Origin: Candidatus Zixiibacteriota bacterium
Lineage (GTDB): Bacteria > Zixibacteria > MSB-5A5 > GN15 > JACZUZ01
DNA: 64,000 nt
Direction of reading: 5' to 3'
Assembly (NCBI GenBank): GCA_024280775.1
Contig: JAJRPM010000004.1
Coordinates: forward strand, 391,054-455,053
Each line of letters begins with the position of its first letter. Within the stretch, counting starts at the first letter, position 1. The notes beneath the pieces were generated by a model. That model ran no database searches and was not told where the DNA came from. It worked only from the letters and a program-made list of their open reading frames with translations. Below, piece by piece: positions 1 through 64,000 of this stretch. The position numbers were made by a program, and so were the translations under genes.

Positions 1-767
1 AACACACCGGCAAGAATAACCGAGCCAGCGGTCGGAGCTTGTACGTGCGCATCAGGTAGCCACGTGTGCAGAGGCCAGATGGGAACTTTGATAGCAAAGG
101 CCAGCGCAAAGGCCAGGAAAACCCATGACTGTGCGCCGAATGGCAGGTTTACTGAGTAGAGGGCTATCAAGTCGAACGTCGCCACGCCGGTTTGTGATTG
201 GTAGGCGAAATATAGATAGAGCAGCGCTACAAGCATCAGCAGGGAGCCGAACATGGTGAAGAGTACGAATTTGATTGAAGCATAAATGCGTTTCGGGCCG
301 CCCCAGATTCCGATGAGAAAATACATGGGCACCAGCATCACTTCCCAGAAGACATAGAACACAAACAAGTCCAGCGCTACGAAGACGCCAATCATTCCAC
401 TAAGCAGGAAGAGCATCGAGAAGTAATAACCGCGGACAGATTTGGTTATACTGTGCCATGAGCTTAGGATAGCCAGAAAAGTCAGGATTGTGGTCATGAC
501 TATCAACAGTAGAGACAAGCCGTCTATTCCAAGGTGATAGTTGATACCGAATTGACTCACCCAGGGGATATTGACTTCGAATTGCATACGTGTCACGCCA
601 ACCTGGAAGGAACCGTAAAGCGCTAGCGAGAGGAGTAGCTCTACACCAGCAGTTGCTATCGCAACCAGCTTGATTGCCTGGACGTTTTCCTTGTTGATTA
701 GCAACAAAGCAAAAGCCCCGACTAGCGGGAAGAATGTTAACCATGTTAGTATCTGTGATTCAAACAT
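1..767 (-). CDS. nuoM: NADH-quinone oxidoreductase subunit M. The 5' end is complete and the 3' end runs off the window.
   Basis: Absent from the ORF track because there is no stop in the window. My own minus-strand translation from the ATG at 767-765 gives MFESQILTWLTFFPLVGAFALLL...FYVFWEVMLVPMYFLIGIWGGPKRIYA...IWPLHTWLPDAHVQAPTAGSV, typical ND4/NuoM motifs. It starts 3 nt after the nuoL stop. Confidence 0.9.
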   Translation of the reverse strand, partial: MFESQILTWLTFFPLVGAFALLLINKENVQAIKLVAIATAGVELLLSLALYGSFQVGVTRMQFEVNIPWVSQFGINYHLGIDGLSLLLIVMTTILTFLAILSSWHSITKSVRGYYFSMLFLLSGMIGVFVALDLFVFYVFWEVMLVPMYFLIGIWGGPKRIYASIKFVLFTMFGSLLMLVALLYLYFAYQSQTGVATFDLIALYSVNLPFGAQSWVFLAFALAFAIKVPIWPLHTWLPDAHVQAPTAGSVILAGV

Positions 768-770
768 GTT

Positions 771-2720
771 CTAGTTGCCTATTGAGTATCCCAGTAACAG
801 CATAACGCCGGTGATTAACGCTACTCCGACCGTGAATACTGTTACATAGCTGGTTAGCCTTCCGGATTGGGCGTAGCGCATCACGCGGGAAACGCCACCT
901 ACCAAAAAAGCGCCGCCATTAATTAGTCCGTCGATTAACAGCACATCGACAATTTTCCATAGGAATATCGAGAAGAAGTGCAAGGGGCGGATAATGAGGC
1001 GGTCATAAATTTCATCGATAAAGTATTTGCCATAGAGCAGGCGATGCACACCGGGAAATGATTCACGCAGGCGTGTCACTGTTTCTGGTTTCTTGAGATA
1101 GAAACGCAGGGCTAGAGCAAAGGCTCCAAGCGAAAGGGTGACAGTTATCGCCATCAGACCCCATTCGGTTGAGGCCGCATGATGCGCCTCTGATGAATGT
1201 AGAATCCTTTGTGCGGGAGCGAAAACCGGTTCGAGCCAATGCTCAAAGAAGTTTGTGGCTCCGAAGAATAGTTTTGGGATGCCAATCCAGCCGCCAGCTA
1301 TTGAGAGAATCGCCAACACGATTAGCGGAATGGTCATGACTTTGGGTGATTCATGCAGATGCGACTTGGTTTTTTCGTCCATCCGCTCTTTGCCGAAGAA
1401 GGTCATGAAAATCAGACGAAACATATAGAAAGTGGTTAGCAAGGCGGTTATCATACCGATGAACCATAGCGCTGGGTGCCCTAAATCTGAGCTAAACGCC
1501 TGCCATAGGATTTCATCCTTGGAGAAGAAACCGGAGATTCCCGGTAGCCCGGAGATTGCCAGTGTTGCGATTAGCATGGTGATGAAAGTGACAGGCATAT
1601 ATTTTTTTAAGCCGCCCATCTTGCGCATATCCTGCTCGTCGGACATTCCATGGATAACTGAGCCAGCTCCGAGGAAAAGAAGCGCTTTGAAAAAGGCGTG
1701 TGTCATCAAGTGGAACACTCCAGCGCCAAAAGCCGCAACGCCGCAGGCCATGAACATGTAGCCGAGTTGGCTAACTGTTGAGTATGCCAACACTCGTTTG
1801 ATATCGTTTTGGAATAGGGCGATGGTGGCGGCGAATAATGCAGTGGCGGCGCCTATGACTGCGACTACCATCATAGTTGTGGGGGCCATCACGAATAGCG
1901 CGGATGAGCGCGCCAGCATATAGACTCCAGCGGTTACCATGGTGGCGGCATGGATCAAAGCCGAAACTGGGGTTGGGCCTTCCATTGCATCGGGCAACCA
2001 GACATATAGAGGAATCTGCGCCGACTTTCCTGTGGCGCCTAAGAACAACAACAGCGTTGCGGCGGTGATGACCGTCCCGCCAATAGCGAAAGCGCTTGGC
2101 GCCAGCGCCGTAACTGTTTGAAAATCTAATGAACCGACATTCCAGAATATTATGAACATGCCCAACAAGAAGCCGAAGTCACCAATACGGTTTACCACGA
2201 AGGCTTTCTTGCCAGCTTCGGTGGCTGAGTCTCTTTCGAACCAGAAACCTATCAGCAAGTAGGAACACAGTCCAACTCCTTCCCAGCCGACAAACATCAG
2301 CAGGAAGTTGCTGGCCAACACCAAAGTCAGCATGGAGAACATGAACAGGTTCAAATAGGCAAAGAAACGCCCGACTCCTTCGTCATGCGCCATGTAGCCG
2401 ATTGAATAGACATGAATCAGGAATCCAACTCCTGTCACTACTAGAATCATGATTGCTGAAAGCGGGTCCAGCAGGAATGATACATCTACCGAGAAACCTT
2501 CGACTGCCATCCAGTTGTAGAGAGTGTCACTAATGATGCGCGCATCGGCCGGTAGAGCTGTCAGATCTAGGAATGCCTTGATAGACAGCAGGAAGGAAAT
2601 CAAAACGGTTCCACTACCGATTATTCCAACTAACTTGCGGGAGAGTTTTCCGGCAAGCAGGAAGTTTATCAAGAATCCGACCAGCGGAAATAGAACTATT
2701 AGTGGCAATACGGTATTCAT
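771..2720 (-). CDS. nuoL: NADH-quinone oxidoreductase subunit L
   Basis: A 649-aa polytopic protein with ND5/NuoL motifs (WEGVGLCSYLLIGFW; KSAQIPLYVWLPDAMEGPTPVSALIHAATMVTAGVY). Its operon position fits. Confidence 0.95.
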   Translation of the reverse strand: MNTVLPLIVLFPLVGFLINFLLAGKLSRKLVGIIGSGTVLISFLLSIKAFLDLTALPADARIISDTLYNWMAVEGFSVDVSFLLDPLSAIMILVVTGVGFLIHVYSIGYMAHDEGVGRFFAYLNLFMFSMLTLVLASNFLLMFVGWEGVGLCSYLLIGFWFERDSATEAGKKAFVVNRIGDFGFLLGMFIIFWNVGSLDFQTVTALAPSAFAIGGTVITAATLLLFLGATGKSAQIPLYVWLPDAMEGPTPVSALIHAATMVTAGVYMLARSSALFVMAPTTMMVVAVIGAATALFAATIALFQNDIKRVLAYSTVSQLGYMFMACGVAAFGAGVFHLMTHAFFKALLFLGAGSVIHGMSDEQDMRKMGGLKKYMPVTFITMLIATLAISGLPGISGFFSKDEILWQAFSSDLGHPALWFIGMITALLTTFYMFRLIFMTFFGKERMDEKTKSHLHESPKVMTIPLIVLAILSIAGGWIGIPKLFFGATNFFEHWLEPVFAPAQRILHSSEAHHAASTEWGLMAITVTLSLGAFALALRFYLKKPETVTRLRESFPGVHRLLYGKYFIDEIYDRLIIRPLHFFSIFLWKIVDVLLIDGLINGGAFLVGGVSRVMRYAQSGRLTSYVTVFTVGVALITGVMLLLGYSIGN

Positions 2721-2724
2721 GTTC

Positions 2725-3027
2725 TTACCACTTCATGATATTGAATTTTGAGGCGTCAACTGAGCCGCGCCTGCGATAGAGTGTCATTATCAACCCCAGC
2801 CCTACTGCGGCTTCGGCGGCGGCAACTGTCAGTGTCAGAAAGACTATTACATGGCCGCTCATATCGCCATGTATGCGCGCGAATGCAATAAAGGCGAGGT
2901 TTGCGGCATTCAGCATTATCTCCACCGCCATGAAAATCATAATCAGGTTCCGGGAGATTAGCGCTCCGGTTACCCCTACGGCAAAGAGTATTGCTGAGAC
3001 TATTAGAAAATGTTCTGCGCCTATCAT
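2725..3027 (-). CDS. nuoK: NADH-quinone oxidoreductase subunit K
   Basis: A 100-aa, three-helix ND4L-like protein lying between nuoL and nuoJ. Confidence 0.9.
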   Translation of the reverse strand: MIGAEHFLIVSAILFAVGVTGALISRNLIMIFMAVEIMLNAANLAFIAFARIHGDMSGHVIVFLTLTVAAAEAAVGLGLIMTLYRRRGSVDASKFNIMKW

Positions 3028-3041
3028 AAGTCTTCTTCCTA

Positions 3042-3575
3042 CTAATTCTCACCTGGTTCACGTCGCGCGAGAATCACAGCGCCGACAATAGCCACCAGTA
3101 AGAGAATCGACGTGATTTCGAATCCATATAGATATTTTGAGTACAGCAGTTCAGCTACTGGCTTAACATCGCCGAAATTCGCTATTGCCGAATCGAGCTT
3201 GGTAAGATGTGTTCCTATACCTGTGCTCTCAACTAATAAATAGACTAACTCAGCTCCTACAACTCCTGAGATAATGAGCTTTACATAGCGTTTGGGACCA
3301 GCGCTGGGGTTCACCAGATCTTCGCCCCGGAGGTTTAGTAACATGATGACAAACAGGAATAATGTCACAATCGCTCCGGCATAAACTATTATCAATACCG
3401 CTCCAACAAATAGAGCGTCAAGCTGGAGGTATAGAACAGCCTGCGAGACTATTGACAAAAGCATGTACAAGGCTGAGGCAACCGGGTTTTTCTGCCATAC
3501 CATCAGGAATGCGCCGGCGATGGCTAGACCTGCGGCGAGGTAAAACACTATGACATTTAGATTGAGAGCTTCCAT
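3042..3575 (-). CDS. nuoJ: NADH-quinone oxidoreductase subunit J
   Basis: A 177-aa ND6-like membrane protein in the expected operon position. Confidence 0.85.
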   Translation of the reverse strand: MEALNLNVIVFYLAAGLAIAGAFLMVWQKNPVASALYMLLSIVSQAVLYLQLDALFVGAVLIIVYAGAIVTLFLFVIMLLNLRGEDLVNPSAGPKRYVKLIISGVVGAELVYLLVESTGIGTHLTKLDSAIANFGDVKPVAELLYSKYLYGFEITSILLLVAIVGAVILARREPGEN

Positions 3576-3595
3576 TGCGTAATTGCGCTATTGGC

Positions 3596-4153
3596 CTAAA
3601 AAAATCTTCGTACTTTTCGCCACATTTTCTTCAATGTGTTTTCTGGTCTTGGATGTGTGACTAGTAGTTTCTCTTTGTTGTAAATGAACCCGTCGCGAGA
3701 GTCGGTTGCGAATTCGTACTCCTGCCCCAGGAAAATTGCTTCTTCCGGGCAAGCCTCTTCGCAGAAACCGCAGAAAATGCAGCGGATCATATTGATTTCA
3801 TAGACTTTCGCCAAACGCTCGCCATTCTCGTTTTCCATCGGCTCCATATATATAGCATCCGCCGGGCAGGCCGCCGCGCAAAGTCCGCAACATACACAGC
3901 GCTCGGTGCCGTCTTCATAGCGCTCCAAATAGTGTAGTCCACGATAACGCGGAAACATGGGGCGTTTTTTGAATGGGTATTCAATAGTCACTGACTTGCG
4001 GAATAGATGTTTGAACACCGTGATGAAACCGATGGGAATCGCCACCACAGTAGTGCGTAACATTCCCCAGACACCAGGATCCGGAACCGGACGGCTTTCT
4101 CGAGAGAGGACTACATAGTCATCTGTGCGGCTTATGGTCTTAAGTTTGTTCAT
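3596..4153 (-). CDS. nuoI: NADH-quinone oxidoreductase subunit I (2x[4Fe-4S] ferredoxin-type)
   Basis: Two ferredoxin motifs, CVCCGLCAAACP and CIFCGFCEEACP. The start is uncertain; an internal Met at 4063 is possible. Confidence 0.9.
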   Translation of the reverse strand: MNKLKTISRTDDYVVLSRESRPVPDPGVWGMLRTTVVAIPIGFITVFKHLFRKSVTIEYPFKKRPMFPRYRGLHYLERYEDGTERCVCCGLCAAACPADAIYMEPMENENGERLAKVYEINMIRCIFCGFCEEACPEEAIFLGQEYEFATDSRDGFIYNKEKLLVTHPRPENTLKKMWRKVRRFF

Positions 4154-4175
4154 TTTGTTTTTCTGTACACGCCGC

Positions 4176-5186
4176 CTATTTTAGCCACAAGCGAATTCCT
4201 GCGGTTAGCATAGTATTCAGTAATGCGATTGGAAACAACATCTTCCAGCCGAAATTCATGAGTTGGTCATAACGGAAACGCGGCAAAGTTGCGCGCATCC
4301 AAATGTAGAAGAACATGAAACCGGAAACTTTAATAGCAAACCACAATACCGGCGGAATGAAATCCAGGAACTCGAACGGTGACTGCCAGCCTCCGAAGAA
4401 GATTGTGGTGGCGATTGCTCCTACGCCTATCATGGCTGCGTATTCACCGATGAAGAATGTTCCGAAGCGCATTGAGCTGTATTCGGTATGAAAACCCGCT
4501 ACCAACTCGGATTCAGCCTCAGCCAAATCGAATGGTGACCGATTGGTTTCGGCTACTGCGCAAATGAAGAAGACCATAAAGCCTATTGGTTGTTTCCATA
4601 CATACATGCCCCAGAAACCTTGCTGTTGGTGAACCAGTTCCTGGAGGGACAGTGTTTGCGCGAGCAATAGAACACCAACTAGCGACAGTCCATAAGCTAC
4701 TTCATAGGAGATCATTTGCGCGCTGGCGCGCAGGCCGCCCATCAGTGAGTATTTCGAACCTGACGACCATCCGGCCAGCAGGATGCCATAGACGGAAAGC
4801 GACGTGACGGCGAAGAAAAACAGCACTCCGATGTTCATGTCCGAGAGAATCAGCTTTGTTTCAATCCCAAAAACTGTGACAGTGTCACCGAAGGGGATTA
4901 CCGTGAAGGTTAGTAAGGCAGGGATGAAAGTTATCACCGGGGCCAAGTTGTAGAACCATCCCTCGGCGGCGGCCGGACGAATGTCCTCTTTGAAAATCAT
5001 CTTGATCGCGTCAGCCATCGGTTGTAGCAATCCAAACGGGCCGGCGAGATTTGGCCCAACACGTTGCTGGAAAAGCGCCACTATGCGTCGTTCTGCATAG
5101 GTCATATAGGCGCAGCCAGTCAGTACAACACCGACAATGGTGACGACTTTAATCAGAGATATGAGCGCAAACTGTAAGTAATCCAT
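4176..5186 (-). CDS. nuoH: NADH-quinone oxidoreductase subunit H
   Basis: ND1 motifs: [23 protein letters not shown] and [26 protein letters not shown]. Confidence 0.93.
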
Positions 5187-5205
5187 GATTCCCGTTACGT
5201 TCTAG

Positions 5206-7800
5206 TTACTGCTTCTCAATCTTTTCAATGCGCACATATGACACGCGGCTATCACGACTGGTGAAACAATTCACTGGCTTGGCCGCGAAATTATGCGAAG
5301 CCAGCAGGGTATCACCTTCCAAGATATCTGAGACTAAAGCTTTGAGAATCAACTTCTCGCCTTTGTTGCCTTTATCACCTCTATCACATAAGACACGCAC
5401 ACTATCACCAGTTTGGATATCCAAGCGACTCGCCAAATCGGCAGAGATTTCAAGCGCCGCTTCCGGGTTGAACTCTAATAGTGAATGACACATCTCAGTC
5501 CAGTGTCCAAAGTGATGTAAGGCGTCACCTGCGAATAACGGCAGACTATTCTCTTGCGGCGCTGGCGGCGCCTGGAAATGTGATTCCATCAGGAAATGTT
5601 TCCGCTCAGGTGCGTTATAGGAGTCCAGCAACTCGCTGACTTCATCCTGCAAAGAACTCAAGTCTGCATAGAGACTGAAACCCAATGATTGCGCAATGCG
5701 GTTTAGGGCCTCGTAACCCGGCAGTGACGCGCCGATGCGTTTCATACCGGCGCAGAAATCCTGAGTGCGGCCTTCAAGATTGGTAAACGAGCCATCATAT
5801 TCGGCAAAACTTGAGAGCGGAAGAACTACATCCGCCAGAGCGGTCGTAGGAGTCTCTTTCAAGTCTGCAACTACTAGAAAATCCAATGACTCTAGTGATT
5901 TCTTTATGTGATTGTAATCCGCTCCAGTTTGCACAGGATTAGCTCCAAAGATTAACATGGCTTTGATGTCTTCGCCCTGCGCGCCGCTTAACATTGCATC
6001 CCAATTCGCTCCGGCTAACTCCGGGAATGACTGGAATTGATTCTTGAGGGTAGCCGTCTGCGTAGCGCTTATCTCAGGGAACAACCCTAGGGCTTCAGCG
6101 CCTTTGCTATTGGCGGCTTTCGCCAATACTGCGGCTTGACCTCGTTTGCCCTGCACTATGCCAAGCAAGAGAGCGACATTATAGAATGACTTGGCAATAT
6201 TTTCCCGTGCAATCGAGTTTGAAACTAACTCACCGGCTATCAAAGTAGGAGATTTTGAGTTTGCCAGACGTTTGGCGCATTCATTGATGCGCTCTACGCT
6301 CACACCGCAAGTCTCGGCGCACTTCTCAAGTGTATTTGGAATCAATAGTGTTTCTATCTTGCCGGTATCGACTTCTTTGTCGGCTAGTCCCTGCTGAATC
6401 AAACTTAGAGTCACTCCATTGAGGAAGACTTCGTCGGTTCCGAGGTTGTAAATCATTTCATCGGTGGAACAGTCCGCAGACTTGGTGACAATCGGATTGG
6501 CAGTATAGAGCCAACTGAGTTTTTCGAAAATCGCGCGACGGGTTTTCAGGTGCACATTCGGATGTTCGCGAATCAAATTGGAGCCAACCACAAAGATTAC
6601 ATCCGACGACGCTACCGCATCAATGCTGAACGACCTGGAGGCCATAAAGCCATAGGTTGAGTCCGCATCAGTCGGTAAATTCGAGTAATCAGAGCGATAG
6701 TCTACATTATTTGAACCCAAGGCTCCACGGAAAAGTTTGTTGAATGCGTGTAAGGTCTTAAGGTCAAGATTCGGCGAGACAACACCGGCGAGACAGGGCG
6801 CTCCCTGACTTTCTTTCACTTCTTTGAAGCGACGACTTATCACTCCGAGCGCTTCTTCCCATGAAACTTCAACCATCGCGCCATTCTTGTTCACCAATGG
6901 GGCTTTGATTCGACGTTCTGAAGTTGCTATTTGATAGCCATAGCGAGCAATATCTGAAATCCAACCGTCGTCGGTGTCATCGTTCATGCGCGAGGTTGCG
7001 CGATGAACCTTGGTGGCGTCTTTCCATAGTGTCAGATTGGCTCCATCGGCATGATAGGGGTCGATTGACGGAACTGTTTGCGTATTCCAAACACGGATTT
7101 TATAGCGCCAGTCACTGCTGGTTAAAGCTCCTACCGGGCAGATTTCTACTAGATTACCACTATATAGCGATGCTACCTGTCCGCCGGGCGCGGCGTCGAT
7201 TTCGGTATTGTGTCCTCGCTGATAGGCGCCAATGTCGTATTCCCCAAAGGCTTCTTCATTGGCGCGAACACATTTGTAGCACAGTATGCAACGGTTTTGA
7301 TTGCGGACCATCTCCGGACCGATTTGCAGGTCGTCAAAGGTAGAGTTTTTATCCCGAATCTTACGTGCCTTGCGGAAAGCAAAACGAGTGTCATCGGATA
7401 GTCCGTATTCGAAAGCGTTGTCCTGCAGGTCGCATTCGCCGCCTTTGTCACAAGTTGGACAGTCCAGTGGATGATCCAGCAGGATGAATTCGATTATAGC
7501 TTTTCTACCTTCGCGACATTTCTCGGAATCAGTGAGAACAACCATATCATTCATGGCTTCGGTCGCACAGCTCACCATCAGCTTGGGGAATTTCTCGATT
7601 TCCACATAACACATACGGCAGGCACCGACCGAACGCAGTTTCGGATGCCAGCAGAATGTCGGCACTGGAATATTTTCCTGCCTGCAGGCATCCAACACTG
7701 TGGCGCCCTTCTTAACTGAGATAGGGCGTCCGTCGATTGTCAGGCTTACCATCTCCACTGCCGGAGTTGTTTTCTGGTCTTTTGTTGCTGTATCGCTCAT
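5206..7800 (-). CDS. nuoG: NADH-quinone oxidoreductase subunit G (75-kDa type)
   Basis: The N-terminus carries 2Fe-2S and 4Fe-4S cysteine motifs (CRMCYVEI; HPLDCPTCDKGGECDLQ; CILCYKCVR). A long molybdopterin-oxidoreductase-like region follows. Confidence 0.9.
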   Translation of the reverse strand: MSDTATKDQKTTPAVEMVSLTIDGRPISVKKGATVLDACRQENIPVPTFCWHPKLRSVGACRMCYVEIEKFPKLMVSCATEAMNDMVVLTDSEKCREGRKAIIEFILLDHPLDCPTCDKGGECDLQDNAFEYGLSDDTRFAFRKARKIRDKNSTFDDLQIGPEMVRNQNRCILCYKCVRANEEAFGEYDIGAYQRGHNTEIDAAPGGQVASLYSGNLVEICPVGALTSSDWRYKIRVWNTQTVPSIDPYHADGANLTLWKDATKVHRATSRMNDDTDDGWISDIARYGYQIATSERRIKAPLVNKNGAMVEVSWEEALGVISRRFKEVKESQGAPCLAGVVSPNLDLKTLHAFNKLFRGALGSNNVDYRSDYSNLPTDADSTYGFMASRSFSIDAVASSDVIFVVGSNLIREHPNVHLKTRRAIFEKLSWLYTANPIVTKSADCSTDEMIYNLGTDEVFLNGVTLSLIQQGLADKEVDTGKIETLLIPNTLEKCAETCGVSVERINECAKRLANSKSPTLIAGELVSNSIARENIAKSFYNVALLLGIVQGKRGQAAVLAKAANSKGAEALGLFPEISATQTATLKNQFQSFPELAGANWDAMLSGAQGEDIKAMLIFGANPVQTGADYNHIKKSLESLDFLVVADLKETPTTALADVVLPLSSFAEYDGSFTNLEGRTQDFCAGMKRIGASLPGYEALNRIAQSLGFSLYADLSSLQDEVSELLDSYNAPERKHFLMESHFQAPPAPQENSLPLFAGDALHHFGHWTEMCHSLLEFNPEAALEISADLASRLDIQTGDSVRVLCDRGDKGNKGEKLILKALVSDILEGDTLLASHNFAAKPVNCFTSRDSRVSYVRIEKIEKQ

Positions 7801-7836
7801 TGCTATCTATTCTAATCTAATCGAATCAAACTAGAC

Positions 7837-9123
7837 TCAATTGAAAGAGAACTGCTCCATTGGCAGAACATCTTTGGCCTTGATTCTATCTACAAAGTCC
7901 TGTCTGAATCTCTGGATTACTGATATTACAGGCATTGCCGCGGCATCACCAAGCGGACAGATTGTCCGTCCGAGGATATTGTGGCAAATGTTATCTATTT
8001 TGTCGATATCCGACTCTTCGCCTTCGCCATTTAGAATCCGCTCAACTAATTGCGTGAGCCACTTGGTGCCCTCACGACAGGGAGTGCATTTTCCACAGGA
8101 TTCATGTTTGAAAAATTTTATCAACTTGTATGTAGCCCAAACGATGTCGGTGCGCTCATCGAGAATTATGCATGCGCCCGAGCCAAGCATTGATCCGGCG
8201 TCGGCTATGGCTTCGTAATCGAGCGGTGTGTCAATTTGGTCGGCGGTCATGAACGGACATGATGCGCCGCCGGGAATAATCGCTTTGATTTTTCGACCCT
8301 CGGGAATCCCGCCACCCATTTCTTCTATCAGGTAGCGTAACGAGGTTCCCATCTCCAGCTCGTAGTTGCCAGGGCTATTTATGTGTCCTGTAAGTGAGAA
8401 TAGTTTTGTGCCAGCCGACTTTTCTGTGCCGAAAGTTTTGTACCATTCGCCGCCATTGTTTATCAAGTGCGGCACAACCGCGAGAGTTTCGACATTGTTC
8501 ACCACTGTCGGACATCCATAGAGTCCTTCGACTGCCGGAAACGGCGGTTTCATTTGTGACATCCCGCGATGTCCGGCTAGTGATTGCAGTAATGCAGTTT
8601 CTTCGCCGCAGATATAGGCTCCGCCACCGGTGTGTGTCACTACATCGAGATCATAGCCGGTGCCATAGATATTCTTGCCGAGATGACCGTTGTCGTAGGC
8701 GTCCTCGACTGCTTTTTCGAATACTTCAATCGGGTAATCGAATTCACCACGAATGTAATTGAACGCCAAATGCGAGCCAATTGAAAATGCGGCTATGGCC
8801 ATGCCCTCAATTACCGCCTGCGGGTCGCATTCTAATAGCACCCGGTCTTTGCAAGTTCCCGGCTCGGATTCGTCGGCGTTGCATACTAAGTAGCGCGGCT
8901 TGGGAGAATCTTTGGGCACAAAACTCCATTTGAGCCCGGTGGGAAAACCGGCTCCGCCTCTGCCACGCAAGCCGGAGGCTTTGACTTCGGTTATGACTTC
9001 ATCGCGTGTCATCGAAGTTAACACCTTACGCCAGGCGCGATAGCCGCCATTGGCTACATATCCGGCAACAGTCTTATGTTGCGGATCATCGGTGTGGGCT
9101 AGAAGTAGTTTATGCTCGGCCAT
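7837..9123 (-). CDS. nuoF: NADH-quinone oxidoreductase subunit F
   Basis: GLRGRGGAGFPTGLKW (FMN/NADH site) and ESCGKCTPCREG (4Fe-4S). Confidence 0.95.
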   Translation of the reverse strand: MAEHKLLLAHTDDPQHKTVAGYVANGGYRAWRKVLTSMTRDEVITEVKASGLRGRGGAGFPTGLKWSFVPKDSPKPRYLVCNADESEPGTCKDRVLLECDPQAVIEGMAIAAFSIGSHLAFNYIRGEFDYPIEVFEKAVEDAYDNGHLGKNIYGTGYDLDVVTHTGGGAYICGEETALLQSLAGHRGMSQMKPPFPAVEGLYGCPTVVNNVETLAVVPHLINNGGEWYKTFGTEKSAGTKLFSLTGHINSPGNYELEMGTSLRYLIEEMGGGIPEGRKIKAIIPGGASCPFMTADQIDTPLDYEAIADAGSMLGSGACIILDERTDIVWATYKLIKFFKHESCGKCTPCREGTKWLTQLVERILNGEGEESDIDKIDNICHNILGRTICPLGDAAAMPVISVIQRFRQDFVDRIKAKDVLPMEQFSFN

Positions 9124-9148
9124 TGTCTTGGGTTCTATATTTTGGACA

Positions 9149-9706
9149 CTATCCCTCTTTACGCCAGCCGTCGATTAGCGCATCGACTTTTTCGCGAGTG
9201 AGGTTTTCATGATATTCGTGGTTGACCTGCATCATTGGCGCGGCGCTACACCCGGCCAGACATTCCGCAATTTGTAGTGTAAAGAGATTGTCTTTTGTGG
9301 TTTCACCGACTTTGATTTCCAGTTTTTGCTCCAAGTATCGCAGGAGATTATCCGCTCCGCAGAGGGCGCAGGATATGTTGTCACAAACCATTATCAAATG
9401 TTTTCCGCGCGGTTTTTTGGGAAACATGGTGTAGAATGTTGCGGCTTCGGCGAGTTGTAGTTTTGGGATCTCGGTTATCGCCGCAAGCTCGGCGTAGATT
9501 TCATCATTGAGATAACCGACCTGGCGATATGCGACAGTGAGCGCCGGCAGAACCGCTGATTTGCGCACCGGATAACGGGCCATCTTTTTCTGAATCTCTG
9601 CAACTGATTCAGCATTCAGGATACGTGTTTTCACCTGCGGAGCGCCGGGGGACTTGACATGCGGCAATCCCGGAATCGGCTGAGTTTGAGTCTTATTATC
9701 TGACAT
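9149..9706 (-). CDS. nuoE: NADH-quinone oxidoreductase subunit E
   Basis: Thioredoxin-like 2Fe-2S cysteines (VCDNISCALCG ... CLAGCSAAPMMQVN). Confidence 0.9.
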   Translation of the reverse strand: MSDNKTQTQPIPGLPHVKSPGAPQVKTRILNAESVAEIQKKMARYPVRKSAVLPALTVAYRQVGYLNDEIYAELAAITEIPKLQLAEAATFYTMFPKKPRGKHLIMVCDNISCALCGADNLLRYLEQKLEIKVGETTKDNLFTLQIAECLAGCSAAPMMQVNHEYHENLTREKVDALIDGWRKEG

Positions 9707-9748
9707 TACAATATCTTCTGAAATGTATCTTCTAAGTTCTTAACTATC

Positions 9749-10987
9749 TTATCTGTCAATCTCGCCAAGAACAATGTCAATTGATCCGATAGCGGCAACC
9801 ACGTCACTGACAAGACTGCCTTCGACCATCTTCGGCAATGCCGACAGATTCACAAATGAGGGCGGACGGACTCGCACACGATTCGGAACATTTGTTCCGT
9901 CGGAATCGATATAGAAACCTATTTCACCTTTGCCGGATTCTATCGGCACATAGACTGAGCCGCGCGGAACTTTGAATCCATCGGTGATTATCTTGAAATG
10001 ATAAATCAGAGACTCCATTTTCGAGAGCACATCGGGCTTAGGTGGCAATATCACTCCCGGGACATGCGCGATATACGGTCCCTCCGGAAGTCCATCGAGA
10101 GCCTGCCCCATTATCTTCAGTGACTCACGCATTTCGTAAACACGAACCTGATAGCGGCTGAACACATCACCATGCACTCCCACCGGAACCTGGAAATCAA
10201 ACTTATCATAGTCAGAGTATGGGAATGCTTTGCGCACATCATACTTTACACCGCTACCGCGCAAAGAAGCGCCAGTTAGCCCGCCGTCGATGGCGTTCTC
10301 GGCAGAGATTTTCGCCACACCAATAGTTCGCATTTGCCAGATGCGATTGTTGGTTAGCAGGTCTTCGTATTCGTCAATTCTATCGGGAAGATTCTTGAGA
10401 ATCCGCCGTATCGATTTGTCGAAGTCTTTTGGCACATCCATCATCAGGCCGCCAATTCTGAAATAACTCGACATCATTCTCTGCCCAGAAACCAATTCGT
10501 ATATATCCAGCAGGGTCTCACGGTCACGGAAAGTATAGAGAAACATCGACATAGCGCCGAGGTCAATTGCATGTGTTCCCAGCCACACTAAATGCGAATT
10601 GATACGAGTCAGCTCGGACATTAGCACCCGTATCCATTTTGCCCGAGCGGGAATTGCATCTTCAATATCCAGCAGTTTTTCCACCGCCAGACAATAGCCA
10701 AGATTGTTCGACATCGGGGACATATAGTCCATCCGGTCGGTCATTGGCAGGGCCTTGTAATAGAGTTTGCTCTCCAGTGTTTTTTCTATGCCGGTGTGCA
10801 AATAGCCGATTTCCGGGCGACAGGAGACAACTGTTTCGCCGTCAAGTTCAAGCACCAGTCGCAGAACTCCATGTGTCGACGGATGCTGTGGCCCCATATT
10901 CAATGTCATTGTCTTACGACCGGAGTCATGTGTGACTACGTCGCTGAACTCGACATTGGAGGGCTTATGTTCGACCGGGCTATTCAT
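9749..10987 (-). CDS. nuoD: NADH-quinone oxidoreductase subunit D
   Basis: 49-kDa subunit motifs: NMGPQHPSTHGVLRL and a C-terminal RVRPPSFVNL. Confidence 0.95.
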   Translation of the reverse strand: MNSPVEHKPSNVEFSDVVTHDSGRKTMTLNMGPQHPSTHGVLRLVLELDGETVVSCRPEIGYLHTGIEKTLESKLYYKALPMTDRMDYMSPMSNNLGYCLAVEKLLDIEDAIPARAKWIRVLMSELTRINSHLVWLGTHAIDLGAMSMFLYTFRDRETLLDIYELVSGQRMMSSYFRIGGLMMDVPKDFDKSIRRILKNLPDRIDEYEDLLTNNRIWQMRTIGVAKISAENAIDGGLTGASLRGSGVKYDVRKAFPYSDYDKFDFQVPVGVHGDVFSRYQVRVYEMRESLKIMGQALDGLPEGPYIAHVPGVILPPKPDVLSKMESLIYHFKIITDGFKVPRGSVYVPIESGKGEIGFYIDSDGTNVPNRVRVRPPSFVNLSALPKMVEGSLVSDVVAAIGSIDIVLGEIDR

Positions 10988-11026
10988 AATCTTGGATAGT
11001 GTAACAGTGTTTTATACAAGTAGCGC

Positions 11027-11557
11027 TTAGTGATGCGGATTATCCGGTACGACTTCTATGTCGCTTGAGTTGTGGGAGAATTGCGGCATTTCATAAGTGA
11101 TGCCAAAGTCCTTGCGCAGTGGATGACCTTCTAATTCCTCAACTGTCAAAATCTTGGTTAGGTCAGGATGCCCCTCGAATTTGATACCCATCAAATCCCA
11201 GACTTCACGTTCTAGCCAGTTGGCGCATCCCCAATCTCCGGAAAGTGTTGCAATAGATGCGGCGTCCTCCTGGAGTTTAGTGCGAAGGATAATTCGGGAA
11301 GTGTTTTTCAGTGACGTCAGGATGTAGATTATCTCAAAACGACCTTCTTTTTCCCACGACTGGCCTTGATGGTCGACAGCAGTTATGTCAGTGAGAAAAT
11401 CGAATTTCAACTCGGAATCCGCTTTGAGCGCCAGAATTACTTCACGAACCGCTTGGGCCTGGACATAGAATGAGAGTTGCCCTCGGTGCGAATACTCGGA
11501 GAGAATCTTGTCGCCGAAACGGCCCGTTAGAAATGTTCTGATCTTGTCTTCCATCAT
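11027..11557 (-). CDS. nuoC: NADH-quinone oxidoreductase subunit C
   Basis: 30-kDa subunit motif EREVWDLMGIKFEGHPDL. It is separate from nuoD. Confidence 0.9.
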   Translation of the reverse strand: MMEDKIRTFLTGRFGDKILSEYSHRGQLSFYVQAQAVREVILALKADSELKFDFLTDITAVDHQGQSWEKEGRFEIIYILTSLKNTSRIILRTKLQEDAASIATLSGDWGCANWLEREVWDLMGIKFEGHPDLTKILTVEELEGHPLRKDFGITYEMPQFSHNSSDIEVVPDNPHH

Positions 11558-11572
11558 TACTGAACCGAGGTA

Positions 11573-12106
11573 TTAGGCGTCGGCTTTCTTTGCGGCATCA
11601 TCTGCTGTTTGTGTTCTAGCGGCGCTTTTGGGTTTGGCGCGTAGTGATTCTTTTTCGATTTTGGCGTGCAATTTCAGAATACCATCGATTAACTGCTCAG
11701 GTCTGGGAGGACATCCGGGAACATATATATCAACCGGAACTACCCTATCGACTCCTTGCACAATTGCGTAGTTGTTAAAAACCCCGCCACATGAAGCGCA
11801 AGCGCCCATAGAAATCACCCATTTGGGGTCGGGCATTTGCTCGTAGAGCTTGCGTAGCACCGGAGCCATTTTTTGCGTCACACGACCGGAGACAATAATC
11901 AAATCCGCCTGACGCGGCGAGGAGCGCATCACCTCCATACCGAATCGCGCAACATCAAATCTAGAAGCAAAGGTGGACATCATTTCAATAGCGCAACAAG
12001 CCAAACCGAAACCAAGCGGCCAGATTGAGCGTTTGCGCGCCCAATTAACCATGGTGTCGACTGTCGTCAATGCGATTCCCTCAGGAATTTTTTCTTCTAG
12101 TCCCAT
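11573..12106 (-). CDS. nuoB: NADH-quinone oxidoreductase subunit B
   Basis: PSST motifs: [29 protein letters not shown]. Confidence 0.95.
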
Positions 12107-12459
12107 TTCAGGGCTCCTTTGCCAAGGATATAGAAATAGCCAGTGATAAGTATCGCAACGAACACCAACATTTCCAGGAATCCGAACATCCCGAGGGAGT
12201 CATATATGACAGCCCAGGGATATAGAAAGACAACCTCGATATCGAAGATGATAAAGAGGATTGCCACCATATAGTATTTAACAGGAACGGGGTGCTTTGT
12301 GTCACCGACCGGATCAACACCACATTCGTAGGGTTGCATTTTGACTTTGGAGCGGGTGCGTTTGCCAATCAATACAGAGAGGCCCATCAAAACAGTGGCG
12401 ATCAAGGCCCCCACTGCGACCATTATCAGAATCGGCAGATATATCTCGACTTTATCCAT
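12097..12459 (-). CDS. nuoA: NADH-quinone oxidoreductase subunit A
   Basis: A 120-aa ND3-like protein containing PYECG. It overlaps the nuoB start by 10 nt. Confidence 0.9.
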
Positions 12460-12615
12460 GAGGCTCTATCTAAGTAGCATAGCAATTATGCCACTTCCGA
12501 AGTCCATATTCCAAGATTTAATTCCGGTATTTCGAATGTGTGCAATACCGGTTCGCTCCCTTTTGTGGCGAACTGAATCGCCAGACACCTTCAATCCTAG
12601 ATGTCTCTATCGGAA

Positions 12616-12644
12616 ATCATAGACATTAGTCATAACCCTGTCAA
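12616..12644 (-). promoter_or_regulatory. Candidate sigma-70 promoter of the nuo operon (TTGACA-17 nt-TATGAT)
   Basis: Reading the minus strand, -35 TTGACA is at 12644-12639, the spacer is 17 nt, and -10 TATGAT is at 12621-12616. This implies a leader of about 150 nt before the nuoA ATG. Confidence 0.5.
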
Positions 12645-12696
12645 GACGACTTTGTGAAATCTGTAACAAAGTTTTAGTTTGTTGAACCACAGGGGC

Positions 12697-13773
12697 TTAC
12701 GGAACTGAACCACTCGCTGGAACGCCAATTCTGATGTGGTTTGAATAAATCCAACCAAATCCCTTTCGCAGAACCTCGATGCGATACAATCCGGACTGTG
12801 AAGGGGTGTATTCCAGCTCGTCGGACTCGACCCGCAATACTGCCGAGCCGTTACGAATGAGACGGATTTCTCCTCGCTGTGGAGCCTTTACATGAATCGA
12901 AGCTCCAGCCGGGCTTTCCAGAGATCCACCGCTGATAGCGGCACTCCCTCCAGAGGTTGCCACAAATTGGAATCCCTGTGCATCGCCTCGGCGACGATTG
13001 GAAAAGTATAGCTGACAGGAGCGCAGGGCATTCAGCAGTTGAATACGAGCTTCTTCAGGGTCTTGGGAGAGTGGCTCTGTTAGGATGATGTGGTTTTGCA
13101 AAGAACGGAAGTGAACCTTGTAGGGAAAGATTGTTACTTGTTTAGGTCCGAGCTGGTATGGGAATGCATGGGCATCGACTCCGGCGATACCTACTACCCT
13201 TCGAGTGTGATTGACTTTGTCCCAATGACGTAGAGTTTCGACAGGCGGAGCTTTCATAAATTTCCGGGGCGAAAAGAGCAAAGCGACCTTGCCGATTGGT
13301 CCGGCTTCCTCCAGACGTTCCATCCACTCTGACATTTGATTCCACAGCTCAATTCCATGATAGCCTTCGACCGTCCAGTCCTGCCATTGGTAGGGAGGGT
13401 ACTTTCCGTCTTCGGGACGTTTTTCATCGGGGTGGGCGATTATGCCGAGGGCGTTATCCGCGGCGCATTGCGTCACATAGTCACTCACATGTAATTCCGG
13501 GTCATATACTCCGGGGCTGTCGAAAATCAGGAAGTGATTCTTATCAGCGGGGTCATTATGTTCATAGCCCACTGCCACAAACAAATCTCCATGGTATCCG
13601 GCGAATGCGTCACGTGACTTTAGCGTCATGTGATCAGTAAAGAACAAAAAGTCCAACCCGACTTCGGCGCCGAAAGCTATTACCTCATCATGCGTCGCAG
13701 TTCCATCGGAGTCCAGCGTGTGCATGTGTATACAGCCGGTGTAGTGATAGTACCCTGTCTTGTCTCTTATCAT
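12697..13773 (-). CDS. PHP-domain (CehA/McbA-like) metallohydrolase
   Basis: N-terminal CIHMHTLDSDG motif and later histidine clusters (GIIAHPDE, GVDAHAF). Confidence 0.65.
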   Translation of the reverse strand: MIRDKTGYYHYTGCIHMHTLDSDGTATHDEVIAFGAEVGLDFLFFTDHMTLKSRDAFAGYHGDLFVAVGYEHNDPADKNHFLIFDSPGVYDPELHVSDYVTQCAADNALGIIAHPDEKRPEDGKYPPYQWQDWTVEGYHGIELWNQMSEWMERLEEAGPIGKVALLFSPRKFMKAPPVETLRHWDKVNHTRRVVGIAGVDAHAFPYQLGPKQVTIFPYKVHFRSLQNHIILTEPLSQDPEEARIQLLNALRSCQLYFSNRRRGDAQGFQFVATSGGSAAISGGSLESPAGASIHVKAPQRGEIRLIRNGSAVLRVESDELEYTPSQSGLYRIEVLRKGFGWIYSNHIRIGVPASGSVP

Positions 13774-13797
13774 ATTAACTGTTTCACTGCTCTAGGA

Positions 13798-15183
13798 TTA
13801 TCTATCTGTTGGATGCTCCAATGGCATTGAATGCTCCAGTGGCGGGCGCTTGCCTTTGATGAAGATAAGCAGACCGACTAGAACCAGCAATGAGAGACTA
13901 GCGGCGGCGGCTCGGTAAGGCAATTGAATTGCAAGCTCTTCTGAAACCGAAAAAACTCTCCCGATTACACCATCAGATTGGAAGAGCCAGAAAAACAGCC
14001 CCCACCATAGCGGTCCGAGCACTGCGGCGCTCTTTCCGGTTAGAGAATATAATCCAAAGAATTTCCCCAGCTCATCTTTGGGGACCATTTCGGCGAAATA
14101 GGGTCGATGAATTGTCCACACTCCTCCGAGCAAAATACCAGCTATGGCGCTAAGCGCCCAGTATTGCCAGCGCTCAAAGGCTACACCGAATAGCGCCATA
14201 GTGACTATCCAGCCCAAAGCTATGGCAATGATTGCAGAGCGAAGGGGGATTCTCACTGCAACACGCCCGATGATGAACGAGCCTATTACTGCCGCGAGTG
14301 TCACTATCGCAAGGAAAATTGTTTTTTCTGCGTCGCTGAGTCCGATTACATACAGGCAGAAAACTCCGATGTTGATGATTACGGCATTGACAGCATTCTT
14401 GATGAAGAAGTCAGTTAACAGGAAACGTAGCAGGCCGGGATACTTTTCTGCATCGCGCAAGCTCTTCCATAGTGACTTGTATGCCCGCGCTATTCCGGTA
14501 CCTGTCACTGTCTTTGATGTCTTTCTCTCACGGACAAACAGGAACAACGGAACTGCTAGCGCTAGGAAGATTACCGCAGTAGGCATGAAGGCGCCGGATT
14601 TTCCACTGCCTTCGACAAATGGGATTTCCAAACCGAAAAGATTTCCATCGACAAAGGGCAGGACAGCGAACAGTCCGATTATTGCGCCAAGATAACCTAG
14701 CGCCACTCCGTAGCCGCTAATGAACCGCGCTTGGATGTCGTCATCGGCTACAGAGTACAGCAAGGAATTATAGAACACCATGCTGCCTTCATAGAAGAAA
14801 TTCGCCAGCCCGAATAGAAACAGGATAATCACAAAAGCCGACGCCGGCAGAAAACTGAATCCGGCAACTGACAGGAAACATGACACTGTAAAGAGGAATA
14901 AGAATTGCTTCTTGCGCGAGGCGCCATCAGATAGGGCGCCTAAAGCCGGTGAAAGAATTGCAACACCCAACATTGAAAGCGCCACTGTCAGGTCAAATGT
15001 GAAACCTGATTTTCCGAGGTCATCTACTATCCAGGGTTTGAAATATGAAGAAACGATATTCATCGAGAATATCGTATTGGCAAAATCATACAGCGCCCAG
15101 CTGAAGATGTCCTTTTTGAACATCAGGTGGGCAAAACGCTTTTTCTCCGAAGGAGCGGAATTGGCGACACTGGCGCTGTTCAT
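13798..15183 (-). CDS. MFS transporter (UMF1-like)
   Basis: A polytopic protein with an N-terminal WALYDFANTIF motif. The start is moved to the internal Met (MNSASV...) so that it does not overlap the upstream HD gene. Confidence 0.7.
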   Translation of the reverse strand: MNSASVANSAPSEKKRFAHLMFKKDIFSWALYDFANTIFSMNIVSSYFKPWIVDDLGKSGFTFDLTVALSMLGVAILSPALGALSDGASRKKQFLFLFTVSCFLSVAGFSFLPASAFVIILFLFGLANFFYEGSMVFYNSLLYSVADDDIQARFISGYGVALGYLGAIIGLFAVLPFVDGNLFGLEIPFVEGSGKSGAFMPTAVIFLALAVPLFLFVRERKTSKTVTGTGIARAYKSLWKSLRDAEKYPGLLRFLLTDFFIKNAVNAVIINIGVFCLYVIGLSDAEKTIFLAIVTLAAVIGSFIIGRVAVRIPLRSAIIAIALGWIVTMALFGVAFERWQYWALSAIAGILLGGVWTIHRPYFAEMVPKDELGKFFGLYSLTGKSAAVLGPLWWGLFFWLFQSDGVIGRVFSVSEELAIQLPYRAAAASLSLLVLVGLLIFIKGKRPPLEHSMPLEHPTDR

Positions 15184-15209
15184 TTTTTGCCTATGATTTG
15201 TGTTCGTTC

Positions 15210-15758
15210 TTACAGTCCCAGGTAGTCGCCGATATTTAGCATACCGTCGCGAACTGCTAGGATAAATTCGGCTAGTTCCATATCCAGATTTGAACAAGCG
15301 GCCATATTTTCGCGCGTGGCTCCTGCGGCAAAGCGTTTTTCTTTGAAGCGCTTGAGCACAAAGCGCTCGTCGAGAGCCGCTAGAGATTTGTCAGGATGCA
15401 TAAGAGCGCAGGCGACCAGGAAACCGGTAGTTGGGTCGACTGAGTAAAGCGCCCAATCCATTTGGCTTTTGCAGGGAGTGTGTCCGGGATGGCAACGGAT
15501 AGCGTAAATCATATCTGTCGGGACATCATAGGGCTTCAACCATTCTTCGGTCAGAAAGGTGTGCTTTGATTCATTCTCTGCTGTCTCATTGTAGTCAAGG
15601 TCATGCAATATACCAGTCAGCCCCCACAAGTCTGCATCGGCGCCAAAACGTAGCGCAAGGTGACGCATCCCTGCTTCAACCGAGCGAATGTGCTTGCGCA
15701 GATTTACATTCTCGATTTTTTCTTCCATCAACGCTAGCGCTGTTTTATGGTCTATCAT
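15210..15758 (-). CDS. HD-domain phosphohydrolase
   Basis: H...HD signature (LTGILHDLDY) in a 182-aa protein. Confidence 0.7.
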   Translation of the reverse strand: MIDHKTALALMEEKIENVNLRKHIRSVEAGMRHLALRFGADADLWGLTGILHDLDYNETAENESKHTFLTEEWLKPYDVPTDMIYAIRCHPGHTPCKSQMDWALYSVDPTTGFLVACALMHPDKSLAALDERFVLKRFKEKRFAAGATRENMAACSNLDMELAEFILAVRDGMLNIGDYLGL

Positions 15759-15819
15759 GTTTTCTCTCTTGGAATGTCAGTCAACCGAACACTTCTGTTC
15801 CGGGTTAGTCTCGGACTAT

Positions 15820-15901
15820 GTCATTCTGAGAGAAGCGAAGAATCTTCTTTCGATTCATTCTGCTAACAACCAGCAAGATACTTCGCTTCGCTCAGCATGA
15901 C
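15820..15901. repeat. Imperfect 25-bp inverted repeat (long hairpin) with a 32-nt loop
   Basis: The left arm is GTCATTCTGAGAGAAGCGAAGAATC (15820-15844). The reverse complement of the right arm (15877-15901) is GTCATGCTGAGCGAAGCGAAGTATC. The arms match at 22 of 25 positions. Confidence 0.75.
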
Positions 15902-15919
15902 AATGGGTTTAGAAAACCT

Positions 15920-18115
15920 CTAATTAAAGAAGTTCCAGGTAATCCAATACCAACTGTAGCGCCCTATGTAATCGTATCCTTCACGCGCCTGGAATTGGGC
16001 GTTGAGTGAGTTTTCAAATACATAGTTGAAAGTGAAGTCTTTGATACGAAACGCGGCGCGATAGTTGATTACCGCCTGCTTACCAAGCAGACTGCCGTCA
16101 TAGCCGAAATACTCCCCGTTATAGGTTACTTCTCCATAACCGGAGAAGTGTATTTCCAGAGGGCGATAATAGAAATCAAGCGCCAGTCCGGAGAATAGAT
16201 TGTAATCTGGTGAATAAGCAGGTTGCGCGGTTGAGTCATACTCTGAATTGTAAATGGCCGCCGAGGAGTTCCACACTAACCAGGACGTCAGCGCCAGGCG
16301 CTTAGTAACAGTTGCGCCGAAGAAGGTGAAGTCCTCATTGATCGGCCTATAGAGCAAACCGCTAGATGTCGGCGAGGTTCGCCAGTTGATTCCATCTGTA
16401 ATCTTGCCACCGGTGATTGAAAGTGTCAGTTGCTTAGCGCCCGACCCTATACGCGCTTCTGCTGTTGCTGTGTATTGCGCCTCGGGAGTTAGACTACCAT
16501 TGCCCGACTGCTCGAGAGTTCCGACAGTTGATTGTGTAACTGGAGCTTCAGGTGGCAAATCCAATTCATATTGTCGCGGGAAGACTGGAGTGACACCTAG
16601 CGCCAAAGTAAATGAACGTCCCGGAGCTACAGATACAAACCCCAGGTTCACTCTTGGTTGCACATCATACCCTCCCGCACCAGACGCGGCGATTTCACCG
16701 AAAATGAATGAGGAGTTTAGCCCACTCTGGAATTCACTTCGGTTCGCCAATATCCTTGGAGGATGTACCGCTGAAGTCGGCAATTCAATTTCGGTTAGCG
16801 CATCACCGCCAAGCCGCACTAGCGCTTTCAGCGAGGCGTCACCAAGTTTGCGTTCATTGCTCCCTACTTCAAACTCCAGCTTCTCTTTTGATGCGCTGAG
16901 ATTGACTTTGAGCATTTTCGTAGAGCTACGATGATTCCAAATTGCGCTGAAACCGTTTTCAATGCGATCAAGTCTTTGACTATAGGGACTCGAAAGCGCA
17001 TCAAGTCCTGATTCTGAACGCTGGTGACGAAACTCCACACCAAGTGAATTGTTGTTTCCCGCTTTTCTTTCAACTCTGGCTACTATATCTCTGTCGCGTC
17101 TATCGCGGTTGAACTTCCTGTTTAGCGATTGAGGTTTGTAGGCGATGTTGGCTTTGCGCCGGTAGAGCCTAACTGAAGTTGTTATGCGCCAGTTTCTCTT
17201 GTAGGGAGCCTCAATTTCCCAAAACTGATGACTGGCGTCATCATTGGCCAATAGAGAGCCAAATTCAGTCTTGCGAAAACCAAGCGCCGCTGTATAGGAG
17301 AATCCATTTGGCAAAGTCTCTGAAATCATACCCTTGGTATAGGCATATCCGAATGGGCCCTTTTGGATTTCCAGACGGGATTCCGAGCGAGGGCCATCGG
17401 CGCGTAGTTTTTGTAACCATATCCCCCCAACTCCGCTCTGTCCGCCGAGAAATGCGGCAACCGGACCGGTGAGGGTGTAAACATCACTAACTGAAGAAGT
17501 GGGAATGTCATTAAAGTCATACTGACCATCCTGCTCGGTCAGATGTTCCAAGGGCGCCAGAGGACGGCCATCGAAAATCGGTGTCACTCTTGGGCCCGGG
17601 ACTCCAAAAGCGGAGACAGTGTGACGCGCCGGAGTAGTTAGATAGTCTACTGTAAAAAATGATCTGTCGGCTCGAAAGAAATCTCCGGCGTCATGATAGA
17701 AAGCTTTGCCAATGTTCTTATTCTGCTCACGTTGCGCGCCAAGCAACATGGCCGCGGCATATTCGTTGAAACGAAAGGGGTTGATGGCGCTTACAGTATC
17801 TACCTGGTTTGCGGCATCGATTGAATCAAGCATACGCTCGGCAATAATTGCTGACGAATCCGGACCTGTCCGAATATGCAAGGAATCAATGATTGCTGAT
17901 GTATCAGAGAGCGTGTCTCCCGAAAGTATAGCGCTGGAATCTGTGGTAGTGGAGTCAAGCGCCTGCGATGTATCAGGCGGCGGAGAATCTGTTTGGGCAT
18001 GTAGCTCGGATACTACGGCAAAGACTAACAGAGTAAGAACAATAAGCGTGCTTCGGCATAAGCGTATGCAGAGCTGAATTCCGCTTGTCTCAGGTTTATC
18101 GCCGGACGCAGACAT
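15920..18115 (-). CDS. TonB-dependent-receptor-like outer membrane beta-barrel
   Basis: It has a signal-like N-terminus and a Ser/Thr/Asp-rich linker. A plug-like segment follows (FGVPGPRVTPIFDGRPL ... DFNDIPTSSVSDVYTLTGPVAAFLGGQSGVGGIWLQ). The rest is a long stretch of alternating beta-strand pattern ending in an aromatic-rich C-terminus. Confidence 0.6.
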   Translation of the reverse strand: MSASGDKPETSGIQLCIRLCRSTLIVLTLLVFAVVSELHAQTDSPPPDTSQALDSTTTDSSAILSGDTLSDTSAIIDSLHIRTGPDSSAIIAERMLDSIDAANQVDTVSAINPFRFNEYAAAMLLGAQREQNKNIGKAFYHDAGDFFRADRSFFTVDYLTTPARHTVSAFGVPGPRVTPIFDGRPLAPLEHLTEQDGQYDFNDIPTSSVSDVYTLTGPVAAFLGGQSGVGGIWLQKLRADGPRSESRLEIQKGPFGYAYTKGMISETLPNGFSYTAALGFRKTEFGSLLANDDASHQFWEIEAPYKRNWRITTSVRLYRRKANIAYKPQSLNRKFNRDRRDRDIVARVERKAGNNNSLGVEFRHQRSESGLDALSSPYSQRLDRIENGFSAIWNHRSSTKMLKVNLSASKEKLEFEVGSNERKLGDASLKALVRLGGDALTEIELPTSAVHPPRILANRSEFQSGLNSSFIFGEIAASGAGGYDVQPRVNLGFVSVAPGRSFTLALGVTPVFPRQYELDLPPEAPVTQSTVGTLEQSGNGSLTPEAQYTATAEARIGSGAKQLTLSITGGKITDGINWRTSPTSSGLLYRPINEDFTFFGATVTKRLALTSWLVWNSSAAIYNSEYDSTAQPAYSPDYNLFSGLALDFYYRPLEIHFSGYGEVTYNGEYFGYDGSLLGKQAVINYRAAFRIKDFTFNYVFENSLNAQFQAREGYDYIGRYSWYWITWNFFN

Positions 18116-18168
18116 GGCTCTCAGTTCGGTTTATTTGAATTGCCTATGATTGTTTATGATGAACTGCG

Positions 18169-20445
18169 TTAGCGAATAACCAGGACTTTTGTGACTTCAG
18201 AATGCGCCAGATTCCCTGAGCCATCGACAATTTTCTGCAATACTATGTAAACACCGGGAGCAACTTTTACTCCGGATTGATTAGTCAAATCCCAGGTTAC
18301 TGATACTTGAGTAAACGCGGGGCCGCTGGCTTGTGACAGGTTATCACGCACTAACTCTCCGGTCTCGGTGAAGATAGAGACATTGAGTGTCAGTTCGCCA
18401 GAGTTTCGCACCAGCGGATCGCGCAGGGCTTCAAAAATTACCTGATCGTTTCCGGGGAGAACTGGATTTGGGTATGGTGTGCGCACCGAAAAAGGCTGTG
18501 AGACATTTTGGATGGCATTAGAACTATCCTGCACGACATAGGAATAGGGATACTCGGCTATTCCGGCAGAGCTCTCATAGTCACGAGGATCCAGTGAGGT
18601 TTGCGTCACAATTAGCATCACATCAGAATAACGAGCAGGGTCTGGAAGAACGACACCCGGGGCCAGATTTTCTACTCTCAGGTAAATACTGTCAGGCTGT
18701 CCATCATTAAGAGCGCCGGGATTCAACGTGTCGATTACTACAGTGTTGTAACAGACAAAAGAATCAACAAGATTCTGAACAGTCGCGTCTAATTCCGCTT
18801 CATTTATCAATAGGTTGGTGTCAATAACCAGCTTGGTAAACGGCGCGCTAATTACTACAGCCGTATCAAATTGGTTCTTCGGAATAGCAACTAAAGACAA
18901 ACTGCGCTCAAATCCGGCGAATACCAGGGCAGTAGGCACAGATAGCAATGGCTTGAAACAACCATCACGAACGCTGAGAACATCGTGCATGAAAACAAAG
19001 CTATTGGAGTTTGATTGCGGAGCCGGTTGCAATGCATTGAATGGCTGGGGCGCTACCGGATATGAGCTGTGGATGGGTCCGAGGACAATTGTATCAACAG
19101 TCCTATTGAAAACTCCCGGCTTGAAGATAGTGTCTCTAATTGTAGGATAAAACTCTCCTTCTTCAAAGCCGAATCCAGCGGGAGCGAATTTTGCTCTTTC
19201 ACCCGATAGAGCCAGCGCAGCGCCGAATTCCTGGAAGGCGCGCCTGAAGCCATACTCACCATTGGTAAAAGCAGTCAGCGCCGAGTCAACCGCCCCTAGA
19301 AAATCTGGTCCGGGGGAGCCACAACCAAGCCAGGTTCCTCTAACAATCTCAGGCCCGAACTTATTTGTCAGCCAAATCGGGAATATGCCCATAGCATAGG
19401 GGAAATCACTACTAAAAGAGAATGTTTCTAGAGACACATGGGGAGCATCAAACGGAATACTCGTGGAGGAATTGAACAAGTAAGCATAGTAATCATTGAT
19501 ATCGTCATAGATGTACTCTTCCATCGAAACCGCTGACATCTCAAACCAAAACTTCCTTGCAAACCCCGCCTGAAACTCAAACTCTGTCTCATCAATTCCA
19601 AAATGAATAGCATGAAAGTATTCGTGCGCTACTGTCACACGTACGGCATCGAGCGGTTTCTTTCGATAGTCATTTACAGCGCTGTAGCCTGCTTCAACGT
19701 AATCATTGTCCAAGATTATGTATGAAGCTCTCGACCTTGAGAGAGGGAAGCTGATAAAGTGACCAAGAACAGTATCAGCGGCAACCGTCGCCCCAAAAAA
19801 ATTCCCGCCGAGGTTTACGAAATAAACGTCATACAACGAATCAGGATTTTCAGCGCTTATTGAGAGGCCATCATTGGGCGGCGCAGGATACTCCAGATTC
19901 TTGCTACCCGCGCCTCTAGGGCCTTCAATAATATTCCATGCAGAATCAAAGATATCACCAGAAACGTTGATGAAATCCGGAACACCATCAGGTCCGCCAA
20001 CTCCCAGCGGACCTGAAAGATCAATGTTCGCATTCTTGATGGCGTTAGTTCCGGTTGTGTCAAAATGTAATTTGAAACGACCTTCGGGAGAATCGTAGGT
20101 AGCTTGCATTAGCGCCCTGTCGAATATACCCTGTACAGATGTGCGCAAAAGCGGATTCATGAGATTCGAATCGAAATTCGTATTTGCTATCGGAGTTCCA
20201 CATTTGAGAGCTCGTTCTGCCACTGCGGACTTTTTCCCGGAAAAGTCCAAACCGGTTAGATGCGCATACAAGGTTTCCTGTTCGGCGAGCGGCATTCTGG
20301 TGGCGCCTGGGTAAACAGGCTTTGTTGCCGAAACTGCTGTTTCTACGAATCCTAAAGAGAGAACGCAGGAAACAAGGGACGCTGTTAGTAACGCAATTGA
20401 GATAGAAGGTGTTCTTAATCTAGCCAATTTGAAATACTCTTTCAT
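18169..20445 (-). CDS. Secreted HExxH metalloprotease-like protein with a T9SS C-terminal sorting domain
   Basis: It has a signal peptide, a zinc-binding-type motif (VAHEYFHAIHFG), and a C-terminal roughly 80-aa T9SS-type tail (...VAPGVYIVLQKIVDGSGN...KVLVIR). Confidence 0.6.
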   Translation of the reverse strand: MKEYFKLARLRTPSISIALLTASLVSCVLSLGFVETAVSATKPVYPGATRMPLAEQETLYAHLTGLDFSGKKSAVAERALKCGTPIANTNFDSNLMNPLLRTSVQGIFDRALMQATYDSPEGRFKLHFDTTGTNAIKNANIDLSGPLGVGGPDGVPDFINVSGDIFDSAWNIIEGPRGAGSKNLEYPAPPNDGLSISAENPDSLYDVYFVNLGGNFFGATVAADTVLGHFISFPLSRSRASYIILDNDYVEAGYSAVNDYRKKPLDAVRVTVAHEYFHAIHFGIDETEFEFQAGFARKFWFEMSAVSMEEYIYDDINDYYAYLFNSSTSIPFDAPHVSLETFSFSSDFPYAMGIFPIWLTNKFGPEIVRGTWLGCGSPGPDFLGAVDSALTAFTNGEYGFRRAFQEFGAALALSGERAKFAPAGFGFEEGEFYPTIRDTIFKPGVFNRTVDTIVLGPIHSSYPVAPQPFNALQPAPQSNSNSFVFMHDVLSVRDGCFKPLLSVPTALVFAGFERSLSLVAIPKNQFDTAVVISAPFTKLVIDTNLLINEAELDATVQNLVDSFVCYNTVVIDTLNPGALNDGQPDSIYLRVENLAPGVVLPDPARYSDVMLIVTQTSLDPRDYESSAGIAEYPYSYVVQDSSNAIQNVSQPFSVRTPYPNPVLPGNDQVIFEALRDPLVRNSGELTLNVSIFTETGELVRDNLSQASGPAFTQVSVTWDLTNQSGVKVAPGVYIVLQKIVDGSGNLAHSEVTKVLVIR

Positions 20446-20454
20446 CTTTGGGGT

Positions 20455-21297
20455 CTAGCGATAGCGCTCTGCTCGCTCTTGCATGCGCTCGAAATATTCG
20501 TAAGGAACTTGCATCTGGCCGATTTCGCCATGATGGTCGTTCCTTCCATGATAATCACTTCCACCGGAAATCGCCAACCCATGCGCTTTGGCCGCTTTGC
20601 GATATTTCTTGCGCTGAGAAGTAGAATTAGCCGGATGCAGGACCTCGATACAGTCTAATCCGAAGCCAACTAACCTTTCAACTTCATTTTCCGCCCCGTT
20701 GATAGCCGGATGGGCCAGTGAGATTATCCCGCCGGATTCATGAACCAGGTCGATTGCGGCATTGGGAGAGATATTCTCTTTTTCGACGAAACCCGGCTTT
20801 TGATAGCCTATCCAGGTGTAGAACGCCTCATCGTAGGATTGGATGGCACCGGATTTCAGTAGCGCATCAGCAATATGCGGCCGACCAATCGGACTGCCAT
20901 CAGCGATCTCCAATACACTCTCAATAGTTATCTCTAATCCTGCGGCATTAAGTTTTTCGACCATGCGTTCGCCGCGAGTTTCACGGCGGCGACTGAATTC
21001 GTTCACGGCTTCATCAATAGGACTGCCCGCGGCAATTGCATCGGTGTGGAAAAAATACGCCAGCATGTGCAAGTCCTCACCGGGGTCACCGGCGGAGAGT
21101 TCGATAGCGGTGACTAGAGTCGGGTCACCGGGTTGCATTAGCTTGCGCAATTCGGCGCTTCCGGCGAATGTGTCATGGTCTGTGACAGCGAAGGCGCTGA
21201 CACCGGAGGCTCGCACAAGCTCAATTAGCTTCGCCGGACTCTTCAATCCGTCGGAAGCGGTGGTATGCATGTGCATGTCAATTGTCTTGTTCATCAA
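20455..21297 (-). CDS. PHP-domain phosphoesterase
   Basis: IDMHMHTTASDG N-terminal motif plus later His motifs (LAHP, GGSDYHG). It overlaps the ftcD stop by 4 nt. Confidence 0.8.
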   Translation of the reverse strand: MMNKTIDMHMHTTASDGLKSPAKLIELVRASGVSAFAVTDHDTFAGSAELRKLMQPGDPTLVTAIELSAGDPGEDLHMLAYFFHTDAIAAGSPIDEAVNEFSRRRETRGERMVEKLNAAGLEITIESVLEIADGSPIGRPHIADALLKSGAIQSYDEAFYTWIGYQKPGFVEKENISPNAAIDLVHESGGIISLAHPAINGAENEVERLVGFGLDCIEVLHPANSTSQRKKYRKAAKAHGLAISGGSDYHGRNDHHGEIGQMQVPYEYFERMQERAERYR

Positions 21298-22826
21298 ACG
21301 AGCGCCTTCTCAACTAGTTCGCGAATCTCCGCGCTTACCTTCTGGGCCTCGGGTATCATCTTAGCCAAACGCTCGGTTATCTCTTTGCAGAACTTCGCAT
21401 CGTCGAGGTCTTTGAGATTGATGCGCGCATTGTATCCGGCGCCCTCGATTCCCGCGAGCGCCATAAGCCCGGCGACTCCGGCATCGGTGATTGAATTCGG
21501 ATTTCCCTTCTCGGCGACAACTCTCGCCAAACGTAACGACGCCAATGAACTTTCTACAACTTTCATTGGAACTAGTGTTGCATTGCGTGAGCTTTCTGCG
21601 ATCGCGGCTGTGCGCGCGGAAATTTGTTTGTCATTACTCTTCGGGAGAGCAAACGCCGCCATCACTGCGTCGAAGGCTTTTTCGTCCTCGACTATTAGCT
21701 CAGTTAGCTCTTTTCTCAGAGCGTCAGCCTTGGTAGAGACTTCCAGAAGCTCGTCACGCACAGCGGCGAATTTCTTTTTCTTTACCGTCAAACGGCAAAC
21801 CATGCCAGCCAAGGCCGCCGCTAGCGCTCCGGCGGAAGCCGAAACTGAGCCACCTCCCGGCGCAGGTGACGATGATGCAACATCGGCATAGAAGTTTGAA
21901 GAACTACCGCCCTCTCCCCCGCCGACTACCTGCTTGAGTTTGTTTTCCAGAACCTGGTCCGGGCTGAAATTCTCCAAACGTAAATAGAACTCTGATACAT
22001 CCATGAGAGCGGCCTGCGGAACCAGTCCGATTAGCTCCGATGAAGTGACAGCCACGCCATATCTTTCGGCCTCGGATTTTATCATTTCGAAAACCCGGTA
22101 AACAGGGGACTTGGTGTAGTTCACCAAATTCATTGACACCTGAACCTGATTGCGCTCTTTGATTTCAAAGCCAAGCGCTTTTACGAAGCGCAACCCACCG
22201 CGCAAGTGACGCACTGCATCGGCGATCTTTTGAGCTACAGTAATATCATTGGTCCCGAGATAGACATTGTAGGCCACCAGCGGGAAACGCGCGCCTATAG
22301 CCGTTGCTCCGGCCTTTAGATTCATCTTTGAAGGACCGTAGTCTGGCTTGCGCGATGCTACAGTTTCTATTTCATCGCGAATCCCCTCGTATTGCCCGCG
22401 GCGGGCTTTGGCGAGATTCTTGCGTCCTGCAACTTTCGCGGCGTCTTCATACATGTAAACCGGAATGTCTAATTCGCTTCCGACCTTTGCGCCGAGTTGA
22501 TTGGCGAGAGTGACAGCGTCTTCCATTGTGACACCATCGAGCGGCACCAATGGGCAAACATCGGTGGCGCCCATGCGCGGATGTTCACCGGTATGCGTTT
22601 GCATATCTATCAACTCTGCGGCTTTGGCAATGCCACGAAATGCCGCTTCTACTACGACATCAGGATCACTCGCAAAAGTCACAACCGCCCGGTTGTGATC
22701 CGGGTCCATCTCCTGCGCGAGCGCGTAGGCGCCGTCGACAGAAGTTATTGCCGCCACGATTTCATCAATTACTTCGGGCCGACGGCCTTCGGAGAAATTT
22801 GGTATACATTCTATTAATTTGCTCAT
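21294..22826 (-). CDS. ftcD: Bifunctional glutamate formimidoyltransferase / formimidoyl-THF cyclodeaminase
   Basis: The N-terminus reads ECIPNFSEGR (formiminotransferase). The C-terminal roughly 200 aa is helical with SPAPGGGSVSA, a cyclodeaminase-type motif. Confidence 0.8.
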   Translation of the reverse strand: MSKLIECIPNFSEGRRPEVIDEIVAAITSVDGAYALAQEMDPDHNRAVVTFASDPDVVVEAAFRGIAKAAELIDMQTHTGEHPRMGATDVCPLVPLDGVTMEDAVTLANQLGAKVGSELDIPVYMYEDAAKVAGRKNLAKARRGQYEGIRDEIETVASRKPDYGPSKMNLKAGATAIGARFPLVAYNVYLGTNDITVAQKIADAVRHLRGGLRFVKALGFEIKERNQVQVSMNLVNYTKSPVYRVFEMIKSEAERYGVAVTSSELIGLVPQAALMDVSEFYLRLENFSPDQVLENKLKQVVGGGEGGSSSNFYADVASSSPAPGGGSVSASAGALAAALAGMVCRLTVKKKKFAAVRDELLEVSTKADALRKELTELIVEDEKAFDAVMAAFALPKSNDKQISARTAAIAESSRNATLVPMKVVESSLASLRLARVVAEKGNPNSITDAGVAGLMALAGIEGAGYNARINLKDLDDAKFCKEITERLAKMIPEAQKVSAEIRELVEKALV

Positions 22827-22875
22827 GGTTACTCTATTTGTAATAATGTGTGTGTTGTTGTTTTTCTGATAAATT

Positions 22876-22917
22876 GTCGGGTTTCTTTGTCACATGAATG
22901 TGACTACGGAACCCGAC
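22876..22917. promoter_or_regulatory. Nested hairpin in the intergenic space between the DHS-like gene and ftcD
   Basis: The outer stem is GTCGGGTT (22876-83) paired with AACCCGAC (22910-17). The inner perfect stem is GTCACA (22889-94), loop TGAA, then TGTGAC (22899-904). Confidence 0.55.
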
Positions 22918-22974
22918 CTACTTGATTGACATGTGTTGCTCTATGTGATTAGACACAGAGAAACTTCTTTTATG

Positions 22975-23988
22975 TCAAAGTTTTTTCTTTTGCATTCCTT
23001 TGAGGCCCCAAGCCAGTAAGGGGACCATGATTTCGTGGTGGCCTATGAATTCGAAACCGGCCCCGGTTTTTTGTGTCGGGCGTTGCACTACATTCTGCGT
23101 GGGACGATAGCTACGAATCATATCGAAATTCGCAGTTACTATCTTTCCTGTGTTTTTGGAACCGCCTTTACTCGAGCGCTCTATGTTCCTCGCGACAGTT
23201 AGGGCTTTTAGAAACACTTCGGGAAGTAACGAGGTTGAACCGATATTCACAAACACCCCACCCCGGTCTGCGCTTTGTGCGACAGTTGCAAGTAGGCGAA
23301 AATCATGATGTGAACTTTCGCCAGCCAACGCTCCAGAAAATGACGGATGTTGCGCTACTATATCGGTGCCGATTCCTACATGAATGGTCGCCGGCATTCT
23401 TAGCCTTGCGGCTTCAGCAAGAATAGAGAGTCGGGCATTGGGGGCTTTCTTCGCGCGAATCAACTCTCCTGCGGCCTGACCGAGACCACAACCTTTTTCT
23501 CCCGAGAGTTCAAGCGCCCCGCAAAACAGATCGGCAGTTTCTTTAGCCATTCCAAAACTTCCATCATTGAGACCACTTTGCACGTCCTCGCTAGTCCCGC
23601 CCCAGAAAGCTAATTCCAAATCATGTATCACACCTGCGCCATTAAACGAGACACCGGTAATGATTTTACGTTTCATCAAGTCAATAACAATCGGACTGAG
23701 TCCAACTTTGATTACATGCGCGCCCATCATCCAATGGAAAGGTAGTCCTTTGGCGCGCGCGGTTTGCGCCAAACTGATGAAACGGCGCAAGTCTGCGCCT
23801 TTTAACTGGTTGGGCAAAGAGTCAAAGAAGCGCTGTGCGCCACTGGCGCTAAGCGGGGTTGCCATGTCGCTGAGTTTCACTTTGTTGGCCCGGGTACGTA
23901 TCGGACGAGTGGTGACCTTCGATAAATCTATCGGCTTTGGATACTCAGCTTTGTTTGAGGATTTGCCAGTGGGTTTCTTGCGTTCCAT
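22975..23988 (-). CDS. Deoxyhypusine-synthase-family (DHS-like) protein
   Basis: Contains GAHVIKVGLSPIVIDLM...SFNGAGVIHDLELAFWGGTSEDV, a pattern I recognise from bacterial DHS homologs. Recognition is by memory only. Confidence 0.55.
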   Translation of the reverse strand: MERKKPTGKSSNKAEYPKPIDLSKVTTRPIRTRANKVKLSDMATPLSASGAQRFFDSLPNQLKGADLRRFISLAQTARAKGLPFHWMMGAHVIKVGLSPIVIDLMKRKIITGVSFNGAGVIHDLELAFWGGTSEDVQSGLNDGSFGMAKETADLFCGALELSGEKGCGLGQAAGELIRAKKAPNARLSILAEAARLRMPATIHVGIGTDIVAQHPSFSGALAGESSHHDFRLLATVAQSADRGGVFVNIGSTSLLPEVFLKALTVARNIERSSKGGSKNTGKIVTANFDMIRSYRPTQNVVQRPTQKTGAGFEFIGHHEIMVPLLAWGLKGMQKKKL

Positions 23989-24043
23989 GATACTCTATCT
24001 TCTCTATCTCACTTGCCGAATATGGAACACTGGAAACACTTCG

Positions 24044-24880
24044 TTAGAATTGCTCAATTTCACCCAACTTGTAGGCTTTCAAAGTGACATCAATCGATCC
24101 GACAATAACTTTAGACTTCATTCTCACTGGCATCTTGAGACGATCGTCAGTCAGCCAAACTGTCATACGGCCCTCATGTTTGAACACTCCGGCGGCTTTT
24201 AGCATGGGTTCGACGACAATGCAGTCAAACTCGCCTGCGGGAACCTCAATAGTTTCTTTGCGCAACACCTTCACTTCAAACGGCGTTACTTTTCCGCGAG
24301 TGAAATTTTGCATTGTCACCGAGGAGCCAACTTTGAGATCAAGAGTGCGAACATAGTAGAAAGCGCTTAACACATCCTGAATAAACGGCGGCGTTTCGGT
24401 TGTGTCACCTTCGTAGATTGCAAGGTTGTTAAGTTGATCAAAATCGTAAATACGGTCTGACTTGTAGGTTCCCTCTCGCAGGCGCCTGTCAAAATGCCAG
24501 CTTGATAGTCCAACCGCATCGACAATTGTTTCGACTGTATCATTAACCGGGAAAATCGAATTGAAGAAGCTGTTAGAGTGCGCTTGGGTTTGGATATAGT
24601 AGCAAGGACGCCCTGCCCACTCTACAATACCCAACACGCGCATCTGCGCTTCGCCGGCGTTTATGAAACCATAGTTGATATCGAAGATTAACTCCTCACC
24701 GACACCAAAAGAAAGATTCACAGCGCCGCGATCCAGCGGGTCTGTTTCGTCGATAGCGGTAGAGAGAGAATCAACTCCAAGCTTGTTAATCTCGGAACTG
24801 TCACTGAGAGTTTGGGCGGCTCCGTATTCCACTTTGAAAAAATATGCCAGCGGAATTGTACCGACTGCCATAATCAACAA
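24044..24880 (-). CDS. DUF3108-like lipid-binding-fold protein
   Basis: Contains GEELIFDINYGFINAGEAQMRV ... DVLSAFYYVRTLDL ... VPAGEFDCIVVEP ... TVWLTDDRLKMPVRM, a typical DUF3108 layout. Confidence 0.6.
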   Translation of the reverse strand: MLIMAVGTIPLAYFFKVEYGAAQTLSDSSEINKLGVDSLSTAIDETDPLDRGAVNLSFGVGEELIFDINYGFINAGEAQMRVLGIVEWAGRPCYYIQTQAHSNSFFNSIFPVNDTVETIVDAVGLSSWHFDRRLREGTYKSDRIYDFDQLNNLAIYEGDTTETPPFIQDVLSAFYYVRTLDLKVGSSVTMQNFTRGKVTPFEVKVLRKETIEVPAGEFDCIVVEPMLKAAGVFKHEGRMTVWLTDDRLKMPVRMKSKVIVGSIDVTLKAYKLGEIEQF

Positions 24881-24945
24881 GAGGATGAGTTTACTGGTAT
24901 TGTGTAGAACGCGAGGGCTAATGGTACTGACTCCTTTTACTTACT

Positions 24946-25455
24946 TTACTGACTTCCGGCGAGTTTGTCTTGCGCCATAGATTCTAATTCTGGAAACATT
25001 CGCTGTAACTCACTATAGATTTCCAGGTACACTTCGTTATACACACTTTGACTCGAACCGATAGGGTCAAAGATACTTTCGCCGGTGTCTCCGTGTTCTG
25101 GAAAGGCTTTGAACAAATAGGTCTTGCTTTCAGATTCCGGAGCGATTCTGAGTATTGAATGATAATGCCCCGAGGAAAGAGCAAGAATAACATCCTGCTC
25201 CTCTATTAGTTCTTTGGTTAGTTGTTGTCCGCGATGTTCACTAAGCAGGCCGCCGCAGGTTTTCACCGCCACTTGCGCATACTCACTGGCCGGATGTCCC
25301 ACAACCGCGCCCACTCCCGATGAACTGACAAGAACATTGTCCACTTCGGCATTGTCGAACATCACACGCAGGATTTCCTCGGCCATAGGTGAGCGGCAGA
25401 TATTACCGGTGCAGACAAACATAACTCTGAAAACTCTATCTTGTTCTGCTGTCAT
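24946..25455 (-). CDS. Low-molecular-weight protein tyrosine phosphatase
   Basis: P-loop VMFVCTGNICRSPMAE. Confidence 0.85.
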   Translation of the reverse strand: MTAEQDRVFRVMFVCTGNICRSPMAEEILRVMFDNAEVDNVLVSSSGVGAVVGHPASEYAQVAVKTCGGLLSEHRGQQLTKELIEEQDVILALSSGHYHSILRIAPESESKTYLFKAFPEHGDTGESIFDPIGSSQSVYNEVYLEIYSELQRMFPELESMAQDKLAGSQ

Positions 25456-26186
25456 AGTTCTCTCACCTCAATATCATTCCCGGAAAATTCTTCATTAAGA
25501 AAAGCCCGGATTTCGGCGCAGGAGACAGCGCCCTCTCGCAAGACTTCAACACATTCCCTTGAACTATGTTCATCAGGACAACGCACCACAGTCGAAACAG
25601 GCCCTGACAATTCCCCATTATCAATATAGAGGGAAATATCATCCCCAAGTTGGCTACGGATTTCGGTCACCGAGGTTGGCGCGGCGGCTCCGGATATATT
25701 CGCGCTGGTGGCTGTTAATGGAAACCGAACCAGCGCGGAAAGTTTTGCTATGAAGTCTGAGTTGGAAACTCGAATTCCAATTTCTCTATTGCGGATGACT
25801 TTCTCCGATAAGACGCTCATGGCTTTGTCATTTGCCGAGAGAACGAGTGTCATAGGACCTGGCAGGAAATGGTCCCGCAGTTTTCCTGCAATCGTCGATA
25901 CTCTCGCCCATTGTTCTACTTCCGAAACCGATGCAACAAAGACTGAGCTTACCAGTTCAGTTGGTCTTTGCTTGGCAAGATATAGACGTTCCAACGCTGA
26001 TTCATCATCGGCGCGGCACAATAACCCATAGCGAGTTTCAGTTGGAGCCACTACTAATTGTCCAGCTTCAAGAGCTACGCGAGCTTGCTCCAGCGCTTCG
26101 GGAGCAGATTGTATTAGAATCGGGCTAACCGGACTCATGCGGTAGGTCGATTTTGGAGTTACGCTTGCTAATTGTTGCATGCTCAC
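25452..26186 (-). CDS. tsaC: L-threonylcarbamoyladenylate synthase (YrdC/Sua5 family)
   Basis: Contains VAPTETRYGLLCRADD and LTATSANISG. It overlaps the downstream PTP start by 4 nt. Confidence 0.8.
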   Translation of the reverse strand: MSMQQLASVTPKSTYRMSPVSPILIQSAPEALEQARVALEAGQLVVAPTETRYGLLCRADDESALERLYLAKQRPTELVSSVFVASVSEVEQWARVSTIAGKLRDHFLPGPMTLVLSANDKAMSVLSEKVIRNREIGIRVSNSDFIAKLSALVRFPLTATSANISGAAAPTSVTEIRSQLGDDISLYIDNGELSGPVSTVVRCPDEHSSRECVEVLREGAVSCAEIRAFLNEEFSGNDIEVREL

Positions 26187-26953
26187 TCATCAACATCTTC
26201 AGCGTTTGTAGTGTCACTAAGAGTATCTCCAAGCAGTGAATCAGCAAATAGCGAATCCAACACTCCCAGAGAATCCAGTGTTTCAAGATCCAGGCCTTCC
26301 ATCAGAATTGCGGTGCGCAGTGAATCAAAATATGCAGTCAACAGGGCTTGCGCCTCGGCGGACTTTTGCGGAGTCACACGCACACGCGCCACCCAACTAT
26401 CGGGGTAGCCGGCAGGTTTGACATAGTCTTTGAGATACTCTCTGGCAACTTTGGCATCCGGGAAATCTCCGATACGGACCTTGAAATACGGAACTTCGTA
26501 ATCCAGTGTCACGGTGTAGTCGAATATCTCGGTTGCGATTGAGCGCTCTAATGCAGCTTCGGTATACACTCGGGAATTGAAAAGCTGTATACGATAGGTG
26601 TCATAGGCTATAGTATCCGGTGAAAGCGCTATCTCCAGAATCGTTGAATCCTCGGATGGATTTTCTAGCCCGAAGGTTGAATCGAGAGCCAGATTTGTAA
26701 GACTATAAGTTACTGAATCACGAAGCGCTTCGGGTACAATTATCACATCACCTTGAGCGCCCAGAGGATCAAAGCTCAAATCGGCGCTAATATCCTGCTT
26801 ATCGGATGACGCTAGAGTCGTATCGGGCCTCGATGACGGTCTCTCGTCAACAGCCACTTGATTAGTCGGAGTGCAAGACCCTACTGCAAAGACAATCACA
26901 AGTAAGAGAGCCACTCCGGCAAGAAGTGTGGTTTTAGTTTGCTGTATTTTCAT
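26183..26953 (-). CDS. SPOR-domain lipoprotein-like protein
   Basis: It has a signal peptide with a Cys (VGSC). The C-terminal SPOR-like segment reads YRIQLFNSRVYTEAA ... YFKVRIGDFPDAKVAREY. Confidence 0.65.
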   Translation of the reverse strand: MKIQQTKTTLLAGVALLLVIVFAVGSCTPTNQVAVDERPSSRPDTTLASSDKQDISADLSFDPLGAQGDVIIVPEALRDSVTYSLTNLALDSTFGLENPSEDSTILEIALSPDTIAYDTYRIQLFNSRVYTEAALERSIATEIFDYTVTLDYEVPYFKVRIGDFPDAKVAREYLKDYVKPAGYPDSWVARVRVTPQKSAEAQALLTAYFDSLRTAILMEGLDLETLDSLGVLDSLFADSLLGDTLSDTTNAEDVDE

Positions 26954-26966
26954 CGTTGCGGATTAG

Positions 26967-28046
26967 CTAGAAATATTTGTCTGAATCATCGCGCTCGTTG
27001 ATTTTCGCCAGCAATTGCTTTATTTCACCAACCTTGGTCTTATGCGCCACCAAACACAGATCACCGCTCTTGACAATTACCAGGTCCGAAACGCCCAGTC
27101 CGGCGATTAGTCCTTCACCTTCATTATACACAGTCAGCTCATAGCTATCCTCAAGAACTGCATTGCCCACTACGACATTCCGGTCTGCATCCGGCTTCAT
27201 ATAGCGCTCCAGCGAATTCCAACTACCAACATCATCCCAAATAATATCCGCTTTTAACGTCAGGGTATTGCTAGATTTCTCCAAAACAGCAAAGTCAATT
27301 GAATCTGGAGTGGCTTCGTCGTAGAGTTTTTTGCGCGCAGAGTCCTCATCGGGAGTCCCGATTGATTTGGCGTAGGTTTGCAGTTGTTCGAAGGCCTCGG
27401 GGGAGTGTTCGGCAATGGCTTTCATGATGGTCTTTACTGACCAAATGAACATGCCGGAATTCCAAAGATGCTCGCGGCCATAGTAGTATTTCTGCGCAAT
27501 CAATAAACGCGGCTTCTCAGCGAATTCTTCCACCTCATAGATGGTTATCCCCGCTTCCATCTTGTATGGCTTGCCGAGTTTGATATATCCATAGCCAGTT
27601 TCAGCGCGGGAGGGGGCAATGCCGATTGTAATCAAGAAGTCTTCTTTGGCGGCTACCGAGGCCCCAAATTTGATAATTGCGCGCAGACGCTCCGGCGGGT
27701 TGATTAGATGGTCAGCTGAAAGCACAATCATGACACCATCGGGGTCTTGCTTTTGGATATGCACAGCAGCGAGACCAATCGCAAAAAGTGTATTGCGTCC
27801 TTGAGGCTCAACTAGCAGGTGTTTGTCGTCGAGATAGTCTATTTCTTTGAGGATAGCCTCGCTGATTTCCTCGCCGGTAACAATCATGGTCTTATCCAGC
27901 GGAACCAGCGGCAATATTCTGTCGATTGTCTCCTGCAACATCGTTTTCTCTGATGTCAGGGCCAATAGCTGTTTGGGGCGTTTGCGGCGGGACAACGGCC
28001 AAAACCGCTCTCCTCGTCCACCTGCCATTATTACGTTGTAAATCAA
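26967..28046 (-). CDS. manC: Mannose-1-phosphate guanylyltransferase
   Basis: N-terminal VIMAGGRGERFWPLSR and the following nucleotidyltransferase motifs. Confidence 0.85.
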   Translation of the reverse strand: MIYNVIMAGGRGERFWPLSRRKRPKQLLALTSEKTMLQETIDRILPLVPLDKTMIVTGEEISEAILKEIDYLDDKHLLVEPQGRNTLFAIGLAAVHIQKQDPDGVMIVLSADHLINPPERLRAIIKFGASVAAKEDFLITIGIAPSRAETGYGYIKLGKPYKMEAGITIYEVEEFAEKPRLLIAQKYYYGREHLWNSGMFIWSVKTIMKAIAEHSPEAFEQLQTYAKSIGTPDEDSARKKLYDEATPDSIDFAVLEKSSNTLTLKADIIWDDVGSWNSLERYMKPDADRNVVVGNAVLEDSYELTVYNEGEGLIAGLGVSDLVIVKSGDLCLVAHKTKVGEIKQLLAKINERDDSDKYF

Positions 28047-28117
28047 GGACTTACCCTTATTTGACTCATTATCTCTCGGCCAATTTCAGCTAGAAAAAAG
28101 CCCACAATACTGCCACG

Positions 28118-28146
28118 ATAATACCCGCGCGCTAAGTGTAAGTCAA
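28118..28146 (-). promoter_or_regulatory. Candidate sigma-70 promoter for manC (TTGACT-17 nt-TATTAT)
   Basis: On the minus strand, -35 TTGACT is at 28146-28141, the spacer is 17 nt, and -10 TATTAT is at 28123-28118. This lies about 70 nt upstream of the ATG at 28046. Confidence 0.55.
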
Positions 28147-28274
28147 GGTTGAGTATAGGGGGTGAAACCGGAGAAGCTAACGTCCGAAAGGCGGGAATGT
28201 GTCCTGAAGCGTGAAAGGTTACAAAACCATCAAATCAGAGAAATCCAGCCAAAGTAATCCAGAGACGAGAATAC

Positions 28275-28757
28275 TCAAGCAGTCCGCTTGGAATCATCGA
28301 TTCGCTGGACGCGCATTTTACAACCTATTATGTAGAGGATCTCAACTACTTCTCCCGCCGGGACCGGCTCGTCACAAACCGCCCCCCAAACTTCGCCGTG
28401 CTCTATCACCTGGCCAGTGTCGTAAAACGGCATTAAGTCCCGAATCACTAACGCCTCTCTCCGGCGTGGTTGATATTGTTTTGAAAGGTTCGAAGGATCA
28501 CCGGGGAACAGTGACCATATCAATGGCAAGCCGGCAAATAAAGTAATTTGCGCTAGCGCAAATTCAGGAAATACATAAGCATAGACAGCAACTATGACCG
28601 CAAATAGGGCTATCTTGAGAAACTTAAACCCCAGGGCGAGTGAAACAAGAGCGAACACAACTGCTACAGCCCACCAAAACAGTGGCGCTGCTTTCGTTAC
28701 AATTGCAATTGTGTTACCAAACTTGGCGACAACCAAACTAACACTAGCCGAATCCAT
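28275..28757 (-). CDS. NfeD-like membrane protein
   Basis: It has three or four N-terminal TM helices. The C-terminus is OB-fold-like (GQVIEHGEVWGAVCDEPVPAGEVVEILYIIGCKMRVQRI). I chose the start at the Met preceded by GGAAGGAG-N8-ATG rather than the GTG at 28850. Confidence 0.6.
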   Translation of the reverse strand: MDSASVSLVVAKFGNTIAIVTKAAPLFWWAVAVVFALVSLALGFKFLKIALFAVIVAVYAYVFPEFALAQITLFAGLPLIWSLFPGDPSNLSKQYQPRRREALVIRDLMPFYDTGQVIEHGEVWGAVCDEPVPAGEVVEILYIIGCKMRVQRIDDSKRTA

Positions 28758-28902
28758 GGCGAACAACTCCTTCCCAGCGCATGGCAGAACCGAAACCGTC
28801 ACATGCACCGCACAAAGCTTAGCCCAAGAACACCTCAATACTGGCTTCACTAAACAGGCTCATCATACAGCGCGTCACTAGCCCTACCTTATGCACTGCA
28901 TA

Positions 28903-28931
28903 AGTATAGCGCTATTTGCGAACAATTGCAA
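28903..28931 (-). promoter_or_regulatory. Candidate sigma-70 promoter (TTGCAA-17 nt-TATACT) for the NfeD-like gene
   Basis: On the minus strand, -35 is at 28931-28926, the spacer is exactly 17 nt, and -10 is at 28908-28903. The palindrome CTTATGCA-C-TGCATAAG (28888-28904) overlaps the -10 and the expected start site. Confidence 0.5.
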
Positions 28932-28938
28932 CTTCTTT

Positions 28939-29022
28939 GTGACATATGCCACTTGTTCGTAGTGTGACACGTCACAGTGACATTACAACATTACACTTGG
29001 AGGCTGTCACTACTTAGTGACA
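28939..29022. promoter_or_regulatory. Cluster of six GTGACA/TGTCAC-type hexamers forming overlapping inverted repeats
   Basis: GTGACA occurs at 28939, 28964, 28977 and 29017. GTCACA occurs at 28971 and TGTCAC at 29005. These include TGTGAC-AC-GTCACA and TGTCAC-N6-GTGACA. Confidence 0.45.
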
Positions 29023-29052
29023 CTTCAACATCCTCAGTAAACACACTCACAT

Positions 29053-29089
29053 ACAAAAAGAGCCGGGGCCTTAGTTAGGCCCCGGCTCT
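29053..29089 (-). terminator. Rho-independent terminator of the cytochrome module
   Basis: A perfect 12-bp GC-rich stem, AGAGCCGGGGCC (29059-70) with GGCCCCGGCTCT (29078-89), and a 7-nt loop. On the minus strand it is followed by TTTTTG. It lies 25 nt after the stop at 29114. Confidence 0.85.
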
Positions 29090-29113
29090 ATCACAAGTTA
29101 CAACGGCGGATAG

Positions 29114-31231
29114 TTATCGCCTTAGCGAATATCCGTTGCTGTTGAGAGGCGGCGCGCCATTCGGGTTGCCGGTATTGAGGAAATTGATGGAAGATTTTAA
29201 TAGTCCGACAGTGTAGTCTGTGTTGTGGATACCTTCAGATCTGTCTTCTTCGACAAACTTGAAGTTGTAAACTGCGCCGGCGGAATCTGCTGTTGTTACA
29301 GTCACACTTAGCGGCGTACCTGACGCATCGACCAGATTCGCGGCTATTAGTAAGACCTTCAAACTATCAGCCAGTGAGTTTATCTCATCCTGAACACCTT
29401 CAATTGTACCATTGCCGTTGAAGTCCACGTCAGCTAACACGTTGAAATCTGAGATAGAACCATTGTGACAATTCGGGTCATTGCAACCACCGGTGTTCTG
29501 GAAATTGCGCGTCTTGTCGTGCATTATCCAAGTATGTCCTCCAGTGAATGTCGGAACTCCACCGTCCATGTGACATTGTATACATCCCTCGTCGGTCACA
29601 TTCGTATGCGCAGAGTTGCCATAACTGTACCCGGCGTATTCATATGCGTTCACGCCAATCAACATATCAGCCTGATTGCTATGGTGCGGCCCCCAATAGG
29701 CGCTGAGTGTCGTATTGGCGGTTACGTATGTACTCGCGTCCTGACGACTCTGGTGACAAGAGGCGCAAAGATTCGCGGGGCCTTTGTCAAAGGTCGCGCC
29801 GTTGGCCAAAGTAGCTGGAGTTTCTACTCGCAACTTGAAATCGCCGTTAGTGTGTGGCGCATGGCAGGTGAAGCAATTGATAGATGAGAAATGGTCGCCG
29901 GTGGCAGTTCCACCAGCCAGGTTCGCCACAAATCCTTCACTGGTGTGACACTTCTCACAAGCGGCATAGAAGGATTTGTTGTTGCGGTTTCTGTCTATGT
30001 TGTCACCTGAGGCGTGTTTAGAATTCTGCCATTGTTCACCCTTGGCCAACAGGAAGACATCCTTGTCTGAGTGACAGCTGAAACAACTAGTCGAAATATC
30101 CGTTTGTTCCACATGCACCCTACTTACATTAGCCGCCGCCCAGGTCTTGTCCTTATCAGAGTGACATTTCAGGCACGAGTAATCAAGTGTCAAATATCCA
30201 TTAGCAAACTTTCCATCCGCAGTAAACATTTCGGCGCTCGGATCGGTGTTGATTTGGAATAGATGTGACGGCACATCGCCTGAATAAGTTGCCAAATCAC
30301 CTATTGCGGATTTGGCTGCTTTGGGCATGTGGCAATCAATACACTCCGGTCCATTTGGATCCGCCTTGTGTTGGGTAATAGAAGTATTTTGGAAAGTATT
30401 GTATTCCTTGATGTGACAGTTCTCGCAATTTACGTTGATCGCTTGATCTCTATTAGGATTCAACGGATGCAGACTCTCATGCACATCGTGACAATCCACA
30501 CATTGAAGCGCTCTGTGTTGACTGCTGGCCATTTCATTCCATTGCTCGTGATGTCTGATGAACCCTCCGCTGGCCGGGATTGCGTTGACATCCCCACGAA
30601 TGTGACACTTACCACAGCCCTCGTTGGAGCGGTCGATTTTCATAGCCACACTCAGTGGGTCAGACTCATGCGCCTCACCCGGACCGTGACATTCTTCACA
30701 TTGGATGCCATTGGCTTCCCAGGTGCCAATAAGACCAGGTTTGCCTTCTTGATTGCCCACTGGTTTGTAGTTGGTCATGTGACACGGACCGCAATCATAG
30801 GGTTTGGTCTCGCCTGAGTGATATGCCACCCAGCCACCGGTTTCCAAATTGTATTGCACTTGATCACCAGTGATGATGAAACCATCATTGTCGATGAAGC
30901 GCGCCTTCCACCTGAAGCCACCGATAACTTTATCCACGTCAGCCCAATTCACACCAGGAGGCGGAGTCGGTACCGAGGAATACGGATAATAACCCGCTTG
31001 CTGGACATCCGAAGCCTCGTTGAGCTTGTATGGATGACCAGTCTTCATGAATTCTGTATACTTGGCCTCATGGCAACCGGTGGAACCGCAACTGGAACTC
31101 CCCATGTATGAAGCGGTAGCTGGTGTAACGGTTTTTGTGATTTCGTTTGTTACTGTTCGCTCGCAAGCAATGGAAACTGCCATAAATCCAATGGCTATTG
31201 TCCAAACTAATAGAGCATGTTTCTGTTTCAT
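29114..31231 (-). CDS. Multiheme c-type cytochrome lipoprotein (12 CxxCH plus 2 CxxxxCH)
   Basis: The signal peptide ends in the lipobox-like AVSIAC. I counted 12 CxxCH motifs. There are also two CX4CH motifs, CGSTGCH (31070-31090) and CNDPNCH (29465-29485). The C-terminal roughly 115 aa is heme-free and carries a Ca-loop-like DVDFNGNGTIE. Confidence 0.9.
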   Translation of the reverse strand: MKQKHALLVWTIAIGFMAVSIACERTVTNEITKTVTPATASYMGSSSCGSTGCHEAKYTEFMKTGHPYKLNEASDVQQAGYYPYSSVPTPPPGVNWADVDKVIGGFRWKARFIDNDGFIITGDQVQYNLETGGWVAYHSGETKPYDCGPCHMTNYKPVGNQEGKPGLIGTWEANGIQCEECHGPGEAHESDPLSVAMKIDRSNEGCGKCHIRGDVNAIPASGGFIRHHEQWNEMASSQHRALQCVDCHDVHESLHPLNPNRDQAINVNCENCHIKEYNTFQNTSITQHKADPNGPECIDCHMPKAAKSAIGDLATYSGDVPSHLFQINTDPSAEMFTADGKFANGYLTLDYSCLKCHSDKDKTWAAANVSRVHVEQTDISTSCFSCHSDKDVFLLAKGEQWQNSKHASGDNIDRNRNNKSFYAACEKCHTSEGFVANLAGGTATGDHFSSINCFTCHAPHTNGDFKLRVETPATLANGATFDKGPANLCASCHQSRQDASTYVTANTTLSAYWGPHHSNQADMLIGVNAYEYAGYSYGNSAHTNVTDEGCIQCHMDGGVPTFTGGHTWIMHDKTRNFQNTGGCNDPNCHNGSISDFNVLADVDFNGNGTIEGVQDEINSLADSLKVLLIAANLVDASGTPLSVTVTTADSAGAVYNFKFVEEDRSEGIHNTDYTVGLLKSSINFLNTGNPNGAPPLNSNGYSLRR

Positions 31232-31280
31232 AAGCGCCCCCTAACTCCTTGTAGTAGCATCCCTCTCCAGGGATTCCTCT

Positions 31281-32903
31281 TTATAATTGAATGTTCTTCT
31301 TTAGATATAGCTCAAAAATATTTCCAGTGTAAAATTGGTCTGCGAATAGAAAGTCATCGAAATTCTGCGCGGTGTATTTGAAACCTGCGCTATAGTCAGA
31401 TGTCACTTCATACGCCGCCTCGAGCTCCAGATTGAAGCGCTCGATATTCTGGTTTCTGCGGCTTCGCTGATATGACCCACCCAAACTCAGATTCAGCTTA
31501 TCGAACGTGACAGGCTTCACACGCGCTCTGATCACATTATCTGAAAACTCATAAGTGTCCTCTGCGCTATTGTTCTGAAACTTACCAACGTAGTACGAAT
31601 AGGTAACCGAAACAGAGCCATACTTTTTCGATTTTAGATTCGCTGTCGTGGTAATAACATTGTAATTGACACGAGTCTCTATGTTCGGATTCGTTAGTGT
31701 GTCACGGATTGAGAGCGCCGGGTCACGGTTTGTCGTTTTTCCACTCCAGCGCATTGAAACATCACCCCAACCTTTGTCTCGGTATTTGACAGTGACTTTT
31801 TGTCTGTAGGCTGTCAGGTCACCAGTTTGGGTTGCTCCATTGTTGACATTCTTGTCACGCAGGAAAAACTCGCCGTTGGCGCTGAAATGTTTCTTATCGC
31901 GCAACCAACCACCGATTATTATGCCGTTTGAGGTGGTTCTCTCACTGAGATCATCTGAGATACGATTCTCATAACCCAAACGAAGTCCATAACGACCGCG
32001 CCAGCTTTTTGCCAGAGTCAGCGCGTTGACAACATTGTCGGTTTCAGCGAACTGTCCTGAGCTGTTGTTTGTGCGGCCAAAGGTAAACTTGTAAGTAGCG
32101 CTCACTCTATTCGGCAATGACGCTCTAGCTATTGCCCAGCCAAGTTTTGTTTCCAACTCCTGAGCTCCGACATCAAGTTTGGCACGTCGGTAGGTGTAGC
32201 CACTGGACAGTGTTAGACGATCCCAACCGAACCGGCGGACGCCAGCGCGAATGTTGAAATTGTCGGTTGTCCTATCGGCGGCGCTCCGCGCATTATCGCT
32301 AAGCTTGGAGTTCCGGTATTCCACTCGAAGCTCTCCGTGGTGATCGAATGCCCTAGCCCCGATATTGTATGTCGTGTTTTGGTAATCTACTCTGTAAGAA
32401 GTGGTGTCAGCCCGCGACTGAAAAACATCAGTGAAGACACCCACCCGGTCAGTCAGCGAGAATCCTCCAAATAGTTCAGCGTTTCTCGAAGCGTTAACTG
32501 ACGCAGAACTACGGAATGACTCACGACGAACCGGGTCACTCGCATTCGCGCTGTAGATTCTCTGATTCCTGTCGTGATGCACATTCAACGAAAACGCGCC
32601 CGGTTTGAAGAGGCTTACTGTTTCGTTGCGATTCTTCAAAGTGGCATTGGTTATATCTGCGCGCAAACCAAGTCCATTTGCCCAAAAGTAGGAGAAGTCA
32701 TTAACACTAATGCCAAGTCCTTCGTAGAGGTCGAATGTCTTCTGGTTAACAGCCCGACTTCCTTCTTCGTCAGTGAGGACATACCCCAACTTTACGGTTC
32801 CACCGCCCGTTTGGGCTAGTAACGAATTCGATACCCCCGATAGCATCAGAAACAGAGCGGTTGACAGCGCTAGTATGATTATTCTTTTGACTGCATATTT
32901 CAT
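31281..32903 (-). CDS. Predicted outer-membrane beta-barrel (porin-like) protein
   Basis: A signal peptide (…SNSLLAQ) is followed by about 500 aa of alternating hydrophobic/polar dyads rich in Y, R, N, S and G, with no Cys and no TM helices. The start lies 1 nt after the upstream cytochrome stop. Confidence 0.7.
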   Translation of the reverse strand: MKYAVKRIIILALSTALFLMLSGVSNSLLAQTGGGTVKLGYVLTDEEGSRAVNQKTFDLYEGLGISVNDFSYFWANGLGLRADITNATLKNRNETVSLFKPGAFSLNVHHDRNQRIYSANASDPVRRESFRSSASVNASRNAELFGGFSLTDRVGVFTDVFQSRADTTSYRVDYQNTTYNIGARAFDHHGELRVEYRNSKLSDNARSAADRTTDNFNIRAGVRRFGWDRLTLSSGYTYRRAKLDVGAQELETKLGWAIARASLPNRVSATYKFTFGRTNNSSGQFAETDNVVNALTLAKSWRGRYGLRLGYENRISDDLSERTTSNGIIIGGWLRDKKHFSANGEFFLRDKNVNNGATQTGDLTAYRQKVTVKYRDKGWGDVSMRWSGKTTNRDPALSIRDTLTNPNIETRVNYNVITTTANLKSKKYGSVSVTYSYYVGKFQNNSAEDTYEFSDNVIRARVKPVTFDKLNLSLGGSYQRSRRNQNIERFNLELEAAYEVTSDYSAGFKYTAQNFDDFLFADQFYTGNIFELYLKKNIQL

Positions 32904-32904
32904 A

Positions 32905-33924
32905 TCATCCTCCTATCTCATCAAGCGGATGACATGTCGCCTCGAAACAATCCCTGAAGTAGCCCACCACACTTTGCAGGTTAGGTCGGAGAAAATGTTT
33001 GTCGGTGAATGATCCGTGGATATCTGAGTGGCAAGTGACACAGGTGCGATTATTGGCGATTCCGCCGTGCTCGGTCTCGTGTTTCGGTGGTTTGACGTGA
33101 CACTGTAAGCAAACATCATCCGAACGCTCTTTGAGGAGAAAGTTGGATTCGCTTCCATGCGGATTGTGACACTCCAAACATCCGTCACCCTCGGTTGTGT
33201 ATGTAACCGTCGCTTCATGCTCGTAGGGAAATGGACCTGTGTGTTCTGCGTGACAGTTTCCACACACGCCACCTGAACTTGAAATTACTCCGCCTATATC
33301 AGCGCCGGTAAAATCGTGGCAACTTAGACACAACGTATTCCCTTCGCTTACCGGATGTCTTGATCTGCGATCAAACTCAAGCTCGATATCCGAGTGACAT
33401 GACAAACACAATTCTTTTTCTGGCGCTATAAGGAGCTTCTTGGCGTTTACATCGGAGCTATGAACACTGTGACAATCCAAGCATCCCAACTCCCCGTCGA
33501 TATGAGCATTGAATCCTCGCCCATCGAGTTCAGTGTGAGGCATATGGCAATTAGAACACAGGGCTGTTTGGTTTGCAGGGTCCAGATTTGTTGGATTGGT
33601 GATGTTCTCCGCTGAAGGATCTTCCACATGATTCGTCGCCCCCATGTGACATGACGAGCAACTCAATCCGCCGAGATCAGCTATCGCATCGGCGTGAGCT
33701 GTGTGTTTCAGACTTGGAGCGCTTTCTTCATGGCAGTCAGCGCAAACCGATGATTCTACCTCCGGTGAATCAGAGAGGTTTGCCAGCGCCGGGTACCCCC
33801 CGATAAACCCCAGCGCCATGGCAAACACTACAACTATCGCAAGCGCCCCCAATATCCACCTTAGCCAGGCTTCGCGGCCCTGATCAACTATTCCCTGCTG
33901 TCCCAAAATACTATTCTTCGACAT
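32905..33924 (-). CDS. Decaheme c-type cytochrome (10 CxxCH plus 1 CxxxxCH) with an N-terminal hydrophobic segment
   Basis: I counted 10 CxxCH motifs. Paired-motif spacers of the MtrA/DmsE kind are present (GPFPYEH..., CLECHNPHGSESNFLL). The terminal motif CFEATCH is at 32929-32949. The N-terminal TM or signal segment is WILGALAIVVVFAMALGFIGG. Confidence 0.9.
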   Translation of the reverse strand: MSKNSILGQQGIVDQGREAWLRWILGALAIVVVFAMALGFIGGYPALANLSDSPEVESSVCADCHEESAPSLKHTAHADAIADLGGLSCSSCHMGATNHVEDPSAENITNPTNLDPANQTALCSNCHMPHTELDGRGFNAHIDGELGCLDCHSVHSSDVNAKKLLIAPEKELCLSCHSDIELEFDRRSRHPVSEGNTLCLSCHDFTGADIGGVISSSGGVCGNCHAEHTGPFPYEHEATVTYTTEGDGCLECHNPHGSESNFLLKERSDDVCLQCHVKPPKHETEHGGIANNRTCVTCHSDIHGSFTDKHFLRPNLQSVVGYFRDCFEATCHPLDEIGG

Positions 33925-34019
33925 CGATATGTTTACCCCTCATAATTACCGAGTTCCCGACTCTTGTATCGACGATAGTGTCAAAGACTTAACAATGTCA
34001 AGACTTTATTATTGGGCCA

Positions 34020-34035
34020 TGTGATTTTTTTCACA
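34020..34035. promoter_or_regulatory. Perfect CRP-family palindrome TGTGA-TTTTTT-TCACA
   Basis: The exact consensus half-sites with 6-nt spacing are centred about 103 bp upstream of the decaheme ATG (33924). This is about 20 bp upstream of a minus-strand TTGACA hexamer (34001-33996). Confidence 0.55.
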
Positions 34036-34103
34036 AGACCTGTCGGGCCCTCATTAGGACACATGACGATTAGTAGCTTGTGCTACTGTCATTTACGTAA
34101 GCA

Positions 34104-34117
34104 TTGACGTTCATCAA
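34104..34117. promoter_or_regulatory. FNR-box-like site TTGAC-GTTC-ATCAA
   Basis: It has one mismatch to TTGAT-N4-ATCAA. An adjacent perfect 8-bp palindrome, TTACGTAA, lies at 34093-34100. Confidence 0.3.
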
Positions 34118-34447
34118 AATCTCGACAATACCGGACCTTTACTGTCCGCATAGCGGCTTTAATTCACCTCGACAGAACGCAGAGTATTCAGACCTACCTA
34201 TCGGAAATGATTCACAGGAAGGCTGATGAGCCTGTGCCCCCAGAATTCCTAGCCGCGGCGAGGCAAGAACAATCAAAACCAGGAAAGTTTTGTAGATACT
34301 GCTATTGCCTGCGTCAAGGGGAGATGAATATCTACCGACAAACAGAGTAGTGACCGCGCCTTCGTCACGCTTTGGACTTCTGAAGGAATGTGATATCCAA
34401 ATCGCTCAATATCAAATCCCCAGGGCGCATCACAAACGAGCCAGAAC

Positions 34448-35326
34448 ATGACGAAAGACATACAACAGAGTAGTTCTCTTGAACAGATTCTCAACACTAT
34501 CGGCGAGTTACCTAGCTCCCCGGCAGTAGTTAGTCTGGTGATGGGAATGACTTCGGATTTGAATACTGATGTGCGCGAGTTATCGCGAGCGTTATCCTCA
34601 GATCCGGCAATGGCGGCTCGCGCTTTGCGGCTGTCGAATTCTCCATTCTATGGACGACCGGCAGATGTCAGCTCAGTCGAGGAGGCAGTGCTGGTTTTGG
34701 GCTTCTTCACAGTTCGTTCTTTGGTGGTCGCCACTGCAACCTATGACTTGTTCAAGGGTGACGGTCAATCAGAGAATCAGGAGAATCTAGCTAGCGCTCT
34801 ATGGGAGCATTCACTGGCAACTGCAATTGCTTCCCGGCAAATAGCTCAATTGATAGAGCATAACAATCTTGAAGAGTGTTTCCTGGCCGGACTAATGCAT
34901 GACATTGGCAAGCTTATTTTGCTGAAGAAATTTCCGGAGCAATACCCAGAGATGATCGAGGGGGCTCAACCGGGAGTAAGCAGTATCCCCGGTGAACGTG
35001 AAGCATTCGGATTCGGTCATGACGAACTCGGCTCGGCTCTCTTGAGTTCATGGTCTTTCCCTGAGCTGTTGGTGAGCGCTATCGCCGACCATCATGACCG
35101 CACTGCCCAGCAGGAAAATGAGCCAATTAGTATTTCAAATATAGTGAATCTAGCCAGCGCAGTCGCGCGAGAAATCGGCGCAGGATTTGGAGAATCCGAC
35201 ATTGAGGAATTCTCCGCAGAGAATCTATGGAGCGCCAAGGCGCTTTCTATCGACGATGAGAAACTCGCGGAGATTCGTGACAATCTAGCTGAAAACTTCC
35301 AACAGGAACGCAGTCTATTTGTCTGA
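34448..35326 (+). CDS. HDOD-domain signalling protein
   Basis: Contains LPSSPAVVSLVMGMTSDLNTDVRELSRALSSDPAMAARALRLSNSPFYG ... AGLMHDIGKLILL. Confidence 0.85.
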   Translation: MTKDIQQSSSLEQILNTIGELPSSPAVVSLVMGMTSDLNTDVRELSRALSSDPAMAARALRLSNSPFYGRPADVSSVEEAVLVLGFFTVRSLVVATATYDLFKGDGQSENQENLASALWEHSLATAIASRQIAQLIEHNNLEECFLAGLMHDIGKLILLKKFPEQYPEMIEGAQPGVSSIPGEREAFGFGHDELGSALLSSWSFPELLVSAIADHHDRTAQQENEPISISNIVNLASAVAREIGAGFGESDIEEFSAENLWSAKALSIDDEKLAEIRDNLAENFQQERSLFV

Positions 35327-35353
35327 GATACATCAGTAAGTATCCCGGAGAAA

Positions 35354-36922
35354 TTGCAATTAGGCATAGCGTTAAAAATAACACAGATGAAGAAATCCAA
35401 ACTACATGCCGCCTCTCGCTTGCGACTTGATCAGTTTCTGGATAACGGCTCCTTGCCATCTATTCCTCAGGTGCTTTTCAAGATTCGCGAGGTCAGCGAG
35501 GACCCCAAGTCCGGAGTTGCTGACTTAGCCAATGTAATCCTTACCGACCATCAACTGACAACCCGTATTCTCCGAATGGCGAATTCCGCATACTATGGTG
35601 AATATGCGGGGAAAGTTACTCGTGTGACACAGGCGGTTACATTGATGGGATTTCGCTCGGTGAGAAATGCGGCGTTGGCGCTGGCGATTTACTCAGCGGT
35701 GGAGAAACTTTCGAAATGCACAGCCTTTGATTTTCCGACGTTTTGGACTCGCTCAATTGGAGTCGGGGTTATTGCCAAGCAATTGGCCCTGAGCAATGGC
35801 TACCGTTCGTCAGAAGAAGCATTTATCACAGGTTTTCTGCACAATATCGGCCAGCCGCTTCTCGCGGCGGTTTTTCCCCGGGAATATGATGAAATACTGA
35901 TGAAAAACCCCACACCAAATTCTCTACCGGACTTTGAAGAAGAGGTATTGGGGCTGAATCATCTCATAGCCGGTGGCTGGCTGGCGCGCAAATGGAAACT
36001 TCCGCTCAAACTGGTGGCGCCAATCGAAGAGCATGATAGACGCTCATACAAGGAAAACGAGCGCGCAAGTGAACGGCTGACAGATTATGTCTATGTCGCA
36101 AACAGACTTTTTCCACATGTGATGATCCGTAACACCGGGCAAGGCGGATCGTTGGCCCGCACACAGAGTGAAGCATTGAGTTTGCTCGATTTGAAGCCTG
36201 AGAATATCGATGCACTGGTTGAGGACGGTCGCGCATTGATTGTTGAAATCGCTTCTGAATTGAATATGCAAATCAGCGAGGGAGCTCAGGAGAATCCGTT
36301 AGAATCTGTAGCGGCCCTCAATTCAAAACTGGCGCTGCGTGAATTGCAACTATCTATCATCCAAGGCGCTACTGAGGCTTTGATGAAAGCGAATTCTGAT
36401 GAGGATGTTTTAGGAATTGTTGTCGATGGAGCGTTCCGGGGTTTGGAGCTTGGGGCGATGGTGTTCTTCGAAAAATCTGAGAGCAACGGAGAATTCACCG
36501 GGATGCTGGGCTATGGAAGAATCAACCCTGCAAGGAGTCAATTAGTTATTCCGCAGAATCAGAGTAACGCCGACCTATTTGACAAGCTAAACGCCGGGAA
36601 TATCTATCAGGGGAAATCTTTGCCAGCGACCATTGATGGTGTGCAAAGCAACGCCGCTCTAACAGCTGATGAAAACTTTGACCCCGAAGCAACCCTGTAT
36701 ATTCAGCAAAACAACAAGTTTGTGGCTATACCTTTGCACGTAGAAGGCGAATTGAAATACATCGCCATCGCAACTCCTCATACAGGCTATGACCACGTAG
36801 ACGAACAAAAAGTCCGCACCCTCAGCTCACTGTGCTCACAAGCATCACTATCCCTGGTGAGCCTTTCGCTTCGTCGCCGTCTCAAAGATGGCGAAATGCA
36901 GCGCATCAACGTTTCACACTAA
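35354..36922 (+). CDS. HDOD-domain protein with a C-terminal GAF-like region
   Basis: Contains LPSIPQVLFKIREVSEDPKSGVADLANVILTDHQLTTRILRMANSAYYG ... GFLHNIGQPLL. The C-terminal roughly 200 aa is uncharacterised. The true start may be the Met at 35387. Confidence 0.8.
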   Translation: MQLGIALKITQMKKSKLHAASRLRLDQFLDNGSLPSIPQVLFKIREVSEDPKSGVADLANVILTDHQLTTRILRMANSAYYGEYAGKVTRVTQAVTLMGFRSVRNAALALAIYSAVEKLSKCTAFDFPTFWTRSIGVGVIAKQLALSNGYRSSEEAFITGFLHNIGQPLLAAVFPREYDEILMKNPTPNSLPDFEEEVLGLNHLIAGGWLARKWKLPLKLVAPIEEHDRRSYKENERASERLTDYVYVANRLFPHVMIRNTGQGGSLARTQSEALSLLDLKPENIDALVEDGRALIVEIASELNMQISEGAQENPLESVAALNSKLALRELQLSIIQGATEALMKANSDEDVLGIVVDGAFRGLELGAMVFFEKSESNGEFTGMLGYGRINPARSQLVIPQNQSNADLFDKLNAGNIYQGKSLPATIDGVQSNAALTADENFDPEATLYIQQNNKFVAIPLHVEGELKYIAIATPHTGYDHVDEQKVRTLSSLCSQASLSLVSLSLRRRLKDGEMQRINVSH

Positions 36923-37040
36923 TTGTCAGCGATCCACATACTCCAAAATCTCCACGGCTAACGTTACTTAGCTGTAGATACCGTCTTGTTGGGGCAATAC
37001 TATTAGTTATCTAATACTGGAAATCTATAACTTCAATCAA

Positions 37041-37127
37041 TGGTGCCGAAGGGGGGACTCGAACCCCCACGTCCTTACGGACACTACGCCCTGAACGTAG
37101 CGCGTCTACCAATTCCACCACTTCGGC
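37041..37127 (-). tRNA. tRNA-Leu (anticodon CAG), CCA encoded
   Basis: I folded it by hand. The acceptor stem is GCCGAAG/CTTCGGC. The anticodon stem is CTACG/CGTAG with loop TTCAGGG. The long variable arm is GTCC-GTAA-GGAC. The T arm is GGGGG-TTCGAGT-CCCCC. The 3' end is ACCA. Confidence 0.9.
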
Positions 37128-37168
37128 ATTCTGCGGACGCCGCAAGGACTATCCCTGCAACGGAGCCA

Positions 37169-37197
37169 ATTATACGGTGAATCGGTTTCATCGGCAA
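37169..37197 (-). promoter_or_regulatory. Candidate promoter for tRNA-Leu (TTGCCG-17 nt-TATAAT)
   Basis: On the minus strand, a perfect -10 TATAAT is at 37174-37169 and -35 TTGCCG is at 37197-37192. It lies about 35 nt upstream of the mature 5' end. Confidence 0.5.
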
Positions 37198-37260
37198 GTG
37201 GCCAAGCCTCCCAAAGAGGGTTCACTTGACAGGGTATCGCCTGACAACGACATTGTTTTG

Positions 37261-38643
37261 ATGCCAACCCTCAATCACAGCCTGATATGGCTCAAAGAGT
37301 TAATCAACAAGTATACTCCAAAAACAGAATTGCCTATATTTTTGGTAATGACAGTTGCGATATTCGCAACTAGATTCCCATATTTGACTCCGGGCTACGG
37401 CAATTCCCCTGACGCCTGGCGAGTCGCTCGAATTGCGCAGATTATCTCGCAAAGCGGGGACTATTTCCCCTCGCGAGCGCCGGGTTTCCCCGCTCATGAG
37501 CTGATCTCAGCAACAATGTGGCAAGGCGGTCCTTTTGCGCTAAATGGCGCATCAGCTCTTATGAGCGCCTTCGCAGCGGCGTTTTTGACATTGATCGTAC
37601 GACGCCTTGGTGTAAGATGGTCGGCCTTGGCTGGAATAACACTTGCCTTTGTTCCATTGGTATTTGTGGCAAGCGTTGAGGCGATTGACCCAGTGTGGGG
37701 AATCGCTTTCATGCTCGCCGCTACATTCTTCCTGATGGACAAACGGCCCATCCTAGCGGGTATCATGCTAGGCTGTGCTATCGGAACTAGAATCACCAGC
37801 GGCGCGATGCTGCTCCCGCTAGCGCTATTAATCTATTTCGGGGAAATCTACCAAGACAAGATGCGAGCGCTAATGCAGTTCACAGCTTCTTCGCTTATCG
37901 TCGGCGCGGCCTGGTTCCTCCCGGTTTACCTCAAGTATAAACTAAGCATCCTGACCTACAGCGCGACCGGCTACAACCCGTCCTTTGGACGAATGCAACA
38001 CATGTTAACTGATTTTGTCTGGGGATACACAGGACTTTGGGGGATAGCCCTCGCGATAATACTCACCATCATGACTGTCCGCAAAAGAAAGAAACTCGGG
38101 CAGAGCAAATCACCCGTTGGCATATCTTCAAAGGGGTTACTGTGGTTCACTTACTCAGGCATAGCGCTCTATATTGTAGCGTTCTTCATGTTACCTCACC
38201 AGCGCTATCTATTGCCAATAGTCCCTTTGATTCTTCTACTGGTGTTTTGGCAGGCTAATCGAGTTACTGCGCTCGTATTGACCGGCATCATGCTTGTTGC
38301 TCCCTTTGTAAATTTGTACCCATCGCAGTTTGCAGAAAAAGGGATATTGAATAAGGAACATGAACGCCGTCAAGAAAGCCAAGCATATATTCAAGAATTG
38401 ATTTGTCTATCTGAGTCACTTGACTCAAATGATGTTATTGTTGTGGGCTGGTGGTTCCCCAAAATTGAAGTGACGCTTGCCAACAAAAAGACACGCTCTT
38501 CATTTGCTTATCTTCTCGATTCGACCGAAATCACAGAATTTGTTGCGGATTCGGCAGAAATCTTATATGTGCCGGGGATATCTGACTATAATCTGAGGGT
38601 CAAGGGAGTGAGCCTTTCTGAACACGGGACACTAATTAGGTGA
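37261..38643 (+). CDS. Polytopic membrane protein, GT-C-like (PMT/ArnT-type) glycosyltransferase candidate
   Basis: It has at least 10 predicted TM helices and a first-loop acidic/aromatic segment (GNSPDAWRVARIAQ). The C-terminal soluble domain is about 110 aa. I moved the start to Met-29 of the ORF because the GTG start at 37177 overlaps the tRNA promoter. Confidence 0.5.
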   Translation: MPTLNHSLIWLKELINKYTPKTELPIFLVMTVAIFATRFPYLTPGYGNSPDAWRVARIAQIISQSGDYFPSRAPGFPAHELISATMWQGGPFALNGASALMSAFAAAFLTLIVRRLGVRWSALAGITLAFVPLVFVASVEAIDPVWGIAFMLAATFFLMDKRPILAGIMLGCAIGTRITSGAMLLPLALLIYFGEIYQDKMRALMQFTASSLIVGAAWFLPVYLKYKLSILTYSATGYNPSFGRMQHMLTDFVWGYTGLWGIALAIILTIMTVRKRKKLGQSKSPVGISSKGLLWFTYSGIALYIVAFFMLPHQRYLLPIVPLILLLVFWQANRVTALVLTGIMLVAPFVNLYPSQFAEKGILNKEHERRQESQAYIQELICLSESLDSNDVIVVGWWFPKIEVTLANKKTRSSFAYLLDSTEITEFVADSAEILYVPGISDYNLRVKGVSLSEHGTLIR

Positions 38644-38736
38644 CACTTCATTATTCCCTGCGAACGATTAACTACATATCGTTCACCCCACCCGATGCAA
38701 ACAGTCCCAAGCTAATCGTACACAAGGGAGAAACAA

Positions 38737-40345
38737 TTGATTTCGACAAACAGACTTAGCAATGTAAGACCATGGGTCGCGATTCTCATTCCGCTAGCTG
38801 TGTACTTGATAGCCGCGTATCCACTGATGGGTTGGGTAATTGATGATGCGGGGATCAGCTATGCCTATGCCAGGAGTCTTGCATCGGGCGCCGGCCTAGT
38901 CTCTCAACCGGGGATGTTTCCGGTTGAAGGATATTCAAATTTCCTTTGGGTTCTGACGCTATCGTTTTTTTTTCAAGGTCGGCGCATTCGATCCCTATTA
39001 CCTGCCGAAGTTTGTCAGCTTCATCCTGGTGGGATTGTCGTTTGTCTTCGTACAAAAATCTATTCATAGAATCACCAACAGTCAGATCCTTGTTCCGCTA
39101 ATCGCGTTGATATTTGTCGCATCAAACGCCTCGTTCGTCATTTGGACCACATCGGGTTTGGAGAACGGACTTTTCGCGATGCTCATTTCTCTGGCAATGC
39201 TACTAATATTGAAATACGCATCCGAGGAAATACCGACAGCAATAGAGGCAGGAAAGATTGGCGCGGTTATTGGGCTTGCTGCACTGACCCGTCCTGACGG
39301 AGCCATTTACATTTTGTCACTGCCAGTGATACTCCTGACTACATTCAATGTATTCAATAAAGCAAAATTCATCCATGCAGGCAAAAGCATATTCGGTTTT
39401 GCCGGCGCTTTTGCTTTGACCTACGGTTCATATTTTGTGTTTCGCTTGGCATACTTCGGATCGATGCACCCGAATACGTATTACGCCAAAGGCGGCCTGA
39501 GACCTTCAATGCGCAATCCCCATCAACTTCTCAATAGCCTTTTCGGCGTAGACCTGTGGATTCCATTTGGTATCATAATGCTCGTACTCTTGGCCAATGC
39601 ATATCGTCGGAGCAAACCGCAGTGGCGTCAACACGTCGCTTTATGGAATCTCGTCTTTCTTGCCTTGATTGCTTTCGGTTTGATGCCTAGCGACTGGATG
39701 GGAGAATTCCGCTTTGCTACACCGTTTTTTGTATTGCTTGCAACAACTCTCGCGGTGGAGGTGAAGACTCTTATAGACTACGCTGCTTCAAGATTCAATC
39801 TTAGCCCTTCAATACGCATGACCCTAGTTGGCGTGATTGTCCTTCCTAGCTTAGGATTCTATCTCTTTGAGCATTACCCGCGCCTGACAAAATTCTATGG
39901 TAATCCAGTTGTAACTTTCGAGAGAATTGCCAATACCTATGCGTATCCATTCAATTCGTATGCAGAAAAGCTGGGACTTAAGGACGCTTCATTTCTAGTC
40001 CCCGATTTGGGAGGAACACTATACTATTCCAAGCTGAAGATTTATGACTTGGCTGGACTATGTGACAAAACGATTGCGAGATTGCATCCGAGGAAACAAC
40101 CCGCATTCTATGATTACGTATTCGATGAAATAAAGCCCACCTTCATACACACGCATGGGTACTTTACTAGTATATCGCAATTCGATACTGACGATAGATT
40201 TGCACGTGACTATGTTTGGATATCGGAGTATGAGGACACCTACGCCGGAAAGCAATTGAACCGAAAAATCATGTCGGGTAACTTCATCAGACGAGACGCG
40301 TTGCCCGATGGTGAGAATTCACTTCGACTAATTCGACCAGAATAA
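38737..40345 (+). pseudogene. GT-C-like membrane glycosyltransferase interrupted by a +1 frameshift in a T9 tract
   Basis: The ORFs 38737-39069 and 39029-40345 are one gene. Removing one T from T9 (38965-38973) gives ...FLWVLTLSFFFKVGAFDPYYLPKFVSFILVGLSFVFVQKSIHRI.... The TTG start is preceded by GGGAGA. The N-terminal loop motif is VIDDAGISYAYARSL. Confidence 0.65.
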
Positions 40346-40348
40346 AAC

Positions 40349-40378
40349 AAGCCGCCCGGGACAGTTCCAGGGCGGCTT
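40349..40378. terminator. Hairpin between convergent genes (possible bidirectional terminator)
   Basis: A 9-bp stem, AAGCCGCCC (40349-57) with GGGCGGCTT (40370-78), and a 12-nt loop. The flanks are only weakly T-rich. Confidence 0.55.
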
Positions 40379-40428
40379 GACGTTTACTATGACCAACAAC
40401 CGAGTGGGTCAATCAGTCTCTCTACTTA

Positions 40429-41274
40429 CTAATTCAAATACGCTCTTAGCGACCGGCTCCTTGAGGCGTGGCGCAGGCGACGGATCGCCTTTTCTTTGAT
40501 TTGGCGCACACGTTCACGAGTCAGCGAAAAGCGCGCGCCGATTTCTTCGAGCGTTAGCGCTTTATCGTTGTTCAAACCGAAATACAAGTTAATGACCTCG
40601 GCCTCGCGAGCTGTCAATGTATCCAGCGCCTTTTCAATCTCAAGGCGCAAGCTGTGCCCCATCAAGTCCTCATCCGGAGACGGTTGGAACTCGTCTTCAA
40701 GGATATCAATCAGCGAGTTGTCTTCGGACTGTGAAAAAGGCGCATCCAGCGACAGATGCGAATTTGAAATCTTCAGCGTATCAGATACTTCACCTTCGGG
40801 CAGATCCAGCTCTTTGGCGATTTCCTCCGGAGAGGGAATGCGTGAATAGGTCTGTTCCAAACGCGAGGAGATCTTGCCGATTTTGTGTAGTGTACCAACC
40901 CGGTTTAGCGGAAGTCGGACAATACGGCTTTGCTCGGCAAGAGCCTGCAAAATTGCCTGGCGAATCCACCAGACTGCATAACTGATAAACTTGAAGCCAC
41001 GAGTTTCATCAAAGCGCTTGGCGGCTTTGATGAGACCAATGTTACCTTCATTGATTAGGTCAGCCAGGGAAAGTCCCTGGTTTTGGTATTGTTTCGCTAC
41101 CGATACTACGAAGCGTAAGTTGGCCTTGGTTAATGCGTCCAGGGCTCTTTGGCTACCCTGCTTTATTTTCTTGGCCAAACGCACCTCTTCGGCGGCGTTT
41201 ATTAGGGGGGTTTCCCCGATTTCTTTTAGATAAAGATCAAGCGACCGATCCTCATCCTTATACTTCATTGCCAT
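40429..41274 (-). CDS. RNA polymerase sigma-70 family factor, short RpoD-like
   Basis: Contains [67 protein letters not shown], and a region 4 helix-turn-helix. The start may instead be at 41310. Confidence 0.85.
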
Positions 41275-41568
41275 TGTATATGTGTTGATCCCTATAACTT
41301 CATGCAACACTCTGCAGTGTTATGCATCTACGAAAACTCACACCCAGCTGATGCGCCTGGTCAGTTTTCATAAACCGTTTCAGTTAACTGGTTCGCTTCA
41401 TCTCAGAAGCGTATGAGAAGCTCCTATTTCCCATATATTGCTACTGTTTAAATCACTAGTTGACACTTTGCGCCAATTCGACGCAATAAATCCGATTCTC
41501 CTGTATCATCTTGTTCCAGCTGAGCAAAAATTATTTTTGGCTAACAAGTAAACTTGTGAGTCCCTCTC

Positions 41569-43128
41569 CTACAGCTGTACAGAACGATATTCAGTATTCC
41601 CGAATCTATCTATCACTATCATTGAAACTCTCTTAGTACGGTCGGACATTGAGCTAGTGACGCTCTTGAACTCGTCAACATTCTTGACCGGTTTACTTCC
41701 AATCTCAGTTATGACATCACCCGGTTTGAATCCCGCGAGTTTAGCGGAACTATTGCCGGTGACTCCCATCACCACCACGCCCTCAGCGAATTCCAAACCA
41801 TTCCTTCTAGCGATATCACGAGTGAAAGTTGTAACTTCCAATCCTCCCCAAATTACAGACTCTAGAGCGTTAGGGTCTTCTCCTCCACGGCTAGAGGCGA
41901 GTATATCACCTTTGCGTTTATCCGTTAGCAGAGCGGTAAACGCCATTCGATTGCGATCACGAATAATGTTAATCTTAGCTTTGTCTCCATCGTGCAAAGT
42001 CGAAACCAAAATCATCAGTTGCGAATTGTTTGTGACTTCGGTGCCGTTGAAATCTACTATTATGTCATCCTTGCGGAGTCCGGCTCTTGCCGCCGGAGAA
42101 TTTGGCACAACTTGTTCGACCACCACACCTCTGACTTCGTCGAGATGCAATCTTCTAGCGTCCGCCGGTGTAACATCCGCCATGCGAATGCCGAGCCAGG
42201 CGCGACGGACTTCGCCATAAGCGATTAGATCCGGCACAATTGACCTGGCCAAATTGATGGGAATTGAGAATCCAATTCCGACAGATGAACCGGTGGGTGA
42301 AGAAATCGCAGAGTTGATACCCACTGCTTCACCACGAAGGTTTAGCAATGGCCCGCCGGAGTTGCCGGGATTGATTGCCGCATCGACTTGGATGTAATCC
42401 TGATAGTCAGGACTCTCAGAGCCAAATCTGAGACTGGAACGGCCCTTGGCCGAGACCACACCTACAGTCACCGTGCCCGAGAGACCCTGTTGCGGAAATG
42501 GATTACCGATAGCAATCGCCCAATCACCCACCCGCAGTTTATCTGAATCACCAAAAGGAATAATTGTTAGCTCATCATCGGTATCAACTTTGAAAACCGC
42601 CAAGTCAGTGGCGGGGTCCAACCCAACAAGCTTTGCCTGATAGACAAAACCTTTGGTAGTTCGCACCTCAATGCTCTCGGCGCCTTTGATAACGTGATTG
42701 TTGGTCAGCAAATACCCGTCATGACGGAAGAAGAAAGCCGTGCCGGAACTCGTTGACTCTGACCCTCTTTGATTTCTGCGAAAAAAGCCATTTGACTGAT
42801 TATGCTTCTTGGCGGTGACAGATACTACTGCATCTGATACTCGCTCAATAATCGGGACAAAGGGCGAGGTATATTCGCCATCATCACCTTTGATTACCTG
42901 CACACCCGCAAAGATTGCATTAACCTCACCGGTTTGATGAGTAGCGGAATTGTCTGAGGATTGAGTTGAGGATTGATTAGCCCCGGCGAAAGAATGTCCG
43001 GTCCAGTCAAGTTGTGATGCGATTATTATCCCGAGAAATGTGAAGCTCACAGCGATGAAGATAATACGCGCGCCTGAGAAACGATTAGGAGCGCTCTTGT
43101 TTTCTGTTGTGTCCAGCATGTCAGTCAA
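41569..43128 (-). CDS. htrA: HtrA/DegP-family serine protease with two PDZ domains
   Basis: The catalytic triad contexts are present: LTNNHVIKG, TDLAVFKV, GNSGGPLLN. Two PDZ-like segments follow. Confidence 0.9.
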   Translation of the reverse strand: MTDMLDTTENKSAPNRFSGARIIFIAVSFTFLGIIIASQLDWTGHSFAGANQSSTQSSDNSATHQTGEVNAIFAGVQVIKGDDGEYTSPFVPIIERVSDAVVSVTAKKHNQSNGFFRRNQRGSESTSSGTAFFFRHDGYLLTNNHVIKGAESIEVRTTKGFVYQAKLVGLDPATDLAVFKVDTDDELTIIPFGDSDKLRVGDWAIAIGNPFPQQGLSGTVTVGVVSAKGRSSLRFGSESPDYQDYIQVDAAINPGNSGGPLLNLRGEAVGINSAISSPTGSSVGIGFSIPINLARSIVPDLIAYGEVRRAWLGIRMADVTPADARRLHLDEVRGVVVEQVVPNSPAARAGLRKDDIIVDFNGTEVTNNSQLMILVSTLHDGDKAKINIIRDRNRMAFTALLTDKRKGDILASSRGGEDPNALESVIWGGLEVTTFTRDIARRNGLEFAEGVVVMGVTGNSSAKLAGFKPGDVITEIGSKPVKNVDEFKSVTSSMSDRTKRVSMIVIDRFGNTEYRSVQL

Positions 43129-43490
43129 ATCTTAAAAACCCCTCTCTTCTCGGCCCGCAGTCTAGCGCCCAGAAAGCTGATAATCCTTAAATTCCTATCG
43201 ATTATGAGCATCTGCCGTCACTTCACACGCATTTAGCGCCGAGCCAAGAAATATATGTCATTTTTTCTATCTGTCAATGGGAAAGTTTATGTCTTTGGCA
43301 ATCACTTTCCATATCGGTTATACGCCGGGCTTCACTGTAGAGTTTCTCGATAGTGACAAGTTTCACAAAAGTCGCCCATATAACATACATGCGGCTCAAA
43401 GTGGGCGATAACCCGCCAAGCCTGGCCTGCAAAATACACATTCGAGTCCTCCAACTTGACGACTCGATATTCACCTCGTATGGTTTTGTA

Positions 43491-44168
43491 ATGACAGATA
43501 TAGATAACAAGAGCAAAGATATAGGTGGGGCCGACTGCGCAACCCAGAGGGCGGCAGAGGACATAGCCCATTGCGGTAAGTCGTTGTACCATAGCGGTTT
43601 TATCGCCGGAACCGAGGGGAATATCTCGCTACGACTCTCTGACGGAAGATTCTTGATTACTCCGGCCGGAGCCCGAAAGGGCGAACTTGTGGGCAAATCA
43701 ATTGTGGAGTTGGAAGAATCCGGAGCTCAGATTAGCAAACAGGACGACTTAAAACCGTCATCGGAGCTGGGGATGCACTTGATGGTCTATCAGAAGCGCA
43801 AGGACATCTTCGCCTGCGTACATTCGCATGCCCCTCATGCCACCGCTTACGCGATAGCTGGTATTCAACCAGACATTGATATTCTACCGGAGGTATCGGT
43901 ATTTGTGGGAAAAATCGCACTTACCGAATATGCGCCACCCGGGACTCCAGCAGTGGGTGAGTCGCTTTTGCCAGCTCTTGAGACCTGTAATGCCTTTTTG
44001 TTGAAGAACCACGGTTTGCTGACCATCGGAGCGACTCTAGACGAAGCGCTGAATCGACATGAAATAGTGGAGCAATACTTGCGGATTCTGACTATCGCCA
44101 AGTCACTTGGCAATATCGACAAACTGGATGCCTCGGAAATGAAGCGTTTACGTGGTTTGAGCGAATAG
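43491..44168 (+). CDS. Class II aldolase/adducin-family protein
   Basis: Contains GTEGNISLRL, SSELGMHLMVY, VHSHAPHATA and LLKNHGLLTIG. I moved the start to the internal Met, which gives a family-typical length of about 225 aa. Confidence 0.8.
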   Translation: MTDIDNKSKDIGGADCATQRAAEDIAHCGKSLYHSGFIAGTEGNISLRLSDGRFLITPAGARKGELVGKSIVELEESGAQISKQDDLKPSSELGMHLMVYQKRKDIFACVHSHAPHATAYAIAGIQPDIDILPEVSVFVGKIALTEYAPPGTPAVGESLLPALETCNAFLLKNHGLLTIGATLDEALNRHEIVEQYLRILTIAKSLGNIDKLDASEMKRLRGLSE

Positions 44169-44250
44169 CTCCGCGTAATCTATCATCACATTTTTGCTAA
44201 TGTTGTATGTATAAGAGGGCAGTGGCCCTTGTATTGGGTATCCCGGTAAT

Positions 44251-45489
44251 TTGCCCCGAGGCTGGGTTAATGCTACTTTACAGTTATCCACAAGTAGCAA
44301 AACCGGAAGTAGACTTGTTGAGAGAGAGCATATTCTGAGAAAAAAGATAATCATAGACCGCGCTGATAGATTGTACCAACTGGCGCCCCCAATACAGGAT
44401 TTCTATCCGCATACTCTCGCGATGGCTTCAAAGAAGCAATCGCAACTGGATTTGGCCAGACCGTCTTGGGGAACTCCTGGTTCAGAGATTACTCCGGAAA
44501 TTATCGGAACCAAAATCAGCTCCAGGACGCTTTTCTCGCTCAAAGAGTCGATTGCTGATTGGGCGCTTTCGGAGATGTCGGTTAAGCTCAATCCTGAAAA
44601 AGAAATCTTTGTCGGCTCAAGTATTCGTCGCCTGCTTTCTTTAGTGGCGCTGGGTTATCTGGATCCGGGTGATTTGGCTTTGACTCCAAACCCAGGTTAC
44701 CCGGCATACCGTCAGATGATTATAACCTACGGCGCCGAGCCGATTGATTACCGTCTTACCGAGAAACGAGGTTTCAAGCCTCGTTTCAAACAGTTCTCAG
44801 ATAGAGTTGGCAAAGCCGCGCGCCTGATGTTTCTCAATAACCCGCACAACCCGACAGCCAGCGAGCTGGATATTGAGGAGTTGGACGAATTGCTCTGGCT
44901 GGCGGCTCGGGATAATATCCTGATAGTCAATGACGCGGCGTATTATTCCTATGCCGCGCATGACGGCGCTTCGGTTTTGGGCTCACCTAGCGGCAAACGA
45001 ATCGGGCTGGAGCTATATGATATTCCATTTCTGGTTGGCGCTACCGGGATTCGTCTGGCGTTTGCCATCGGCTCCCGAGATTTGATTGCTGGCCTTTCGT
45101 CCGCTGAAGTGGTTTCCCCCGATACGATGTATGAATCTCAGGCGCAGATGGCCATTGAGGAGCTGGCGAAATATCCTTCACAGGCGTTACATTCATTGCG
45201 CTCACGGATTCGTGACGCATACCCGGCGGCGTGTCGGTTTTGTGAGACGCTGGGGCTTGAACCGGTTGGACGTCAGGGATTCCCCTATTTGCTGGCGCGA
45301 GTTCCGCGACGCAATTCTTCCCGGGCGTTTTCTTCATCGTTATTACGTCGTCAGGGAATTGTGACATTACCGGCTATTGCGTTCGGTGATTTAGGCGAAG
45401 GCTATGTGCGCCTGGCATTGACATCGGGTCCATTGCCATTCCAGGAAGCAATTGAGCGCTTAGGCTCCAGAAAACTACGAACAGGATAA
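44251..45489 (+). CDS. Class I/II aminotransferase-fold protein; the canonical PLP lysine is not evident
   Basis: NNPHNPT, VNDAAYYSY and GYVRLAL are present. Where S-x-S-K is expected, 8 residues before the conserved Arg (ATGIRLAF), the sequence is YDIPF. The TTG start is uncertain. Confidence 0.65.
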   Translation: MPRGWVNATLQLSTSSKTGSRLVEREHILRKKIIIDRADRLYQLAPPIQDFYPHTLAMASKKQSQLDLARPSWGTPGSEITPEIIGTKISSRTLFSLKESIADWALSEMSVKLNPEKEIFVGSSIRRLLSLVALGYLDPGDLALTPNPGYPAYRQMIITYGAEPIDYRLTEKRGFKPRFKQFSDRVGKAARLMFLNNPHNPTASELDIEELDELLWLAARDNILIVNDAAYYSYAAHDGASVLGSPSGKRIGLELYDIPFLVGATGIRLAFAIGSRDLIAGLSSAEVVSPDTMYESQAQMAIEELAKYPSQALHSLRSRIRDAYPAACRFCETLGLEPVGRQGFPYLLARVPRRNSSRAFSSSLLRRQGIVTLPAIAFGDLGEGYVRLALTSGPLPFQEAIERLGSRKLRTG

Positions 45490-45494
45490 GACTG

Positions 45495-45893
45495 ATGGAT
45501 ACGATTCGTTTGGTAAATATGGTGTTCTACGGCTTTCACGGAGTCACTGAGCCGGAGAAAGAAACCGGCCGGAGGTTTGAAGTTGACTGTGAGCTGAAGG
45601 TTGATATCGCTGAGTCAGGGGCTAGTGACAAACTTGGTGACACCATTGACTACAATTCTGTTTATTTGAAAATCGAAGAGATTGTCACTGGCAAAGCGTT
45701 CGATTTGGTTGAGCGCCTTAGTTGCGAAATCGCGAAGTGTGTTCTTGATTCATTTGCGGTTTTCGAAGTGACAGTGCGGGTGCGTAAACTTATGCCACCA
45801 ATTGTGGGGCATGTTGACTATATCGAAGTGGAAGTCACACGCGCCCAGCCGGACACAGATAAACTACTGGCGCAACAATCACTATCAATGTAG
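45495..45893 (+). CDS. folB: Dihydroneopterin aldolase
   Basis: Contains MVFYGFHGVTEPEKETGRRFEVD. Confidence 0.85.
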   Translation: MDTIRLVNMVFYGFHGVTEPEKETGRRFEVDCELKVDIAESGASDKLGDTIDYNSVYLKIEEIVTGKAFDLVERLSCEIAKCVLDSFAVFEVTVRVRKLMPPIVGHVDYIEVEVTRAQPDTDKLLAQQSLSM

Positions 45894-45916
45894 AAACCAG
45901 AGCTATCCTAATAACC

Positions 45917-46477
45917 GTGACACCCGAAGCAACAAATAGTAAGTCTGAGAAAGTATATCTTTCTTTAGGATCCAATATCGAACCGCGACTCGAGCGCTTG
46001 GCGACTTGCCGGGAGCGACTTGGAGCGACCCGAGGGATTGAGCTTGAGGCGACAAGTGGCGTCTATGAAACCCGGCCAGAACAAATGGCTCCGGGAACTG
46101 CGACGTTTCTCAATCAGGTGATTTGTGTAGAAACGAAATTGACTCCAACAGAGCTTTTGGAGAAAACCGAAAAACTGGAACGTGACTTGGGCCGCTCAAG
46201 TAAGAGCGCCAACAGTTCAAGAACCATTGACATTGATATTCTTCTTTTTGGTCAACAGATTATCCACACTGATTCATTGATAATACCTCACGTGAGGTTG
46301 CACCTACGAGCATTTGCCTTGATACCAATGTTGGAGCTTGACAACAGCCTGAAAAATCCCAACACTGGTCAACCCTATCGAGAGTTAGTGGGCCTGGATT
46401 TCGCAAGTAAGGTCAAGATAATCGATGAACGCGACACAGAAAATGAAGCTGAGCAGATGATGAGATTAGAGGCGTAA
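45917..46477 (+). CDS. folK: 2-amino-4-hydroxy-6-hydroxymethyldihydropteridine pyrophosphokinase
   Basis: Contains YLSLGSNIEPRLERL, RTIDIDILLFG and IPHVRLHLRAFAL. Confidence 0.85.
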   Translation: MTPEATNSKSEKVYLSLGSNIEPRLERLATCRERLGATRGIELEATSGVYETRPEQMAPGTATFLNQVICVETKLTPTELLEKTEKLERDLGRSSKSANSSRTIDIDILLFGQQIIHTDSLIIPHVRLHLRAFALIPMLELDNSLKNPNTGQPYRELVGLDFASKVKIIDERDTENEAEQMMRLEA

Positions 46478-47154
46478 TGGCAGAGAGCTTTGAGATTCCC
46501 CGCTATATTGCCGTCGAGGGAGTAATCGGTGTGGGTAAAACTTCATTCGCCGAGGCGCTCGCTAGTGAAATCGGCGCGACTTTAGAATTGGATCAGGGTT
46601 ATGACAACCCGTTCCTATCAGATTTTTATCGTAATCAAGAACGCCATGCATTCACCACGCAGTTGTTTTTTTTGCTGAGCAGGTTTCAACGTCAGCAGAG
46701 CCTGCGCACTCATGACCTCTTCTCGCAACGAATTGTCGCGGACTACATTTTCGCTCGTGACTCATTGTTTGCTTCGGTGACTCTCACTGATCTTGAGCTG
46801 ACACTATATGAAAAAATCATGCCTATTCTAGCGCAGGATATTCCCAAGCCGGAGTTAGTGATTTACCTACAGGCCTCCACCGAGGTTCTGCTGGAGAGAA
46901 TCCGCATTCGAAACATCAAAGCCGAACGAGCTATTGGAAACGACTACATAGATAAACTGTGTGACGCCTATAATCAGTTTTTCTTTCATTACACCGACAC
47001 GCCATTGCTGGTAGTCAAAACTGATAATATCGATTTTGTGAATGAGCCGGACCATCTCGCTGATATTGTAAAACAATTGAACCGTCCGATTCACGGCAAG
47101 CGCTACTACAGCCCGTCACCCTCTCCTGAGTTGGATTACGGAAGTCCGCAGTAA
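46477..47154 (+). CDS. Deoxynucleoside kinase family protein
   Basis: P-loop VEGVIGVGKTSF, RIVADYIFARD, and a LID-like RIRIRNIKAER. Confidence 0.75.
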   Translation: MAESFEIPRYIAVEGVIGVGKTSFAEALASEIGATLELDQGYDNPFLSDFYRNQERHAFTTQLFFLLSRFQRQQSLRTHDLFSQRIVADYIFARDSLFASVTLTDLELTLYEKIMPILAQDIPKPELVIYLQASTEVLLERIRIRNIKAERAIGNDYIDKLCDAYNQFFFHYTDTPLLVVKTDNIDFVNEPDHLADIVKQLNRPIHGKRYYSPSPSPELDYGSPQ

Positions 47155-47181
47155 GCTCCCTGAATAGAAAACAGAAGCAAC

Positions 47182-47997
47182 ATGAGTGACAGAAAAAAAA
47201 TAAGACTCTCTACTTTGCTGGCTCGCAAGAGCGCAGGCAAAAAGATTGTAGCGCTGACTGCCTATGACTATTCGATGGCGCGATTGCTTGATGAGGCGGG
47301 GGTCGATTTGTTGTTGGTTGGCGATAGCGCCGCTATGGTGGTGCATGGTTTTGAGAATACATTACCTATCACCATGGAAACCATGCTGGATCATACCGCG
47401 GCGGTTTCTCGCGGTTCCAAGTATGCATTTGTTGTCGCCGATATGCCTTTTATGAGCTATCAGGCGTCAATTGAGCAGGCAATCACCAATGCGGGTAGGT
47501 TTATCAAAGAAGCCGGAGCCGAGGCTGTTAAGATTGAAGGCGGCTTGGAGATGGTAGACACCGCTCGCGCAATAGTTCGAGCCGGTATTCCGGTGATGGC
47601 GCACATTGGCCTGTCATTCCAACGCATTCATGCACAAAGCGGCGCCAAGGTTCAAGGCCGTAAGGACGCAGGTCACGCTTATTTGCTGGAGTCAGCCTTA
47701 GCTCTGCAAGAAGCTGGCGCTTTTTCTATTATACTTGAGTTAATTCAAGCTGACGTGGCCACTGAAATCACTAGCAAGCTCGAGATACCTACTATTGGCA
47801 TCGGCGCTGGCTCTGAATGTGACGGTCAAATACTTGTCACCAATGATATCCTAGGATTGTATGACAAGATGCAACCCAAGTTTGTGCGTCAGTATGCCAA
47901 CCTCGGCGCGACCATCATTGATGCGGCAAAAGCTTTCGGTAAAGATGTTAGAGGTGGTTCCTACCCTGACGAGAGCGAAACATTCTCTGCAAAGTAG
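47182..47997 (+). CDS. panB: 3-methyl-2-oxobutanoate hydroxymethyltransferase
   Basis: Contains LTAYDYSMARLLDEAGVDLLLVGDSAAMVVHG, KIEGG and IGIGAG. Confidence 0.92.
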   Translation: MSDRKKIRLSTLLARKSAGKKIVALTAYDYSMARLLDEAGVDLLLVGDSAAMVVHGFENTLPITMETMLDHTAAVSRGSKYAFVVADMPFMSYQASIEQAITNAGRFIKEAGAEAVKIEGGLEMVDTARAIVRAGIPVMAHIGLSFQRIHAQSGAKVQGRKDAGHAYLLESALALQEAGAFSIILELIQADVATEITSKLEIPTIGIGAGSECDGQILVTNDILGLYDKMQPKFVRQYANLGATIIDAAKAFGKDVRGGSYPDESETFSAK

Positions 47998-48018
47998 TGA
48001 AACTATCGAGGCTGTGCG

Positions 48019-49758
48019 TTACAGTTCTGCGTAGAAGGCAATCAGTATACCGAGCGCCATTCCGATTACTAATCCAAGTGTAAAAATCAATGACACTGAA
48101 GTGGTTTTAGCGGGAGTTGATTTTACTGCAGACTTATCCGAAGAAACTACTTCGGCGGGTTTGTTCTGAGACTCCTGATACTGCTCCCAATCACTGATGA
48201 ATTCATCGCAGGTTTGATACCTGTCGGCGCATTGTAGCGCCAGCAACTTGCGTAGCATTCGCTCTATTTCTTCTGGGATATGCGAGACAGCGCTATCAAG
48301 TAGCAACTCTCCATGTCGGGAAAAGTTTGGCGTGGCGCCGATTAGCATCTGATGGATAATCACTCCCAGCCCATAGATATCCCCTCGAGTGGAAGTGCCT
48401 TTCTCCGGCGGCGTATACCAGTTACGTTTGGCGCTGTAATGCGCGGGCATTCCGAAATCCGATAGTTTTGGAGTTCCGTCAGTGTCAAAAAGAATATTCG
48501 ACGGCCTTAGATTTCCATGAACAACATCATTCTTATGAGCAAATGAAAGTCCACTCGCGATTTGCAAACCAATTTTGAGAGCCTCATTAACATCATAAGT
48601 CCGCACAAGACGGTCTGCCAAAGAACCGCCTTGCGAATAGTCCATCACTATCACCGTTTTTCGTGCGTCACTACCTGCGCCGAGAATGCCAACAATGTTA
48701 TCATGCGAAAGATGCGATAGAATCTTGGCTTCTTTGATTCCAAGGTCTTCTACATTGTAGCGCTTGATGATTATCAGCTTCTTGGTCTGAGTATTCTCAA
48801 CCAGATAAGTTGCGCCATAGGAGTTTTCGCGAATTGTATCGAGATAACGACAGGCCCCGGTTATCGCTTCGATACCCTGGACTGAGGTAATCTTCTTGTC
48901 GCTCTTTTTCTCTGATTGATTGGATACTATCTCAAGTAAGGCGTCCTTGGCTTCCACTGCAGTTTGAAAGCGGTCTTTGGCTTTTGGCGCCAGGCATCTT
49001 TCGATGATAGTGTCAAAAGCGGCGGGCAGTTCGGGTTTCACTTGTGACGGCAATTTGAAATTCCCCAACGGTTTTTCACCGAGAAGAGTCTCATAGAGCA
49101 TCACACCCACAGCATAAATATCAGTTGTGCAATCTACATTCGCCGAGGAGAGCTTTTGCTCCGGTGACATATAAGCCATAGTGCCCATGATGATATCCGA
49201 GCTGGTTGCGTCAATTGCCGGAGTAGACATCAAATGCGCAATCCCGAAGTCTGCTACTTTGGCGTTGCCCTGCAGGTCTACCAGGATATTTGCAGGCTTG
49301 ATGTCGCGATGAATCACACCGTTCTTGTGGGCGTAGTCCAGACCTTTGAGGGTGTTGATTATTATCTCAATGCGGGTGACCAGCGGTACATCATTAGAGC
49401 AAACAATTTCTTTGAACGAAGCGCCTTCGACATACTCCATCACAAAATAGTAGCGTCCCTGCGAACTACCTCTATCAATCACCTGGACGATGTTAGGGTG
49501 ATTCAACTTGGCAATGGTAATCGATTCTCTATCAAAGCGCCGAACTATTTCCGGGTCACTAGACATTCTTGAAGAAAGCACTTTGACCGCCACCTCACGA
49601 TTCAAGCTCATTTGAATCGCTTTGAATATCTCGGCTATGCCACCCTCTCCGATTTTGGAAACTAGTTTATAGTCACCAAGAATCGGCGCGGACTTCATGA
49701 TAGTGGAAGTAGTCGGGCTTGGGGCTGGCTTAGGACGTTGTAGAACTTTGGTTTGCAT
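48019..49758 (-). CDS. Tail-anchored Ser/Thr protein kinase with a second, degenerate kinase-like domain
   Basis: Domain 1 has GEGGIAEIFKA, VAVKV, HRDIKPANILV, DFG and SPEQ. Domain 2 has LIIIKRY, VHGNLRPSNILF (HRD changed to HGN), DFG and PPEK. There is a single C-terminal TM helix, SLIFTLGLVIGMALGILIAFY. Confidence 0.85.
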   Translation of the reverse strand: MQTKVLQRPKPAPSPTTSTIMKSAPILGDYKLVSKIGEGGIAEIFKAIQMSLNREVAVKVLSSRMSSDPEIVRRFDRESITIAKLNHPNIVQVIDRGSSQGRYYFVMEYVEGASFKEIVCSNDVPLVTRIEIIINTLKGLDYAHKNGVIHRDIKPANILVDLQGNAKVADFGIAHLMSTPAIDATSSDIIMGTMAYMSPEQKLSSANVDCTTDIYAVGVMLYETLLGEKPLGNFKLPSQVKPELPAAFDTIIERCLAPKAKDRFQTAVEAKDALLEIVSNQSEKKSDKKITSVQGIEAITGACRYLDTIRENSYGATYLVENTQTKKLIIIKRYNVEDLGIKEAKILSHLSHDNIVGILGAGSDARKTVIVMDYSQGGSLADRLVRTYDVNEALKIGLQIASGLSFAHKNDVVHGNLRPSNILFDTDGTPKLSDFGMPAHYSAKRNWYTPPEKGTSTRGDIYGLGVIIHQMLIGATPNFSRHGELLLDSAVSHIPEEIERMLRKLLALQCADRYQTCDEFISDWEQYQESQNKPAEVVSSDKSAVKSTPAKTTSVSLIFTLGLVIGMALGILIAFYAEL

Positions 49759-49900
49759 ATATATAGGATGTCGGAACGCAGGGACAATTGTTTATTGCCA
49801 CAAACATCTCGAGCGCTAAGAGCGCAACTATTGTTCAGTTACACTAAGAGGCATAGGCATATCAGCGCCAAAATGAAACAGATCGCGAATTGACACGACA

Positions 49901-49940
49901 AGAAAAGCCCCTGACACATGATGCATAGCGGTGTCAGGGG
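49901..49940 (-). terminator. Rho-independent terminator after the T9SS-substrate gene
   Basis: A 10-bp stem, CCCCTGACAC (49908-17) with GTGTCAGGGG (49931-40). On the minus strand it is followed by CTTTTCTTG. Confidence 0.7.
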
Positions 49941-49972
49941 CGATTCAATTCTTGAAACTGTATTATTACGAA

Positions 49973-50839
49973 TTATTTCATCAGAACCATCTTGCGGGTT
50001 TTGACTCCCAGGCCGGTTTTGATACGGTAGAAATACACGCCACTGGGGTTGGCGCTTGCGTCCCACTCTACCTCATGATTACCAGCGCCAAGCTCACCTG
50101 AGAACAAAGTTGTCACTCTTTGTCCCAGCAAATTGAAAACATCTAGAGTCACCGACGTTTTTGCCGGAAGTGAGAATCCTATCTTAGTGCTGGGGTTGAA
50201 AGGATTCGGGTAGTTTTGGTTTAGCTCGAACCTTTGCGGCAACGCGGGATCAGTAATGTCATCATTGACAGCAGTCGCGAGCAATTGAATATGTCCCGGT
50301 GTGAATGAAGGCAAGTAAATTATCAGCCCGGTAGGGTCGACTAAGTTGACTCTTCTGCGGCTCAAAATCAGCGGCGCGATGGAAACCGTGTCAACAGTGT
50401 TCAATGAATCGATGGTGATATTTTGCGGTTGAGCTGAGGGCGAAACGGTATACCAAAAAGTGCATATCAAACCGCTATCTACGGAGACAGTAGGAATTGG
50501 CGAAGAAAACGGCGGAATTATCAGTACACCAAAATATCCGGAATCAACATTCATGCTCTTAACTACAGTCATCGCCGGATCAAGAATAGTACCGATAAGA
50601 CTAATCGAATCCGGGGTCACATCCGCTGAATTATATCGCAGGGGTATGAGCCCTCCGGAAAACGCATCGGTGTTTCCACCAAGATAAACTCCTACGCCAA
50701 CAGTGGCCCCCGGAGCGCTAACTACAGTTTCTACATGAATACGCGCAACCGCGTTGGCTTCTGTGACAGGAAATGCCAAGAGCGTTATCGACGCTACTAA
50801 CAAAAACAACCTAGTACCGCTCGTTAAGATTTTTTTCAT
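49973..50839 (-). CDS. Secreted protein with a T9SS type-A C-terminal sorting domain
   Basis: The signal peptide begins MKKILTSGTRLFLLVASITLLAF. The C-terminus is canonical: LNQNYPNPFNPSTKIGFSLP...GVYFYRIKTG...KMVLMK. Confidence 0.75.
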   Translation of the reverse strand: MKKILTSGTRLFLLVASITLLAFPVTEANAVARIHVETVVSAPGATVGVGVYLGGNTDAFSGGLIPLRYNSADVTPDSISLIGTILDPAMTVVKSMNVDSGYFGVLIIPPFSSPIPTVSVDSGLICTFWYTVSPSAQPQNITIDSLNTVDTVSIAPLILSRRRVNLVDPTGLIIYLPSFTPGHIQLLATAVNDDITDPALPQRFELNQNYPNPFNPSTKIGFSLPAKTSVTLDVFNLLGQRVTTLFSGELGAGNHEVEWDASANPSGVYFYRIKTGLGVKTRKMVLMK

Positions 50840-51121
50840 ACTGCGAAATCCTTTCTCCGGGACTCCTTGCTCACAGTTCATGAACAAGTATTTGGCGCTT
50901 CATATTGGGTGAGAATTGCGCCTTCAAAGCTTATACATCAGAATATGCGCAACGACTCACATGCCTATTGAGCAAAAGGGGCGCCGGGCGCTAGGTCCCT
51001 CAAGCCAAAGGTGAAGCTAATACATCTGGGGGGATTTGTGCAAGACGCTGCACACTTGTACGGCCCGATATCGATTGGATTAAGTGGAGCAAGTTGGCGA
51101 AAAGAGTTTATTGGCGTATTG

Positions 51122-52654
51122 CTAGGATTCGTCGTCCCAGGTGGGTCGAATATTCACAAAAAGAGTCTTATTATCCCGCCAAACCAAGAATACCACTTCG
51201 GCGTTCTTGTTTTCGGCAATCTCCCTCAGAGCTGACTCAGCCTCCTCGACGGAGTTGATTTTACGGCCATTGATGGACTGAACGATATCACCGGGATACA
51301 GACTTGCCAGCGCCGCCCAACCTCCGGAGTTGACATCTGAAACCCATACTCCGTTGAACTCGTCCTCATCGAGATTGTAGGCCAGGTAATCATTAAAAAC
51401 CATATTGCGAACTTTGAATTCAAAAGAAGTGTCTTCGTAGGTTTTAGCTTCATCAAAGGTAATAGGAGAGCTACCCAATTCGACAACTATATCTACACGT
51501 TCAAACTCTCCGGTAGAATCAGCGCGCAGAGCCTGAAACTCAGTCACCGCTCCGGCGCCGAATTCAGCTACTGTCCGGCTGAAGTTCCGCGAGTTTTCCT
51601 CTCGGTCGACATCCAGATTGTCATCGTTGATAGCAACTATTACATCTCCCACTTTCAATCCGGATTTTTCCGCCGGGGAGTTTTTTGCCACATCGTTTAC
51701 AACCACACCTCCCTGGGCTTCCAGCTTCCAATACTTCGCTAAGTCTTTGCTGAGTGGCTGAAATGTCACACCCAGCCAGCCACGGTTTTTTATTCCAGGC
51801 TGAGGCGGATTCTCGATTAGTTTTTCCAGTCGATCTGCAGTCAGTATACCCAGCAGTGGATAGCCAGATAATCCATCACTTAGCGAACTAAGAAACGAAG
51901 TCGGATCAGAAAAATTCAACGGATTCTCCGGTGAGGCTATTTCGGCTAGAATGCCTACTGCGTCACCTCGCTCGTCATAAATAATGGAGCGTTCCTGACT
52001 TTCAGAGAAACCTACTAACAACGGAGACTTTTCAGGCTTCTCTAAGACCGCGGTTATCATGCCGATATCTGCGCCAATTGGTGGATCGACATACTCAGGA
52101 AGCAGGAAAAACAGCGCGGTCCATTCGCCGACTTTGAAGTCATAGCGCTTATGGAAACGCACATGGTCAAATGAGGTGCGAACGCTATCGGTGATTCTGC
52201 AAAATCCTATCCCCGAAAACTGGTCTATTCCCAGCCACTCAGCTTTCCATTCGTCACCGTTCAAACTTGTGACAGTCAGATTGTTGACCTCAAAACTGGA
52301 GGTTGTGCCATAATACGCGGCAACACCTGAGCCAAAATCAATAGTTGCGGCATCAAGAATCACTAGCCCGTCCTGGGTTACAATAGCCCCCATGCCACGA
52401 ACGTTGGCTTCAACCGGCTCGGAGCCAGTGGAAACTGAGACAGTTGCCTTAACTATCACTGTATACTTTTTCGCCTTTTCTTGCAGACGTCTAAAATCGA
52501 ATCGCTGGGCTTCGGATACTTGCGCAAGAGAGAGGACCACGGCAAACAGGATTGCCACGAAAACACCGAACTTGGCGAATCTGAATTTCAATGCGCTATC
52601 GCAGCCTGTATGTCGTTTCCAGTTCTTTATTTGTTCTATCATATACTTATTCAT
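51122..52654 (-). CDS. HtrA-like protein lacking the catalytic triad (pseudoprotease) with two PDZ domains
   Basis: The layout is collinear with HtrA. However, LVILDAATID replaces the TNxHV His context, GIGFCRI replaces DLAV, and no GNSGGP is present. PDZ-like segments are retained (GVVVNDVAKNSPAEKSGLKVGDVIVAIND; GVWVSDVNSGGWAALASLYPGDIVQSING). Confidence 0.6.
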   Translation of the reverse strand: MNKYMIEQIKNWKRHTGCDSALKFRFAKFGVFVAILFAVVLSLAQVSEAQRFDFRRLQEKAKKYTVIVKATVSVSTGSEPVEANVRGMGAIVTQDGLVILDAATIDFGSGVAAYYGTTSSFEVNNLTVTSLNGDEWKAEWLGIDQFSGIGFCRITDSVRTSFDHVRFHKRYDFKVGEWTALFFLLPEYVDPPIGADIGMITAVLEKPEKSPLLVGFSESQERSIIYDERGDAVGILAEIASPENPLNFSDPTSFLSSLSDGLSGYPLLGILTADRLEKLIENPPQPGIKNRGWLGVTFQPLSKDLAKYWKLEAQGGVVVNDVAKNSPAEKSGLKVGDVIVAINDDNLDVDREENSRNFSRTVAEFGAGAVTEFQALRADSTGEFERVDIVVELGSSPITFDEAKTYEDTSFEFKVRNMVFNDYLAYNLDEDEFNGVWVSDVNSGGWAALASLYPGDIVQSINGRKINSVEEAESALREIAENKNAEVVFLVWRDNKTLFVNIRPTWDDES

Positions 52655-52666
52655 AGCTTTGTGACA

Positions 52667-54118
52667 CTATTGAGTGTCTGCTTTGGTGGAGTCGGCGCCT
52701 TCTTCCTTGGCGGATTCTTTCTCCGGTTTGACTACTGCGAAACGAAGCGCCCCGCCGCGACGGAAGGTGAGCATGGTCAGCTCCTGTTTTGACTTTATTC
52801 GCTCTTGATAAAGTAAAGAAAACTGCGCCAAGTCAGCGATATCAATATCGTCGATACGCGTAATTACATCGCCTCCGCGCAATCCGCCTTCATTCGCCGG
52901 ACCGGAGCGTTTGACACCGGTTACATACACTCCCGCTTCTGAAGCAAGCTGATAATCCAAAGCCATCTGACGTGTGATTTCTTTAACCGTGAATCCCCAT
53001 TCGGGGCACTCCAAGTCTTCACCCTGCAGGACACCCAACTCACGTGTTCGCACCATAGCGGTGAATGTTTCTCCGCTACGCTGAACATCGAGCAACAATT
53101 CCGAGCCAATCGGATACTCAGCAATTGTGCGGTAGACATCGGGAAGCTCCTCATTGAATCGCGCCGAGACCTCCACACCATTGATAGATTTGATAATGTC
53201 ACCTGCCCTAAGGTGCGACAACTGCGCCGGGGCCTTTGAATCTACTGAGGCTATCAACACTCCGGATTCGTCTTTGGAACCAAACCAGTTTTCCAAATTC
53301 TGCAGTGGCTGAAAATGAACTCCTATCCAGCTACGGCTTACTTTTCCATGAGCTATCAATTCGTCCGAAATGGCGCGCACAATATTCGACGGAATTGAAA
53401 ATCCGATATTGTTTGCGAAGGTACTCGCCCGGCTATTCACTCCCACTACTAAGCCATCGAGATTCACCAACGGCCCTCCGGAGTTGCCAGGGTTTATCGC
53501 GGCGTCGGTTTGAAGCCATAGATTGTATTGTCCGGTTCTCTCACCTGACGGCAAACGCGCATCATCGGTAAAGTATCTATCGAGAGTTGAAATCACGCCG
53601 AAAGTTATCGAGCGGGCCAACGCAAGAGGTGAACCCATCGCAATTACTTGCTGACCTACCTGCAACGAATCCGAATCACCAAAAACTGCGACTGGCAGAA
53701 CTCCCTTGTATTCGCTTAGATCCAGCTTTATCACCGCCAAATCTGTCGAGGGATCACCACCGATAAGAACCGCATCAACTTGTTCTTTGTCATACAATGT
53801 GCAAAGTATGTTCTGCGCTTTTCCTGCAACATGATAGTTTGTCACTACATAACCATCGGCGTGGATGATTACTCCCGAACCAACAATAGATTGCTTGCGT
53901 TTCTTGCCGGTGCGATAGTCTGATATTACCGGCTGAATATGCACCAGCGCCGGCAGAACTGCATCGCGCGCGTGATACAAGCGCTCTTGCAGACTCTCGG
54001 CTGAGACACTGGGCTTGGCAAGTGTTAACGTAAGAGCAATTGCGAGTGGCGTAACAACAAACGCCTTGACTATTTCACGGCGCCTTAGCCCCGACCTGTT
54101 TCTATTAATGAACTTCAT
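52667..54118 (-). CDS. htrA: HtrA/DegP-family serine protease with two PDZ domains
   Basis: VTNYHVAG, TDLAVIKL and GNSGGPLVN are present, with two PDZ segments. Confidence 0.9.
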   Translation of the reverse strand: MKFINRNRSGLRRREIVKAFVVTPLAIALTLTLAKPSVSAESLQERLYHARDAVLPALVHIQPVISDYRTGKKRKQSIVGSGVIIHADGYVVTNYHVAGKAQNILCTLYDKEQVDAVLIGGDPSTDLAVIKLDLSEYKGVLPVAVFGDSDSLQVGQQVIAMGSPLALARSITFGVISTLDRYFTDDARLPSGERTGQYNLWLQTDAAINPGNSGGPLVNLDGLVVGVNSRASTFANNIGFSIPSNIVRAISDELIAHGKVSRSWIGVHFQPLQNLENWFGSKDESGVLIASVDSKAPAQLSHLRAGDIIKSINGVEVSARFNEELPDVYRTIAEYPIGSELLLDVQRSGETFTAMVRTRELGVLQGEDLECPEWGFTVKEITRQMALDYQLASEAGVYVTGVKRSGPANEGGLRGGDVITRIDDIDIADLAQFSLLYQERIKSKQELTMLTFRRGGALRFAVVKPEKESAKEEGADSTKADTQ

Positions 54119-54344
54119 AGTGTTAATGACGTGGCGCTACCTGGCTGTACCTGGTTTCTCTGGATTTACATCTTTGGGCATAGTTTGAATCTGTCATCGC
54201 AGACTCTCACAACGCTTCCTTCTGAGACATTATACCAGCGCGAGATACAATTATGCCACACAAACTTGCTCAAGAATTCGTTTTGGCAATCTTTTTTACG
54301 AAATCCCTGGCAAGCTTTTCGGCATAACCACACAGCAATTTCAG

Positions 54345-55925
54345 TTAATGGTTGGGCTGATTCCCCTGTGGCAAATCTGGAGGCCGAACCGGATTCGCAT
54401 AGGGCAATGGCGGAGGTTGCGGTGTCGGTGGTGGACTTGGCGGAGGTGGATGGCCCGGGCCGTAGCGACGTGGCTTCGGTGTATACTCTCTTTTCCCAAA
54501 GCGTGTCAGCACTACTGCCCCTATGCCGGAGAATATCGCAACCGAGGAGAATGTAATAGATACCACAATTAGGAAGACACCGATTCCAGAAAGAAATTCA
54601 GCGCTACTGGTCGCCAGCAGAAATGCAAGGGTCCAAAGCCCTATTATTACAAATATTCCAACAACAATGTTTCTAATACGACTAGCGCCTTCTTTTCCAT
54701 AGGCCGCTAGAGCCGTTTTGCCACTGAATTGTGAGTAGGCGACTATTCCAACCAGCAAGGCCACCGGAGTAGCAAGAGCTACGACAATCGCCACTGGGAT
54801 ACCTACAATTGTTATGCTCAACAGCACAAGCAAGAATGGCAGAGAAAGAAGCGACAGAAATCCAACCCATATTGTGGTCCAAAGGTGTGAGCCTATTGCG
54901 AGACTGGCTCGCGAGATAGAGTCAGGGGCCACTGAAAGCGAGACGAAAGCAACCATTATCAATAGAGCCGCTAGAGCGATAAAGATCGGAATCTCTCCGA
55001 AATCAATAATTCTGCGGTATTCTTTCTCGAATTCCTCACCGAACTCTATTCCTCTTTCAACTTCAGTTTCATCACCGGTAATCAAGCCACCAGAACGAAC
55101 TTTTATCGAAGGCGCCCGGACGTCACCATCTACTACCCCCGTACTTCCGACTACAACCTCCTTCAAAGAAGTCACATCCCCTTCAACAAGCCCGTCAATG
55201 GTTATTCTTTTGGAACTTTTAATTGATCGTGAAACATATTGCCCGGCTCTAACATGAACTTTGCGAGTGGTCATTTTGCGAACCCGTTTGACCTCTTCGG
55301 CCCAGCCTATATCACGATCACGACTTACCAAAACAGTGTCATCGTCGTTGAAATAGATCATCCCTTCACGACCACTCCCAGTTGAACGAACTTCATCCCA
55401 ACCCAAACGAAAAACTCCCAAACGACTATCGTATTCCCATTCACGTCCCAAAGAATCCTCGGCAGTCAAAACACCGTTCTCATAGTGGGAGTTTTCAAAG
55501 ACAGTGTCCGGAGGGGAAGTAGAAATCGACACCGGATTATCTGGTATTAGGATTATCTCTACTTCTGACTCTACTACAGGAGTTTCAGGGGCAACAGGAA
55601 ATTCCGGTTCTCCAGCTTTGACAACTACACCATTTGAATCAGCTGTAATAGTGATGTTGAAAGATTGAGATTCCGAAGCATCCTTGCTCTTCTTGTTATT
55701 TTTTTTCTCAGAATTGGATGCGGAAGATGATGTCGCGGCATCTGATGTTGCGGTAGCTTGGGCTTTTGCTTTGGCGGCTAACGAAACCGAAGGGATGAGA
55801 TACAGGACAGATAGCGTGAGCGCTGTCATTGTCAGTCGGAGAAGCGCCGAATCTCGGAGAAGCGCCGAATTGTTGCGGTGAAAACCGGGAAGTTCGAAAA
55901 GTTTCAGACAATTCATTTGAGCCAT
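54345..55925 (-). CDS. Membrane protein with a bactofilin-like beta-helix segment, a polytopic TM region and a proline-rich tail
   Basis: The bactofilin-type repeat is RITIDGLVEGDVTSLKEVVVGSTGVVDGDVRAPSIKVRSGGLITGD. About 5 TM helices follow. The C-terminus is PGHPPPPSPPPTPQPPPLPYANPVRPPDLP. The start is uncertain; an alternative Met lies at 55829. Confidence 0.55.
   Translation of the reverse strand: MAQMNCLKLFELPGFHRNNSALLRDSALLRLTMTALTLSVLYLIPSVSLAAKAKAQATATSDAATSSSASNSEKKNNKKSKDASESQSFNITITADSNGVVVKAGEPEFPVAPETPVVESEVEIILIPDNPVSISTSPPDTVFENSHYENGVLTAEDSLGREWEYDSRLGVFRLGWDEVRSTGSGREGMIYFNDDDTVLVSRDRDIGWAEEVKRVRKMTTRKVHVRAGQYVSRSIKSSKRITIDGLVEGDVTSLKEVVVGSTGVVDGDVRAPSIKVRSGGLITGDETEVERGIEFGEEFEKEYRRIIDFGEIPIFIALAALLIMVAFVSLSVAPDSISRASLAIGSHLWTTIWVGFLSLLSLPFLLVLLSITIVGIPVAIVVALATPVALLVGIVAYSQFSGKTALAAYGKEGASRIRNIVVGIFVIIGLWTLAFLLATSSAEFLSGIGVFLIVVSITFSSVAIFSGIGAVVLTRFGKREYTPKPRRYGPGHPPPPSPPPTPQPPPLPYANPVRPPDLPQGNQPNH
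55836..55871. repeat. 18-bp tandem duplication (2 copies, 17/18 identical)
   Basis: TCGGAGAAGCGCCGAATC is followed directly by TCGGAGAAGCGCCGAATT. If translated on the minus strand, it encodes NSALLR/DSALLR. Confidence 0.8.
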
Positions 55926-55939
55926 AGGCGCTTCCTACC

Positions 55940-57106
55940 TCAAAACCATCCCAAACGGATATCCCCGGAATCACTCTTCAGAGAAACCTGCGCCCCGCCT
56001 GCTCCTACTGAACCGGAAATCTCGCGCCGGGAAAAAGACCCGACCTCCATCGGCAGACCTTTGGTGTCGATATCTCCCGAGAGAGTCGAAAGCAGAACAT
56101 CGGCTCCGGCATTATCCGGAATCGAAAACGTGATTGAACCGGAAAGTGTCTCAACAGAGTAATCTCGCTCTGAAAACAACTCAGTGTTGACGCTAACTTT
56201 TCCTGTGTGGGTAAAGATATCGAGCGCGCCTCTATCCTGTTGAATAGAAAGATCGCCGGAAGTCGCCTTCAGACGCGCATCTCCATTGATTGAAGTGAGA
56301 GTAATATCACCTGAGGTTTGGATGATTGTTATTTCACCTGTGATATTATCACCTATCGTACTTCCCGCTCCACCATGAATAGTGACATTGCCGGCAATGG
56401 CGGTCATACGCAGGTCAGCAGTGGTGGAAGTCAATTCAACATCAGCGTCGAGGTCCTTCAATTCGATTAGTCCGCCTGATATATCTATTGTGACAGAGCC
56501 GACCACCTGATTTATCAGGGCTTCGCCGCTTTCCATCGAAATATCCAAAGCCCCGGTTATCCCACGAATATCCAGGTCACCATTGGAATTGTTCACCGTG
56601 ATGTTAGTTTCCGCAGGAACAGAAATCACATAATCCACCGACCCAAACCAATCATCGTCGGAGCCAACCAATCGCTCCCAGAAACTTCTGTGACGCTCTG
56701 ATACTTCTTCAAGCAAAGTTTCTAGCACAGCTTCATCATTGCGAGTGGAGAATCTCAATTCTACATGAGTCGCTACTTCGCGCGCCGCTGTTTCATCCAC
56801 TGCGTGAACAGTCTTGATTGCGTCGATTTTTATCTGATCGAGATGTTTAACTCCGACTATGGTGATATTGCCATTCTGATTGTTAATCCTAAGCGCCGCT
56901 CCTGTGGGCACAACCATCTCTTTGTGATAATCAAAACGAAAAGTTTTGGAATTCGCTGTCTTTGCTCCAACCATCAACGCTACGAAAACAAAGCCCGCCA
57001 GCAATCCTTTGTTGAATATTGTGTTGAATACTGGATATGTGGCTAATGACTTAGCAGAGTAGCGCATAGTCTTACTAGTCTTATAAGCAGTTGTCTGTTT
57101 TGGCAT
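55940..57106 (-). CDS. DUF4097-like beta-helical repeat protein with an N-terminal TM anchor
   Basis: It has one TM helix (LLAGFVFVALMVGA). Repeated G-D/S-I/V-x-I/L beta-strand units follow (NGDLDIRG, SGEALINQ, SGDITLTS, SGDLSIQQ, SGSITFSI, SGDIDTKG, SGDIRLGW). Confidence 0.6.
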   Translation of the reverse strand: MPKQTTAYKTSKTMRYSAKSLATYPVFNTIFNKGLLAGFVFVALMVGAKTANSKTFRFDYHKEMVVPTGAALRINNQNGNITIVGVKHLDQIKIDAIKTVHAVDETAAREVATHVELRFSTRNDEAVLETLLEEVSERHRSFWERLVGSDDDWFGSVDYVISVPAETNITVNNSNGDLDIRGITGALDISMESGEALINQVVGSVTIDISGGLIELKDLDADVELTSTTADLRMTAIAGNVTIHGGAGSTIGDNITGEITIIQTSGDITLTSINGDARLKATSGDLSIQQDRGALDIFTHTGKVSVNTELFSERDYSVETLSGSITFSIPDNAGADVLLSTLSGDIDTKGLPMEVGSFSRREISGSVGAGGAQVSLKSDSGDIRLGWF

Positions 57107-57128
57107 GGTTTCAGTTACGCATGATATT

Positions 57129-57710
57129 TCAGCGTATTCCTTTGAGAGATTTTTTCAATAGTTCCCGCGCCCTGAATATCCGGGCTTTGACTGTGCCGAC
57201 GGGCACATTCAATAGTTCGGCTATTTCCTCATAGGATTTATCATCCCGATGGCGGTACAGGATAACCTGCCGATACCTCTCGCTTAGGCTGTTAATCGCC
57301 TCGTCAATGGATAATCTCTGCTGTTTAGCCACCAATTCTCGTTCAGGATGAAACGAATAGTCGGCTACTTCAAATTCAACGGTTCCGTCGCCGGTATCAA
57401 TCTCTCTATCCAGCGACAGCGCATGAATCCGCTTTTTCCGCAGATGGTCGATTGAGGTATTCGCCGCAATTTTGCACAACCAGGTCGAAAAGCGAAACTC
57501 TGACTTGTACGAAGCCAAAGCGGTAAAGGCCTTCATAAAAGTCTCCTGAGCGATGTCCTCGGCGGTTTCCTCATTACGCACAATCTTGTACGCAACATGG
57601 TAAACTGTTTTCTGATAGCGGTTTACCAGACGCCAATAGGCGCGCTGATCGCCTTCGCGCGCGCTCTTTATGAGTTCATCATCTAGTTCCGCTGTCACAC
57701 AACACTCCAC
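57129..57710 (-). CDS. ECF-type RNA polymerase sigma factor
   Basis: Region 2 reads YHVAYKIVRNEETAEDIAQETFMKAF...FSTWLCKIAANTSIDHLRK. Region 4 reads SYEEIAELLNVPVGTVKARIFRAR. Confidence 0.85.
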   Translation of the reverse strand: MECCVTAELDDELIKSAREGDQRAYWRLVNRYQKTVYHVAYKIVRNEETAEDIAQETFMKAFTALASYKSEFRFSTWLCKIAANTSIDHLRKKRIHALSLDREIDTGDGTVEFEVADYSFHPERELVAKQQRLSIDEAINSLSERYRQVILYRHRDDKSYEEIAELLNVPVGTVKARIFRARELLKKSLKGIR

Positions 57711-57984
57711 ACTATTCTATACGCGATTACCGCGTCGCTGTTGCCCAATGTATTGATATTTCGAAGTCAGTATATCATGGCGCCACAAACCAGCGCATAC
57801 CCGATTACCGTCAGGAGAGTATACGAAATGGAACTCCATCAACAAAACCCTAGAGGCTATCCCCGGAGATTCGAAATGTAAAGTGGCGCGGGAGGGCTTG
57901 GGGCTTGTTGAAAAAGCCGAATCCTGTTGTGTTGGGTCTTGCGACGGCTTTTTTGCCGTCGTGTGACCCGACACTTTCTCTATG

Positions 57985-58035
57985 AAAAAGTGTGAGGTCG
58001 CAATTTTCGCAAAAGCGAAAATCAAGACCCCACAC
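57985..58035 (-). terminator. Intrinsic terminator after the DUF420/cox genes
   Basis: The outer stem is GTGTGAGGTC (57990-99) with GACCCCACAC (58026-35). It encloses a perfect inner hairpin, ATTTTCGC-AAAA-GCGAAAAT. On the minus strand it is followed by TTTTTC. A second hairpin (57934-57969, CGACGGC-T6-GCCGTCG core) lies just downstream. Confidence 0.7.
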
Positions 58036-58074
58036 AACTAATCGGCCTTTATCAACAAGCCCCTTGATTTAAGC

Positions 58075-58488
58075 CTAGCGCAAATAGAGCATAGCATAAA
58101 TCACTACGCCACTTACAGAAACGAACATCCATACCGGCCAGACTATTCTGGCGAGTTTTCGATGTTTCTTGAAATCACCTTTCGCTGCCCGTTTGACAAT
58201 AACCACTACAAATGGAGCCATCAAGGCCGCGAGGATTACATGAGGAATGAGGATAGCAAAATACAGGGGCCTGGTCCAATCATCGAACGGATAGGGCTTG
58301 GATCCGATATTTGCATGATAGATAACATAGCTGATCAGGAACAGGGTCGAGGTTATCAGCGCCGCCACCATGAAGCGCTGATGACGCTCACGGTCACCGC
58401 GCTTGATATTCCGGTATCCAAGGAAAAGCAATACGGCGCTGATTAGATTCAGCGTGGCATTTAGGGCAGGGAGGTCGCTAAGCGACAT
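58075..58488 (-). CDS. DUF420-family membrane protein (CtaM-like oxidase accessory candidate)
   Basis: A 137-aa protein with 4 TM helices. It contains LPALNATLNLISAVLL...GYRNIKRGDRERHQRFM. It lies directly downstream of the cox genes. Confidence 0.65.
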   Translation of the reverse strand: MSLSDLPALNATLNLISAVLLFLGYRNIKRGDRERHQRFMVAALITSTLFLISYVIYHANIGSKPYPFDDWTRPLYFAILIPHVILAALMAPFVVVIVKRAAKGDFKKHRKLARIVWPVWMFVSVSGVVIYAMLYLR

Positions 58489-58557
58489 AGGAATTGTTTC
58501 GTTAGAGGTTTGGAAGCCGGTCAGGCTCTCAGGAGCTACTTCGTGGCGCTTGAGTGT

Positions 58558-59031
58558 CTACTCAAAACCCCAATTTTCATCTTCGGACGCCGCAGTATCC
58601 TCTTCATCAGCAGCTTGCGCGGAGTCTCCTGCTGCCGCTGATGAATCCACTTTTAGTGAATCTGCCACAACGCCTTCGGAGGCTTTGTAGATAACTGCGG
58701 CGGGAACTATTGGTCCGCCGCGCTCCATATAGATTTTGTCCCGCTTGAGAGTGTCAAACATTGTGAGAGTTAAGAAGAACCCTAAGAACACCAGCGAACT
58801 CACAAACACTATTGCCAGAAACTTGTCGTCCCAGAACAGGTGCATGAAAATAAGCGCCACCAAAGAGGCTTTGAATATCGCTATGAGCATGGCGATAACC
58901 AAGTTCCACTCGCCGAAATCAATTGAAGCGGCGTAGACTGTAACAACTGTCATTACCAATAAGGCGAACGCGACTCCAAAGTATACGCTTAGAGGGAGAA
59001 TATGTGGTTTGTGTGCGGCTTTTGTGCTCAT
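58558..59031 (-). CDS. Cytochrome c oxidase subunit IV-like small membrane protein with an acidic C-terminal tail
   Basis: Three TM helices in the N-terminal roughly 100 aa. It sits immediately after coxIII. The Asp/Glu/Ala-rich tail is unusual. Confidence 0.55.
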   Translation of the reverse strand: MSTKAAHKPHILPLSVYFGVAFALLVMTVVTVYAASIDFGEWNLVIAMLIAIFKASLVALIFMHLFWDDKFLAIVFVSSLVFLGFFLTLTMFDTLKRDKIYMERGGPIVPAAVIYKASEGVVADSLKVDSSAAAGDSAQAADEEDTAASEDENWGFE

Positions 59032-59056
59032 ATATGCTGTTGTCCTACCAGATACG

Positions 59057-59722
59057 TTAACCCACCAAGTACAGAAGCGGGAAAAGGAATATCCAAATTA
59101 GATCGACTAAATGCCAGTAAAGTCCGGTCATCTCTATCGGGGTATAATAATCTGCTGAAAAATGGTTTTTCGAAGTACGGTACATCATCCACCCAATAGC
59201 AATCATTCCAGCAATCACATGAATCCCATGCAATCCGGTCATAGTGAAATAGACGCTGAAAAAGATGTGCGGGTTGGTTCCATCAATTTGTGTATTGGTG
59301 AAAAACTTACCCCACTCCAATCCATCATGGAACTTGTGTGAATACTCGATGAACTTGACTACTAGGAATGTACCAGCTAAAGCCAAAGTTGTGGCCAGAT
59401 TTATCTGAGTCCACATTTTATTGCCGACTTGCATCGAACGTATCGCCAAAGCCATCGTCAGTGAACTTGTGATTAGCACAACCGTATTGAGCGCTCCAAG
59501 ATTGACATCGAGCATCTTGTGTGCTTCATGGAACATCTCGGGATACCAGGAGCGATAAATTGCGTAAAAGCAAAACAGCCCTCCGAAAAACAGCACTTCG
59601 GTAACTAAGAATATCCAAAGCCCGAGCTTTGATGTTTCACGCTGTTGTTCAACGGTAGCGAAGTGGTGTTGCAGGAACTCAGGTCGTTCTTCGTGTCCTG
59701 TATTTGCGGTAGGTGTGTGCAT
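59057..59722 (-). CDS. coxC: Cytochrome c oxidase subunit III
   Basis: A heme-copper oxidase subunit III pattern: FILSEV-like LVTEVLFFGGLF ... YWHLVDLIWIFLFPLLYL. Confidence 0.9.
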   Translation of the reverse strand: MHTPTANTGHEERPEFLQHHFATVEQQRETSKLGLWIFLVTEVLFFGGLFCFYAIYRSWYPEMFHEAHKMLDVNLGALNTVVLITSSLTMALAIRSMQVGNKMWTQINLATTLALAGTFLVVKFIEYSHKFHDGLEWGKFFTNTQIDGTNPHIFFSVYFTMTGLHGIHVIAGMIAIGWMMYRTSKNHFSADYYTPIEMTGLYWHLVDLIWIFLFPLLYLVG

Positions 59723-59781
59723 AATTATCGTTACAAATTAGTCTCTGTAATTGAGTTTCTTGGTAATCAGCCCTCTTGAAA

Positions 59782-61419
59782 TCAGCTATTCACTTCTTCG
59801 GCGTCATACGGGTTTGTGCTCTTGAATATTACTTTATCATAAGGATACGCCTCATGTTCACAAACCGGTTGCTGGGCGAAATTGTGCAGATCCGGCGGCG
59901 AACTAGCGTGGGTCCATTCAAATGTAGAAGCTCCCCAAGGATTGCTTCCGGCTATTGGGCCGTGCTTAACCGAACGCCACAAGTATATAAGCATTACTAA
60001 GAACCCTGAGCCCAGAATAAACGCGCCAATTGACGAGAAGGCATGCATCGGTTGATACTGATCTATGTAGTTGAAGTATCTACGCGGCATTCCCTGTGAA
60101 CCCATTATGAATTGCGGAATAAAGGTAGCGTTGAATCCGATGAATATCAGCGCCCAGGCTATCCGCGCCCATTTCTCGCTATACATCCTGCCCCATATTT
60201 TCGGCCACCAATAATGTAATCCGCCGAGGAATGCGATAACCGTTCCACCCATCATCGTATAATGGAAGTGGGCAACAATGAAATATGTGTCATGCAAATG
60301 CAAATCCACAGCTAGAGTGCCCAGGAAAAGTCCGGTTAGACCACCAATAGTAAACAGGAACAGGAAGGCCAGCGCATATAGCATAGGTGTATCAAAACTT
60401 ATCGACCCTCGATACATCGTCGCCATCCAGTTGAACACCTTCACCGCCGAGGGTATTGCCACTGAGAATGTCAAGAATGAGAATATCATCGCCGCTAGCT
60501 CTGACTGACCGCTGGTGAACATGTGATGCCCCCAAACGATAAAACTCAAGAGAGCGATCGCCAAACTTGAATATGCAACAGCTCGATATCCAAACACTCT
60601 CTTGCGAGTAAAAGTAGCCATCAATTCACTAATAATCGCCATCCCGGGTAGAATCATAATGTACACAGCCGGGTGCGAATAGAACCAAAAGAAATGCTGG
60701 AACAGAACCGGATCGCCGCCCATCTTGGGATCAAATATTCCAATGCCCGCTCCTCGTTCAACTGCCAGCAAAAGTAAAGTTATCGCGAGAACCGGTGTCG
60801 CAAGCACCTGAATGATGGCTGTGGCATAGATACCCCATACAAACAAGGGCATCTTGAACCAAGTCATCCCGGGAGCGCGCATTTTGTGCACTGTGGCTAT
60901 AAAGTTTAGCCCGGTAAATATCGAGGAAAACCCGAGGATAAATGCCGCCATTACCATCATCACCACAGCGCCTTCGGTTTGTACACTATACGGTGTATAG
61001 AAAGTCCAACCGGTATCAATACCGCCAGCGACAATCGCGCCTAGAGCGAATAGCGCTCCGACTACATAGATATACCAACTGGCGAGATTCAGGCGAGGGA
61101 AGGCGACATCAATTGCCCCTAGCTGGAGCGGCAACACAAAGTTGCCCAGCGCCGCGGGTATCGACGGGATAATGAACAGGAATATCATAATCGCGCCATG
61201 CAAGGTGAACATTCTATTGTAGGTGTCGGCGCTCATCAATTGTGAGCCGGGTGAAAATAGCTCTAGACGCATCACCATTGCCAAAGCGCCACCGACTAAG
61301 AAGAATAGCGATATTGCCATCAGATACATCAAGCCGATACGCTTGTGGTCTTTGGTCAGCAACCATGACTTCAGCCCGGTCGGGGAGGTGAAATAATTAT
61401 GATCAGGTATGGTATTCAT
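59782..61419 (-). CDS. coxA: Cytochrome c oxidase subunit I
   Basis: Contains [25 protein letters not shown] and HFHYTMMGG. Confidence 0.95.
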
Positions 61420-61483
61420 TTGCTTCTGTTTTTTCTGCTGAGTGATTTATGTCAATCTCTCATAGTGTATTTGCTTCAACAGG

Positions 61484-62425
61484 TTACTTCAATGTCTTCA
61501 TATAGGCAATCAAGGCTTCTATATCTTTATCGTTAAGAATTCCCTGAAATGTCGGCATCACAGGGTTAAAGCCTTTAACAATTTTAGCATTCGGAGTCAA
61601 TATCGATTCGCGAACGTAATTCTCATCAATTATAATTGTCTCACCAGAGGCCATTGTTTCTGTGCTCCCGAATGTCCCTTTCCAAGTCGGACCGACGCTT
61701 TTGCTACCGTCGATGCTGTGGCAAGTGTTGCAGGCTCGGCTGGTGAATAACTTCTCGCCTTTGACCTCAGGTGGTTGGCCGGAGTCATTACCCTGCTCTT
61801 CGACCCATTTGTCGTAATCTTGCTGAGATAGAACCTTTACCATCCCTAGCATCTCTGAATGTGATTTCCCACAATACTCGGTGCAGAATATTTGGAATTC
61901 GCCCTCATACATGGCCTCAAACCATAGGCTAGTGTAGCGATTCGGCAGAACGTCCATCTTGACTCTGAAGGCGGGAACGTAGAAACTATGCAAAACATCC
62001 TTGGAGTGCATGAGTAGTTTTATCGGTTTGTCTTTGGGTACTACTAGCTCACCACCTGTGTTGAAACCCTCGGGGTAATCGAAAACCCAAGCCCACTGAT
62101 AGCCGGTAACTTTTATTTCCAGCGCGTCCTTGGGAATGACGTTCATCTTCAGATATGTTTGGAATCCCCAGGCAAACATAACAATCACAATCAATGTCGG
62201 AATAATTGACCAAATCAACTCGAGCGTATGATTTCCATCTGGTCCGGTTGTTAATTGGTCGCGTTCACCGCGGCGGCGATATTTGACTGCGAAATAGATT
62301 GTGCCAATGGTGATGACAGCTAGAAAGAAGATACTAATCCAGTACACGAAATAGAAAAGCGCATCGACTTCACTAGCGATGGTTGAGGCCTGTTGGGGCA
62401 TCCAAATTGTGGCGGTGGTATCCAT
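61484..62425 (-). CDS. coxB: Cytochrome c oxidase subunit II with a fused cytochrome c domain (caa3-type)
   Basis: The CuA site is HSFYVPAF...CTEYCGKSHSEM. The C-terminal heme c motif is CNTCHSIDG. Confidence 0.92.
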   Translation of the reverse strand: MDTTATIWMPQQASTIASEVDALFYFVYWISIFFLAVITIGTIYFAVKYRRRGERDQLTTGPDGNHTLELIWSIIPTLIVIVMFAWGFQTYLKMNVIPKDALEIKVTGYQWAWVFDYPEGFNTGGELVVPKDKPIKLLMHSKDVLHSFYVPAFRVKMDVLPNRYTSLWFEAMYEGEFQIFCTEYCGKSHSEMLGMVKVLSQQDYDKWVEEQGNDSGQPPEVKGEKLFTSRACNTCHSIDGSKSVGPTWKGTFGSTETMASGETIIIDENYVRESILTPNAKIVKGFNPVMPTFQGILNDKDIEALIAYMKTLK

Positions 62426-62478
62426 ACTGTCCTAAAAACTATCCTCTAACTCTTATACCTTAGGCGAAACAATACTCG

Positions 62479-63375
62479 TCATCGCGACGTGATAGCGTTT
62501 GCCCCACTTGAATTGGCTCCCGATGCACCGCCACGTTTGGCGCGCTTGCGTAGCCACATTACCATAAAGAAGAAGCCAAAGGCCAGCACAGTCATCGCGC
62601 CGCCTAGCTTCATTACATTGCTAGCGAATAACACATACCCTTTGGCATCCGGGTCATATTGAAAACAATACAAGATGATTCTATCAACTGTAGTGCCGTA
62701 TTTGCCTTCTGAGGCTTCAAGCAAAGCCAGCTTCAGGTTCTGGCGAGTGTGGTCTATACCGTATAGGTAACGTGAGACCATGCCTTCGGGAGTCAGGATG
62801 ATTGTGACTGCCGGATGGGCGTATTGCTGGGTTGAGCTATCATAGCGATAGCCAAATCCGACAGCGTCAGCCAATGCTCGCGATTGGTCGCCCTCGGCGA
62901 CTGCGAATGTCCAACCTGCCGGGTCAAATTTCTTACCGGAATTCTTCTCAAAATCTTCGAGATAGTTTTTCTTTTTTGCTTTTGCTAGCTCTGCAGTTTC
63001 TGTCGGGCTGATGCTAACAGTCAGCATATCAAACTCATTTGCAGCGTTCCACTTCAATTGCGCAACTGAATTGCTTAGCCCGTTGAAGACCAAATTGCAT
63101 AGCATCGGGCAAGAGTAGTATCCGAGGGTCAGAATTATCGGCTTGTCGTGGTGAAGCATCTCACCCAACAACACAGTGTCACCAGCCTCGTTCACTATCT
63201 TGATATCCTCAGGCACAAAGTCACCAAGATGCTCAGTTACATCAATCCCCGTCAAATCATCAGGCGCCTTATCGAGCGCCCGCTGAGCAAATGCTACTGA
63301 GCTTAGCCCACCTACCAACGCCAGCGACGCCAAGGCGAGTCCAAGGATTCTATTTATGCGGGTTGTGTTTTTCAT
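62479..63375 (-). CDS. SCO1/SenC-family copper chaperone
   Basis: Thioredoxin-fold motif YYSCPMLCNLV, with a C-terminal TM helix. Confidence 0.8.
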   Translation of the reverse strand: MKNTTRINRILGLALASLALVGGLSSVAFAQRALDKAPDDLTGIDVTEHLGDFVPEDIKIVNEAGDTVLLGEMLHHDKPIILTLGYYSCPMLCNLVFNGLSNSVAQLKWNAANEFDMLTVSISPTETAELAKAKKKNYLEDFEKNSGKKFDPAGWTFAVAEGDQSRALADAVGFGYRYDSSTQQYAHPAVTIILTPEGMVSRYLYGIDHTRQNLKLALLEASEGKYGTTVDRIILYCFQYDPDAKGYVLFASNVMKLGGAMTVLAFGFFFMVMWLRKRAKRGGASGANSSGANAITSR

Positions 63376-63420
63376 AAATCTTACTCTTCAACTTACAACT
63401 GAGTTGTTTTCAACTATTTC

Positions 63421-63762
63421 TTAGTTTGCGCCTTCGAAAGCCTCACCGGCCACTAAGCGCATCGCACGATCAATCGGTATTCTATAGACCGCTTTGTCCG
63501 GATCCAATAACTTATAGGAACTCAGGATGGAGTTTTCGTTGTTATGCATGGCTTTTAGTTGTTCAGATGGAATACCCAAGTCGACCTTTAGTATTTCCTT
63601 CTCGCGTTCGAGACTGAATATATCGTCGAGAAGAAACAGGGAAGCAACGAACAAGCCCAAACCCAAGACTCCAATGATGACAATCTTGGTATAGTTTACA
63701 CCTTCGTCCTCGAAGGCAACTTCTACGCCGTGGCTTGGTGGATGTATTTCAAATTCTGACAT
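63421..63762 (-). CDS. Small single-TM protein of unknown function
   Basis: A 113-aa protein with one TM helix (IVIIGVLGLGLFVASLFLL). The C-terminus reads AVYRIPIDRAMRLVA. It is co-oriented with the oxidase cluster. Confidence 0.45.
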   Translation of the reverse strand: MSEFEIHPPSHGVEVAFEDEGVNYTKIVIIGVLGLGLFVASLFLLDDIFSLEREKEILKVDLGIPSEQLKAMHNNENSILSSYKLLDPDKAVYRIPIDRAMRLVAGEAFEGAN

Positions 63763-63828
63763 GATATTACACTCGGATACTTGCTGATATTTGCTCTCGC
63801 AACCTATTGGCTAACAAGCCTACCCATT

Positions 63829-63864
63829 GACGCTTAACCATTAACAGACCCTTAACCATTAACA
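63829..63864. repeat. 18-bp tandem duplication spanning a stop codon (17/18 identical)
   Basis: GACGCTTAACCATTAACA is followed directly by GACCCTTAACCATTAACA. On the minus strand this duplicates the last codons and the TAA of the edge gene. Confidence 0.8.
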
Positions 63865-64000
63865 AAGTGGAATGACGCTTCCAGTTTCGGGTCGTTGACC
63901 GGCACCACCGGCTGTGAAGTAAAGCGTTTCCAGAACAGCCAGACAAATATGCCGCCGATACCCAGCATGGTAGATAGATCCATCCATGAGAGCGAGAACC
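63852..64000 (-). CDS. C-terminal fragment of a membrane protein; the rest is outside the window. Possibly an Alternative-Complex-III membrane subunit.
   Basis: My own translation gives ...FSLSWMDLSTMLGIGGIFVWLFWKRFTSQPVVPVNDPKLEASFHFVNG*. The ACIII suggestion rests only on its position upstream of a caa3 cluster and a remembered C-terminal pattern. Confidence 0.4.
   Translation of the reverse strand, partial: FSLSWMDLSTMLGIGGIFVWLFWKRFTSQPVVPVNDPKLEASFHFVNG

Follow-up and report, generated by a model that had tools for sequence, protein, structure and literature searches.

Does the three-gene unit on the minus strand of this Candidatus Zixiibacteriota DNA encode an electron conduit across the outer membrane and, if so, how does it relate to the Mtr and porin-cytochrome systems that have already been described? 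The stretch analysed here (64 kb, referred to below as the window) had been read in a first-pass annotation as carrying a divergent, non-standard porin-cytochrome conduit in an FCB-type lineage. The matches to MtrA and MtrB and the conserved synteny described below support that reading, and we consider it likely that the three genes specify a trans-outer-membrane electron conduit of the Mtr type, belonging to a subfamily restricted to FCB-group bacteria.

Organization of the locus

The unit is made up of three co-directional open reading frames (Table 1) that are tightly packed, as first annotated. Gene 1 directly adjoins the MtrB-type barrel gene, gene 2, at a distance of 1 nt, and a spacer of 49 nt separates gene 2 from gene 3. 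A strong terminator had been placed at 29053-29089, and a 13-bp stem with 10 G-C pairs (29089-29059), a 5-nt loop, and a T-run are indeed found there, starting 25 nt past the stop codon of gene 3. A small hairpin at 31259-31274, in the spacer between genes 2 and 3, had also been pointed out. The sequence exists, but as a feature it is noise: the folding of the spacer has a z-score of -0.01 against shuffles, terminator-like matches across the region occur at chance level, with 5 found and 4.8 expected, and the spacer shows no conservation in the two closest related loci. The window also encodes complex I and a caa3-type oxidase, both of which had been noted previously, and no inner-membrane multihaem partner was found within its 64 kb.

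Table 1. Features of the three-gene unit, with positions counted from the first letter of the window
Feature	Position	Strand	Remark
Gene 1, MtrA/DmsE-like multihaem cytochrome, predicted periplasmic	32905-33924	minus	339 aa
Gene 1 C-terminal extension, aa 306-339	32908-33009	minus	beyond MtrA haem 10
11th haem motif CFEATCH, aa 326-332	32929-32949	minus	in gene 1 C-terminal extension
Gene 2, Cys-free beta-barrel, predicted outer-membrane	31281-32903	minus	540 aa
Gene 2 predicted signal peptide, about aa 1-30	32814-32903	minus	
Gene 3, lipoprotein multihaem cytochrome, predicted surface location	29114-31231	minus	705 aa
Gene 3 lipobox Cys23	31163-31165	minus	
Gene 3 N-module, aa ~24-375	30107-31162	minus	8 haem motifs
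Gene 3 C-module, aa ~380-700	29132-30094	minus	6 haem motifs and three-helix bundle
Intrinsic terminator closing the three-gene unit	29049-29089	minus	stem, loop, and T-run

An MtrA-type cytochrome with an eleventh haem site

Gene 1 carries 10 CxxCH motifs and one C-terminal Cx4CH motif, reproducing the original counts and giving 11 haem motifs in total. A phmmer comparison with the solved structure of MtrA (6r2q_A) aligns residues 59-305 of gene 1 with residues 65-323 at an E-value of 3.9e-24, and all ten MtrA haem motifs align co-linearly with motifs in gene 1. The NCBIfam DmsE decahaem model TIGR03508 aligns over positions 3-256 of its 258, with a score of 155.3 bits that falls under the curated cutoff of 192.2 bits. 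The inner partner had been called MtrA-like on the strength of a haem number of 10. The likeness to MtrA holds, but the number does not, and with 11 conserved sites gene 1 falls outside the rule of exactly ten haems for the MtrA/DmsE family. The additional motif occupies the same alignment position in 22/22 members of the gene 1 family, with Cx2CH or Cx4CH spacing in 20 of them and CxCH in the other two. Besides the 11 His of the haem motifs, the family has 11 further conserved His outside them across these 22 relatives, which are candidates for the distal ligands. The N-terminus consists of a 22-aa N-region and a hydrophobic stretch of ~21 aa, followed by ALA|N. Classic cleavable signal peptides are present in most members of the family, and from its sequence the hydrophobic stretch in this clade could be an uncleaved anchor.

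A compact barrel related to MtrB

Gene 2 by itself has no match in Pfam or NCBIfam at E <= 1 and no sequence match in the PDB, where a 9-sequence profile likewise found none. Its homology to MtrB rests instead on a family profile and on a structural model of medium confidence (pLDDT 77). The profile, built from 63 family sequences, has MtrB (6r2q_B) as its sole significant PDB match (E 2.4e-6, in co-linear segments), and Pfam MtrB_PioB (PF11854) is matched by 9 of the 63 members, with a best E-value of 1.3e-6. The generic OMP_b-brl and Porin_4 models are also matched by some members. The AlphaFold model opens with a helix (aa 2-26) that is read as the signal peptide and continues with 26 β-strands, in keeping with the earlier description of a Cys-free barrel of 540 aa behind a signal peptide. 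MtrB 6r2q_B is the top Foldseek match of this model (E 4e-13, TM 0.67), with an E-value about four orders of magnitude better than those of 22-strand TonB receptors. MtrB has itself been reported with 26 strands (PMC12133095), and on strand number the predicted gene 2 barrel should be wide enough to house a decahaem cytochrome.

The barrel had been described as shorter than MtrB-type porins, and this is borne out: gene 2 has 540 aa where MtrB (6r2q_B) has 695, and all full-length members of the family are about 505-557 aa. Shewanella-type MtrB carries an N-terminal CXXC, and MtrB/PioB barrels typically have long surface loops and a length of at least ~650-700 aa. Gene 2, being both short and free of Cys, departs from that description on both counts. 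Taken together, the profile and the model suggest that gene 2 is most likely a remote, compact relative of the MtrB/PioB type, with a barrel predicted to have 26 strands.

A modular lipoprotein cytochrome

Gene 3 contains 12 CxxCH and 2 Cx4CH motifs, 14 in all, and the lipobox-like AVSIAC noted in the original annotation fits a PROSITE-style lipobox pattern. The lipobox Cys is invariant across 60 homologues and forms part of a conserved leader, GC-ERKVT. The protein is divided into two modules because some homologues carry just one half. OcwA (6i5b) is both its best sequence match (phmmer E 5.1e-10) and its top Foldseek match (E 3.6e-12), but the TM-scores of the latter are just 0.27/0.38. The fold matches of gene 3, among which is the enzyme MccA, have low TM-scores (0.27-0.38). 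The closest solved relatives are OcwA and the Carboxydothermus S-layer undecahaem cytochrome (TM-scores of 0.2-0.38 for the two), both of which are cell-surface electron-transfer proteins. No OmcA/MtrC family model is among the NCBIfam matches of gene 3, and the structures of MtrC, MtrF, and OmcA are absent from its Foldseek matches at E <= 10. Its sole link to MtrC/OmcA is the domain II/IV model PF22113 (44 bits), which is likewise listed for decahaem homologues of the gene 1 type. Sequence and fold comparisons thus place gene 3 in the OcwA/NrfA lineage and not in the MtrC/OmcA family. The outer partner had been likened to OmcB as a lipoprotein with 12 haems; the lipobox is confirmed, but with 14 sites and OcwA as the nearest relative, the likeness to OmcB is unsupported.

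There are 16 conserved non-motif His for the 14 haems of gene 3, enough to allow bis-His ligation at every site, the arrangement of electron-wire cytochromes. Neither a CxxCK motif nor a Cx11-17CH motif, a range that covers the Cx15CH of MccA, is present. With 14 motifs and enough His for full bis-His ligation, gene 3 does not appear to match the nine-haem, open-coordination architecture of OcwA. Some homologues carry a Por_Secre_tail domain (PF18962), which we take to be a type IX secretion sorting domain and which would place the family outside the cell.

Distribution and gene neighbourhood

All of the related loci that were assessed belong to FCB-group MAGs, labelled as Zixibacteria, Calditrichota, Latescibacterota, Chitinivibrionia, and Ignavibacteriales, and the gene 2 barrel family has no member from a cultured organism. 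The undecahaem gene lies immediately before the barrel gene in every related locus with usable upstream DNA, and a gene-3-type lipoprotein cytochrome follows immediately in all but one such locus. This synteny reaches down to ~35% barrel identity. The outer cytochrome varies between loci by module, and either half of gene 3 alone can be the partner.

The initial annotation would have been contradicted by a consistent link to soluble-substrate reductases, and a survey of synteny found that the homologous clusters are not tied to such enzymes. Several instead adjoin CbcL-like fusions, which join a multihaem domain to an FdnI-type cytochrome b, or NapC/NrfH-like multihaems (loci L002, L012, L014, L015, L016, and L027). 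Judging from their sequences, the CbcL-like and NapC/ImcH-like neighbours are candidates for quinol oxidases.

A model for electron transfer and its alternatives

In the model that we favour, the gene 1 protein would be exported to the periplasm and its 11-haem wire would lie in the lumen of the 26-strand gene 2 barrel, an insertion modelled on that of MtrA in MtrB. The extra C-terminal haem would sit where the barrel opens to the outside and pass electrons to gene 3, predicted to be a 14-haem cytochrome of the OcwA/NrfA lineage that is held by a lipid anchor and exposed at the cell surface. Partners of gene 3 would be insoluble or colloidal, for example Fe(III)/Mn(IV) oxides, humics, electrodes, or other cells. 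On the inner side, electrons from the quinol pool may reach the periplasmic end of gene 1 through membrane cytochromes, and the CbcL-like and NapC/ImcH-like proteins beside the module in related genomes are candidates for this link. On balance electrons more likely flow outward, in mineral respiration, although the wire is probably reversible.

A reversal of this flow would be the main function if the module served extracellular Fe(II) oxidation or cathodic electron uptake, like MtoAB/PioAB, with electrons passing to the caa3 oxidase or into reverse electron flow. We regard this as unlikely. The MtrAB core is common to Fe(II) oxidisers and direction is unreadable from sequence, which is why FeGenie treats MtoAB as ambiguous (PMC7005843). 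The caa3-type oxidase and complex I of the window would suit such a role, DeMMO MAGs of Zixibacteria and Ignavibacteriales have been scored as capable of both directions, and for the MtrAB-like cluster of Zixibacteria RBG-1 iron oxidation was the role preferred by Castelle et al. (PMC3903129). Nevertheless, the lipoprotein multihaem partner found in all but one locus argues against inward flow, as does the lack of a HiPIP, cupredoxin, or Cyc2-type gene adjoining the module. To our knowledge, MtoAB and PioAB systems typically have no dedicated large surface cytochrome. The CbcL-like and ImcH-like neighbours in related loci also speak for export, as these architectures are known from Geobacter's outward pathway.

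Alternatively, the MtrAB-like pair could feed a catalytic surface enzyme, as in DmsEFAB, with gene 3 acting as a reductase of the NrfA, MccA, or octahaem type on soluble or colloidal substrates outside the cell (for example nitrite, hydroxylamine, sulfite, tetrathionate, or polysulfide). The octahaem sulfite reductase MccA is among its fold neighbours, a short homologue (L013:2398-3579) weakly matches the NCBIfam tetrathionate-reductase octahaem family, and OcwA, which reduces nitrite and hydroxylamine in vitro, itself belongs to an NrfA-like lineage. Gene 3 also evolves more slowly than the other two proteins, a pattern that an enzyme might show. The absence of CxxCK and Cx11-17CH motifs from gene 3 and its sufficiency of conserved His for bis-His ligation of every haem make this role quite improbable, and its top two fold matches are mineral-facing surface cytochromes. 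In addition, single halves of gene 3 act as the partner in other genomes, which fits interchangeable electron-transfer modules better than one active site. Finally, there may be no conduit at all, but an ordinary diffusion or uptake channel that shares an operon with periplasmic redox cytochromes, gene 3 being held on the inner leaflet of a membrane. In its favour, gene 2 itself matches no family directly and some of its relatives match OMP_b-brl or Porin_4, but we give this explanation very little weight. Adjacency of the undecahaem and barrel genes is strict across ~35-100% barrel identity and several phyla, and in the loci examined the barrel family was never seen without a cytochrome partner. 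A barrel of 26 strands would far exceed the width of common diffusion porins, which have 16-18. A generic porin was also the outcome that the first-pass annotation had set against its own proposal, and with MtrB as the top structural match and the sole significant profile match, the conduit reading holds on this point.

Returning to the Mtr-type conduit, a broader and more tentative proposal is that these loci define an uncharacterised, FCB-wide class in which an 11-haem MtrA-type wire and a minimal 26-strand barrel are combined with interchangeable lipoprotein modules of the OcwA lineage. The outer module might then be the N-module, the C-module, or, as in the window, both fused. It is conceivable to the same degree that docking or sorting occurs through the conserved N-terminal tether, in which the lipid-carrying Cys is followed by ERKVTNE. 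If true, this would link Gram-positive surface reductases evolutionarily to the Mtr conduits of Gram-negative bacteria and define a plug-and-play outer interface.

Comparison with known systems

Clusters of this general kind have been seen before in the same phyla. An MtrA/MtrB-like cluster was reported in 2013 in Zixibacteria RBG-1, which was said to be without homologues of extracellular cytochromes (Castelle et al., PMC3903129), an MtrB-like PCC was reported in 2020 in an Ignavibacteria MAG (Arbour et al., PMC7399161), and FeGenie has flagged porin-cytochrome operons in Zixibacteria (PMC7005843). The suggestion that the module was possibly undescribed was therefore overstated. Both the RBG-1 and the Ignavibacteria reports predicted MtrAB homologues from metagenomes at the level of annotation only, and no description of the 11th haem, the compact 26-strand barrel, or the modular OcwA-type partner was found in the literature searched. 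The module most likely represents a version of Shewanella's Mtr conduit that is uncharacterised and occurs only in uncultured FCB-group bacteria.

Shewanella MtrCAB/MtrDEF (6R2Q) shares the periplasmic multihaem wire, the 26-strand barrel, and the lipoprotein cytochrome, all of which are predicted here. Gene 1 adds a conserved 11th haem to this plan. Gene 2 differs from MtrB in having 540 aa rather than 695, in being Cys-free, and in going unrecognised by Pfam MtrB_PioB when searched alone, whereas gene 3 differs from MtrC in its 14 haem motifs, its architecture, and its lack of a fold match to the MtrC/OmcA family. The gene order had been thought to match neither mtrCAB nor ombB-omaB-omcB. 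It does differ from that of Geobacter, but Shewanella mtrDEF has the same A-B-C order (PMC8805035). Zixibacteria, Ignavibacteria, and Bacteroidetes go unmentioned in the survey of canonical MtrCAB by Baker et al.

MtoAB/PioAB and DmsEF(AB) share the MtrA-like and MtrB-like core in A-then-B order, and illustrate how the same core can work with different outer partners and carry electrons either way. Their A subunits are decahaem cytochromes and their barrels are larger. Mto and Pio are not known to have a surface cytochrome and Dms has a molybdoenzyme partner, whereas the outer partner here is a multihaem lipoprotein.

Among solved proteins, the two nearest to gene 3 in sequence and fold come from Gram-positive hosts without an outer membrane or a barrel. 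They are OcwA (6I5B) of Thermincola potens and the undecahaem S-layer cytochrome 6QVM of Carboxydothermus ferrireducens. The C-terminal helical bundle of gene 3 also aligns with these OcwA-type relatives. OcwA has 9 haems and 6QVM has 11, compared with 14 motifs in gene 3, and unlike either of them gene 3 is a lipoprotein made up of two modules that also occur separately.

The OmbB-OmaB-OmcB and Ext clusters of Geobacter share the design of a porin with a periplasmic and a lipoprotein cytochrome, OmcB being a 12-haem lipoprotein, and clusters of the Pcc type are on record for Ignavibacterium album and Zixibacteria (PMC4245776, PMC7005843). Neither OmbB nor OmcB is named among the Pfam and NCBIfam matches of the present proteins. 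The periplasmic partner of the Geobacter Pcc is an octahaem cytochrome (PMC4245776), whereas here it is an MtrA/DmsE-like protein with 11 motifs. The Geobacter genes run from porin to periplasmic to outer cytochrome, while in the present module the periplasmic cytochrome comes first, followed by the barrel and then the outer cytochrome.

Organization of the module

The three minus-strand genes considered here are most economically read as an Mtr-type conduit, made up of an MtrA/DmsE-like cytochrome (gene 1), a barrel (gene 2), and a lipoprotein multihaem cytochrome (gene 3). The ORF listing bears out the first-pass annotation in placing the co-directional genes 1 and 49 nt apart, and an exact recount agrees with its motif numbers: 10 CxxCH and 1 Cx4CH in gene 1, no cysteines in gene 2, and 12 CxxCH and 2 Cx4CH in gene 3. 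The strong terminator that it placed after gene 3 was also found, with the hairpin 25 nt from the stop codon. The small hairpin that it described between genes 2 and 3 (31259-31274) is physically present but meaningless, as the 49-nt spacer folds like shuffled sequence (z = -0.01), is not kept in the two closest relatives, and lies in a region where terminator-like matches occur at chance frequency. A sigma-70-like promoter 5' of gene 1 (34001-33972) was discounted because its region contains 7 promoter-like matches against 7.6 expected.

Features of the module and its surroundings, in window coordinates
Feature	Position	Strand	Description
Gene 1	32905-33924	minus	339 aa, ORF listing
Gene 2	31281-32903	minus	540 aa, ORF listing
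Gene 3	29114-31231	minus	705 aa, ORF listing
Terminator-type hairpin	29089-29059	minus	13-bp G+C-rich stem, T-run after it
HDOD-domain protein	34448-35326	plus	HD-related signalling
HDOD-domain protein	35354-36922	plus	HD-related signalling
Large ORF	15920-18115	minus	731 aa, no Pfam match at E <= 1e-5
Large ORF	18169-20445	minus	758 aa, no Pfam match at E <= 1e-5
tRNA-Leu(CAG)	37041-37127	minus	ARAGORN, Rfam

Complex I and a caa3-type oxidase are encoded in the window, as the first reading had it, and no multihaem ORF lies beyond the module within these 64 kb. The genes for the two HDOD-domain proteins run divergently from the module, with 523 nt of intergenic DNA between, and a regulatory link between them and the module is possible. 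The two large ORFs are adjacent to each other, and the tRNA is the sole RNA gene found in the window.

An MtrA-like cytochrome with an eleventh haem site

Gene 1 covers positions 3-256 of the 258 in the NCBIfam DmsE-family decahaem model, scoring 155 bits, under the curated cutoff of 192. Among solved structures it matches chain A of 6R2Q best (E = 3.9e-24), in an alignment that takes in all ten haem motifs. This chain is taken to be MtrA from the entry title, "Structure of the Mtr complex"; the chain is labelled "Cystathionine beta-synthase" within the file, which looks like a labelling quirk. Beyond the tenth haem, the protein continues for 34 more residues that include CFEATCH. When 22 family members from related loci were aligned, all 22 had a Cys-x(n)-Cys-His motif at this point. 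Histidines that are conserved across the family outside the motifs number exactly 11, as many as the motif histidines. It is on this conserved eleventh motif and these 11 further histidines that gene 1 is read as a putative undecahaem MtrA homologue. The ten-haem inner partner of the first-pass annotation thus keeps its MtrA homology over ten haems and gains a conserved eleventh site. No description of an undecahaem MtrA homologue was found in the literature searched, and the Uet undecahaem system was set aside as a match, its architecture being unrelated. In two relatives (L006:8979-9929 and L020:1815-2768), the eleventh motif has shrunk to C-W-C-H, with one residue between the cysteines, a spacing atypical for c-type haem attachment.

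Most gene 1 relatives carry signal peptides of 25-35 residues that end a few residues ahead of the first haem. Gene 1 of the window and its close clade have a long N-region and a hydrophobic stretch of ~21 residues ending ALA|N, and cleavage is likely.

A compact barrel remotely related to MtrB

Direct family assignment of gene 2 failed: the window barrel alone has zero matches in Pfam and NCBIfam, as has a 9-sequence profile against PDB sequences, and MtrB was reached only through a 63-sequence profile and a structure model. Current family models miss this barrel. The family is rare, with 9 relatives found by a word-indexed search of 5.8 billion proteins and 168 cluster representatives by an exhaustive profile search of 1.84 billion, the full-length ones all ~505-557 aa.

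The AlphaFold model of gene 2 (pLDDT 77, pTM 0.68) has an N-terminal helix followed by 26 β-strands, and 26 strands are reported for MtrB (PMC12133095). In a Foldseek search of the PDB, the top match is MtrB (6r2q_B, E = 4e-13, TM 0.67), followed by 22-strand TonB-dependent receptors at E >= 1e-9 and TM <= 0.53. MtrB is also the sole significant PDB sequence match of the 63-sequence profile (E = 2.4e-6), aligned in co-linear segments along both proteins, and 9 of the 63 family members individually match Pfam MtrB_PioB. On this evidence, gene 2 fits best as a deep branch of the MtrB/PioB kind with short loops. The earlier remark that it is shorter than MtrB-type porins holds, at 540 aa (~510 mature residues) against 695 aa for MtrB.

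A modular lipoprotein cytochrome

The first cysteine of gene 3, C23, is invariant in 60 homologues, 51 of which fit a PROSITE-style lipobox pattern. By sequence, the best solved relative is 6I5B (E = 5e-10), the Thermincola potens surface terminal reductase OcwA. The AlphaFold model (pLDDT 87) matches, in order, OcwA, the S-layer undecahaem cytochrome of Carboxydothermus, and the enzyme MccA; MtrC, MtrF, and OmcA are absent from these fold matches. As the TM-scores are low, the matches place gene 3 in a lineage and do not amount to a detailed fold match. By lineage, this lipoprotein cytochrome belongs with OcwA and not with MtrC. Some homologues of ~840 aa bear Por_Secre_tail (PF18962), a type IX secretion sorting domain, which would argue that the family acts outside the cell.

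Comparison with the genes 3' of the barrel in other loci (L006, L013, L017-L024, L026, and L027) shows two modules in gene 3, each also found alone beside the same barrel family. Proteins of 372-395 aa with 8 haems correspond to residues 1-375 (the N-module), while those of 334-365 aa with 5-6 haems correspond to residues ~380-700 (the C-module, which also holds a helical bundle); one 16-motif protein joins the N-module to another kind of tail. Almost all the forms that begin with a lipobox carry the leader GC-ERKVTNE or a close variant (L001 has GC-TRETVT), and this shared leader may be a sorting or docking signal.

Of the three proteins, gene 3 is the slowest to change in all loci compared (L001, L002, L008, L009, L011, and L014), with identities of 83% versus 70% in the closest locus and 50-58% versus 38-45% in distant ones. 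Such slow evolution is unusual for an exposed protein, as this cytochrome is presumed to be. Recent transfer, suspected from a >=90% cluster member on the L008 contig, was rejected, as the identity in fact amounts to 83% and no gene of the module evolves more slowly than gene 3 in any comparison.

Distribution and gene neighbourhoods

When one genome for each GTDB species was scanned, 21 loci related to the module came up, to which three metagenomic contexts were added. All 21 come from MAGs, labelled Zixibacteria, "Ignavibacteriales" (TPA), Calditrichota, Latescibacterota, Chitinivibrionia, unclassified FCB, and unclassified bacteria. The undecahaem gene lies directly 5' of the barrel gene in every locus with usable upstream DNA, and a gene-3-type lipoprotein cytochrome lies 3' of it in all but one of these, an order conserved from 71% down to ~33% barrel identity. 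The exception is L025:7863-9713, on a complete Zixibacteria chromosome (CP070824), where the barrel match spans residues 9-448 only and lies next to no downstream cytochrome gene; degradation or rearrangement of this copy is possible.

Membrane cytochrome candidates adjoin the module in six loci: L002 (5336-8831), L012, L014, L015, L016, and L027. One kind fuses an 11-haem domain to an FdnI-type cytochrome b, a CbcL-like architecture, and the other is a NapC/NrfH-like protein of ~505-527 aa with 6-7 haems, an ImcH-like architecture. Both are candidate connections to the quinol pool, and neither is encoded within the 64-kb window. Two loci hold further cytochromes 3' of the module. Directly following it, L023:11631-17557 has a second cytochrome cluster, made up of a decahaem protein of the GSU2203 family, a CXXCH (seleno)protein of 573 aa from the GSU2204 family, and a protein that is truncated where the locus ends and carries at least 15 haems; the cluster may represent a further type of conduit in this MAG. 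L001:14268-21165, 3-10 kb from the module, has multihaem cytochromes with 4 and 8 motifs and a Toluene_X/FadL-type barrel.

Proposed mechanism

Beyond the homology, fold, haem counts, lipobox, and synteny of the module, we infer a route across the outer membrane. The undecahaem protein would sit inside the gene 2 barrel with its extra C-terminal haem at the outer mouth, gene 3 would be the surface contact for insoluble partners, and quinol-oxidising membrane cytochromes encoded elsewhere in the genome would supply the periplasmic end. Outward flow is favoured because of the large surface cytochrome and the CbcL/ImcH-like neighbours. Inward flow, with Fe(II) being oxidised, is the less likely direction, though the caa3 oxidase in the window and the reversibility known for cores of the MtrAB type speak for it.

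A DmsEFAB-like arrangement, in which gene 3 would be catalytic, appears less likely. Gene 3 is without CxxCK and long-spacer motifs, all its haems can be bis-His (16 conserved non-motif histidines for 14 haems in the long form), and either half alone suffices as a partner in other genomes. The first-pass annotation had raised consistent linkage of homologous clusters to a soluble-substrate reductase; no molybdoenzyme or other such reductase adjoins the module in any locus examined, and the distant gene 3 homologues P0233 and P0225 are stand-alone secreted cytochromes.

Significance and comparison with known systems

Iron cycling in subsurface and hadal sediments has repeatedly been ascribed to Zixibacteria and their FCB neighbours (PMC8478452, PMC10809760), but on generic HMM matches only. 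The module provides a concrete three-protein candidate for electron passage across their outer membrane. Its useful features are a barrel missed by Pfam and NCBIfam, an extra haem on an MtrA-like wire, and an outer cytochrome whose relatives are the surface reductases of Gram-positive bacteria, not MtrC. At ~4.8 kb, with a barrel of 540 aa, the module is compact and so attractive for testing heterologous reconstitution and for refining the tools that annotate iron genes; it also lends itself to the question of how a shared core of the MtrAB type accepts different outer cytochromes.

Known systems of the same kind are Shewanella MtrCAB/MtrDEF, MtoAB, PioAB, and DmsEFAB. The A-B-C order, which the first-pass annotation had thought unmatched, is that of mtrDEF (PMC8805035). 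Its proposal of a divergent, possibly undescribed conduit stands for the composition but not for the presence of such genes, as MtrA/MtrB-like genes had been recognised in the first genome from Zixibacteria (PMC3903129). For Ignavibacteria, a MAG has been reported to hold a porin-cytochrome cluster of MtrB-like type (PMC7399161), FeGenie found porin-cytochrome operons in Zixibacteria (PMC7005843), and Zixibacteria dominate the predicted iron reducers of hadal ferruginous sediment (PMC10809760). The canonical MtrCAB survey of Baker et al. makes no mention of Zixibacteria, Ignavibacteria, or Bacteroidetes, which fits the absence of an MtrC-family partner in the module. Against these systems, what appears undescribed is the predicted combination of an 11-haem A subunit, a compact 26-strand barrel (~510 mature residues) that present family models overlook, and a lipoprotein partner of the OcwA lineage that is interchangeable and has its leader conserved.

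Follow-up and report, generated by a model that had tools for sequence, protein, structure and literature searches.

The lac P1 promoter of Escherichia coli, with its long 18-nt spacer and weak -10 element, belongs to the class-I CRP-dependent type. In this type of promoter a TGTGA-N6-TCACA site is centred near -61.5, an A/T-rich stretch separates the site from the -35 element, and the -10 element is a weak TATnnT. Repression of E. coli ndh by FNR is exerted from a site near -50.5. In Shewanella oneidensis, CRP sites are found at -61.5 in PomcA and at -60.5 in PmtrC, ahead of an outer-membrane multihaem cytochrome/Mtr operon (PMC4417206). A comparable palindrome is recognized by Rex, an NADH/NAD+-sensing repressor whose operator consensus is TTGTGAAW4TTCACAA in Staphylococcus aureus (PMC2883068), also given as TTGTGAANNNNTTCACAA (PMC6391272). 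In Streptomyces avermitilis, nuoA1-N1 is a proven Rex target, and the mapped operators of Rex either overlap the core promoter elements (-35 or -10) or +1, or lie downstream of the start (PMC5355995).

A palindrome of this kind is present in the window, the stretch of 64,000 nucleotides analysed here, which comes from an uncultured Candidatus Zixiibacteriota bacterium. The sequence TGTGATTTTTTTCACA at 34020-34035 consists of inverted TGTGA and TCACA half-sites with a 6-bp gap, in agreement with the sequence and coordinates of the initial annotation, and the extended 18-mer (34019-34036) reads TTGTGAAAAAAATCACAT towards the operon that follows it. The palindrome is situated in the 523-bp spacer (33925-34447) between two diverging genes. 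Its centre, at 34027.5, is 103.5 bp from the ATG (33924) of a decahaem cytochrome gene and 29 bp from the centre of a TTGACA hexamer (34001-33996), so that the spacer length and the distances of about 103 and 29 bp reported at the outset were correct.

Exact matches to TGTGA-N6-TCACA number two in the window, against 0.10 expected from dinucleotide shuffles, one of 100 of which yielded two matches; the original estimate had been about 0.06 chance matches per 64 kb. The second match (29944-29959) is a coding artefact, and the intergenic palindrome is not. This second match falls inside a 705-aa cytochrome gene, where the coding strand reads TGT GAG AAG TGT CAC A and encodes C-E-K-C-H, a CxxCH haem motif, and three more matches with one mismatch in the same gene all coincide with CxxCH codons. 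Because haem motifs mimic the consensus, only the intergenic copy requires explanation. The mimics in the window (29944-29959, 30412-30427, 30601-30616 and 30685-30700) and one in the orthologous locus L026 (13944-13959) encode the motifs CEKCH, CENCH, CGKCH and CEECH. CxxCH haem codons of the form TGT GAx xxx TGT CAC A thus systematically produce spurious CRP/Rex sites around cytochrome genes, and genome scans for either regulator in such regions must mask coding sequence. The enrichment test upstream of respiratory genes proposed in the initial annotation would be confounded by the same mimicry.

Four orthologous loci (L024, L025, L026 and L027), with decahaem proteins 70-78% identical, were compared with the window. 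In all five loci the decahaem gene diverges from an HDOD gene. The ten core bases are invariant in the window, L024, L025 and L026, four of the five orthologous spacers, whereas only 12.8% of the 407 other intergenic columns are invariant among the same four, and the spacers are elsewhere nearly saturated with substitutions and indels. The sites read TTGTGAAAAAAATCACAT (window), ATGTGAAAAAGTTCACAT (L024), ATGTGAAAAAATTCACAT (L025) and TTGTGAAATATTTCACAA (L026). Their shared pattern is TGTGAA-W4-TTCACA, with TGTGAA/TTCACA in seven of eight half-sites and A or T at 15 of the 16 central positions. On this comparative evidence, the palindrome is a real, evolutionarily conserved regulator site of the cytochrome operon promoter.

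The conservation has limits. L027 carries AGTGA on one side only, having lost one half-site and retained the promoter, so at least one lineage can do without the site. Among 99 decahaem loci with usable upstream sequence, the only non-coding matches were in three close orthologues; the non-coding regions upstream of the 96 more distant decahaem genes contained no match with one mismatch or fewer, so the site is clade-specific. A search of GTDB representative genomes and JGI metagenomes with the decahaem protein recovered only distant relatives of at most 37% identity, the best match in the GTDB representative genomes being 33% identical.

Downstream of the palindrome, TTGACA-N18-TATCGT is the top match of a promoter scan. 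The -35 element TTGACA (33996..34001, minus strand) is kept in all five loci, as TTGACT in L025, and the -10 element TATCGT (33972..33977, minus strand) conforms to TAT(C/T)GT in five of five, with TATTGT in three orthologues. The spacer between them is exactly 18 nt across the orthologues. The initial annotation had found no convincing -10 element; TATCGT, 18 nt downstream of TTGACA, now fills that place. The organism uses canonical promoters, since intergenic DNA makes up only 8.7% of the window yet contains five of its six TTGACN-N16-18-TANNNT matches, each oriented towards the downstream gene. Transcription is predicted to start at about 33965-33967, which would centre the palindrome between -60.5 and -62.5 (approximately -61.5 ± 1).

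The A/T-rich linker between the palindrome and the -35 element (34002..34019, minus strand) is 18 nt long in all four site-bearing loci, and its sequence has diverged. That the distance remains exactly 18 nt despite a diverged linker and an indel-rich spacer speaks for a stereospecific contact with RNA polymerase, and the linker may act as a UP-like docking segment for the polymerase alpha C-terminal domain. A perfect -35 element combined with an over-long 18-nt spacer and a weak TATCGT suggests that the promoter would be responsive to an activator. The class-I geometry that had been advanced tentatively is strengthened by the conserved TTGACA, the conserved TAT(C/T)GT and the invariant 18-nt distance. 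Two other arrangements were rejected. The palindrome could in principle contribute a -35 element of its own (TTGTGA-N17-AATAAT), but L025, L026 and L027 do not conserve the corresponding -10. An inverted repeat flanking the promoter (33951-33961 / 34042-34052) was discarded because its upstream arm is unconserved.

Directly after the -10 element lies a 22-nt block, CGATACAAGAGTCGGGAACTCG (33950..33971, minus strand), that is nearly invariant in the five loci and forms part of the most conserved stretch of the spacer. It holds GAGT-N5-ACTC with a variable loop, and its predicted fold is weak (-3.6 kcal/mol, z = 0.4). A 5′ stem-loop and a second operator are candidate roles for this block. A Shine-Dalgarno sequence, GAGGGG (33936..33941, minus strand), stands ahead of the ATG at 33924. 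Between promoter and start codon, an extra leader of about 190 nt is present in L025 (2404-2678) and of about 60 nt in L027 (~1960-2042), and is absent from the remaining orthologues.

The promoter is followed by three genes on the minus strand. The first (32905..33924) encodes an MtrA/DmsE-like decahaem cytochrome with ten CxxCH motifs, which scores 155 bits against TIGR03508 (DmsE family), below the 192-bit cut-off. The second (31281..32903), whose position is kept in L025 and L026, encodes a protein of 540 aa that carries a signal peptide and matches no family; this protein is presumed to be the outer-membrane barrel partner. The third (29114..31231) encodes the 705-aa cytochrome, a 12-haem protein with a lipoprotein-like N-terminus and a match to MtrC/MtrF domain II/IV. 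The operon ends at an intrinsic terminator (29054..29089, minus strand) composed of AGAGCCGGGGCC-loop-GGCCCCGGCTCT and TTTTT, with an equivalent hairpin in L026. The three genes may constitute an MtrCAB-type porin-cytochrome module, the middle barrel being presumed. Just past the terminator, a cluster of TGTCAC/GTGACA repeats (e.g. TGTCACTAAGTAGTGACA and GTCACTGTGACGTGTCAC) occupies 28935-29025 on the minus strand, before an NfeD-like gene (28275-28850) that is missing from the syntenic L026.

On the other side of the spacer, two tandem HDOD-domain genes (34448..36922, plus strand) diverge from the operon. This pairing is kept in every orthologous locus, a pattern suggesting that HDOD signalling and the conduit are functionally linked. 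In the second HDOD gene, the C-terminal half of about 270 aa is unassigned. A tRNA gene (37044-37127, minus strand), the sole Rfam match in the window at the gathering threshold, has the second HDOD gene on one side and a membrane glycosyltransferase-like gene on the other. Further products encoded in the window include a T9SS sorting-domain protein and a short sigma factor of the SigA type.

A related site is found at a second respiratory promoter. The window was scanned for the 18-mer TTGTGAA-N4-TTCACAA with up to two mismatches, which gave three matches against 0.31 expected, all three intergenic. One of them, TTGTTACAGATTTCACAA (12652..12669, minus strand), lies upstream of nuoA and is kept in L108, L109, L111 and L112, the last of which is from the same genome assembly as L026. 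NuoD of L108, L109 and L111 is 90%, 82% and 77% identical, respectively, to that of the window, whose closest named relatives are in candidate division Zixibacteria at 82% identity. The nuo promoter consists of TTGACA (12639-12644), N17 and TATGAT (12616-12621), and the site is separated from its -35 element by 8 nt measured from the 16-base core, or 7 nt from the 18-mer. With respect to the predicted start, the site is centred at about -51.5, exactly 10 bp nearer to the -35 element than at the cytochrome promoter. The site, its distance to the -35 element and the promoter are retained in four further genomes, five in all. The five nuo sites match TTGTGAA-N4-TTCACAA at 11-12 of 14 positions; their promoter-proximal TTCACAA is invariant and their distal half, T[TA]G[TA]TA[CA], is weak.

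The third match, TAGTGACAAGTTTCACAAAAGTCG (43351-43368), lies between the divergent promoters of an HtrA-like and an aldolase gene. Its likeness to the nuo-type site is close and extends to the trailing AGTCG. With no conserved counterpart in L026, and with some 85-100 bp between it and either neighbouring -35 element, the match is doubtful as a regulator site. An 11-mer, ATTTCCGATAG, common to the nuo and decahaem spacers was rejected as a signal: it is absent from L109 and L111, and in 5.4 kb of intergenic DNA about seven shared 11-mers are expected by calculation. The nuo leader, about 150 nt long (12461-12612, minus strand; 4420-4555 in L108), has a strong predicted structure, folding to -42.4 kcal/mol (z = -3.6). 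Compensatory changes are seen in its first hairpin, GACATC...GGTGTC in the window against GGCGTC...GACGCC in L108, and the leader has no Rfam match.

The reading we favour, with confidence that stands about level, is that the regulator is a class-I activator of the CRP/FNR family. The palindrome would be the operator of a dimeric helix-turn-helix regulator and would govern the sigma-70-type promoter of the three-gene porin-cytochrome operon (decahaem cytochrome, presumed barrel and 12-haem lipoprotein). A CRP/FNR-family protein bound about 61.5 bp upstream of the start would recruit RNA polymerase via the alpha C-terminal domain across the A/T-rich 18-nt linker. The weaker nuo site at about -51.5 abuts a near-consensus promoter, where this protein may act on Complex I as a modulator or repressor.

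Several features argue for this family. The position near -61.5 is held by an 18-nt distance that is rigid over a diverged linker, and between the two promoters the site shifts by one helical turn. The locus shares with the lac P1 type the TGTGA-N6-TCACA site near -61.5, the A/T-rich stretch between site and -35, and the core promoter weaknesses of an 18-nt spacer and a TATnGT -10. It differs in its perfect TTGACA and a start that is predicted, in inner bases that are A/T-swapped (TGTGAA instead of E. coli TGTGAT), in its host, a member of the FCB superphylum (Fibrobacteres-Chlorobi-Bacteroidetes group), and in that no CRP gene or cAMP machinery was seen here. CRP/FNR paralogues are also generally far more numerous than Rex. 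In contrast to the mapped operators of Rex (PMC5355995), the decahaem 18-mer is clear of the core promoter. The Shewanella parallel raised in the initial annotation is upheld by the -61.5 and -60.5 positions of the omcA and mtrC sites, although those sites are poor (TCAGA...TCACA or a half-site) and are not accompanied by a good -35, whereas both elements are consensus here (PMC4417206). As the phylum is unrelated to Shewanella, any similarity would be convergent.

Other features weigh against a CRP/FNR-family activator. The inner bases TGTGAA/TTCACA fail the extended E. coli CRP consensus TGTGAT...ATCACA and, together with the A/T-only centre, correspond to the Rex consensus. Of the original proposal, the operator at a predicted class-I position holds, and the specific assignment to CRP is not firmly supported. 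The extended consensus is, however, the optimum of the E. coli protein rather than of the family, and CRP/FNR proteins of other bacteria may prefer other inner bases. In addition, nuo is among the documented targets of Rex, a perfect -35 element is atypical of activator-dependent promoters, L027 retains the promoter after losing one half-site, and the motif is missing upstream of the 96 more distant decahaem genes. To our knowledge, E. coli CRP does not activate from -51.5. Neither Pfam nor tblastn searches found a CRP/FNR-family gene in the window, in line with the earlier statement that none is encoded there. The tblastn searches, which used E. coli CRP and FNR and Bacillus subtilis and Thermus aquaticus Rex as queries, also found none in the 112 fetched loci, which include about 170 kb from relatives of the lineage.

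Repression of ndh by FNR offers a possible model for the nuo site, since in both cases a CRP/FNR-family dimer would sit just upstream of the -35 element of an NADH dehydrogenase promoter. The FNR half-sites are TTGAT instead of TGTGA, and ndh encodes NDH-II, not Complex I. In a wider, tentative and rather doubtful reading, one redox- or energy-state regulator, CRP-like or Rex, would co-ordinate the conduit and Complex I in Zixibacteria through helically phased sites at about -62 and -52, activating one of the two operons and restraining the other.

Rex is a serious rival that the initial annotation had not weighed, as its operator appears to fit the conserved sites equally well as or better than that of E. 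coli CRP. An NADH/NAD+-sensing repressor would then control both the cytochrome and the nuo operons, binding at low NADH and releasing both operons when electron acceptors run short. The decahaem sites match TTGTGAA-N4-TTCACAA at 12, 12, 12 and 14 of 14 positions, the L026 site TTGTGAAATATTTCACAA being a perfect match, and the predominance of A/T in the central 4 bp (15 of 16) is as in the S. aureus consensus (PMC2883068, PMC6391272). The intergenic location of all three 18-mer matches in the window, against 0.31 expected, and the retention of one of them upstream of nuoA in five genomes likewise speak for Rex, and an electron-export conduit would be a sensible member of an NADH-overflow regulon. 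The likeness to the known Rex operators (S. avermitilis nuoA1, cydA1, atpI and rex, and the S. aureus boxes) thus extends from the 18-bp sequence to respiratory targets that include nuo.

The position of the sites is more difficult to reconcile with a repressor of this type. Known Rex operators overlap the core promoter or lie downstream of it, but both conserved sites here are wholly upstream of the -35 element at a fixed distance: the 18-mers end 17 nt (decahaem) and 7 nt (nuo) before the predicted -35, and neither overlaps the core promoter. The strictness of the 18-nt distance and the 10 bp by which the two promoters differ suggest the face-of-helix contact typical of an activator. Furthermore, the nuo distal half-site is without the second G in all five genomes, and tblastn detected no rex gene in the window or the 112 fetched loci. 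Literature searches linking Zixibacteria or Bacteroides with Rex returned nothing relevant. For an NADH-linked regulon, the nuo site in five genomes is the evidence from about 106 kb of the lineage that was scanned. Control by Rex is a possible explanation, though not a probable one.

A palindrome-reading regulator that belongs to neither the CRP/FNR nor the Rex family is improbable. Such a protein may work in concert with the conserved block where the transcript begins or with a conserved inverted repeat farther upstream. The most conserved stretch of the spacer is 33950-33978 and not the palindrome, and the regulators of this phylum are uncharacterized. The spacer also holds two partly conserved inverted repeats near its middle, TATTTCCGAY-N6-GTCGGAAATA (~34185-34211), best preserved in L026, and GGAC-N7-GTCC (34133-34147). 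These may be sites of other regulators or belong to the HDOD promoter region, and they suggest that the region carries more than one regulatory input. On the other hand, no candidate protein can be named, and we know of no families other than CRP/FNR and Rex for which TGTGA-N6-TCACA with such spacing is characteristic.

Two further motifs in the spacer are probably due to chance. Both TTACGTAA (34093-34100) and the FNR-like TTGAC-N4-ATCAA TTGACGTTCATCAA (34104-34117) are present at the coordinates first reported, but neither is conserved in any of the four orthologous regions. Moreover, TTGACGTTCATCAA is not a TTGAT-N4-ATCAA box conserved at a promoter-relevant position, as an FNR site would be.

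It is very improbable that the palindrome acts as a nucleic-acid hairpin, whether a terminator or another RNA element. In the window the palindrome and its flanks do fold to -11.2 kcal/mol (z = -3.65), but no T-run follows the stem, a terminator scan of 33800-34600 found none, and an Rfam search of the spacer gave no match. Both neighbouring genes point away from the palindrome, so no transcript should end there, and the site lies upstream of the predicted start. The flanking GGTC/GGCC pairs are not conserved, and instead of covariation the half-sites show invariant bases, as readout by a protein predicts. Least tenable is a functionless chance palindrome: a single exact match in 64 kb would be no great surprise (0.1 expected), but the retention of ten bases and of their position in four diverged orthologues effectively refutes it.

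We know of nothing described on the regulation of extracellular electron transfer in uncultured lineages of the FCB superphylum. The 85-bp conserved operator-promoter pair, with its defined -35, -10 and spacing, can be synthesized and, with no need for a culture of the organism, tested in vitro or in E. coli. If the regulator is CRP-like, the locus would represent a convergent copy of the Shewanella -61.5 architecture. If it is Rex, this would be a case of Rex acting from an activator-type position, and would give the first link between a regulator and a porin-cytochrome operon outside Proteobacteria. The choice between a cAMP/CRP-like and an NADH/Rex system amounts to a two-way prediction of the physiological signal that would switch the conduit on.

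Follow-up and report, generated by a model that had tools for sequence, protein, structure and literature searches.

The window (the whole 64-kb stretch of DNA analysed here, which is from a Zixibacteria genome) contains five co-directional genes on the minus strand, separated by gaps of 22, 14, 226 and 12 nt, an arrangement in which the ORF list matches the first-pass annotation exactly; the domains that annotation had called for all five genes are likewise those returned by Pfam and NCBIfam. The genes, the promoter motifs predicted near them and two downstream neighbours are as follows.

57720–57744, minus strand: predicted SigW-type ECF promoter (from motif; −35 element GCAAC at 57744–57740, 16-nt spacer, −10 element CGTA at 57723–57720)
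57129–57710, minus strand: ECF sigma factor gene, 193 aa (ORF list)
55940–57106, minus strand: DUF4097 gene, 388 aa (ORF list); predicted exported Toastrack beta-helix protein, with signal peptide or signal anchor and all-beta domain from about residue 54
54345–55925, minus strand: DUF8173 gene, 526 aa (ORF list); predicted membrane protein, with signal peptide, disordered linker, beta-helix (about residues 223–290), five TM helices (about 309–476) and tail (477–526)
54229–54262, minus strand: putative sigma-70-type promoter in the 226-nt gap, with extended −10 element TGgTATAAT (54237–54229)
52667–54118, minus strand: active HtrA gene, 483 aa (ORF list); predicted HtrA/DegP-family serine protease, with signal peptide, two PDZ domains and catalytic triad
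51122–52654, minus strand: dead HtrA gene, 510 aa (ORF list); predicted catalytically dead HtrA paralog, with signal peptide, degenerate protease fold and two PDZ domains
49973–50887, minus strand: T9SS-sorted secreted protein (Por_Secre_tail)
48019–49758, minus strand: tail-anchored Ser/Thr kinase (Pkinase in two stretches, C-terminal TM helix at residues 551–579)

Conservation of the cluster

The arrangement is far beyond chance: it is a real gene cluster, kept across Zixibacteria. In a synteny sample of 72 species-level loci, defined by a sigma factor at least 50% identical to that of the window (orthologs 54–94% identical, mostly from Zixibacteria), the DUF4097 gene is the +1 gene in 61 of the 69 loci with room, and the DUF8173 gene is next in line in 53 of 58 loci by BLAST, that is, in essentially all; inspection of three BLAST-negative loci (L066, L068 and L069) found a DUF8173 gene in each. 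DUF8173 is a universal neighbour of this sigma factor. The genes for sigma, DUF4097 and DUF8173 stand side by side in about 70 species, with median intergenic gaps of 14 and 23 nt across orthologous loci, and the gap sizes leave no space for a hidden gene between operon members. On the sigma strand, the HtrA gene and its dead paralog follow in 22 of 45 loci. The first-pass annotation had described a conserved, ECF-headed, envelope-related cluster, and synteny over the 72 loci bears this out. The gaps of 22 and 14 nt in the window strongly support the prediction that the sigma gene is co-transcribed with the DUF4097 and DUF8173 genes.

The sigma factor, its promoter and the search for an anti-sigma factor

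The sigma factor has the make-up of an ECF (group 4) sigma-70 factor: at about 190 aa, it is predicted to comprise sigma-2 and sigma-4 with no sigma-3, as judged from Pfam matches to Sigma70_r2 (PF04542; 72.7 bits) and r4_2 (PF08281; 69.4 bits) with no match to r3, and from the NCBIfam match to TIGR02937 (124 bits vs. a cutoff of 42.9). Region 2.2 is canonical (DIAQETFMKAF) and is invariant among the orthologs. Classification of the ECF sigma factor, which the first-pass annotation had left to a later check, places it nearest to SigW by model and by PDB search alike, below the equivalog level. The top NCBIfam model is SigW (PRK09641; 179.2 bits, under the equivalog cutoff of 209); the score against TIGR02948 is 160 bits vs. 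a cutoff of 243, which likewise falls short of a SigW equivalog. In the PDB, the strongest match is to B. subtilis SigW (5wuq; E = 3.9e-35), and RpoE (1or7) matches with E = 6e-27. We conclude that the sigma factor is, by sequence comparison, SigW/RpoE-like, with B. subtilis SigW the closest.

The full promoter consensus of SigW is TGAAAC-N16-CGTA. The predicted ECF promoter in the window stops 9 nt short of the annotated GTG start of the sigma gene. The strict motif G[AC]AAC-N16-CGTA has a single occurrence in the 64-kb window, before the sigma gene, and is kept in the closest relative (L004). Across the wider set of loci, TGAAAC-N16-CGTA, with the −35 element known from B. subtilis SigW (PMC6713349), is found at a fixed position in 45 of 73 sigma-upstream regions (about 0.008 per region expected by chance), and the A that follows CGT is invariant (44/44) though the search pattern left that base free. 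Because the sigma gene lies behind its own SigW-type promoter, positive autoregulation of sigma is predicted, and is strongly supported by these comparisons. Just upstream of the ECF motif, many loci also carry a CTTGT...TATTAT element.

No zinc-finger or RskA-type anti-sigma factor had been recognised beside the sigma gene on first pass, and this observation stands: an ORF with an HxxxCxxC motif is found nowhere in the 64-kb window, and the operon proteins give no match to RseA or RseB in Pfam or NCBIfam. The sigma factor was also compared with SigW on a further attribute, an RsiW-type zinc-finger anti-sigma factor at +1, and departs from it there: the +1 gene is the DUF4097 gene. Anti-sigma queries across the loci returned matches only to partners of a second ECF sigma factor. 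For the nearest relatives of the sigma factor outside the phylum, an HxxxCxxC anti-sigma factor is encoded at +1 in six of eight loci.

Exported and membrane partners of the sigma factor

The DUF4097 protein belongs to the DUF4097/Toastrack family by its Pfam match (62.3 bits vs. a cutoff of 22.9), and its AlphaFold model (pLDDT 81.8 overall, below 50 for residues 1–50) has 4qrk (probability 1.00) and 4opw (0.99) as top Foldseek matches. The match to the LiaG equivalog in NCBIfam reaches 66.9 bits vs. a cutoff of 285 and covers the C-terminal half only. A link of DUF4097 proteins to envelope-stress modules, noted at first pass, holds: in B. subtilis the Toastrack gene yvlB is part of the core regulon of sigma-W (PMC3498285). 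Toastrack domains are also tied to proteases by natural fusions of Toastrack with Trypsin_2 and with caspase domains.

The third protein had been termed bactofilin-like, a description that is correct at the level of the domain: residues 220–285 match Bactofilin (PF04519; 34.7 bits vs. a cutoff of 27.9), and Foldseek retrieves bactofilin 6ria with probability 0.98. The family itself is a different one. Searching with a profile built from the window protein plus orthologs brings up proteins annotated as PF26514/DUF8173 (E = 1e-39 to 1e-12), and the window protein has in common with these a signal peptide, GDV-type beta-helix repeats, ITI[VI]GIP in the TM bundle and a final GxGAVVLTRFG. These matches assign the protein to the large DUF8173 family (PF26514), for which over 5,000 cluster representatives were counted at E ≤ 1e-30 and whose name is absent from the literature searched. 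The bactofilin-type beta-helix is predicted to be periplasmic and to sit on a five-helix membrane bundle, for which AlphaFold gives a pLDDT of about 90; the signal peptide, the five TM helices and the predicted periplasmic location argue against a cytoskeletal bactofilin, which would be soluble or peripheral in the cytoplasm. In the model, what lies in the cytoplasm is short or disordered. The Pro-rich tail is positively charged by hydropathy and charge analysis, and the protein also has a short conserved cytoplasmic exit motif, LTRFGxR.

The fourth gene encodes an HtrA/DegP serine protease that is predicted to be active: Pfam finds Trypsin_2 (105.7 bits) and two PDZ domains, NCBIfam gives 322 bits for the Do-family model TIGR02037 (below the subfamily cutoff of 416), the catalytic triad is contained in TNYHVAG, TDLAVIKL and GNSGGPL, and all of the active HtrA copies compared (25/25) have the H-D-S triad. 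In the product of the fifth gene, Pfam and NCBIfam detect two PDZ domains and no protease domain. This protein aligns end to end with that of the fourth gene, with other residues at the triad columns; its residues 123–347 still align to DegP/HtrA protease domains in the PDB, and triad residues are retained in none of 24 dead HtrA orthologs. The results strongly support the assignment of the fifth gene product as a conserved pseudo-protease that keeps the protease fold and both PDZ domains.

The 226-nt gap that precedes the HtrA pair in the window contains the putative sigma-70-type promoter listed above; it contains no ECF motif and no terminator-like site, and the block TTGTGTGGC...TGGTATAATG within it is kept between the window and L004. 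Among 48 loci of relatives, 19 have the ECF motif before the Toastrack-2/HtrA block (vs. about 0.5 expected), and in five loci it is found before an HtrA gene on the opposite strand. Comparison of these upstream regions strongly supports two predictions: that the HtrA pair is ECF-driven in relatives and served by a housekeeping-type promoter in this genome, and that this genome has lost the second Toastrack gene from the HtrA block. From the relatives we infer that the HtrA pair of the window may nevertheless belong to the regulon. The proposal that the five genes form one unit holds only in part and has to be qualified for the HtrA pair, which here has a sigma-70-type promoter of its own and no ECF motif, whereas relatives carry the ECF motif before the block.

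Candidate modes of control of the sigma factor

We favour, with a rough probability of 0.55, the reading that the cluster represents, in Zixibacteria, an envelope-stress module of the SigW/RpoE type. The cluster resembles B. subtilis SigW-RsiW in its sigma factor, in its promoter consensus, in having a Toastrack gene (yvlB in B. subtilis) under control and in its envelope function; it differs in that there is no RsiW-type zinc finger at +1, in that the SigW equivalog score is 179 vs. 209 bits, in that DUF8173 and an exported Toastrack protein are encoded inside the sigma operon, and in that the host is an FCB-group diderm. With the E. coli RpoE-RseA-RseB-RseC/DegS/DegP system it shares an RpoE-like sigma factor, membrane and periplasmic operon partners, and linked HtrA-family PDZ proteases (here under the same sigma factor's predicted promoter in relatives); the likeness is an analogy of layout only, however, since RseA and RseB homologs are absent here, the partners are beta-helix proteins, and the proteases are an active DegP/Q-like enzyme with two PDZ domains and a dead paralog, not DegS. 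The Toastrack stress systems (LiaF/LiaG, VraT, YvlB; PMC11237479) have the same fold and the same theme of membrane-proximal stress signalling, and a sigma factor is operonically linked in some Toastrack contexts (Ravi et al., 2024, PMC11237479). Toastrack has been argued to be intracellular (Ravi et al., 2024, PMC11237479), whereas both Toastrack proteins here have a signal peptide and no other TM helix and are predicted to be periplasmic; the cluster also differs from those systems in that it lacks PspC, a LiaI-LiaF-TM domain and a two-component system, with a LiaG score of 67 vs. 285 bits.

According to the mechanism that we propose, DUF8173 would assemble at the membrane with the Toastrack protein or proteins into a sensing complex that faces the periplasm and controls sigma, with DUF8173 holding sigma via its cytoplasmic loops and tail. 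Envelope damage would lead to release of sigma, and the HtrA pair may bring this about by cleavage, as the analogy to DegS, RseA and RseB would suggest. The active HtrA and its pseudo-protease paralog form the predicted proteolytic arm of the module, which is among the better supported parts of this reading. DUF8173 is favoured because no canonical anti-sigma factor is encoded in cis and because no other operon product exposes surfaces in the cytoplasm; of the proteins encoded in cis it is the likeliest to hold sigma, a role that we assign to it tentatively. Putative anti-sigma factors with two to six TM helices exist, in one ECF group an anti-sigma domain is predicted on the C-terminal side of the TM helices, and SigY requires both YxlC and YxlD (PMC7826278). 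Such polytopic and multi-component anti-sigma factors provide a precedent for a regulator based on DUF8173, but no sequence relationship between them and DUF8173 was detected. A search for a Zixibacteria-specific cytoplasmic domain in DUF8173 found none, and Pro-rich tails are present also in DUF8173 members that have a +1 partner.

In other phyla DUF8173 likewise lies downstream of an ECF sigma factor (L084/L085, L086, L092, L093 and the P0131 contig), as the +2 gene of the ECF operon in five of six sampled distant relatives, and the L084 operon also has a DUF4097 gene and a TGAAAC-type promoter. These operons differ from that of Zixibacteria, where +1 is an exported Toastrack protein, in keeping at +1 a separate small membrane protein, in one case a zf-HC2 anti-sigma factor and in the others a protein with no Pfam match. 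Because this separate protein precedes DUF8173, DUF8173 is probably not the sigma-binding component in those phyla. A broader reading, which we regard as unlikely, is that DUF8173 proteins are an unrecognised class of ECF membrane regulators: DUF8173 would be a third component beside a small anti-sigma factor in most phyla, and in Zixibacteria, with the canonical anti-sigma factor lost, DUF8173 together with the exported Toastrack protein and HtrA/pseudo-HtrA would itself sequester and release the SigW-like sigma factor. If correct, this would define a new route from a periplasmic beta-helix sensor to transcription.

A possible, if doubtful, alternative is that the anti-sigma factor acts in trans from elsewhere in the genome and that DUF4097, DUF8173 and the HtrA pair serve the regulon only as effectors of envelope repair or buffering, as yvlABCD and pspA do for SigW. 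The nearest relatives outside the phylum are regulated by a ZAS at +1, so the sigma factor is likely still to have a surface for binding a ZAS. Within the SigW regulon, yvlB is a gene of the effector type; operons of other phyla place DUF8173 and DUF4097 after a separate anti-sigma gene; and canonical ZAS proteins are encoded in Zixibacteria for another ECF sigma factor. The alternative is harder to reconcile with the 64-kb window, which has no ZAS-motif ORF, with the locus matches, which are second-ECF partners only, and with the typical +1 position of anti-sigma genes (one is present in 114 of 157 ECF groups; PMC7826278). An autoregulated sigma factor with no co-expressed inhibitor would, moreover, be an unusual design, and the +2 position of DUF8173 in distant ECF operons suggests a role in signalling, not that of a generic effector. 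Control with no anti-sigma factor at all appears improbable: sigma would be set by an upstream housekeeping-type promoter with positive feedback, or a downstream Ser/Thr kinase would act on sigma or its partners. The CTTGT...TATTAT element near the ECF motif and a tail-anchored kinase or pseudokinase at the cluster end in 14 of the 38 loci with room are consistent with such control, as is the existence of 16 ECF groups without a known regulator (PMC7826278); but the kinase is absent in the other 24 loci, and positive autoregulation with nothing to restrain it would leave the system permanently on. The canonical region 2.2 found here is also unlike that of phosphorylation-dependent ECF sigma factors.

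Highly improbable is the proposal that the DUF4097 protein is itself the anti-sigma factor, binding sigma by its short N-terminus, a reading that conservation largely argues away. The gene does occupy the +1 position usual for an anti-sigma gene, as the first-pass annotation had pointed out, 22 nt past the sigma gene, with a start that overlaps the sigma gene end in some relatives, and in the window protein as many as about 34 residues may lie ahead of the hydrophobic segment; the TM-anchored stand-in role that was attached to this position does not hold up. The N-terminus is unconserved, and most orthologs begin with a signal peptide of about 20–25 aa whose cleavage site is AxA-like. Even when taken at its longest, the segment ahead of the hydrophobic core has a median length of 8 residues among 65 orthologs and never exceeds 39, and in the window protein an in-frame alternative start at Met14 would shorten it. 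Class I anti-sigma factors (ZAS, RskA and RseA-type) have a cytoplasmic helical domain of about 80–90 residues N-terminal to the TM helix; membership of this class was rejected for the DUF4097 protein, in which the corresponding stretch is at most 34 residues, unconserved and within the low-pLDDT region. In addition, the gene is missing from eight Zixibacteria loci that retain sigma and DUF8173, and in L084 it shares an operon with the genuine zf-HC2 anti-sigma factor. Sequence and model together strongly support the prediction that the DUF4097 protein is secreted, has no cytoplasmic domain and is not the anti-sigma factor.

Both genes downstream of the cluster occur in part of the phylum: among the 38 loci with room, a gene for the T9SS-sorted protein follows on the same strand in 13, and the kinase gene follows in the 14 noted above. 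The second domain of the kinase is degenerate, with HGN in place of the expected HRD.

The five-gene cluster and its conservation

ECF sigma factors are among the chief signalling devices of bacteria, and how one works is commonly deduced from the anti-sigma gene at +1, the first position after the sigma gene. The ORF list of the window matches exactly the five consecutive minus-strand genes of the first-pass annotation:

57129-57710 (-): sigma factor, 193 aa; gap to next gene, 22 nt
55940-57106 (-): DUF4097 protein, 388 aa; gap to next gene, 14 nt
54345-55925 (-): "bactofilin-like" protein (DUF8173), 526 aa; gap to next gene, 226 nt
52667-54118 (-): HtrA (gene 4), 483 aa; gap to next gene, 12 nt
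51122-52654 (-): HtrA-like protein (gene 5), 510 aa; last of the five

Pfam and NCBIfam searches bore out the domain calls, giving Sigma70_r2 and r4_2 for the sigma factor, DUF4097/Toastrack for the second protein, Bactofilin within a multi-helix hydrophobic protein for the third, and Trypsin_2 with two PDZ domains for gene 4; in gene 5 they detected two PDZ domains and no protease domain. No Rfam family was found in 50800-58700 at E <= 1.

Aligned with three orthologs, the window sigma factor served as the query for a scan of species-representative genomes, which yielded 72 loci (L-handles below) with sigma factors 51-94% identical, nearly all of them either labelled Zixibacteria or "Ignavibacteria" MAGs with the same locus; the closest relative is JAJRPJ010000008.1. 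We called ORFs in every locus and then compared them with the window proteins. DUF4097 directly follows sigma in 61 of the 69 loci with room, and the third protein lies at most two genes onward in 53 of 58 by BLAST; inspection by eye of three BLAST-negative loci (L066, L068, L069) revealed a protein of the same architecture, ending in ...LTRLGTRPKD. Eight loci lack DUF4097 and keep the third protein. Median gaps are 14 nt between sigma and DUF4097 and 23 nt between DUF4097 and the third gene. Further downstream are HtrA and its dead copy on the same strand (22/45 loci), a T9SS-sorted protein (13/38) and a Ser/Thr kinase (14/38). Co-occurrence across genomes, which had been proposed as a check of the cluster, thus extends to the sigma/DUF4097/DUF8173 adjacency in most loci and to the HtrA pair in part.

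The sigma factor and its promoter

The top NCBIfam model for the window sigma factor is SigW (179 bits; the equivalog cutoff of 209 is not reached, which leaves the protein outside the SigW equivalog), and among solved structures B. subtilis SigW (5wuq, E = 3.9e-35) matches best, with AlgU/RpoE-type sigma factors next. As to ECF group, the main text of Casas-Pastor et al. mentions neither DUF4097 nor bactofilin. We consider a phosphorylation-dependent, ECF43-like sigma factor unlikely: region 2.2 is canonical and does not resemble that type.

With sigma upstream regions aligned on codon 10, the SigW-type motif G[AC]AAC-N16-CGTA (the "ECF motif"; consensus TGAAAC-N16-CGTAt) is present in 45 of 73, as against a chance expectation of ~0.008 per region. 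Its position is fixed, 54-67 nt before codon 10 in all regions carrying it, and the A after CGT is invariant, though the search pattern left that position free. We take the full TGAAAC-N16-CGTA motif to be the SigW consensus. SigW binds TGAAAC as its -35 element (PMC6713349). In many loci a housekeeping-like CTTGT...TATTAT element lies just 5' of the motif. The window element, GCAAC-N16-CGTA at 57720-57744, is the sole strict site in 64 kb and is conserved in the closest relative. A mere 9 nt separate the end of its -10 CGTA from the annotated sigma GTG (57708-57723), so that either the sigma mRNA has no leader or translation begins instead at codon 5, an in-frame GTG (57698). Since a SigW-type promoter precedes its own gene, the sigma factor is very probably autoregulated. 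One-mismatch matches in the window number 4, against 3.7 expected by chance, and we do not regard other such sites there as regulon members.

By analogy, we conclude that the cluster works like a SigW/RpoE envelope-stress module: the sigma type and promoter logic are alike, and Toastrack and HtrA appear among the targets here too. It is phylum-wide, and its make-up is genuinely unusual. The cluster has no member of the RsiW- or RseA-type partner families, and the DUF4097 protein is not a member of LiaG. Across an entire phylum, a canonical-looking SigW/RpoE-type sigma factor sits behind a probable autoregulatory promoter and lacks any recognisable inhibitor in cis; two predicted periplasm-facing beta-helix proteins take the inhibitor position.

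Candidates for the anti-sigma factor

Among the nearest non-Zixibacteria relatives of the sigma factor (36-40% identity), six of eight loci have a protein with HxxxCxxC, the zinc-finger anti-sigma motif, at +1. The first-pass annotation had noted no recognisable anti-sigma factor beside the window sigma gene, and this holds more widely: an HxxxCxxC ORF is absent throughout the 64 kb. The gaps between the genes are too small for a hidden anti-sigma ORF, and an upstream 106-aa ORF (57717-58037) was rejected as overlapping the promoter and a lineage-specific insertion. BLAST of anti-sigma queries against the loci matched only the partners of a second, divergent ECF sigma factor (~30% identical), which in some Zixibacteria lies nearby on the opposite strand, is not in the window, and has a canonical HxxxCxxC anti-sigma factor and a short DegS-like HtrA alongside. 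In L001 and L002 this unit is head-to-head with the SigW-like operon. Its positions in four loci are:

L001, 4448-6711: second ECF unit
L002, 4474-6694: second ECF unit
L056, 584-2874: second ECF unit
L064, 106-2266: second ECF unit

The DUF4097 protein had been put forward as a stand-in for the anti-sigma factor, a proposal that we reject. Orthologs at 30-50% identity begin with ordinary signal peptides, their N-termini do not align, and an AxA-like site immediately precedes a conserved mature start, K-T/E-F/Y-x-F. At its longest, the segment preceding the hydrophobic core has a median length of 8 residues over 65 orthologs (IQR 6-14, maximum 39); the window protein, with 34, is an outlier and has an in-frame Met14. 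In its AlphaFold model (pLDDT 81.8) residues 1-50 are unstructured and an all-beta helix starts at residue 54; Foldseek with this model retrieved 4qrk and 4opw, the two named Toastrack exemplars (PMC11237479). The N-terminus is therefore unconserved, too short and modelled with low confidence; moreover, the gene is missing in some lineages, and elsewhere a zinc-finger anti-sigma factor is encoded in the same operon. That operon, in another phylum (L084/L085), comprises sigma, a zf-HC2 anti-sigma factor, DUF8173, DUF4097 and DUF8173 behind a TGAAAC-type promoter. Sequence and model together point to an exported Toastrack protein and not an anti-sigma factor. In B. subtilis the core SigW regulon includes yvlB, which encodes a Toastrack protein (PMC3498285).

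Searching with a profile of the window third protein and 24 orthologs brought up proteins that carry the PF26514 annotation, some of them fused to RDD; a context look-up identified PF26514 as DUF8173. Common to the family are a signal peptide, beta-helix repeats of the form GDVxxxGGxV, an ITI[VI]GIP motif in the helix bundle, and a closing GxGAVVLTRFG, after which comes a variable tail, often rich in Pro. At E <= 1e-30 an exhaustive profile search returned 5,189 cluster representatives (clustering at 50% identity), and no paper in the literature searched names the family. The AlphaFold model of the window protein (mean pLDDT 67) reaches ~90 for the beta-helix (223-290) and five TM helices (309-476), with linker 56-140 and the tail disordered. 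Judging by the signal peptide, the five helices and the basic tail (7 K/R), we predict a periplasmic beta-helix and a cytoplasmic tail. Foldseek matched the bactofilin part alone (6ria, probability 0.98) and found no solved relative of the helix bundle in the PDB.

By gene order, DUF8173 is the obligate partner of the SigW-like sigma factor, and across phyla members of this uncharacterised and very large family are found again and again at +2 of ECF operons. Distant members lie at +2 in an operon of sigma, small membrane protein and DUF8173 in five of six cases sampled. Operons from other phyla include:

L084/L085, 3832-7826: ECF operon with DUF8173 at +2
L086, 3962-6776: ECF operon with DUF8173 at +2
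L092, 1926-4811: ECF operon with DUF8173 at +2
L093, 721-2740: ECF operon with DUF8173 at +2

One of their +1 proteins is a zf-HC2 anti-sigma factor; the rest, membrane proteins just 147-194 aa long, match no Pfam family, and the three translated have a short N-terminal cytoplasmic stretch. L084 also has a PrsW protease gene nearby, besides DUF4097 and the second DUF8173, and RsbR/S/T/U-like stressosome genes lie downstream of the DUF8173-RDD gene in L086/L087.

On circumstantial evidence we slightly favour the reading that DUF8173 in Zixibacteria took over sigma sequestration (probability about 0.35), because it would be universally co-transcribed with an autoregulatory sigma factor and recurrently occupies +2 in ECF operons. 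It is also the sole operon product with predicted cytoplasmic surfaces, and there is precedent for putative anti-sigma factors that are polytopic and for regulators made of two proteins (PMC7826278). Against this reading, a separate +1 protein accompanies DUF8173 in other phyla, and no cytoplasmic addition specific to Zixibacteria, which might have signalled a new function, was found, Pro-rich tails being family-wide. An unlinked anti-sigma factor, encoded elsewhere in the genome, we consider only a little less likely; were it to exist, the cluster would be merely a SigW-like regulon core with nothing out of the ordinary. The absence of any anti-sigma factor at all remains a third reading. Two points reach further: DUF8173 recurs at +2 in ECF operons, and Toastrack domains can be exported and occur fused to proteases. 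Should both hold, two large uncharacterised families would gain a role, and the picture of Toastrack as a cytoplasmic scaffold beneath the membrane would be refined.

The HtrA pair, its promoters and the neighbourhood

The reported pairing of an active with a triad-less HtrA is confirmed by alignment of the two paralogs: gene 4 has H, D and S in TNYHVAG, TDLAVIKL and GNSGGPL, and gene 5 has other residues. The N-terminal half of gene 5 is a degenerate protease fold, as DegP/HtrA protease domains of PDB entries align with its residues 123-347. The H-D-S triad is intact in 25 of 25 active orthologs, and not one triad residue survives in the 24 dead paralogs; the dead copy is always directly 3' of the active gene, often overlapping it. 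Given the uniform triad statistics, the dead HtrA is ancient and has been maintained; we infer that it serves the active enzyme as a PDZ-bearing subunit with a regulatory or chaperone role.

In 48 loci a second exported Toastrack gene (Toast_rack_N + LiaF-like_C, ~284 aa) lies between DUF8173 and HtrA, often with an ECF motif upstream; examples are:

L005, 12857-13714: second Toastrack gene
L006, 3665-4519: second Toastrack gene

The published view of Toastrack is intracellular (PMC11237479), whereas both Toastrack proteins here are predicted to be exported. Tblastn found no second copy in the window, and the gene has been lost from the window, its closest relative, L003, L065 and L072, leaving the 226-nt gap (54119-54344). 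Natural fusions of Toastrack to Trypsin_2 (P0115, P0120) and to a caspase-like protease (P0061) suggest that the domain can act as a protease-associated binding module. In P0115 and P0120 Toastrack is C-terminal to the HtrA-type Trypsin_2, where PDZ domains usually sit.

A second ECF motif lies at or just past the end of the third gene, directly before the Toastrack-2/HtrA block, in 19 of 48 loci (~0.5 expected) and in three more masked by over-long ORF calls; in five loci with HtrA on the opposite strand the motif precedes HtrA. HtrA would thus be a conserved target. No ECF motif was found in the window's 226-nt gap, the sole candidate having the wrong spacing and being unconserved in the closest relative, L003 and L072. 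Conserved in this gap between the window and its closest relative is instead a sigma-70-type element with an extended -10, TTGTGTGGC...TGgTATAAT; the gap has no terminator-like site. The window protease pair therefore has a predicted promoter of its own, with read-through also possible. The proposed five-gene unit accordingly stands as a conserved neighbourhood; a single operon is not demonstrable.

At the cluster end, behind the T9SS-sorted protein, the Ser/Thr kinase (48019-49758, minus strand) has a second, degenerate kinase domain with HGN replacing HRD, making a second live/dead pairing in the neighbourhood; it is tail-anchored by a C-terminal TM helix (551-579) and lacks an extracellular domain. 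Between the sigma promoter and the DUF420 gene lies a ~155-nt element (57905-58060, read in minus-strand sense) that the closest relative lacks; it occurs once in the window, has no Rfam match, and folds into a highly stable multi-branch structure, a 16-bp outer stem around three hairpins (MFE -77.4 kcal/mol vs. -40.2 for shuffles, z = -9.6). Candidate identities are an insertion of terminator-like type, a MITE-like element and an unclassified RNA. Upstream on the same strand, 58075-61419 (-) contains the DUF420 gene and cytochrome oxidase subunit genes, including an ORF matching the L003 COX3 gene and, by inspection, a 545-aa subunit-I-like ORF. These neighbours recur in L003 and the closest relative and not in more distant loci; the adjacency is therefore lineage-specific and lies outside the module.
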